Source of the DNA: a virus
Lineage: Duplodnaviria > Caudoviricetes
Direction: 5' to 3' (one strand)
IMG/VR virus record: IMGVR_UViG_3300024275_000026
Location: 1-26,121 of that record
DNA: 26,121 bases
Of the stretch, positions 1 through 26,121 are shown piece by piece (positions within the stretch are counted from its first letter, which is position 1; each line of letters starts with the position of its first letter). The notes below the pieces were generated by a model. It was not told the origin of the DNA. It did no database searches and was given only the letters and a program-made list of their open reading frames with translations. A program made the translations under genes and the position numbers.

Positions 1-572
1 CCGTCAATCTTCTCCTGGAGAATAAATCCGTCTTCTTTGGCCGATTTGACGTATTTCGGGACTGTTTTCCAGCGCTGAAGCATGTAGACCAGATCCGCCG
101 CCGAGTTCGCAACATAGGACATTGCCCTCTCGCCGTCACCGGACGGCTTGGAGACAAACGCTTTACCCTGCTTTTTTACGTAGGCGATAGCTGAATCGTA
201 GTCGTGAAACGTCTTGCCATCGATGCACGGCATCCCGCAATCTTCCATCACCTTCTGCCCAATCTCGCGATCCAGTTCCCATTCGACGGCATCCAGATTG
301 CAACCGAAGATCGGATACCCGATTCGCCGGAAGGGCTCCAGCAGGTCGAGATAGTGCGTGTTGTCGGGTGTGTAGATGAGATCCGCCCATCCGATCCACT
401 TCTTGCGAAGCTCGTTGAAATCGCGGATCTTGGTAACGAACCCTTCGCCCGCGTGGCGGTCCGTGCCATCGGGACGGGGTTTGTCGTACCAGCGCACCTC
501 ATGCCCTTGCATCTGCCAACGCATGCACAGGTCGAGCGCATTGGAACCTACGTCAATCACTAGTATTTTCAT
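1..572 (-). CDS. PurD (phosphoribosylamine-glycine ligase)-like ATP-grasp protein, 3' end beyond the window edge
   Basis: Translated by hand from ATG at 572, open to base 1: MKILVIDVGSNALDLCMRWQMQGHEVRWY...IGYPIFGCNLDAVEWELDREIGQKVMEDCGMPCIDGKTFHDYDSAIAYVKKQGKAFVSKPSGDG...FILQEKIDG. Rossmann-like start, G-x-P-I-F-G, F-x-D-Y-x-x-A-x-x-Y, V-x-K-x-x-G and (L/I)QEKIDG follow the order seen in PurD/ATP-grasp proteins. No clear Shine-Dalgarno. Confidence 0.8.
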   Translation of the reverse strand, partial: MKILVIDVGSNALDLCMRWQMQGHEVRWYDKPRPDGTDRHAGEGFVTKIRDFNELRKKWIGWADLIYTPDNTHYLDLLEPFRRIGYPIFGCNLDAVEWELDREIGQKVMEDCGMPCIDGKTFHDYDSAIAYVKKQGKAFVSKPSGDGERAMSYVANSAADLVYMLQRWKTVPKYVKSAKEDGFILQEKID

Positions 573-591
573 TTTGCATCTGCTATAGTGG
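561..591 (+). promoter_or_regulatory. sigma70-type promoter (TAGTAT-17-TATAGT, extended -10 TGc) for the small membrane-protein gene
   Basis: -35-like TAGTAT at 561-566 and TG-c-TATAGT at 581-589. Bases 572-591 match 22784-22803 at 19/20. Confidence 0.65.
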
Positions 592-614
592 TCGTAACAA
601 CCTGGGAGATCACC

Positions 615-800
615 ATGAAACTCGGAACAATTGTACTGGTCCTCGTTGCGCTTTTCGCTATGGGTACAGTCCTCGCTCCGTTTGCAGCAATCATCTACGC
701 GCTGTTCACCTTCTCACTAACCGAGATCATCAAAGGCGCGCTGATTCTATACGTCGCGCTGATCCCTTTGAGCATGTTCGCGCACGCGCGCAAGGGTTAG
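615..800 (+). CDS. small (61 aa) hydrophobic membrane protein, moron-like, antisense to the late genes
   Basis: GGAGA SD at 605-609 before ATG 615. MKLGTIVLVLVALFAMGTVLAPFAAIIYALFTFSLTEIIKGALILYVALIPLSMFAHARKG is almost entirely hydrophobic. Has its own promoter. Confidence 0.75.
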   Translation: MKLGTIVLVLVALFAMGTVLAPFAAIIYALFTFSLTEIIKGALILYVALIPLSMFAHARKG

Positions 801-2335
801 GGTGGCGGACGGTCTATAAGCCGCTGCGTTACGTCAGGGCCGAAGCGGTTATACGCTGCTGCCGCTGGCGAAGTGAGCGCCGCCACGCCGGTAGACGCTG
901 CCGTACCGATAGGGTGCGTCATCAGGTTCTGCATGAACGCGCGCTCCGCTGTCCCACTGGACGGAAGCGGTTTCATGAACTTCTGTCCAATGTCCGCCAG
1001 CTTGCCTAGATCGCCCGCCGCGCCTTGCGAGACCAGCGACTTTCCAAGCGCATTACGGTTCAACACGCCTAGCAGGAGCGCTGGCGGGATATCACCAGTC
1101 GGCGCCTTCGCTACCAGCGGTTCAAGCGTCTTGCCAATGGCGTAGAACTTGCGCGCCTGGTCGTACGCTACGCGGTCTTTGCTATCCATGAACTGGCTAC
1201 GATGCTCAAGAAGATCGTCTTGCAAATTGCTAAGCGCGCTGCGCAAATCGCCATTTGCGGTTTCTCGCATGCGTTTAGCAATCGCGGTATTGATGCGCCG
1301 GAAGGCTACCCCGTCCAACGTACGATCACCCGCCGCGCGCCCGCCGCCAAGAAGCTTTTCTGGTTTGCCTGCTGCCTTGTCGATCTGGTCAACGAAACCG
1401 TTCACGATGTTCGACACTTCCGGCAACTGGTTGGCGCCGTTCGCGCGCAGTTGCGCGACGAAGCCCTGGTTGATCGGAACGGGCGTCTTCTCCGCGATGT
1501 CGCCAATAGTCGTCCCAGCGTTCTGCATCGCTTCCGCGTATATCTTGCGCGTCAACTTCGGGCCGTCTCCACCCACCAGATCAACCAGCTTCTGATTGAA
1601 GACGGCGTTGTTATGCTCTCGCGTGTTTTTGACGAGTGGATTCTCGCCCGCCAGTTCCCCCGCGAACTTGCCGTACTTGTTCCCGTACACCTGGTCGGGA
1701 GTCAACCGGAAACCCATGCCGTGCGCCTCGCGCGCGAGATCCTTCGTTGCGGGGTCGAGGTCAGGCAACTTGTCGATAGCCTTGCGCGTCAGGGCCTTCA
1801 CAGGCGCCGCCGCCGTCCGGCCAACCGCGCGGTTAATATCCGCCGCGCCTTCCGCAGTCCGCAAAGCCGCGCCCGGAATCTCCGGAATGCGACCGATCAT
1901 CCCGCCTTCGACGGGCAAACCCTTAAGGCGGGACGCTTCAAGCGCTTTACCAACGCCTTCCGTGAGTTGCTGGCCGGTCTGCGTGCGCGGCTGGTAGGTC
2001 AGCTTGTTCGCGAGATCCACGCCCGCCTTCTCACCTTCCTGAATCCCGGCTTGTGTGCCGTACTTGCCGCTCGTCAATGTCTTGCCGATGCCGTACAGCT
2101 GACCGGCAGCGCCGCCCACTGCGCCCGTGGCCGCAGACAGACCGGCTTCGCCCAATCCAAGGATGCGGTGCGCGATGTCGTCGGCGTTCTTTTGCGGTTG
2201 CGCGGTCGGTGACGTTTCGGGCGGCAAGCGGTCAAGCGGCGCGACGGGCGCGGCCTGCTTGTACTTCTCCCACGGCGCGACAGGCGCACCGCTTTCCGGC
2301 GCGGCCTGTGCTGCGTACTTTTCCCAAGGGTTCAT
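797..2335 (-). CDS. putative DNA ejection/internal virion protein (third of three)
   Basis: Starts MNPWEKY via ATGA overlap with the upstream stop. Repeated PWEKY motif, Ala/Gly-rich helical composition, last gene of the virion cluster as for podovirus ejection proteins. Confidence 0.7.
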   Translation of the reverse strand: MNPWEKYAAQAAPESGAPVAPWEKYKQAAPVAPLDRLPPETSPTAQPQKNADDIAHRILGLGEAGLSAATGAVGGAAGQLYGIGKTLTSGKYGTQAGIQEGEKAGVDLANKLTYQPRTQTGQQLTEGVGKALEASRLKGLPVEGGMIGRIPEIPGAALRTAEGAADINRAVGRTAAAPVKALTRKAIDKLPDLDPATKDLAREAHGMGFRLTPDQVYGNKYGKFAGELAGENPLVKNTREHNNAVFNQKLVDLVGGDGPKLTRKIYAEAMQNAGTTIGDIAEKTPVPINQGFVAQLRANGANQLPEVSNIVNGFVDQIDKAAGKPEKLLGGGRAAGDRTLDGVAFRRINTAIAKRMRETANGDLRSALSNLQDDLLEHRSQFMDSKDRVAYDQARKFYAIGKTLEPLVAKAPTGDIPPALLLGVLNRNALGKSLVSQGAAGDLGKLADIGQKFMKPLPSSGTAERAFMQNLMTHPIGTAASTGVAALTSPAAAAYNRFGPDVTQRLIDRPPP

Positions 2336-3879
2336 TGCACACGCTCCCAACTGGACGGAGAAGCCGGGTCGCCGCCTTTGAAGCGGTAACCACTCTCGAC
2401 GGTGCCGACTGCCGGACCACCGGTTCCGGGTTCGGTAGGCTCCGCGCGTCCGCTGATCCGTGCCTTCTGGCGCGCCATGACTTCAGTCGGGGCCTTCTGC
2501 GCTGCTGCCATTTCCTTTTCCATCACGTTGAGCACCGCGTTCAACTGATCCGGCGTACTGGCCGTGGACAGCAGTTCGCGTGCGTGCTCCTTGTCGGCCA
2601 CGGTTGGGACGCCTGTCGGGCTGATCGCACGGGCGTAGGCGTTGATCGACGTGTTGATGGCCGTGCCCAGCGCCACAACGCGCGGATCGCCTGTATTCGT
2701 CTGCGCGGCCTGCAAAGCGCGGTTCACGGGCACGAACTCCGTACGCGGAAGCGCGGCGGACGCCTGGCGGACCAGCGGGAAGGTGTTCTTCGCTTCCGAT
2801 ACCGCCATGCCGATGTTCGCGGCGCGCGTGGCGCCTGTGCGTGCGGCTGCCTTCTCGCCCTGGAATCCGGCGTTGGCCGCCGCAATATCCGCGCCCGTCT
2901 CACCCGCTTCGCGCGTCTGCCTCATGACTTCGCGCCGCAGAGCAATGATGTTCTTCGCGCCCTGCGCGCCGCGCCCGAGATTCTGATAGACGGACGTGTC
3001 CCCCTGGCGGGCCTGTTCCGCAAGAAACTTCAGGTCATCTGGCGAGAACTTCGCGTCGTCGCCATTGCTCAACGCAACCTGCTGTTTGCGAAGCGCGATT
3101 GACTCACCGCGCAGCGCGGCAGACTCCCGCGCAGCGTCGGCGCGCTGCTGGATGCTCAGGCGCCGGTCTTCCGATGCCTGTTGCGCCGCCTCGCGGCGTT
3201 GGTCCAGTGCGTCGTGCCGATCCTGAACCGCCTGCAACTTCAACTCGTTGTTGAACTGCTGCTGCAGCTGCGCGGCCTGCGCTTTCGATGCTGAATCGAG
3301 AACCGGGGTCAACTGCGTGAGCCCTGCCATCAGGTCCGCGCCAGATAGACCCTGATCCTGAAGCACCTTCACCGCGCCCTGAAGCGTCAGCGGCCCCCCG
3401 CCCTGTTGGGGAGCGGTTGCCGCAGCCTGAGCCGGCGGCGCGGGGATAGCGCCTTGCGGTGCCGCGACGGACTGAGGCGGCGTGGTCGGCATCGGACGGA
3501 AGGGCGGAAGCTGACCCTGCGCACCTTGCGGGATACCACCAGGGGGCAACGGGGGTTGCACGCCACCCGGCGCCGGACCCTGACCCGGAAGCGGAGCCGC
3601 GCCTTGCGGTTGCTGCATAGGCTGCGACGCCTGGCCCGGTGCGGGAGGCTGTGGGGGAGGCGGCATTTGCGGTTGCTGCGCCGGCATCCCGCCTTGCAGG
3701 AGTTGAGGCAAAGCGTTACCCGCTGCCGCCTGCGCGGCCTGCTGACGTTGCCGGTCCTGCTGCTGTTGCTGAAACTGCACCAACTGTTGTTGCTGTTGCT
3801 GTTTCGCAAAGTCCTGTTGCTGTAACTGCTGCTGGTACTGGAGGAAGTACGGCAGCGCGCCCACGTTAAACCCTGCCAT
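2332..3879 (-). CDS. putative DNA ejection/internal virion protein, Gln/Pro-rich N-terminus
   Basis: 515 aa. Poly-Q then P/Q/G-rich region, then coiled coil. C-terminal VGTVESGYRFKGGDP...WE tail is of a kind often seen in podophage ejection proteins. Confidence 0.7.
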   Translation of the reverse strand: MAGFNVGALPYFLQYQQQLQQQDFAKQQQQQQLVQFQQQQQDRQRQQAAQAAAGNALPQLLQGGMPAQQPQMPPPPQPPAPGQASQPMQQPQGAAPLPGQGPAPGGVQPPLPPGGIPQGAQGQLPPFRPMPTTPPQSVAAPQGAIPAPPAQAAATAPQQGGGPLTLQGAVKVLQDQGLSGADLMAGLTQLTPVLDSASKAQAAQLQQQFNNELKLQAVQDRHDALDQRREAAQQASEDRRLSIQQRADAARESAALRGESIALRKQQVALSNGDDAKFSPDDLKFLAEQARQGDTSVYQNLGRGAQGAKNIIALRREVMRQTREAGETGADIAAANAGFQGEKAAARTGATRAANIGMAVSEAKNTFPLVRQASAALPRTEFVPVNRALQAAQTNTGDPRVVALGTAINTSINAYARAISPTGVPTVADKEHARELLSTASTPDQLNAVLNVMEKEMAAAQKAPTEVMARQKARISGRAEPTEPGTGGPAVGTVESGYRFKGGDPASPSSWERVQ

Positions 3880-3888
3880 GATCGCCCC

Positions 3889-4905
3889 TTACATGGTGAA
3901 GCCGTACGAGTTCCCGCCGCCGCTGTAGTACGGGCTGGACGTGAACGCGCCGCTGAAGTCGCCGCCACCGAAAGATCCTGTCGTACCGCCAAACAGGTTT
4001 CCGAAACTGCCGGCGTTCTGGTAGGCATTACCAAGCCCTTGGACGCCTTGACCAATAGCCTGACCCCCGATAGCCCCCGCCGCGCCCGCGCCGGCCATCT
4101 GGTTCTGGTACGGCACGGCCTGTGCTCCCTGACCGTAATTAGCGTACGGGATAAACTGGTTCTGCAACCCCTGACCGGGGCCATACACATTCGAATTCAG
4201 GAACGATCCGAACTGGTTCGCCAGGTTCCCCGGCGTGGCGGAAATCCCCAGCGCCGTCTGATAAGGCAATTGCCCGCTCTGCAACGTGGCCTGACCTCCC
4301 TCCTGTCCGAGAGCGCCCGCCTGCCCGTAAGCCTGTCCAGCGCCTTGGGCGCCTGCCAATTGGCGTTGCAGTTGCTGGTTCTGCCAGTCGATATTAAAGT
4401 TGCCAAGCGCCTGATTCGCGACGCCTGCGCCGGCAGCACTGGACCCAAGCCCGTACATGCTGTTGGTTACGCCCGTCTGGTCCTGCAACTGCTGGAGGGT
4501 GCGGTTGTACAGCGCGTTTTGAGGATCGAACGCGGTCTGGTACAACTGGTTCCCGGCTGCGAACTGGTTATCCGCTGCGCCGCGCAACTGCCCTCCTAGA
4601 GCGCTGTACTGCTGGCTCGCCGTGTTGGCGGCGTTCTGGTACAGGTTGCCGTAGTTCGCCTGTGCTTCAAGCCCCTGGTTCAGGGATTGATTACCGTATT
4701 GCGCCAGGTTGTACTGGAGATAGTTGTTGTAGTTCTGGTTCTGGATCGCCTGCCATTGCTGGTCGGCGGTGCTCAATCCCGTGGGCACGTAATAGCTGCC
4801 GGGGCCCCCACCTCCCGACCCCCCCGAACTGGAAGGCGATATTGCGCTGGAAATTGCCGAACCGGCAACTGATGCTGCGACTCCTGCCGCGACTCCCCAA
4901 GGCAT
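3889..4905 (-). CDS. putative DNA ejection/pilot protein (P22 gp7-like position)
   Basis: 338 aa. Small-residue hydrophobic N-terminus (MPWGVAAGVAASVAGSAISS), G/Q/N/A-rich, nearly no charged residues. GGAG SD upstream. Confidence 0.7.
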   Translation of the reverse strand: MPWGVAAGVAASVAGSAISSAISPSSSGGSGGGGPGSYYVPTGLSTADQQWQAIQNQNYNNYLQYNLAQYGNQSLNQGLEAQANYGNLYQNAANTASQQYSALGGQLRGAADNQFAAGNQLYQTAFDPQNALYNRTLQQLQDQTGVTNSMYGLGSSAAGAGVANQALGNFNIDWQNQQLQRQLAGAQGAGQAYGQAGALGQEGGQATLQSGQLPYQTALGISATPGNLANQFGSFLNSNVYGPGQGLQNQFIPYANYGQGAQAVPYQNQMAGAGAAGAIGGQAIGQGVQGLGNAYQNAGSFGNLFGGTTGSFGGGDFSGAFTSSPYYSGGGNSYGFTM

Positions 4906-4908
4906 GAT

Positions 4909-5190
4909 TTACTCCTTCTCAATGTCCGGGTCCGCTATCGCTTCCGAGTGAATGCAGAGCCAGGTGATGTCTGTTAGTGCCTGAATCCGGTGCTTCTTTC
5001 CGGCTTTGATTTCCAGCATGCAAGGGCCGTGCAGAACGTACAGTTCGCCATCTATGTCTACGCTTGCATGGCCCGCGCCAAGGTAGCTAAGGTGGTCGTA
5101 GTCGTGAACGTGCTTCTCAACCACTTGCCCTGTCAGTAGCGTCTGTTCGCGCACGTACACACCGCCGGCAGAAAAGTGATGCTTTATCAT
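4909..5190 (-). CDS. cupin-fold protein
   Basis: MIKHHFSAGGVYVRE... with H-x-H-x-x-x-H (HVHDYDH) and second motif I-x-A-G-x-x-H. ATGA overlap with the upstream hydroxylase. Confidence 0.8.
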   Translation of the reverse strand: MIKHHFSAGGVYVREQTLLTGQVVEKHVHDYDHLSYLGAGHASVDIDGELYVLHGPCMLEIKAGKKHRIQALTDITWLCIHSEAIADPDIEKE

Positions 5191-5750
5191 CGCTCGCACC
5201 GCAGGCAGATAATCAGCGTGATCCGGTCATCCGGCCCGTCGTTCACGACTTCGTGCTCTTTCAGGTTATCGAAGTACCAGACTTCGCCTGGAGCCATCGA
5301 CACCCGTTCATCTTCCACGCGGTTCACGCATTGCGGATTCGACTGCAAAACCACGTACAGCTTGGTATTGTAATACTTCGCGTGCCACCCGTCGTCAGCA
5401 TGGGGCTCGATCCTCCCGCCCGGCGGTATGCGGGTAATCATCACCCCGCCAATCCGCACCGCGCGCACCCGGTGGGCGAGATCGAAAACGATCTGGTGGA
5501 GGGACGGCAGCGCGAACCATTCCGGGTAGAACTTCGCGTCATGCTCATCGTTGAACTTCGAGTAGTCGCCCGATTCCTTGAACGGCTTCTCGTCGTTGTA
5601 TCGCAACCAGATATCATCCATTGCCGCGTGCGGAGTTTCAGGCGCGGTCTTCCGGACCGTGTGCCGGTTCCACAGCTTCGGCTGGCGCGCAATCTCGAGA
5701 AGCATCGGCGCCGTGTCGATCCCCGCTGCGATTTTTATCAGATTCCTCAT
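5187..5750 (-). CDS. aspartyl/asparaginyl beta-hydroxylase-like 2OG-Fe(II) oxygenase
   Basis: Start MRNLIK at 5750 (ATGA overlap with holin stop). Motifs PGGRIEPHAD (HxD), GEVWYFDN..EHEVVN (distal His) and DRITLI (2OG-binding Arg). Confidence 0.85.
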   Translation of the reverse strand: MRNLIKIAAGIDTAPMLLEIARQPKLWNRHTVRKTAPETPHAAMDDIWLRYNDEKPFKESGDYSKFNDEHDAKFYPEWFALPSLHQIVFDLAHRVRAVRIGGVMITRIPPGGRIEPHADDGWHAKYYNTKLYVVLQSNPQCVNRVEDERVSMAPGEVWYFDNLKEHEVVNDGPDDRITLIICLRCER

Positions 5751-6130
5751 TTGGAAACGCCCTTTACGCGTTCGAAAGTGTGCAAACCGCCAAGCCCCAG
5801 CATGCCCATCAGAACGGGCATCATCTCCGACAGATCGGCAGGACTCAGCGCGATAGGGTGGCCGGCGAGCGCCAGACCGAGCTTTGCGATAGGCAGGCCC
5901 ATCCAGTTCCATACGCAGGCCATGCCGCAAGCCCATCCGATGAACGGACGCCAGCCGGCCACGAACGTGCTTTCGTTGCTCGCTTCAACCTGATTGATCG
6001 CCATTTGTCCCTGGACCATCGTCAGGACGGCGGCCAGTTGCTGCTGCTCCTGCGCGCTCTTGTCCGGCCAGATTTTTTGAACGACGGTGTTGGCGAAGTC
6101 CAGCCCCGCCGTGATAGGGTCTAGCGCCAT
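5747..6130 (-). CDS. holin (GTA/3TM holin-like family)
   Basis: GGAG SD before MALDPIT. Contains FVAGWRPFIGW and MLGLGGLHTFERVKG motifs with hydrophobic segments. Adjacent to the endolysin. Confidence 0.8.
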   Translation of the reverse strand: MALDPITAGLDFANTVVQKIWPDKSAQEQQQLAAVLTMVQGQMAINQVEASNESTFVAGWRPFIGWACGMACVWNWMGLPIAKLGLALAGHPIALSPADLSEMMPVLMGMLGLGGLHTFERVKGVSK

Positions 6131-6681
6131 GATTCGCTCCAGTAGCCGTCGCCAACGCCTAGCGTCGTGCAGCACATCTTCCACAGGTTCACGCGGTCAT
6201 CGTACCCGTTCAGTCCGCCGTTGATGGCCTTCGTGATGCCTTCGAAGTCCATCACATCAGCCGCGACGTTCAGGCCGTGCGTATTCCAGAACCATGCCGC
6301 CGATTGCGCGGCGTTGCCGGGTTGCTCCAGCAGTTCAGGGTGATCCGTCAGCGGCAACACGAGAGCATCCCCGCACCGCTGATAGTTCGTGCGGCCCGTA
6401 ACCTGAATCAGGCCACGGCCCCGGAACTTGAACCCGTCGCCCTTTTCGGTGTTGCCGAGATCCGCGCGGCCTTCGTAGCGCTCCTGAGCGGGCGTCGGCC
6501 CCCACAGTTCGCGCACGTAAATCAGGCGTCCGGATTCGTGGCCGATCTGCGCGATGAACGCAGCCTGACGCTTTGGCGAATCGATCGCATAAAGCGCCAT
6601 TGCCGCAGACAGCGGATCAGCCCACGTTTGCGCGCGAGTGAGAGGAATCCCAAGGCAGGCTGCAAGCTCTTCCGGAATCAC
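6121..6681 (-). CDS. endolysin, glycoside hydrolase family 19
   Basis: AAFIAQIGHESG, FRGRGLIQVTGRTNY, SAAWFW and INGGLNG motifs. Confidence 0.92.
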   Translation of the reverse strand: MIPEELAACLGIPLTRAQTWADPLSAAMALYAIDSPKRQAAFIAQIGHESGRLIYVRELWGPTPAQERYEGRADLGNTEKGDGFKFRGRGLIQVTGRTNYQRCGDALVLPLTDHPELLEQPGNAAQSAAWFWNTHGLNVAADVMDFEGITKAINGGLNGYDDRVNLWKMCCTTLGVGDGYWSESWR

Positions 6682-6890
6682 AGCTTGCCCACCAGCGTCA
6701 GCAGTTCCGTCACCTTGTCCGGCGTCGCCTTGCTGCCGTCGTCAATGATCGCCGTGAACTGGTTCGTCAGCGTCGTCATTTCCTGTGCGCGAGTCTGGAT
6801 ACCCATGAGGTTTTCCAGTTTCGTAGCTACGCTGTCGGCGCTTCCGATTACCGCGTTGTAATCTGCTTCGATCTGTGCCCAAAACGACAT
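6678..6890 (-). CDS. hypothetical protein (70 aa, helical) in the lysis region
   Basis: Start MSFWAQ at 6890 after AGGGG SD. Stop overlaps the endolysin GTG (GTGA). Fills the gap between neighbours. Confidence 0.7.
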   Translation of the reverse strand: MSFWAQIEADYNAVIGSADSVATKLENLMGIQTRAQEMTTLTNQFTAIIDDGSKATPDKVTELLTLVGKL

Positions 6891-6900
6891 GATATTGCCC

Positions 6901-7092
6901 CTATTTAAAGAACTTCCCGAAACCGCCGGCAGCGCCATAGGCGGCAAGCCAGAGTATGAGGTAAAAGCACGCCTTCCACACCAGGGAGAGAACGCCCTTC
7001 CCGATATTAAGCTGGAAACGCTGTGCAGCACGTCTTTCCAGTTCATCAACGATAGCTTTAACATCGCTTTCCGTAAGCGTCCTGTTTTCCAT
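6901..7092 (-). CDS. small single-TM protein, possible holin/antiholin
   Basis: 63 aa with charged N-half, hydrophobic segment VLSLVWKACFYLILWLAAYGAAGG and basic tail. First gene of the lysis block. Confidence 0.6.
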   Translation of the reverse strand: MENRTLTESDVKAIVDELERRAAQRFQLNIGKGVLSLVWKACFYLILWLAAYGAAGGFGKFFK

Positions 7093-7115
7093 GCGTTTCC
7101 CCGGAATGTTTCGTA

Positions 7116-7889
7116 TTATGCATATTCGTAAATTATGACGAGGCCGCTAGCACCTGCCCCGCCCACCGCAGTACCGTTAGTGTTGATACCTAGCGCCCCG
7201 CCGCCGCCCGCACCGAATCCCGCTCCGGGTGCCCCCAGGAGTAAGGTCGTCCCGTTCGCGCCGAAGGCCTGGCCGCCTGCGCCCCATCGTGTATCAGCAC
7301 CCTTGCCTGATATGGCGTTCGCCACCGTAATGGAGAAGGCGAAGTCCCCTGCCCCCCCGCTTATGTTTTCAGTGCCCCCCGATGCCGCGCCTCCAATTCC
7401 AGGAGTGCCTAGCACGCTGGCGGAACCCGATACAACCGTTGCACCGCCTGTTCCGCCGCCGGCGGTAACTCCTGCAAAGGTTGTACTGCCTCCCGTGCCG
7501 CCGCTTCCTGTAGAGAAGGCGCCGCCCGTGCCGATGCTCCCGGTGAGGCCCGTTAAAGCGGCGATACGTCGGTAAAGGACGTAGGCCCCTGCGCCGCCGC
7601 CGCCGCCGCCCGCCGCCGAGCCTACCGACGTGGGGACGCCGCCGCCCGCGCCGCCCGCACCCACAATTTCAGCAATGAACGAACTGGCTCCCGTGGTTGG
7701 CGTGTAAGTGAACGCTCCGGGTGTACCGAAAACCTGAAACCCGATCAGTGCGCCAGAGGAGATCGTGCCTATGGGGGATGCGCCCGCGTTCACCTGGTTG
7801 ACGATGAAGTTAAAGTCCGCCATGACCTGCGACGCGTCAGCAACCGTGCCGTTCAGCAAGATGTTAGGAAGGGTGCCGATGATAGCCAT
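7116..7889 (-). CDS. glycine-rich tail fibre-like protein
   Basis: N-terminal NGTVADASQVMADF anchor-like motif followed by a Gly-rich domain (VGAGGAGGG...GGGGGAGAY...GASGLVIIYEY). Follows the tail genes. Confidence 0.75.
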   Translation of the reverse strand: MAIIGTLPNILLNGTVADASQVMADFNFIVNQVNAGASPIGTISSGALIGFQVFGTPGAFTYTPTTGASSFIAEIVGAGGAGGGVPTSVGSAAGGGGGGAGAYVLYRRIAALTGLTGSIGTGGAFSTGSGGTGGSTTFAGVTAGGGTGGATVVSGSASVLGTPGIGGAASGGTENISGGAGDFAFSITVANAISGKGADTRWGAGGQAFGANGTTLLLGAPGAGFGAGGGGALGINTNGTAVGGAGASGLVIIYEYA

Positions 7890-7892
7890 TAT

Positions 7893-9518
7893 TTACCCCT
7901 GATTCGTGTAGCCGGTGTCGGCGTAGCGCGCGAAGAACGTCCCGATTGATACGCTCTGCGAAGACGTGACCATAACGTCAATCGACATTTTCTGGAACAC
8001 CAGCGGAATGCTCCAGGGGATCGTGTAGACCTTCGGAACGTTGGCTGCTGATGCCCAAAGGAACGAACCCCACACCCCCGCGCCCCAAAGCGTGCCTGAA
8101 CTGGTTGTCAGGATGAACGTAGAATTAAGCGGGTTGTAATTCCCGTCCAGTGCGCTCAGATTGTAGTTCACCGCCAGGCCGGAAGACGAAAGCTCTATCG
8201 TTGACTCTATCACCTGCACCTGCGCCATGTGCCCGGTCTTCGGGAACGAAGACGAGGTCATGTGGCTCGTCAGGTTCGTCCCGGCGTCGTTGTACACGCT
8301 GGTCGTGTCGGGTATGCACTGGCTCTTGAACAGCGCCGCGCCGTGCGCGCTTCCGGACAAAATGAAGAAGTCGCCTACCTGGGACACACAGTCGTAGCTG
8401 AAGGTGTGGGGTCCCGTCCAGCGCTTGCGCCTGATGTCGTACCAGTAGTCGTTCGTCCCGGCCACGCCCTGCACAACGGTTGCCATGCATGCGCGATAGA
8501 CGTTACCCGTGAAGGACGCTGCCATACGTGATGGCGTGGTCGCGTTCTGGAAAGGAACCTGCAAATCAGGCGGTGCGTCTTGCCCCGGCGTATGTGATAG
8601 CGCGCCAAGGGTTCCTACGTAACTGAGCACGTAGGGGCCGTCAACAGCCGCGAAAAATATCCCGAAGGGCCCCTGAACGACGCTGCGAGGCGATACCGTG
8701 CCCGTCGTCAGCGTTATGTAGTTCAGTGCGAGGTTGTTCGTCACGGGGTCGCCCGTGATCTGCCAGATTTGCGAACCCTTGAACACAACCAGCGCGCCAA
8801 GTACGCCTGATGAAGTGGTCTGGATGGGCAGGCCGGATTGGGCCGTGATCGGCGTTGTGTCGCCGAGCGTTACCGACTGGCTGGCGTTAGTACGCGTCGT
8901 CGGAACCAGCACGTCGCTAAAGTAATCGACGTTCCCCACCGCGAAATACGCGCGGTTGTTGAAGTTCGCAACACTCGTCGGTACACCCGGTAAAGGATTC
9001 GTTGCCGTGTTGGCCGACGTCCATGTCGGCGCCGCCGGGTTCGAAATGTCGATCACACCAAAGAAATTCGCGCCCGTTCCGCTAAACCCTGGATGCGTAA
9101 CGATGATCTTCGTGCTGATGACATCCATCGTAGGCGGCGTCCAGGCGGACGCGGGGTTGGAACTCGGAGAGGTGGGCGTGTTTCCCGCCGTCACGCCCGT
9201 TATGGTCGTGAAGGTGTTCGTGAGAATGTTGTAAGCGAACGGCTCATCCTGCCCGGGGTTGCGCGCGGTTGATACCATCCCGTAAATCACGTTTCCGATT
9301 GCGATGTGCACCGAAACGAAAGTAGGCGTCGTGAAACTGCCGAACGTTGTCAGCGCAGTCCCGACTCCGGGGCGCGACACAACCAGTTCAGGGTTTCCCT
9401 GATCGAAAACGAGATTCGAGAGCGTGCGGCACGCGCCGGCGAACGCATCCGTGGAATCGAACGCGTCACAAACACCTTTAGGACTAAAACGGACTGGCTG
9501 ACCGTTGCGGATTGCCAT
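7893..9518 (-). CDS. podovirus tail nozzle / DNA-stabilisation protein (P22 gp10 / T7 gp12-like position)
   Basis: 541 aa, beta-rich, early SRPG motif, located after the adaptor gene. Confidence 0.65.
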   Translation of the reverse strand: MAIRNGQPVRFSPKGVCDAFDSTDAFAGACRTLSNLVFDQGNPELVVSRPGVGTALTTFGSFTTPTFVSVHIAIGNVIYGMVSTARNPGQDEPFAYNILTNTFTTITGVTAGNTPTSPSSNPASAWTPPTMDVISTKIIVTHPGFSGTGANFFGVIDISNPAAPTWTSANTATNPLPGVPTSVANFNNRAYFAVGNVDYFSDVLVPTTRTNASQSVTLGDTTPITAQSGLPIQTTSSGVLGALVVFKGSQIWQITGDPVTNNLALNYITLTTGTVSPRSVVQGPFGIFFAAVDGPYVLSYVGTLGALSHTPGQDAPPDLQVPFQNATTPSRMAASFTGNVYRACMATVVQGVAGTNDYWYDIRRKRWTGPHTFSYDCVSQVGDFFILSGSAHGAALFKSQCIPDTTSVYNDAGTNLTSHMTSSSFPKTGHMAQVQVIESTIELSSSGLAVNYNLSALDGNYNPLNSTFILTTSSGTLWGAGVWGSFLWASAANVPKVYTIPWSIPLVFQKMSIDVMVTSSQSVSIGTFFARYADTGYTNQG

Positions 9519-9526
9519 ACGGTCTC

Positions 9527-10231
9527 CTAGTCGGTGATTTTGGTCGGTTTGAGCGTGCGGTTCGTGTGGAAACGTCGCGGGTCGAGGCGAACGGACTTGA
9601 CCACCTGCTGCTCATCTCCTTCCATGATGAGATGGACGCGCAGCATGTTCTGTATCTGCTGGAGGAAACTTTCGCGCCGCGTGTCGTCCGTGATGTCCAT
9701 CAGGCGCGCCGCCGTCGCCTTGATGAGGTAATCCTGATCTGGAAACCACGGGATAACAGTCGAGTTTTCCGGCGTCACGATGTCAGGTTGCTTCACCATG
9801 TAGCGGTGCGTCAGCGTGATCTGGCCGGACGACTGCGGGTAAATGAAGAGCGTACCCGCCGAATTCTGCGCGAGCGCCGTCGTCTCGTCCACGAGGATCG
9901 TCATGAACTCGTATGGGTAGTTCGCAATCGACGGGTCTTTAAACTCCTGGTCGTACTCTTCCGTGCTGATCGGATTCAGGAAGTACGGGAGGTTGTTCTG
10001 CTCGAAAAACAGGTCATACGTGCGCAGATAGTTCAACGGGAGCGTGAACGGCCCGAAGTTGTTCGCCTGCACGAGAATAGGTTCCGTGACCCGATTGATC
10101 TTCAGGTCACGGTGCAACCAGAGATCCTCAAGAGCCATGTTCAGCATCTGCCCGCCGATCTGCGTAAAGCCGGGGGCCTTGGCAATCTGGCATGCCAAAG
10201 TGACGATTTGCTGGCTCGTGAGGTACGCCAT
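9527..10231 (-). CDS. head-tail adaptor / tail tubular protein A-like
   Basis: 234 aa. T-x-x-Q-I-V...LNMALEDL helix at the N-terminus and YLIKATAARL helix near the C-terminus. Position between capsid and nozzle genes. Confidence 0.6.
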   Translation of the reverse strand: MAYLTSQQIVTLACQIAKAPGFTQIGGQMLNMALEDLWLHRDLKINRVTEPILVQANNFGPFTLPLNYLRTYDLFFEQNNLPYFLNPISTEEYDQEFKDPSIANYPYEFMTILVDETTALAQNSAGTLFIYPQSSGQITLTHRYMVKQPDIVTPENSTVIPWFPDQDYLIKATAARLMDITDDTRRESFLQQIQNMLRVHLIMEGDEQQVVKSVRLDPRRFHTNRTLKPTKITD

Positions 10232-10614
10232 TACGCTGCCTTCTTCACAGAAGCGATTTTCGCTTTTCCTTCGTCGAGGTACTTCTCGATCTGCTTGATC
10301 TGGACGGGCAGATTCGTCATCTGTGCCTGTTCCTGGCTCGTCAGTTTGTACTTGGCCTTCGAGCGCTCCAGCAGATCCGCATACGCCTTGCGGTGATCTT
10401 CGAGCATCTTCACCTGTGCCTCGATAGCCTTTTCGAGCACAGGAATTTCAAGAATCGCCTGCTGACGCAGAAGCGCTTCGCGATACACATCCATCCGTTC
10501 ATTCAGACCTTCCGGGGTCTCGCCTTCGATCACATAGCTGCTGATCGAAACGGAAGCGCCGTTGGGCGCGGGCAAGTTGATCTGGAAGTTTCCCAGTACG
10601 GTATGTTCGTTCAT
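10231..10614 (-). CDS. hypothetical protein (coiled coil)
   Basis: 127-aa ORF with GAGG SD, coupled (TAATG) to the next gene. Confidence 0.75.
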   Translation of the reverse strand: MNEHTVLGNFQINLPAPNGASVSISSYVIEGETPEGLNERMDVYREALLRQQAILEIPVLEKAIEAQVKMLEDHRKAYADLLERSKAKYKLTSQEQAQMTNLPVQIKQIEKYLDEGKAKIASVKKAA

Positions 10615-10623
10615 CGTTTCCTC

Positions 10624-11112
10624 TTATCGACGGCGGTCACCACCGCGCAGCACGCGGTCTTGAGCTACCTTGTAGGCGTTTTCGTTTGCACCGCTGATGT
10701 TGTTCTCGTGATCCCAGGTGCGGGCCACGATTTCTTTCACGCTGCGCAACACGTCCGTACTGAATTCGTACGTCGTGCCGTGCACGTACTGTTGACCGTT
10801 CAGGCGGATATCGATGCCGCCGCACGGCGCGAGGTCGATGCGATACCACCAGAGGTCTTTCCCGTCGTCCGTGCGGCGCGAGAAACGCTCCGTAACGTTG
10901 GCGGTAAAGAGCGACGACTGGGCCTGAGCGGACAGACGCGCGGACTCTTCTTCCGCGATCAGCCGGCCAGCGGTCGATTTCGCCAGTTCAGCCTCAAGCG
11001 CCGCGATACGGGCTTTCAGCTGTTCCGGGGTTTCGGCGCCGGTAACTTCCGGCTTGTCGTCATCTTCAAAAACCCCCTCTTGCGAGGGGGTGTTAGGCGT
11101 GCGCGGGGGCAT
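10624..11112 (-). CDS. hypothetical protein
   Basis: 162-aa ORF with AGGAG SD, short coiled coil LKARIAALEAELAK. Confidence 0.75.
   Translation of the reverse strand: MPPRTPNTPSQEGVFEDDDKPEVTGAETPEQLKARIAALEAELAKSTAGRLIAEEESARLSAQAQSSLFTANVTERFSRRTDDGKDLWWYRIDLAPCGGIDIRLNGQQYVHGTTYEFSTDVLRSVKEIVARTWDHENNISGANENAYKVAQDRVLRGGDRRR
11068..11091 (-). terminator. intrinsic terminator after the major capsid gene, inside the next CDS
   Basis: Minus strand reads ACCCCCTC-GCAA-GAGGGGGT-TTTT: GC stem, GNRA loop, U tract. Confidence 0.75.
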
Positions 11113-11123
11113 TTAAGCTCCTG

Positions 11124-12545
11124 TTACGGTGTGGTCACGGTGCCGGCAGTATAACCCGGCGTGAATGCCGAACCGGCCTCCACACGGGCCAAAAATGCCT
11201 GGTTAAGTATAATACTTCCATAAAATACTTTCCATGATACGACGCGCGTCTGGTTAAGCGGATCGCTCTTGTCAGCGCCCGTCAGGTAGTGGAATTCCGG
11301 GTTCTCCAGCAGGACCTGGCCGTACGAGTGGTTACCGATGAAGATCGTCGGGAACACGCTGACGCCCGTGGCGGGAGCCGCCGGCGGCGTCTGCGCAACA
11401 CCGATACCCGTCAGCGTAACCGTCTGGTTCGGCAGAAGCTGCGTAGCCTGACCGGCCAGCGGGCCAGTAACGGGAACACCGTTACCGATTGCCGTTGCCA
11501 GGTTCGACGGCGTGGCCGACGTGCCGATGTACACGTTGAACACGTAGTTCGGCACGTTCGGGATCACTACCGAGATCGAGCCCGTGGGGCCCGTCACGCT
11601 GATGGCGTTCGAAACCTGATAGACGATCTGCTCGACCGACGTTTGCGCGGGCGAAGCCGTTACGATGATCTGGTAACCGGCGTTCGTTGCCAGCGTGCCG
11701 CCCGATGCCGATGCCGTGCCCTGGATGGCAGCTGCGCCCGTCCAGTAGGGCATCATGTTCGATTCAACGAAGCGCGCGCCGTTGAACGGGCCCAGTTCGT
11801 TGTTGTACAGGCGGTTCAAATCGCTGTACGACCACGCGTTCACAACCGTCGTGTTTTCGCGCATGTCCTGTGCCGACAGCGGGTGGATGAGCGCGATGTA
11901 GTGTTGCATGACAGCGGGCGACTTCGACGGGTCGCGATACGCGCCCGCTTCGATCATCATGTCTTCGCGTTCGTCGCCCATGAAGCGCGGCACGCCGTAC
12001 GTGAGGAACGAACCAACAATGCGGTTCGTCTCGTGCGGGGTCATCACGTCAGTAGCCAGCAGGTTCGCGCGGCTCGACTTGCCGTTCGCGTAGTTCACCT
12101 GAGTCGTGGCGAGGAGCGTATTGAACGTGTTGCGCTCCAGCGTTTCCGGCAGTTGCAACGCGACCAGTTCGCAGGCCTGCTGGAAGAGCGGATGCTTGAT
12201 GGTCAGGTTGGCGACGTCGGTGATGATGACGCGATCGCCCCACTGTTGAGCCGTGGCCGAAACCTGTTGCAGCGTCATCGCTTCGCCGGGGGGCGCTACA
12301 CCTTCCTGCAACGGCGCGAACGGCAGTGGCAGGCGCTGGTAGCGCGAAGCCGTGTACGTCGTGCCACGGTTCGTGTCCAGCTTCAGCGGTTTGCCGAACT
12401 GGTACGCGACCAGCTGGCGGCGCGCGAGCGGCTCGACTTCTTCCTGAATGTACGCTTCAACGTCCGCCGTAAAGCTGGTGGACTGGTTGGTAACGCCCGG
12501 GAACAGCGAGGCCCACAAGAGGCCCAATTTTTTGAGGTATCGCAT
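11124..12545 (-). CDS. major capsid protein, N4-gp56-like family (HK97 fold)
   Basis: Start MRYLKK at 12545 (GAGG SD). Motifs QFGKP, LQEGVAP, QWGDRVIITD, YIALIHP, ELGPFNGARFVES, DKSDPLNQ..VSWK. Confidence 0.9.
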   Translation of the reverse strand: MRYLKKLGLLWASLFPGVTNQSTSFTADVEAYIQEEVEPLARRQLVAYQFGKPLKLDTNRGTTYTASRYQRLPLPFAPLQEGVAPPGEAMTLQQVSATAQQWGDRVIITDVANLTIKHPLFQQACELVALQLPETLERNTFNTLLATTQVNYANGKSSRANLLATDVMTPHETNRIVGSFLTYGVPRFMGDEREDMMIEAGAYRDPSKSPAVMQHYIALIHPLSAQDMRENTTVVNAWSYSDLNRLYNNELGPFNGARFVESNMMPYWTGAAAIQGTASASGGTLATNAGYQIIVTASPAQTSVEQIVYQVSNAISVTGPTGSISVVIPNVPNYVFNVYIGTSATPSNLATAIGNGVPVTGPLAGQATQLLPNQTVTLTGIGVAQTPPAAPATGVSVFPTIFIGNHSYGQVLLENPEFHYLTGADKSDPLNQTRVVSWKVFYGSIILNQAFLARVEAGSAFTPGYTAGTVTTP

Positions 12546-12561
12546 GGTTTCCTCTTCGTGG

Positions 12562-13281
12562 TTAAATATTCTGGTTCGCGAGACGCTCACGACGCTTGTC
12601 CTGGTCTGAGCGCCCCGAACGTGCCGGTACATCACTGCGAACTCCTGCCGACTTCCCGCGCGGCACTGCCGGTGCGGACGACTTGGGCTTTGCCTTAAGC
12701 TTGCCTTCAGCAATGTCCTTACCGAGCATCCAGTAGTACACATCCTCGCGTGAGGCTTGCTGACCGCGTGAACGTGCTTTCTGGACTTCTTCTTCCACCC
12801 GCTCCGTGTACTTCGCGCGGCGCGGTTCGCTCGCAATCTTCGACTCGAAGCGCGCGCGGTCCGACATGTCTTGCGCCTGGAACATGGCCTGCTGTGCCTG
12901 ACGTTGCGTGTCGCGCAGCGTGCGGTTGGCCTGAATCTGCCAGCGCTCCATTTCCGTCGTGTCCGGACTGCGGAGCCGCTCCTCTTCGCGCTGATACTCC
13001 GTGTCTACGGGCGCAGACTGACTCGAAAGGCGCGCTTCCGCTGCAAGGCGTCCACGGCGTTCGACTTCAGCTTCCAGGCGAGCCAGACGCTCAGCAGAAT
13101 CATCGCGGCGCGATGTGGTCCGTGCAGGAGGATCGTCAGGCAGGTCATCAGCAGGCAGATCCAGATCGTCATCATCACTGGGATCAGGTGCAGGAAGGTC
13201 ATCAGGTAGGGGATCATCGTCAGGTTCTCCGTCAATCCCCGGAAAAAGAAGGCCTAAGAGTTTTTTAAGCAGCTTGTTCAC
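12562..13281 (-). CDS. capsid scaffolding protein
   Basis: Directly upstream of the capsid gene. D/P-rich acidic linker, long charged helical middle, basic tail. AAGGA SD before GTG. Confidence 0.75.
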   Translation of the reverse strand: MNKLLKKLLGLLFPGIDGEPDDDPLPDDLPAPDPSDDDDLDLPADDLPDDPPARTTSRRDDSAERLARLEAEVERRGRLAAEARLSSQSAPVDTEYQREEERLRSPDTTEMERWQIQANRTLRDTQRQAQQAMFQAQDMSDRARFESKIASEPRRAKYTERVEEEVQKARSRGQQASREDVYYWMLGKDIAEGKLKAKPKSSAPAVPRGKSAGVRSDVPARSGRSDQDKRRERLANQNI

Positions 13282-13290
13282 TTGGGTTCC

Positions 13291-13812
13291 TTAACTCTGC
13301 GTGCCGGTGCCAATGGCTTGCAGCGTCATCGCTGCGGAGGCGCCAACACCCGTGATAGTGACAATGAAATCGCGCCAAGTGTTTTGCGCAACCGTCATCG
13401 TACCGTTCAGTGTCCAGCCGCTGGCGGTCGTGACCGTCCACGCGAAGTTAGCACTGGAACTGTTGATGACGCGAAGGAGAGTGGTCGAACCGACGACGGC
13501 CTGCTGCGCCGTCATCGTTGCCAGCATTACGGCGGCGGTCGGCAGCGTCAGGGCAGCGCCTGCGCCGAGCGTACCGGTAAGATTCAGGACGGTCGATTCC
13601 GCGCCCATGATTTGGGCTTGGGTTGCCGTGAAGCCGGTTGTGTTCGTGGCTGCGTTATAGATAGCTGCCTGCCACGGGTTGATCGACAGAATCGAGTTGA
13701 TCAATCCGGTTTGGTCCGCCAGTGCGCCGAGCATCGGCGTAATGTTGGGAGTTTGCCCCTGGATCGAGGGGTAAAGCGCGCCGATCAGGGCGCTAAGACG
13801 GGTTTTTCGCAT
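13291..13812 (-). CDS. putative head decoration / virion structural protein (173 aa)
   Basis: Start MRKTRL at 13812 (AGGGGA SD). T/A/G-rich beta-type sequence with LTLPTAA motif. Co-transcribed with scaffold and capsid. Confidence 0.65.
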   Translation of the reverse strand: MRKTRLSALIGALYPSIQGQTPNITPMLGALADQTGLINSILSINPWQAAIYNAATNTTGFTATQAQIMGAESTVLNLTGTLGAGAALTLPTAAVMLATMTAQQAVVGSTTLLRVINSSSANFAWTVTTASGWTLNGTMTVAQNTWRDFIVTITGVGASAAMTLQAIGTGTQS

Positions 13813-13839
13813 GGTATTCCCCTGATTAGGCTTTCGCCG

Positions 13840-13868
13840 GTTATATAGCGTTTGTTTCAAAAAGTCAA
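13840..13868 (-). promoter_or_regulatory. near-consensus sigma70 promoter TTGACT-17-TATAAC for the head cassette
   Basis: -35 at 13868-13863 (overlapping the upstream stop codon), -10 at 13845-13840, 17-bp spacer. Confidence 0.75.
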
Positions 13869-15268
13869 CGTACGCGCCGCGCGCGTATATAGCCGTTTGT
13901 GGTCATGGTGCCGCCTGAAAAATTCGCCATTGCCACCAGAAACACCGTAGTGGTTCCCGATACGCTGATTCGCGTCACCATCGGGCAAGCCACGGGGTTT
14001 GTGTTAGTTCCTAGCGTTCCCGTCAGTGCGGTGATACCAAACCCGCTAGTGGCGACTGGCATCGTGGCGGAAGTAGTGTTAATAGCAACACTCCATTGCG
14101 TCGTGGCCGTGCCTGCTGCCGTTACCGCTACCGCTTGCCCCGTAACGTCCCAATCACCCGCCGTCAGCGAAATAGACGTTACATTGGCCGCAACACCTGT
14201 TGACAGGGAGACTGCTGAAGCGTTGGCGGTTACGAACTCCCCCACACTGCCCGCCTGCGCGCTGTCGTTCGTCACTGTCCCGACAATGCCGGCTACTGAG
14301 TTCGGCGTGATCGTGCTCGACGCAGCCAGCGTGGTGAACTGCCCCGTGCTCGCTGCCGTGTTGCCGATAGGGCCAGGCGACGCGAAGCGGTTCACGAATC
14401 CCGTACCGCTTACTGTCGAGCTGGCCGACAGCGTGGTGAACGCGCCCGTGTTCGCTGCCGTGCTGCCAATCGGGGGTGGCGATGCAAACAGACTGGTGAA
14501 CCCCGCACCGCTTACGGTAGACGTGGCGGAAAGCGTTGTGAATGCGCCGGTGTTCGGCGTCGTTGCCCCCACCGTTCCGTTAAGCGCACCGCTCGTTGAT
14601 GTAAGCGAAGTGAAAGCACCCGTACCCGGCGTCGTCGCGCCCACGTTCGTACTGTTGATGCCGCCCGTAGCGCTGAAACCGCCTGTGTGCGCCCATGCGC
14701 CAGTGCCGCTCGTGGAGGTGATGCCGCTGATGCCTGCGGCCTGCCCGCCCGTGATCGCCAGCGCGTTCGTAAATCCGGTGAACGCGTCATTGGCAAAGCC
14801 AAACGCCAGAACCGTGCTACCCCACGTGACGAACGCGTTTTTGTTGTTCGCGCTGCGGATCGAGTCGATAAACTGGACCGTGGGGTTCGGGCTGTTGTAA
14901 ATCTGCGTGCCCGTGGCGGTCACCGCCGGCACCGCGCCGCCGGATGCAAACAGACTGCCGGCGGTCGCCGTCGTGAAAGCACCTGTGCTCGGTGTCGTTC
15001 CACCAATCGGCGTGTTATTGATCGTACCGCCCGTGACGGATACACCCGACATCGTGCCGGAAGTCGCATGCACCGCTGACACCGTGGGATTCGGATACGT
15101 ACCCGACAGATCACCGCCCGCCGGGCCCGTCGGGTCACTAGCAACGCTGTTCAGCGCAATCGTTGTCTGCTGCGCGAGCGAGTTGATTGCGGCCTGCACT
15201 TCCTCAGGCGGCACATCGGTGCCCGCGCTGCGCACCTTGTAAGGCGTAATCAGGAATGTGTCAGACAT
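13865..15268 (-). CDS. Thr/Gly-rich fibre or spike protein
   Basis: 467 aa. GPAGGDLSGTYPNPTV motif, five (I/V)G-x-T-x-x-x-TG-x-FT repeats, C-terminal AGSVGE...SISLTAGDWDV...ARRVR domain typical of phage fibres. Confidence 0.75.
   Translation of the reverse strand: MSDTFLITPYKVRSAGTDVPPEEVQAAINSLAQQTTIALNSVASDPTGPAGGDLSGTYPNPTVSAVHATSGTMSGVSVTGGTINNTPIGGTTPSTGAFTTATAGSLFASGGAVPAVTATGTQIYNSPNPTVQFIDSIRSANNKNAFVTWGSTVLAFGFANDAFTGFTNALAITGGQAAGISGITSTSGTGAWAHTGGFSATGGINSTNVGATTPGTGAFTSLTSTSGALNGTVGATTPNTGAFTTLSATSTVSGAGFTSLFASPPPIGSTAANTGAFTTLSASSTVSGTGFVNRFASPGPIGNTAASTGQFTTLAASSTITPNSVAGIVGTVTNDSAQAGSVGEFVTANASAVSLSTGVAANVTSISLTAGDWDVTGQAVAVTAAGTATTQWSVAINTTSATMPVATSGFGITALTGTLGTNTNPVACPMVTRISVSGTTTVFLVAMANFSGGTMTTNGYIRARRVR
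14328..15012 (-). repeat. protein-level fibre repeats, including a 34-aa (102-bp) tandem duplication
   Basis: IGGTTPSTGAFTT, VGATTPGTGAFTSL, VGATTPNTGAFTTL, IGSTAANTGAFTTL, IGNTAASTGQFTTL. Confidence 0.8.
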
Positions 15269-15596
15269 GGAGTGCCCTTAACCGTTTGCTTATCGATGGG
15301 CGCCCGCCGGGGCAGTGCGTCAAGAGATACGTGACAAGTCCCGGCCCGTAGCCGCACGTTTTCGCGTACTGGTCTGCCTCCAGTTCCTGCGCCTCGCACA
15401 TCGCGAAGAACTTCTCAGTCTGGAAGAACGCGCGCAGCGTCACGAACCACAGAAGGCGTGTGCGCACGTGCTTGTGGTGCAGGTGCCCGCGCTCATGAGC
15501 CAGAATCGCGTTCTGTTCAAACACCGACAGAGAGGCAAACTGGCTCCCGGTCTGTATTGTGCCCCATGGCGTGACGCGCGCGCAGAATTCTCTCAC
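15261..15596 (-). CDS. minimal M48/M56-like zinc metallopeptidase
   Basis: AILAHERGHLHHKH (HExxH), QELEADQYA (third ligand ExxAD), TH.P...S...RL.AL tail. GTG overlaps the portal stop (GTGA). Confidence 0.8.
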   Translation of the reverse strand: MREFCARVTPWGTIQTGSQFASLSVFEQNAILAHERGHLHHKHVRTRLLWFVTLRAFFQTEKFFAMCEAQELEADQYAKTCGYGPGLVTYLLTHCPGGRPSISKRLRALHV

Positions 15597-17773
15597 CGCG
15601 GCCCCATTTGAGAGTCTTGGATAACATCAGGGTGCACCATACCGGCGGGACCCTGGGGTCGTGGCTGGCCGGGTTGCGCGCCGGGGCGCGGTGTTCCGGC
15701 CACGCCTGGCGCCGCGCCGCCGGGTACTCCCGGCTGGCCTTGCGGTGCGCCCAGTTGTTTCTGCATCTTCTGATTCATGGCCTGCTGGTGCGCCTGGATG
15801 TGCGCGCGGAAGAGGCCCATCGGATCGCCAGTGAGCGTCGCGCCGCGCATGTGCTCCGCGATGTGCCTCTGGTCGTCGTCCGCCGGATGCACTTCCGCAG
15901 GCAAACCGTTGTGCATCATCAGGTTTTCGTCCGACGGCTCGACGTGGAACAGGTTTCGCTCATCGATCAGGATGCGCGGCCCGACTTCCGGACCGAATAT
16001 CTGTTCGGTGCCCATCTCCAGAATCGGACCGACGTTCAGGCGTCTGCCGTCCAGCTGTTGCGGCGGAATGCCTCGCAGCACGTTCATCCACGCAATCATC
16101 TGCTGCATGCGCTGCATACCCGTCTGATAGGCCGTGCCGCACCAACGGAAGAAGTACCGTTCGTTGAACGCCTGCACGGGAATCTCTTCCTGCTTCGCCC
16201 GCGCGCCGACTTCGCCCATTGTTACGACAGTCAGTTCCTTCGTGCGGAACTGGCGGTCAAGTTCGAACATGCGTTCCAGCAGCGGGTTCAGGATGCAGCC
16301 TTCGTAGCGCTTGGCGTGGTCGATAATGTTCGACTGCTGTTCCTGCGCCTGCGCTGCGGCCTGCGCCTGATTCTTCCGGCCTGCCGGCATCTTGCCGAGC
16401 ATGGCGTCATTGACTTCCATGCTCTCGTTGATCTGCGCCTTGATTGCCTGACACAGGGCCACGGCATCCTTGTAGATGGCCGGGAACTGCGCGAACTGCG
16501 TCTTCTGCGGATCGGTCAGCCACACGGCTGCGAGGCCCATCACCATCGACTGATAGTTGGGGTTCGCCAGCGGATCGGTCATCACGATAGGCAGAAGCGC
16601 GTATTGCGCGCTGTCTTGCCCCATGTTCCAGTAGTCGTTCAAGTTCCACTGGAGGTACTTCACGGGTTCTACTCGCGAAATGCCGTAAATCGTTCCCTGA
16701 ATCCGCTCCACAGGCGCCGTGATGATCGGACGTTTCTTTGACCAGAACGGGTTGCGGATGATGCCGAGAATTATTTCCGGGCCGGCGTAGTAGACGAAGC
16801 AGGGTTCCTTGCCGCGTCCTTCTTCCAGTTCCAGATTCGTGTGCACCTCATAGATCAGTGCGTATTTGTACGTGCCTTCCGTGCGCACGCCGGCATCCGC
16901 CGTGCGGCGCTTGTTCGGCACGCGTTTCTGGCGCCCGCCATCCGGCTCGTTCAGGTTGTCCATGATTTCTTTCGCGTTCCAGCCGACGAAGACGCCTTCA
17001 TCGATGAACTGCTGGACGGATTCCTTCGACAGGCGCAGCCGTACCGCCGTGGCGGTCGCGCGCTCGATGTCGTTCACGGTCGGCGGGTAGACGGCCAGAT
17101 CATCAACCGCCATCGGCGTGATGTCCGGCATCTCGTCAACAATTTCCTTCTCTTCGACGTCCCATTCTTCCTCGACGGTCACGTCTTCCACATCCACGCC
17201 TGCGGCTTCGTCCGTCAGGATGGGCGGTTTCTTGACCAGTTCCGTGATCCGGCGCGTGGTCTTCATCCAGTCCACGTACAGGCACCATTGCCCCGTCACA
17301 TCGCCCGACAGCAGATCCGCGCGAACGATGTCCTTCAGGTTCGTTTTGCGGATGTAATGCTCTAGTAAGGCGAGCGTAGGAAACGGCGTAACGCTTGCGG
17401 GTCCAACAGCATCGACATGCTTGTAGTTGGCAGGGAAGAGCGTTGCCAGAGTGCGCTTACAGCGCGCATTGATGGCGTCCCGGACAGCGGGGATGTAACA
17501 CTGGCTGTTACCTGTGTACTGCTGGTTTTCGTCGGGGCGCGCATTGTAGATGTTCCAGTATTCTTCAACCCAATCGGACTGCTGCTGTTTGTTTTCCCAG
17601 CACTTCTGGATCTTCGGGTAGAGCTTGCAGGCGTCGATATAGGCTTCGCTGCCCGTATCTTCCGCGAAATTCTCCAGTTCCTCGCCCGTCTTTTCAGCGT
17701 CCAAAGCCCGTGAATCGAGGGTTTCGATTACGGGCTCTTCGACCTTCTTTTCTTCTTTCTTTTTGCGCGCCAT
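15593..17773 (-). CDS. portal protein
   Basis: 726 aa downstream of terminase. IYGISRVEPV...Q..LN and D..LG patterns, helical core, Q/P/G-rich tail as in podovirus portals. Confidence 0.85.
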   Translation of the reverse strand: MARKKKEEKKVEEPVIETLDSRALDAEKTGEELENFAEDTGSEAYIDACKLYPKIQKCWENKQQQSDWVEEYWNIYNARPDENQQYTGNSQCYIPAVRDAINARCKRTLATLFPANYKHVDAVGPASVTPFPTLALLEHYIRKTNLKDIVRADLLSGDVTGQWCLYVDWMKTTRRITELVKKPPILTDEAAGVDVEDVTVEEEWDVEEKEIVDEMPDITPMAVDDLAVYPPTVNDIERATATAVRLRLSKESVQQFIDEGVFVGWNAKEIMDNLNEPDGGRQKRVPNKRRTADAGVRTEGTYKYALIYEVHTNLELEEGRGKEPCFVYYAGPEIILGIIRNPFWSKKRPIITAPVERIQGTIYGISRVEPVKYLQWNLNDYWNMGQDSAQYALLPIVMTDPLANPNYQSMVMGLAAVWLTDPQKTQFAQFPAIYKDAVALCQAIKAQINESMEVNDAMLGKMPAGRKNQAQAAAQAQEQQSNIIDHAKRYEGCILNPLLERMFELDRQFRTKELTVVTMGEVGARAKQEEIPVQAFNERYFFRWCGTAYQTGMQRMQQMIAWMNVLRGIPPQQLDGRRLNVGPILEMGTEQIFGPEVGPRILIDERNLFHVEPSDENLMMHNGLPAEVHPADDDQRHIAEHMRGATLTGDPMGLFRAHIQAHQQAMNQKMQKQLGAPQGQPGVPGGAAPGVAGTPRPGAQPGQPRPQGPAGMVHPDVIQDSQMGPR

Positions 17774-17994
17774 TATCCGATGACTTTTCCAGCGAGCTTG
17801 CGTGCAAGGGAACTACCCGTGTTGCGGTCCTTCGGCGTTCGCGCGGGCCGGTCGTCTTCTTCCGGCTTCTTCGACGTACGTCCGAATGTAGTGTCCGTCT
17901 TCTTGCCGCCCCACGGCACACCGTGGCGCAGTTCGACGGATTCCGACCAGTTGCGCCCGTTGTTGCCGGCGCGATCCTTTTTCGTGACTTTCAT
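17773..17994 (-). CDS. small basic protein (73 aa)
   Basis: K/R-rich, GAGG SD, coupled to portal by TAATG. Confidence 0.7.
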   Translation of the reverse strand: MKVTKKDRAGNNGRNWSESVELRHGVPWGGKKTDTTFGRTSKKPEEDDRPARTPKDRNTGSSLARKLAGKVIG

Positions 17995-18128
17995 GCTGGC
18001 CTCTTTTTAGGTGCAATCTTGCGCTTCGCGCCCATCGGCGGGAGTTTGGCGCCCTTGCCGGGCGTCTTGCGCGTGTCGCGCTCCCGGCCCTGGCTGCCTT
18101 CGCTCTTGTGGTGGTCGCGGTAGCTCAC
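17991..18128 (-). CDS. small basic protein (45 aa)
   Basis: Hand translation from GTG: MSYRDHHKSEGSQGRERDTRKTPGKGAKLPPMGAKRKIAPKKRPA. ATGA overlap with the next gene. Below the ORF-track cutoff. Confidence 0.55.
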   Translation of the reverse strand: MSYRDHHKSEGSQGRERDTRKTPGKGAKLPPMGAKRKIAPKKRPA

Positions 18129-18130
18129 GA

Positions 18131-18274
18131 TCAGCCGCCCATGCGCGGCGTTTTCGGCTCGCTCTTGCCTTTGGCGGGATCGGTCGCCTTACCGCCTTTC
18201 TTCACCTGTTCGGGCGTGGCCTTCTTGCCCGGCGCGGTGTACACACGCGACATGCGGCCTTTCTTGCCTTCCAC
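18131..18274 (-). CDS. small basic protein (47 aa)
   Basis: GTG directly after the upstream TAA: MEGKKGRMSRVYTAPGKKATPEQVKKGGKATDPAKGKSEPKTPRMGG. Confidence 0.6.
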   Translation of the reverse strand: MEGKKGRMSRVYTAPGKKATPEQVKKGGKATDPAKGKSEPKTPRMGG

Positions 18275-18436
18275 TTACAGCCCCTTGCGGCGCATCTGTT
18301 CGCGCATCGGACCGCCGGTCAACTTCTCCGGGACGCTAGACGGTTTGCCTTGCGCGCCGCCTTGCTGCTTCGACTTGTAAAAGTCAACGGGATTCTGGCT
18401 GGGCGCCTTCGGTACGATGGTGCGGGAAACGGCCAT
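18275..18436 (-). CDS. small basic protein (53 aa)
   Basis: AGGAG SD: MAVSRTIVPKAPSQNPVDFYKSKQQGGAQGKPSSVPEKLTGGPMREQMRRKGL. Confidence 0.7.
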   Translation of the reverse strand: MAVSRTIVPKAPSQNPVDFYKSKQQGGAQGKPSSVPEKLTGGPMREQMRRKGL

Positions 18437-18452
18437 GGTTGCTCTCCTGAAA

Positions 18453-18980
18453 TTAGGGCATGTCCGGCCACTGCCGGTTGCTCTTGCGGAGATTATCCGA
18501 AGCTGGTAATACCTGCAAGTTTTGTTCGCAATGCAAGCCGCAAACCAGCGGATTATTTAATGGAACTGCGTGGTCCACGTGATACCACTCGCCGGTAACC
18601 ATGCCGAGAAAGTCGGCAGCGAAATAGAATTCTTTGACCTTATCGGTGTTCGCCCATTTCGGAGTCGCTTGCAAAAGCGCCGCCTTACGCTTCGCGTTGT
18701 ACTGCCTCGCCTGATGTGGGTTCAACCTGTGCCGCTCGATCCGGCCTGCGGCCTGCTTCTCTTTTGTCCGTAGATAGGTCGCGCGGCGAAGCGCCTTCAC
18801 GTGCTCCGGTTTTTCTTCCTTCTGGCGTTTCTTTTTCGCCTTGACCTTTTCCGGATTGTTTCGGGCCCACTCCAGATTCATAGCCTTCAGGCAGGGTTTG
18901 CAGTACGACTGGTAGTACTTTCCCGCTTTGTAAAATTCGCTGAAGGACTTTTCTGTTTTGCAGGTTTTACACGTTTTCAT
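18453..18980 (-). CDS. HNH endonuclease with N-terminal Zn-finger
   Basis: CKTCK.EK..SEFY...SYCKPC, then HVDHAVPL...VCGLHCEQNLQVL...DNLRKSN. More AT-rich than its neighbours. ATGA overlap with terminase. Confidence 0.88.
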   Translation of the reverse strand: MKTCKTCKTEKSFSEFYKAGKYYQSYCKPCLKAMNLEWARNNPEKVKAKKKRQKEEKPEHVKALRRATYLRTKEKQAAGRIERHRLNPHQARQYNAKRKAALLQATPKWANTDKVKEFYFAADFLGMVTGEWYHVDHAVPLNNPLVCGLHCEQNLQVLPASDNLRKSNRQWPDMP

Positions 18981-20977
18981 TTGCGGGGCAAGGTGGTGAA
19001 ATAGGCAGTTCCGTACGGATTTGTACCCCTGTGTAGATCATCTGGCAAGGAGTTTTCGCGAGAAGTCAGCACAAATACCGCCGACTCCAGCCCCTCCAGC
19101 AAGGTCCGGTGCGCGCCGCGCTCAGGCTCCGCCGCCAGTTGCCCCGTCTTGCTGACCGGGTAGCAGTAGCCGCCCGCGAGCGCGTTCAACGTCTGCCGCG
19201 CGTTGCTATCGACCAGCAACAGGCGCTTGCCCTTCATCTCCGTGCGGATCATGGGCGACAGCGCGCCGCGCGCCATGCTCGGGTAGGCTCCGCGCATCGG
19301 GTTCATCTTCGCCGTTCGCAAGGCGGTCATCAGCGGCATGCGGTCCGCCTGGTCGGCAACGTCGCCCGGTATCCAGCAGGTCAGTCTTGCTCGCGGGAAA
19401 GCTGCGCGTACAAGTTGCAGCACGTCCGGTACAGCCTGCGCTGGCACGACTGGCGAAATCCAGTCGGCAACCACGGCGAGGCGCTCACCCTCAACAGAAA
19501 CAAGCACCGCCGTAGTCTCACTCCCGTTCGCGTTGAAGCAGAGCGCCATTGCATCGCGGGCAGTAGGTTCATACCCGTCGATGATGTTGTAGCTGCCGAA
19601 GTCTTCATAGACGGGGACTCCCGAGAACACACGCTGCGCGTACGCCAGCGCGTTGAGAATGTCGCGCTTGCCGGACGGGAAGTTCAGTATCTCCGCGACC
19701 AGCTGCGCGTGCTGCCCGCGTCCGCCCACCAGTACCACGTCCCCGGCTTCGAAGAACGGCTGAAGGCCCATGATGAACTGTTCCTTGCTCCGGTCCTGCG
19801 GCGCCTGGATTGCCTTGAGCGGCAGACTCACCCCCCTTCTAAGCATCTCCGCGCGCATCGGCTGGAGCAACCACTCGTCAAGCGAATTCTTTTCTATCGC
19901 CACGTTCGCATCATCAAATCTCCTTGATGTGTCGAACGCATCCGCGATTATCTGGTCGGGTTTCCAGTACTCGCCGGAACTTGCGTGCACGTAGATCCGT
20001 GTCCCGAGTCTTGAAAGTACCACCCGGCCAGTGCGGTCGCTGCTAGTAACGCTAGCAGTTCGGGCAGGATCAACCACCAGCGTTTTCGGTAGCCAGGGCG
20101 CGGGGTCCAATGCGATTTCACGTACGTGTTCCGGTGAGAAAGGTTTGTCCGCTGTACCAACGGCTTCGAGCATGTACTCCTGCAAAAAGCCGTTCAGTTC
20201 GCCCGCGCGCTCCATCTGGTCGCGGCGCTTGCGTATCCACTCCATCGGGAAGCGTTCCGGCCACGCGGCAACAGTAGCCGGGTCATCGATATCCCCGTCG
20301 CAGATCGGCACACGTATGCTGGTCCAGTCGGGACTCTCCCGTAGCCGGACGATCATGCAGTCTTCCGCAAGCGGCGTCCCCGTTACCCGGATCTTGCCTT
20401 TCTCCTTGTCCATCGCGGGCAGCAGTTCCAGCATGATCTTGTTGATGCTCTTCTTGACGGAAGTTGCATCCTTGACCCGCTCCTTGTTCTCGATGTCGTC
20501 CAAGTACGCGCGGTCAGGCCGCAGATCGTGCCACTTGTAGCCACGGATTTCTTCCTCCCACCCGTGCGCCTCGATCATCACACCGTTGGCAAGTTCAATC
20601 TGGTTCTCGTTCCACACACGGTTCGCTACTTTCAGTTTGCCGAAAAGCGACAGCAATTTCATGTTGTGGACCGCTTCGAACTTGATCGCCTCCAGCCTCT
20701 GGCAGGCCTTCGTGTACGTCTCGCCCAGGATGATGCAGTAGCCGAAGTTTCCGAAACACGCTTCGAGCAGCAGGAATTCTTCCGACAGGGTGGACTTGGC
20801 GCCGCCCCGGAACGCCTCCACCACCACCAGTTCATCCTGGCTGCGCCACGCGTCCACTACCGCGATATGGAAAGGCGGACTGGCGTTGGGGTGCCGGTGC
20901 GGAAACACCATCGCGCTCGCCAATGCCCGGTCTTCCGAGATGACGCGCAGCGTGGCTGCGCTTGTGAGTCCTGTCAC
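18977..20977 (-). CDS. terL: terminase large subunit with extra C-terminal domain
   Basis: Walker A AFRGGAKST, Walker B AYLDDIE, motif III VTGTP, nuclease motifs VVDPA...D.TG, AIEKN, FPSGKRD. Confidence 0.92.
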   Translation of the reverse strand: MTGLTSAATLRVISEDRALASAMVFPHRHPNASPPFHIAVVDAWRSQDELVVVEAFRGGAKSTLSEEFLLLEACFGNFGYCIILGETYTKACQRLEAIKFEAVHNMKLLSLFGKLKVANRVWNENQIELANGVMIEAHGWEEEIRGYKWHDLRPDRAYLDDIENKERVKDATSVKKSINKIMLELLPAMDKEKGKIRVTGTPLAEDCMIVRLRESPDWTSIRVPICDGDIDDPATVAAWPERFPMEWIRKRRDQMERAGELNGFLQEYMLEAVGTADKPFSPEHVREIALDPAPWLPKTLVVDPARTASVTSSDRTGRVVLSRLGTRIYVHASSGEYWKPDQIIADAFDTSRRFDDANVAIEKNSLDEWLLQPMRAEMLRRGVSLPLKAIQAPQDRSKEQFIMGLQPFFEAGDVVLVGGRGQHAQLVAEILNFPSGKRDILNALAYAQRVFSGVPVYEDFGSYNIIDGYEPTARDAMALCFNANGSETTAVLVSVEGERLAVVADWISPVVPAQAVPDVLQLVRAAFPRARLTCWIPGDVADQADRMPLMTALRTAKMNPMRGAYPSMARGALSPMIRTEMKGKRLLLVDSNARQTLNALAGGYCYPVSKTGQLAAEPERGAHRTLLEGLESAVFVLTSRENSLPDDLHRGTNPYGTAYFTTLPRK

Positions 20978-21753
20978 TGGAGGTCCACGTTATCGATCAG
21001 AATCCCTTCGAACGCGCTGAACCCGTCCACCGTGCCCGTTACTGCCTTGATCCGGTTCGTCACTGTCGTCTTCTCTGCCACGAGCGCCCCTACGATCACA
21101 CTTCGCTGAACCGGAAAGAGCGGCCCCGCGATGTACTCACTGGTCGTCACGATCGTGTTCGCCACCGCATTGATCCGCGTGAAGCTGAACACAATATCGC
21201 TTGCCGCGCCCGTGCCGCCGCACTCCAGCAGCAAATCCGTCACCAGCAGCGTGAACCCCGCCGGCACGGTGTAGATCGCCTGCTTGGCATACCCATACCC
21301 GGCTCGCGCAATGGCCTGCGTGGCTCCCGCGCCCGTGACGCGCAAGGTCACATCCCCTGCGTTCGTCTGGCCGCTCCCGCCACTGGCCAGCACAAGACCG
21401 TTCACGCGCAGATAGCTGTTCACCGTCTGTACGGGCGTCACGCCAGCCATCGTCAGGACTTCCGACTGAGAGTTATAGTTCGCATCCAGTCCGGTTAGCG
21501 TGAACGTCCGCGCGCCAGTGCCCGCCGCCGTATCGTTGGCGTTGGCAGAAAGAATCTCAAGTTTGGTCGCTGCCGCCTGGAACGGGTACGCACCGCTGCC
21601 TTCCCATATGTCCGCGCCCGCCGTAACCGGGCTGGGGTGGTGCCCGTACACCGCCACCCGGCTATGCCCGCCAATGCGGTTCAGTGTCGCGGCCAGCGGG
21701 AAGACGATCTGTACCGGGTCCTGCGCGACGCTCTTCACGTATCCGTTTGCCAT
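20974..21753 (-). CDS. phage hypothetical protein, probably virion-associated
   Basis: 259 aa, T/A/G-rich beta-type sequence (NDTAAGTGART...GLDA, AIYTVPAG). GGAGG SD. Stop overlaps the terL GTG. Confidence 0.7.
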   Translation of the reverse strand: MANGYVKSVAQDPVQIVFPLAATLNRIGGHSRVAVYGHHPSPVTAGADIWEGSGAYPFQAAATKLEILSANANDTAAGTGARTFTLTGLDANYNSQSEVLTMAGVTPVQTVNSYLRVNGLVLASGGSGQTNAGDVTLRVTGAGATQAIARAGYGYAKQAIYTVPAGFTLLVTDLLLECGGTGAASDIVFSFTRINAVANTIVTTSEYIAGPLFPVQRSVIVGALVAEKTTVTNRIKAVTGTVDGFSAFEGILIDNVDLQ

Positions 21754-21777
21754 ATTCCCTCCTGGGTTTCCGCGCGA

Positions 21778-22263
21778 TTATGGCACGTGCTTCCAGGTCT
21801 TGCGAGACCGGATGAAGTGGATCGACACTTGCGACACGCCGTACTTTGCCGCCAGTTCGCGCTCTGTGGAGCGTTCGGCCCGGATTTCCCGGACATCGTT
21901 TTCCGTCAGCTTTGCGCGTGGGTGCTTCTCGCCTGCCGTTGACGTACCGTGATAAACCGTATCGGCCATGTTCACGGCGTGCGTCTCCCACTCCAGGTTC
22001 CCGTCGTTGTTATTCGTGCAGTCGCCGTCCAGGTGCCGGCACTCCGTTCCAGCTGGCGCGGGGCCGACGAACGCCTCCAGCACCAGCCGGTGAATCTGCA
22101 CGCGCCGCAGATTGCCGTTCTTCGATAGCGTCACCTGAAGCCTGCCCTGCATGTTGTAACCGGGTTTCAGGAAATGCTCCTGACCCTTGACGCGCTTCAC
22201 CATCCCTGTGTTGCTCACCTGATACCAGCCTTCGTAGCCCTTTACGTCTGCCCACTGCTCCAT
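21778..22263 (-). CDS. NUMOD4-HNH homing endonuclease with C-terminal HTH
   Basis: GGAGG SD before MEQWADVKGYEGWYQVSNTG (NUMOD4). HRLVLEAF...CRHLDG...NN..NLEW (HNH). KLTE.DV.EIR...ELAAKYGVS (HTH). Confidence 0.92.
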   Translation of the reverse strand: MEQWADVKGYEGWYQVSNTGMVKRVKGQEHFLKPGYNMQGRLQVTLSKNGNLRRVQIHRLVLEAFVGPAPAGTECRHLDGDCTNNNDGNLEWETHAVNMADTVYHGTSTAGEKHPRAKLTENDVREIRAERSTERELAAKYGVSQVSIHFIRSRKTWKHVP

Positions 22264-22276
22264 GATCGCCTCCGTG

Positions 22277-22316
22277 TTGATAAGTGAATCATAGTTAACT
22301 TGTCGCAACTTATCAA
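22277..22316 (-). promoter_or_regulatory. sigma70 promoter TTGATA-17-TATGAT heading the packaging/late genes, bracketed by a 9-bp inverted repeat
   Basis: -35 at 22316-22311, -10 at 22293-22288. TTGATAAGT at 22277-22285 and ACTTATCAA at 22308-22316. Confidence 0.7.
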
Positions 22317-22499
22317 GTGTTTTCCGGTACGCGGTTTGGGAATTGCCTCTCCAAATTTATCCACCCGTCCGGCCCGCCGGGCCAAGGTTCCCAGAGTTAA
22401 GAATGCTTCTCATTCCAAGCCGAAAACCGCTGATATATCAGGGCAAAGTTCGATAATTCCTGATTATGTCAACTTATCAGGAATGGGGAAAGTCAATGG

Positions 22500-22512
22500 A
22501 ATCAATGACTTA
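22500..22512 (+). promoter_or_regulatory. IHF-consensus site
   Basis: AATCAATGACTTA fits WATCAANNNNTTR and lies in the AT-rich intergenic region upstream of the packaging genes. Confidence 0.45.
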
Positions 22513-22773
22513 GCGAAAGTGCACATGCACAGACGCGTTATCAGACCGCGATTTACTGGCCTGGGCAATCAATATTTCAGGTTAGTGAGCGCTGACTTAC
22601 AAACTGCGAATCGATGTTTTCGAGACGCGCAGAGGAGGCCATTTCGCCACCAAATCGCAATTCGCTAACATCTTAGCGAAAGACTTTCGACGGCGCTCGC
22701 GCGTTCATAATGCGTAACGGGTTTCACTAATCGTAATTCACGCTCCGGTGTTAAAAATCCGGCCGCATTTTTC

Positions 22774-22803
22774 TTGCATTTCGTTTTGCAACTGCTATAG
22801 TGG
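22774..22803 (+). promoter_or_regulatory. sigma70 promoter (TTGCAT-16-TATAGT, extended -10) for three small plus-strand genes
   Basis: TTGCAT at 22774-22779, TG-c-TATAGT at 22793-22801, followed by AAGGAG SD and ATG at 22831. Confidence 0.75.
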
Positions 22804-22830
22804 AGTCATCAACAACGAAGGAGAAACGAA

Positions 22831-23028
22831 ATGCAAAACGTCTACGCCATCATCAACCTGGATTCCAACACGGTCGTTGCTGAAGCGACGCACTATCAGG
22901 AAGCTGCACGCGTGAGCAACCTTCTTGACGCACAGCACGAAGTCAAGGACGGCGAGCGCTACCCACACACCATCTGCCGTATCGACTCCCTCTATCTGCA
23001 TGAGCGCAAGTACGGCAAACTGAACTGA
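22831..23028 (+). CDS. hypothetical protein (65 aa), putative early gene
   Basis: Strong AAGGAG SD, directly after a promoter. Confidence 0.8.
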   Translation: MQNVYAIINLDSNTVVAEATHYQEAARVSNLLDAQHEVKDGERYPHTICRIDSLYLHERKYGKLN

Positions 23029-23073
23029 ACCGCTTATCAAGGCTCGCAAGGGCCTCTTCGAAGGAGACACATC

Positions 23074-23217
23074 ATGGTTTCAACCCTTCACACCGTCCTG
23101 ATCCTGCTCGCGAACGCCTACATGGAAGTCGCGTGCCCTGACATGGAAGCGCCTGAAATGCGCCGGCACTGGCTCATACGTCGCACGGTTGACCTCCGCC
23201 ACGTGGTGTGGTGCTGA
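23074..23217 (+). CDS. hypothetical protein (47 aa), putative early gene
   Basis: AAGGAG SD. Hand translation MVSTLHTVLILLANAYMEVACPDMEAPEMRRHWLIRRTVDLRHVVWC. Confidence 0.7.
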   Translation: MVSTLHTVLILLANAYMEVACPDMEAPEMRRHWLIRRTVDLRHVVWC

Positions 23218-23218
23218 C

Positions 23219-23401
23219 ATGATCCGCTACGCCATCCTGATCCCCGGTGACGAGATGATCGGCTTCATCGACTGCGCGGGCCGCCCCACGCTGGAAATGT
23301 GCGCCGACGCGCTGGCAGAGGAAGCCGGCTTCCCGGACCGCGACTCCTTCCTTCTCGCCAACCCCGAACTGAACACAATCGGCTTCGCGCCCATCCACTA
23401 A
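23219..23401 (+). CDS. hypothetical protein (60 aa), putative early gene
   Basis: ATG 1 nt after the upstream stop (MIRYAILIPGD...). Ends just before a terminator. Confidence 0.7.
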   Translation: MIRYAILIPGDEMIGFIDCAGRPTLEMCADALAEEAGFPDRDSFLLANPELNTIGFAPIH

Positions 23402-23405
23402 CGCA

Positions 23406-23435
23406 AACGGCCCACAGCGGGCCGTTCTTCTTTTC
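23406..23435 (+). terminator. intrinsic terminator between convergent genes
   Basis: AACGGCCC-acagc-GGGCCGTT followed by CTTCTTTT. Confidence 0.75.
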
Positions 23436-23448
23436 TGCTGCCTCGGTA

Positions 23449-23634
23449 TCACTCCCTCTCTACAAACGGCTCTTGCGCCTTCCTCGCGCGCGAGGCAGCC
23501 TCTGCCAACTCGGTGTCCGCATACGTGATACACGGCTGGCACCATAGCGGCCCTTCCCACCTCACCAGCTCCAGCAGGCGCACGCTGAACTCCCGGCCAC
23601 AGCATACGCACAGCACTGAGTCGTCTTTTCTCAT
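23449..23634 (-). CDS. small Cys-rich (CxxC...CxxC) hypothetical protein
   Basis: CVCCG...WCQPC pairs, AAGG SD upstream. Confidence 0.6.
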   Translation of the reverse strand: MRKDDSVLCVCCGREFSVRLLELVRWEGPLWCQPCITYADTELAEAASRARKAQEPFVERE

Positions 23635-23654
23635 AATTTACGTTTTCCTTTCAA

Positions 23655-23770
23655 CCTCACTTTATCGTTCCCTCACATTCTCACATCCCCTAAAGGGGGG
23701 GATGTGAGTGTGAGGAAGTGAGGAAGTAATCTGAGTATCTGAGTTAGTAATCTGAGGGAATGTGAGGAAT
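23655..23770. repeat. palindrome plus convergent TGAG/CTCA iterons, candidate replication origin
   Basis: CTCACATCCCC (23680-23690) and GGGGATGTGAG (23698-23708) form an inverted repeat. Seven TGAG copies on the right, three CTCAC on the left. Directly downstream of primase-helicase. Confidence 0.65.
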
Positions 23771-25845
23771 TACCGGCAAAGCCTTATCCAGCGGCCCTCC
23801 CGCTTGATCTTCCCTCGCTCCGCTAATCTGAGGAGAGTACGCTTCACGTTGTCCGCCCTCGGGTAGTCCGGTTCTTTCAAAGGGTTTACAATCTCATCCG
23901 CCTGAATGGCCGAAATGACGCCAATTTCGTCCACATTCGCATCCCCCAAACCGACAAGTTCTTCGATGATTTCGAGATACTTTCTTGCCTTGGCGTACTT
24001 GTCGCTCGTCTCAAACTCCCCGCCTGTCGATTTGCGTTCTTTCCCCTGTTTGGCTGGCGGCTCGTAACTTTCCTGCGCGACGGTGCATGAGGTTACGGGC
24101 TTGCCGTTCGGTTTGAACGCGAGCGGCGCGGAGACCATGAGAGAAAAAGGGTAGGTTTTGCCGGCTTCGCCTTCCCGGTGTTTGAGTTGCTTTACCCATT
24201 GCTTGCGCTTGTCCGATTCGCCTTCGGAGATGACCTCCAGAACAGCGTCCACGTCGTTGTAGAAAACACCTGAGCCGCGATGGCTACCGCCTTCCTTGGT
24301 CGAGTGGTGCACGAAAATGACAAGGCATTGCAGATCGTCGGCCAGGACTTTCAGGTTACGAAGCATCTTCGCTACGTCCTGCTGGCTGCTGTCGTCGCCT
24401 TCAAATGATGCGGACATCGTGTCAACGATGATGACAGCGGGTACGCCAACCGCGCGCGCCGCATCCCGAACCGCTTCGACAGAAGTCGTGCTGCCCAGAT
24501 TAGGCGCCACATCCGCGACGAACGGCGCACGCCACTCGGGGTGGATGGCCTTCACCGCCTGGATACGCTTCTTGATGCCCCGCCCTGCTTCCGCCGCTAC
24601 GTACATCACATCGCCCTGCTTCACGTCTTTATCGCGCCACTTGACGCCGTTCTGCATGCGAAAAGCCATATCCAGCATCCAGAAAGTTTTTCCGGAACCC
24701 GACTGGCCATACACCATGGCGAGGCCTTGGGATGGCAGGACATCTTCCACGATCTCGTCCGCCGCGTTGAAGTCGGTTGCGTAGTCGTCGCCTGAGTAGA
24801 ACCGGAAGGCCATATCGGAAGGCGTGGGCGCGTTAGACTTGCCGCCCAGCGCCGCAGGATCGACGCCGAGCCGCTCGCAAATCCAGTTCGCGGCCTGCGC
24901 AGCGTCGTTCAGTTCTCGCCACTCCAGAACCAGATCGATAGGTGAGCGCTTGCCGTCGCGCGCGTCGCCCTGGTCCGCCACACCGAAATCCTTGATGCCT
25001 TCCGGCACGATGGAAATGTCTTCTTCGAGCAGGCGCCCTAGCGACGCTGACGAAATGCGGTAACCGCCCTGTTTGTACTGCTGCGCGTCAGGGAACAGTT
25101 CCGGAACCCAGGCTGCGAACGACTTCATGGCGAGCGCATTCACGCGCTGGTAGAACGTGCGCGGTGTCTCCGCAAGCGCGATATCCAGATCTGACGGCTC
25201 TTCCTTCTCTTCGCCCGGCAGATCGAGCGAGAGAAGGTAATCCGGGTCCACGTAGCCTGTACCCTTCGATTGCCAGGACCAGAATGGCGCCTTGCGGTTC
25301 ACGACAGGCAGATACATCAGCCGGGACGGTTCAAGACTGCCACGGTCTAGCTCAGCGGCGCCAAACAGGCCGTGAAGCGCGCGAACACAGCGCGGGTACT
25401 CCCCGGGGGTGACATCGCGCGAGAACGGCACCATGAGCCGCAGGCGCGGCGCTTCGTCCGTGTGGCTGCGAGTCGTGTGCCCGACGTATGCGAACGGCAC
25501 GACACCGCCAGTGAGTTCCGCTTCTTCAAGTCGGCGGAACAGATCCAGCGTATCGTGGTCATAGTCCAGCTGGGCAGCGCTCCGGCTTGTGACGCTCTGT
25601 TTGCTGCGCACGCCATCGTGAAACACGCCGAACGATATGAATGCCGATTTCTTCAGCTGGTTGCGCTTCGGCTTGGGAAGCGCCATGAACTCGCTATGTT
25701 CTATCGGTGAGTCAACCGGCGTGCTCGACAGCGCGACGAGCGCGTTCCAGTCGAGATACTCCAGCGACACAAGACCGAGGTTGCTGCTTTTGCCTTTCCC
25801 AACGGCGAGCAGCCGTTCTGACGGTGCATTTTCCATTGGTGTCAT
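23770..25845 (-). CDS. primase-helicase (AEP-like N-terminus plus RepA/AAA_25-like helicase)
   Basis: QLDYD, HTTRSHT..PRLRL.VP and SRLMYLP in the N-domain. Walker A YGQSGSGKT, YVAAE, Walker B IIVDT, HHSTK...RGS. Confidence 0.88.
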   Translation of the reverse strand: MTPMENAPSERLLAVGKGKSSNLGLVSLEYLDWNALVALSSTPVDSPIEHSEFMALPKPKRNQLKKSAFISFGVFHDGVRSKQSVTSRSAAQLDYDHDTLDLFRRLEEAELTGGVVPFAYVGHTTRSHTDEAPRLRLMVPFSRDVTPGEYPRCVRALHGLFGAAELDRGSLEPSRLMYLPVVNRKAPFWSWQSKGTGYVDPDYLLSLDLPGEEKEEPSDLDIALAETPRTFYQRVNALAMKSFAAWVPELFPDAQQYKQGGYRISSASLGRLLEEDISIVPEGIKDFGVADQGDARDGKRSPIDLVLEWRELNDAAQAANWICERLGVDPAALGGKSNAPTPSDMAFRFYSGDDYATDFNAADEIVEDVLPSQGLAMVYGQSGSGKTFWMLDMAFRMQNGVKWRDKDVKQGDVMYVAAEAGRGIKKRIQAVKAIHPEWRAPFVADVAPNLGSTTSVEAVRDAARAVGVPAVIIVDTMSASFEGDDSSQQDVAKMLRNLKVLADDLQCLVIFVHHSTKEGGSHRGSGVFYNDVDAVLEVISEGESDKRKQWVKQLKHREGEAGKTYPFSLMVSAPLAFKPNGKPVTSCTVAQESYEPPAKQGKERKSTGGEFETSDKYAKARKYLEIIEELVGLGDANVDEIGVISAIQADEIVNPLKEPDYPRADNVKRTLLRLAERGKIKREGRWIRLCR

Positions 25846-26117
25846 TGCGCCTCACCATTCACGTGGATGAGCGTCTTGACGCATTTTGTCGGCGGGCCTT
25901 CCACGACAACAATTGTGCTGGCGCCAAGATCCGCGCCGCGATGTCCGTATGCCTTACGCTGATCCATGGTCAGAGGTAGAAGGCTGGCGAATATGATAGC
26001 GTTGTCCGCCGGAATCAGAATATAGGCCTCTTCGTCCGGCAGCATGCAAACCAGAAAATCAGCGCCGTCGTCCGCGATGAACTTCACCCAAGAAGAAATC
26101 AGATCGGTATGTGTCAT
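25842..26117 (-). CDS. hypothetical protein (91 aa)
   Basis: ORF whose stop overlaps the primase-helicase ATG (ATGA). Confidence 0.65.
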   Translation of the reverse strand: MTHTDLISSWVKFIADDGADFLVCMLPDEEAYILIPADNAIIFASLLPLTMDQRKAYGHRGADLGASTIVVVEGPPTKCVKTLIHVNGEAQ

Positions 26118-26121
26118 CAGG

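What the first reader, a model, noticed from the sequence alone, without database searches (positions are those of the whole stretch)
11068..15596. Shared N-terminal leader on three head proteins plus an M48-like metallopeptidase in the prohead-protease slot: candidate leader-directed capsid maturation system
Seen: three consecutive, otherwise unrelated proteins start with a similar ~15-17 aa basic-then-hydrophobic leader ending L(F/Y)P(G/S). Capsid MRYLKKLGLLWASLFPG|VTN, scaffold MNKLLKKLLGLLFPG|IDG, 173-aa protein MRKTRLSALIGALYPS|IQG. I did not find it at the start of any other protein in the window. A 111-aa HExxH/ExxAD peptidase is translationally coupled to the portal, and no S78/S49/ClpP-type prohead protease is recognisable. 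Established: staphylococcal phage 80alpha capsid and scaffold share an N-terminal leader removed by the host protease Prp, which Proteobacteria lack. M48/M56 peptidases typically act at membranes. Inference: the leaders are amphipathic membrane-targeting or recognition tags removed by the phage-encoded peptidase, a Prp-analogous but self-encoded route. I do not know of a description of this, but cannot search the literature.
Basis: partly seen in the sequence, partly recalled or inferred. Interest (0 to 1): 0.85.

Follow-up and report, generated by a model that had tools for sequence, protein, structure and literature searches.

The report
Phage head leaders with mini zinc-protease
An uncultured phage starts its capsid, scaffold and a spike-like protein with the same short add-on leader and encodes a stripped-down zinc protease beside the portal gene; that protease turns up only with leader-bearing capsids, in two unrelated phage groups, so it likely clips the leaders off, which would be an undescribed, metal-dependent way of processing virus heads.

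Summary

The leaders are conserved add-ons: leaderless capsid relatives start at the predicted junction. The 111-aa protein folds like the ZMPSTE24/Ste24 catalytic core (Z 10.2), keeps its zinc ligands and has no transmembrane helix.

Across 146 distinct capsids whose locus spans portal to capsid: 91 have leader and peptidase, 54 have neither, 1 has an extension only, none has peptidase only. That is a single clade, so one event. An unrelated capsid family gives a second pairing (3 of 64 capsids have a mini-M48; all 3 have leaders). Capsid and scaffold leader ends change together between genomes, at protein level.

Against: leaders also occur without M48; membrane targeting is weakly supported; in 80alpha, cleavage is dispensable.

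Best reading (about 0.7): a phage-encoded M48-type peptidase removes a shared leader. It works like 80alpha/Prp but with a different enzyme class. This scan noted the same system before on other DNA. Nine keyword searches of open papers bearing on this found no description. The second capsid family was not among the earlier notes retrieved.

The parts
11124..12545 (-). Major capsid protein, N4-gp56 family, 473 aa
   Evidence: TIGR04387 138.5 bits over cut-off 60; phrog_1357 major head E 5e-42
12495..12545 (-). 17-aa capsid leader ending LFPG; predicted cut before V18
   Evidence: An extension of 8-26 aa in 119 of 120 homologues (read by eye); leaderless relatives start 0-3 residues before the equivalent position
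12562..13281 (-). Scaffold-like protein, 239 aa: acidic Pro/Asp arm, then a conserved C-terminal domain
   Evidence: Position and composition; homologues directly before the capsid gene in leader-bearing and leaderless phages; no family hit, so the role is inferred
13237..13281 (-). 15-aa scaffold leader ending LFPG; amphipathic; predicted cut before I16
   Evidence: Matrix score 22.5; hydrophobic moment 0.61, reached by 1.9% of shuffles; conserved
13291..13812 (-). 173-aa spike-like virion protein (head or tail location not resolved)
   Evidence: Model pLDDT 76; best fold match Pa223 capsid spike, Z 9.2, rmsd 2.8 over 94 residues, tied with tailspike domains
13765..13812 (-). 16-aa leader of the spike-like protein ending LYPS
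   Evidence: Weak alone (score 7.5); homologues read LFP[GAS]|[IV]; some paralogues lack it and start near the junction
13865..15268 (-). 467-aa fibre-like protein without leader, between peptidase and spike gene
   Evidence: phrog_11393 tail fibre E 3e-18; leader score -6.3
15261..15596 (-). 111-aa minimal M48-type (gluzincin) zinc peptidase, overlapping the portal stop and the next start
   Evidence: PF01435 24.8 bits over cut-off 20.3; model pLDDT 95.8; ZMPSTE24 Z 10.2, rmsd 2.0 over 103 residues
15483..15497 (-). HExxH motif (H34-E35-H38)
   Evidence: Invariant in 48 aligned homologues
15372..15386 (-). ExxAD motif (E71-D75), predicted third zinc ligand
   Evidence: E71 and D75 invariant; aligns to the Ste24/ZMPSTE24 motif
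15593..17773 (-). Portal protein, no leader
   Evidence: phrog_1216 portal E 2e-8 and phrog_332 E 2e-11; leader score -5.4
18977..20977 (-). Terminase large subunit (context)
   Evidence: phrog_38 E 3e-47

Best explanation
The capsid, scaffold and spike-like proteins carry a shared N-terminal add-on leader, and the phage's own minimal M48-type zinc peptidase likely recognises it and is predicted to cut after the last leader residue (LFPG|V, LFPG|I, LYPS|I), leaving N-termini that would match those of leaderless relatives. Shown: the leaders, their conservation at protein level, the peptidase fold and intact zinc ligands, the co-occurrence. Inferred: binding, cleavage and the exact bond. Inferred more weakly: the intact hydrophobic leader gathers the head proteins before the cut (on a common partner, on the peptidase or at the membrane surface); the cut need not be the trigger of capsid expansion.
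For: (1) Add-on: leaderless capsids start 0-3 residues before the junction; leader length runs 8-30 aa with the end fixed. (2) Co-occurrence: of 146 distinct capsids spanning portal to capsid, 91 have both, 54 neither, 1 an extension only, 0 peptidase only. In whole records, 0 of 26 (25 leaderless plus L372; 17 at least 90% complete) hold the peptidase. Seven new spanning metagenome capsids fit. Divergent peptidases led to five more loci of this family that reach the capsid, all with leaders. (3) Second pairing in a capsid family that does not align to this one: 3 of 64 distinct capsids have a mini-M48 before the scaffold and all 3 have 31-36-aa leaders; 0 of 16 leaderless records hold it. (4) Capsid and scaffold leader ends change together: within-genome score 13.8 against 8.1 between genomes, n=33, p=5e-5, also inside subclades; codons are not shared. 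(5) HExxH plus ExxAD in 116 of 118 locus copies (the 2 others are cut by contig ends) and in 148 of 150 representatives; the fold is the Ste24/ZMPSTE24 catalytic core. (6) The gene sits between portal and scaffold at varying distances.
Against: No cleavage data. In this family, leader plus peptidase is one clade, so the 2x2 table is one event; only 4 tree-independent pairs exist for the motif co-variation, not significant. Leaders without M48 exist: L372 (57% complete); three complete records of the second family with 53-aa signal-like capsid extensions; and scaffold-only leaders ending [FY][AS]P in 6 of 49 leaderless-capsid scaffolds (by eye). The motif is loose for a protease site (P1 = G, A, S, Q, R, H, P, L). 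Motif similarity tracks the capsid as well as the peptidase (partial r 0.23 and 0.21). In 80alpha, cleavage of the analogous leaders is dispensable (PMC5744158, passages). Activity of so small an M48 core is untested.
Confidence: 0.7

Rival explanations
1. The leaders are removed by a host protease (signal peptidase, TldD/E or HtpX type; names recalled), as 80alpha uses host Prp, and the phage M48 has another substrate and merely travels with this clade.
For: Capsid or scaffold extensions exist in phages without any M48; the leaders are basic-then-hydrophobic like signal peptides; the co-occurrence in this family is one event; host processing is documented for 80alpha.
Against: Every head-module mini-M48 seen with a readable capsid start accompanies a leader, in two unrelated capsid families. 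No loss of the peptidase among 91 spanning leader capsids of the clade. The motif changes per genome in both genes together, which fits a phage-encoded reader better than a fixed host enzyme.
Confidence: 0.13
2. The leader is an uncleaved assembly or folding tag (self-association, membrane contact or chaperone binding) that stays on the proteins; the M48-fold protein binds it, or clears misfolded or leftover scaffold.
For: In 80alpha the intact scaffold N-terminus is required but its cleavage is not. The scaffold leader is amphipathic. The P1 residue varies widely.
Against: Catalytic residues are invariant. The conserved part of the leader is its C-terminal end, at the position where leaderless relatives begin, and the leader length is free.
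Confidence: 0.12
3. The shared motif reflects a DNA- or RNA-level element (translation signal or gene conversion), or chance.
For: The leaders occupy the translation-initiation region; the 173-aa leader is within chance alone.
Against: In 37 genome pairs with FPG in both genes, third bases agree in 16, 14 and 1 of 37, at or below expectation. The last six leader codons diverge synonymously like the capsid core (0.31 against 0.34 per codon).
Confidence: 0.03

Closest known systems
Staphylococcus phage 80alpha capsid/scaffold leaders cut by host Prp (PMC5744158 and PMC9405229, passages read)
   Same: A short conserved N-terminal leader shared by unrelated head proteins; no classical prohead protease recognised.
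   Different: Motif (LFPG|V or FLxLG|V against NLQxF|A); the enzyme is predicted to be a phage-encoded zinc peptidase, not a host cysteine protease; close relatives are Burkholderia and Paraburkholderia prophages, and E. coli is listed as lacking Prp.
Phage Cp-1 cysteine protease of clan CR (PMC9405229, passage)
   Same: A protease that removes an N-terminal capsid extension in a phage.
   Different: Cysteine enzyme related to Prp; about 40-aa extension; no M48 fold.
Peptidase family M48: Ste24/ZMPSTE24, HtpX, BepA; M56 BlaR1
   Same: HExxH plus ExxAD, fold superposes over 103 of 111 residues. That Ste24 trims N-terminal extensions of a-factor is recalled.
   Different: Only the catalytic core; no transmembrane helix here (maximum 19-residue hydropathy 0.92; 9 of 115 homologues reach 1.6); stand-alone 114-177 aa in the 150 best representatives; encoded in a phage head operon.
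Minigluzincins (proabylysin 4jiu, selecase 4qhf)
   Same: Similar size (105-110 aa), HExxH gluzincin.
   Different: Weaker fold match (Z 5.0 and 4.4 over about 70 residues) than ZMPSTE24; archaeal, no phage substrate known to me.
Classical prohead proteases (HK97 gp4, T4 gp21, lambda gpC; recalled)
   Same: Gene between portal and scaffold/capsid; T4 gp21 cuts several head proteins at a shared motif (recalled).
   Different: Those are serine enzymes (recalled); here leaderless relatives have no protease gene in that slot.

Membership tests
Peptidase M48 (PF01435) | Score above the Pfam gathering cut-off | tested here: met
   24.8 bits against 20.3, on a short stretch only, residues 27-55
Peptidase M48 (PF01435) | HExxH plus downstream ExxAD third ligand | tested here: met
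   Invariant; aligned to Ste24
Peptidase M48 (PF01435) | Gluzincin catalytic fold of Ste24/ZMPSTE24 | tested here: met
   VIA Z 10.2, rmsd 2.0, 103 aligned; Foldseek top rows ZMPSTE24 and Ste24 but E above 0.001
Peptidase M48, membrane members (Ste24, HtpX) | Transmembrane helices | tested here: not met
   Maximum 19-residue hydropathy 0.92; HtpX equivalog 12 bits against 285; the second-family copies do reach 2.1-2.6
Peptidase M48 (PF01435) | Zinc-dependent proteolytic activity | not testable with these tools
   Needs an assay
80alpha/Prp leader system | Leader shared by capsid and scaffold | tested here: met
80alpha/Prp leader system | NLQxF|A motif | tested here: not met
   Window leaders end LFPG or LYPS; Prp motif
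80alpha/Prp leader system | Cut by host Prp | not tested
   Host genomes were not searched for Prp; the host is inferred from relatives
Classical prohead proteases (S78/S49/ClpP-like) | Family profile hit in the head operon | tested here: not met
   None among 23 proteins against PHROGs and 17 against Pfam; record 68% complete
N4-gp56 family major capsid protein (TIGR04387) | Score above cut-off | tested here: met
   138.5 against 60
Capsid spike (Pa223 type) | Fold and location on the head, for the 173-aa protein | tested here: inconclusive
   Z 9.2, tied with tailspike domains at 9.0 and 8.6

The most novel reading that the evidence does not exclude
A portable 'hydrophobic leader plus mini-M48' module, gained at least twice by unrelated phage head modules, tags nascent capsid proteins, holds them together (possibly at the inner membrane) and releases them by zinc-dependent cleavage: a metalloprotease-run head-processing pathway in tailed phages, with enzyme and motif drifting together between genomes.
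Probability: 0.4. Interest if true: 0.85.

Novelty: new variant of a known kind. Interest (0 to 1): 0.72.

Why it matters
Head-processing proteases of tailed phages are, as I recall, serine or cysteine enzymes; a zinc M48 enzyme in that role would be a new class. The role of shared head leaders is stated to be unclear even for 80alpha, and Prp is host-essential. Here enzyme and substrates are all phage-encoded and small, and natural leaderless relatives exist, so the question becomes directly testable. A 111-aa M48 core without membrane helices, with defined peptide substrates and natural motif variants (448 clusters at E up to 1e-10), would also be a simple model for Ste24/ZMPSTE24/HtpX specificity.

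Tried and rejected
Complex prediction of peptidase + Zn + capsid residues 1-32 gave 'no answer' (score 0.21, mark 0.32); it is no evidence either way.

A search for fused peptidase forms found only three ordinary long M48/Ste24 proteins; it covered 278-2000 aa and is weak evidence. No GenBank phage matched the window peptidase or the L473 peptidase; a divergent copy gave only weak matches at E 0.3-0.5. No solved capsid matched the capsid profile, so mature N-termini could not be read from structures. The Atlas search of the 173-aa protein gave only unnamed viral clusters.

Tree-independent contrasts were too few. Peptidase-motif co-variation could not be separated from shared descent. The DNA-level explanation is rejected. 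'Amphipathic membrane tag on all three' is rejected for the 173-aa protein.

Papers: searches found no description of this system (31, 70 and 100 returned nothing; 12, 13 and 69 were seen as listings only); one search was for minigluzincins (listing only). Passages of PMC4936722, PMC3706429 and PMC6563490 mention M48 only as an annotation elsewhere. Subscription papers and supplements were not seen and could hold a description.
Full report
Observation. The window is a 68%-complete virus record with a head operon on the minus strand: terminase, portal, 111-aa peptidase, 467-aa fibre-like gene, 173-aa gene, scaffold-like gene, N4-gp56-family capsid. Its closest named relatives are prophages of Burkholderia and Paraburkholderia; the host is inferred from them. 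A matrix trained only on 32 capsid leaders scores the scaffold as high as the capsid (22.5, 22.6); the 173-aa leader is weak (7.5, below TerL at 8.9), and the other 24 of 28 genes score 3.1 or less. The 173-aa leader rests on its homologues, which read LFP[GAS]|[IV]. Its fold is a spike domain found both in the Pa223 capsid spike and in tailspikes, so 'head protein' is plausible but not settled.

The leader is an add-on. Of 120 database homologues, 119 have an extension of 8-26 residues before the conserved x-T/V-N (by eye; one starts four residues before it). More distant capsids (50-59% identical) begin 0-3 residues before that same position, and most of their scaffolds begin directly with the acidic arm. 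Five close loci carry a 32-codon in-frame insertion inside the capsid leader with the junction intact; an internal ATG could shorten it to 13 residues. The constraint is on protein: with FPG in both genes, third bases agree in 16, 14 and 1 of 37 genome pairs, at or below expectation; the last six leader codons diverge synonymously like the core, 0.31 against 0.34 per codon, with more replacements than the core, 0.24 against 0.07.

The peptidase. It passes the Pfam M48 cut-off, and its profile hits Ste24/ZMPSTE24 first. Its model (pLDDT 95.8) superposes on ZMPSTE24 over 103 of 111 residues (Z 10.2, rmsd 2.0). HExxH and ExxAD are present in 116 of 118 locus copies, the two others being cut by contig ends, and in 148 of 150 best representatives, all 114-177 aa long. 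There is no transmembrane helix here. Among 93 distinct copies with a portal in the locus, 58 are coupled to the portal stop and 35 lie further down, in one subclade directly before the scaffold.

Co-occurrence. From 354 loci with an intact capsid start I kept 217 distinct capsids; 71 whose locus does not span portal to capsid were set aside (30 leader without peptidase seen, 13 with, 28 leaderless without). Of the 146 left, 91 have both, 54 neither, 1 an extension only (L372) and 0 the peptidase only. Profile scores were bimodal, under 1e-16 or 0.05 and above. Whole-record searches found no peptidase in 25 leaderless records or in L372 (17 at least 90% complete); ten records already known to hold it served as positive controls. 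Of 35 new metagenome capsids, 7 span the region: 6 neither, 1 both. Caveat: leader plus peptidase is one well-supported clade, so this is one event followed by retention.

A second pairing. A scan with a divergent peptidase subfamily returned 19 loci, of which I inspected 8; nine others were contigs already held and two matched the L082 type in score. Five (L459 and L460, which share one gene set, L461, L462, L464) have this capsid family with leaders on capsid, scaffold and spike paralogues. One (L470) ends before the capsid; one (L474) is a weak hit without head genes. L473 is an unrelated head module: phrog_145 portal, minor head, mini-M48, scaffold, phrog_283 capsid, and that capsid does not align to the window's. 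It has a 35-residue hydrophobic extension. Among 64 distinct capsids of that family (80 loci), three have the mini-M48 and all three have 31-36-residue leaders (L505 corrected); they form one clade. Their peptidases have a transmembrane-like helix and their scaffolds show no leader. None of 16 leaderless records holds the gene (12 at least 90% complete). Three complete records of this family have 53-residue signal-like extensions and no M48. So in the data seen, peptidase implies leader, twice; leader does not imply peptidase.

Concerted change. Capsid and scaffold are unrelated, yet their leader ends match within genomes: FESQ|L with LECQ|V, FTRG|V with FCRG|V, IAPG|V with AAPG|V, LTLG|V with LHLG|V. 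In 33 clusters at 85% identity (scaffolds with a non-hydrophobic predicted start were dropped as wrong calls), the within-genome score is 13.8 against 8.1, p=5e-5. It holds inside subclades (p 2.5e-4, n=13; 5e-5, n=20; 0.003, n=13; 0.02, n=7), but several genomes disagree and only four tree-independent pairs exist, not significant. Motif similarity follows peptidase similarity after allowing for capsid similarity (partial r 0.21, p 0.002), and the reverse holds equally (0.23, p 0.01). This points to a common reader of the motif without proving which.

Mechanism. Most likely the phage peptidase binds the hydrophobic leader and cuts at its end (about 0.7; inferred). What the intact leader does first is less certain. 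The scaffold leader is amphipathic, the capsid leader marginally (7.6% of shuffles reach it), the spike leader not, so membrane tethering is a possibility, better suited to the second family. Leaderless relatives have no protease gene in this slot, and in 80alpha cleavage is dispensable while the intact scaffold N-terminus is required (PMC5744158, passages), so 'maturation trigger' would overstate it. Some spike paralogues in leader-bearing phages lack the leader. Rivals are host processing (0.13), an uncleaved tag (0.12) and a nucleotide-level cause (0.03).

Comparison and novelty. It works like the 80alpha/Prp system and phage Cp-1 (PMC9405229 and PMC5744158, passages) but is not a member: other motif, other enzyme class. 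It belongs to M48 by profile, motif and fold, without the membrane domain. Searches found no description; the library lacks most subscription papers and I saw no supplements. Earlier notes of this scan describe the same system on other DNA; they are unchecked and not counted as support. The second capsid family was not among the notes retrieved. Verdict: real, a new variant of a known kind, interest 0.72.

Noticed in passing
L473:5668-8285; L476; L505: Unrelated phrog_283-capsid module with a membrane-anchored-looking mini-M48 before the scaffold and a 31-36-aa capsid leader ending GLVAG(G); scaffold without leader.
   Followed up: yes
L497, L504, L517 at 4842-5000: 53-aa signal-peptide-like extension on phrog_283 capsids in complete records with no M48; processing enzyme unknown.
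   Followed up: partly
L222, L256, L263, L270, L274, L304 scaffold starts: Scaffold-only leader of another type, ending [FY][AS]P before the acidic arm, in phages with leaderless capsids and no M48 seen.
   Followed up: no
L372:4966-5460 and 8887-8990: Long hydrophobic extensions on the capsid and on a spike-like protein, scaffold leaderless, no M48 in the 57%-complete record; its close relatives L370 and L373 have leaderless capsids.
   Followed up: partly
L010:3464-3610 (also L011, L012, L014, L017): 32-codon in-frame insertion inside the capsid leader; junction kept; an internal ATG is an alternative start.
   Followed up: partly
L085, L093, L096, L333, L460, L470: Leader-bearing phages often have two or three spike paralogues and other small genes with the genome's own leader motif; some paralogues lack it.
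   Followed up: partly
window 4909-5936: Adjacent cupin and Asp/Asn beta-hydroxylase-like genes between the ejection-protein genes and the lysis genes; a similar hydroxylase-like gene occurs in L372.
   Followed up: no
window 18453-18980 and 21778-22308: Two homing-type endonuclease genes near the terminase region.
   Followed up: no
window 12546-12836: The capsid frame stays open far upstream of its ATG, overlapping the scaffold 3' end in another frame; no sign that it is used.
   Followed up: no
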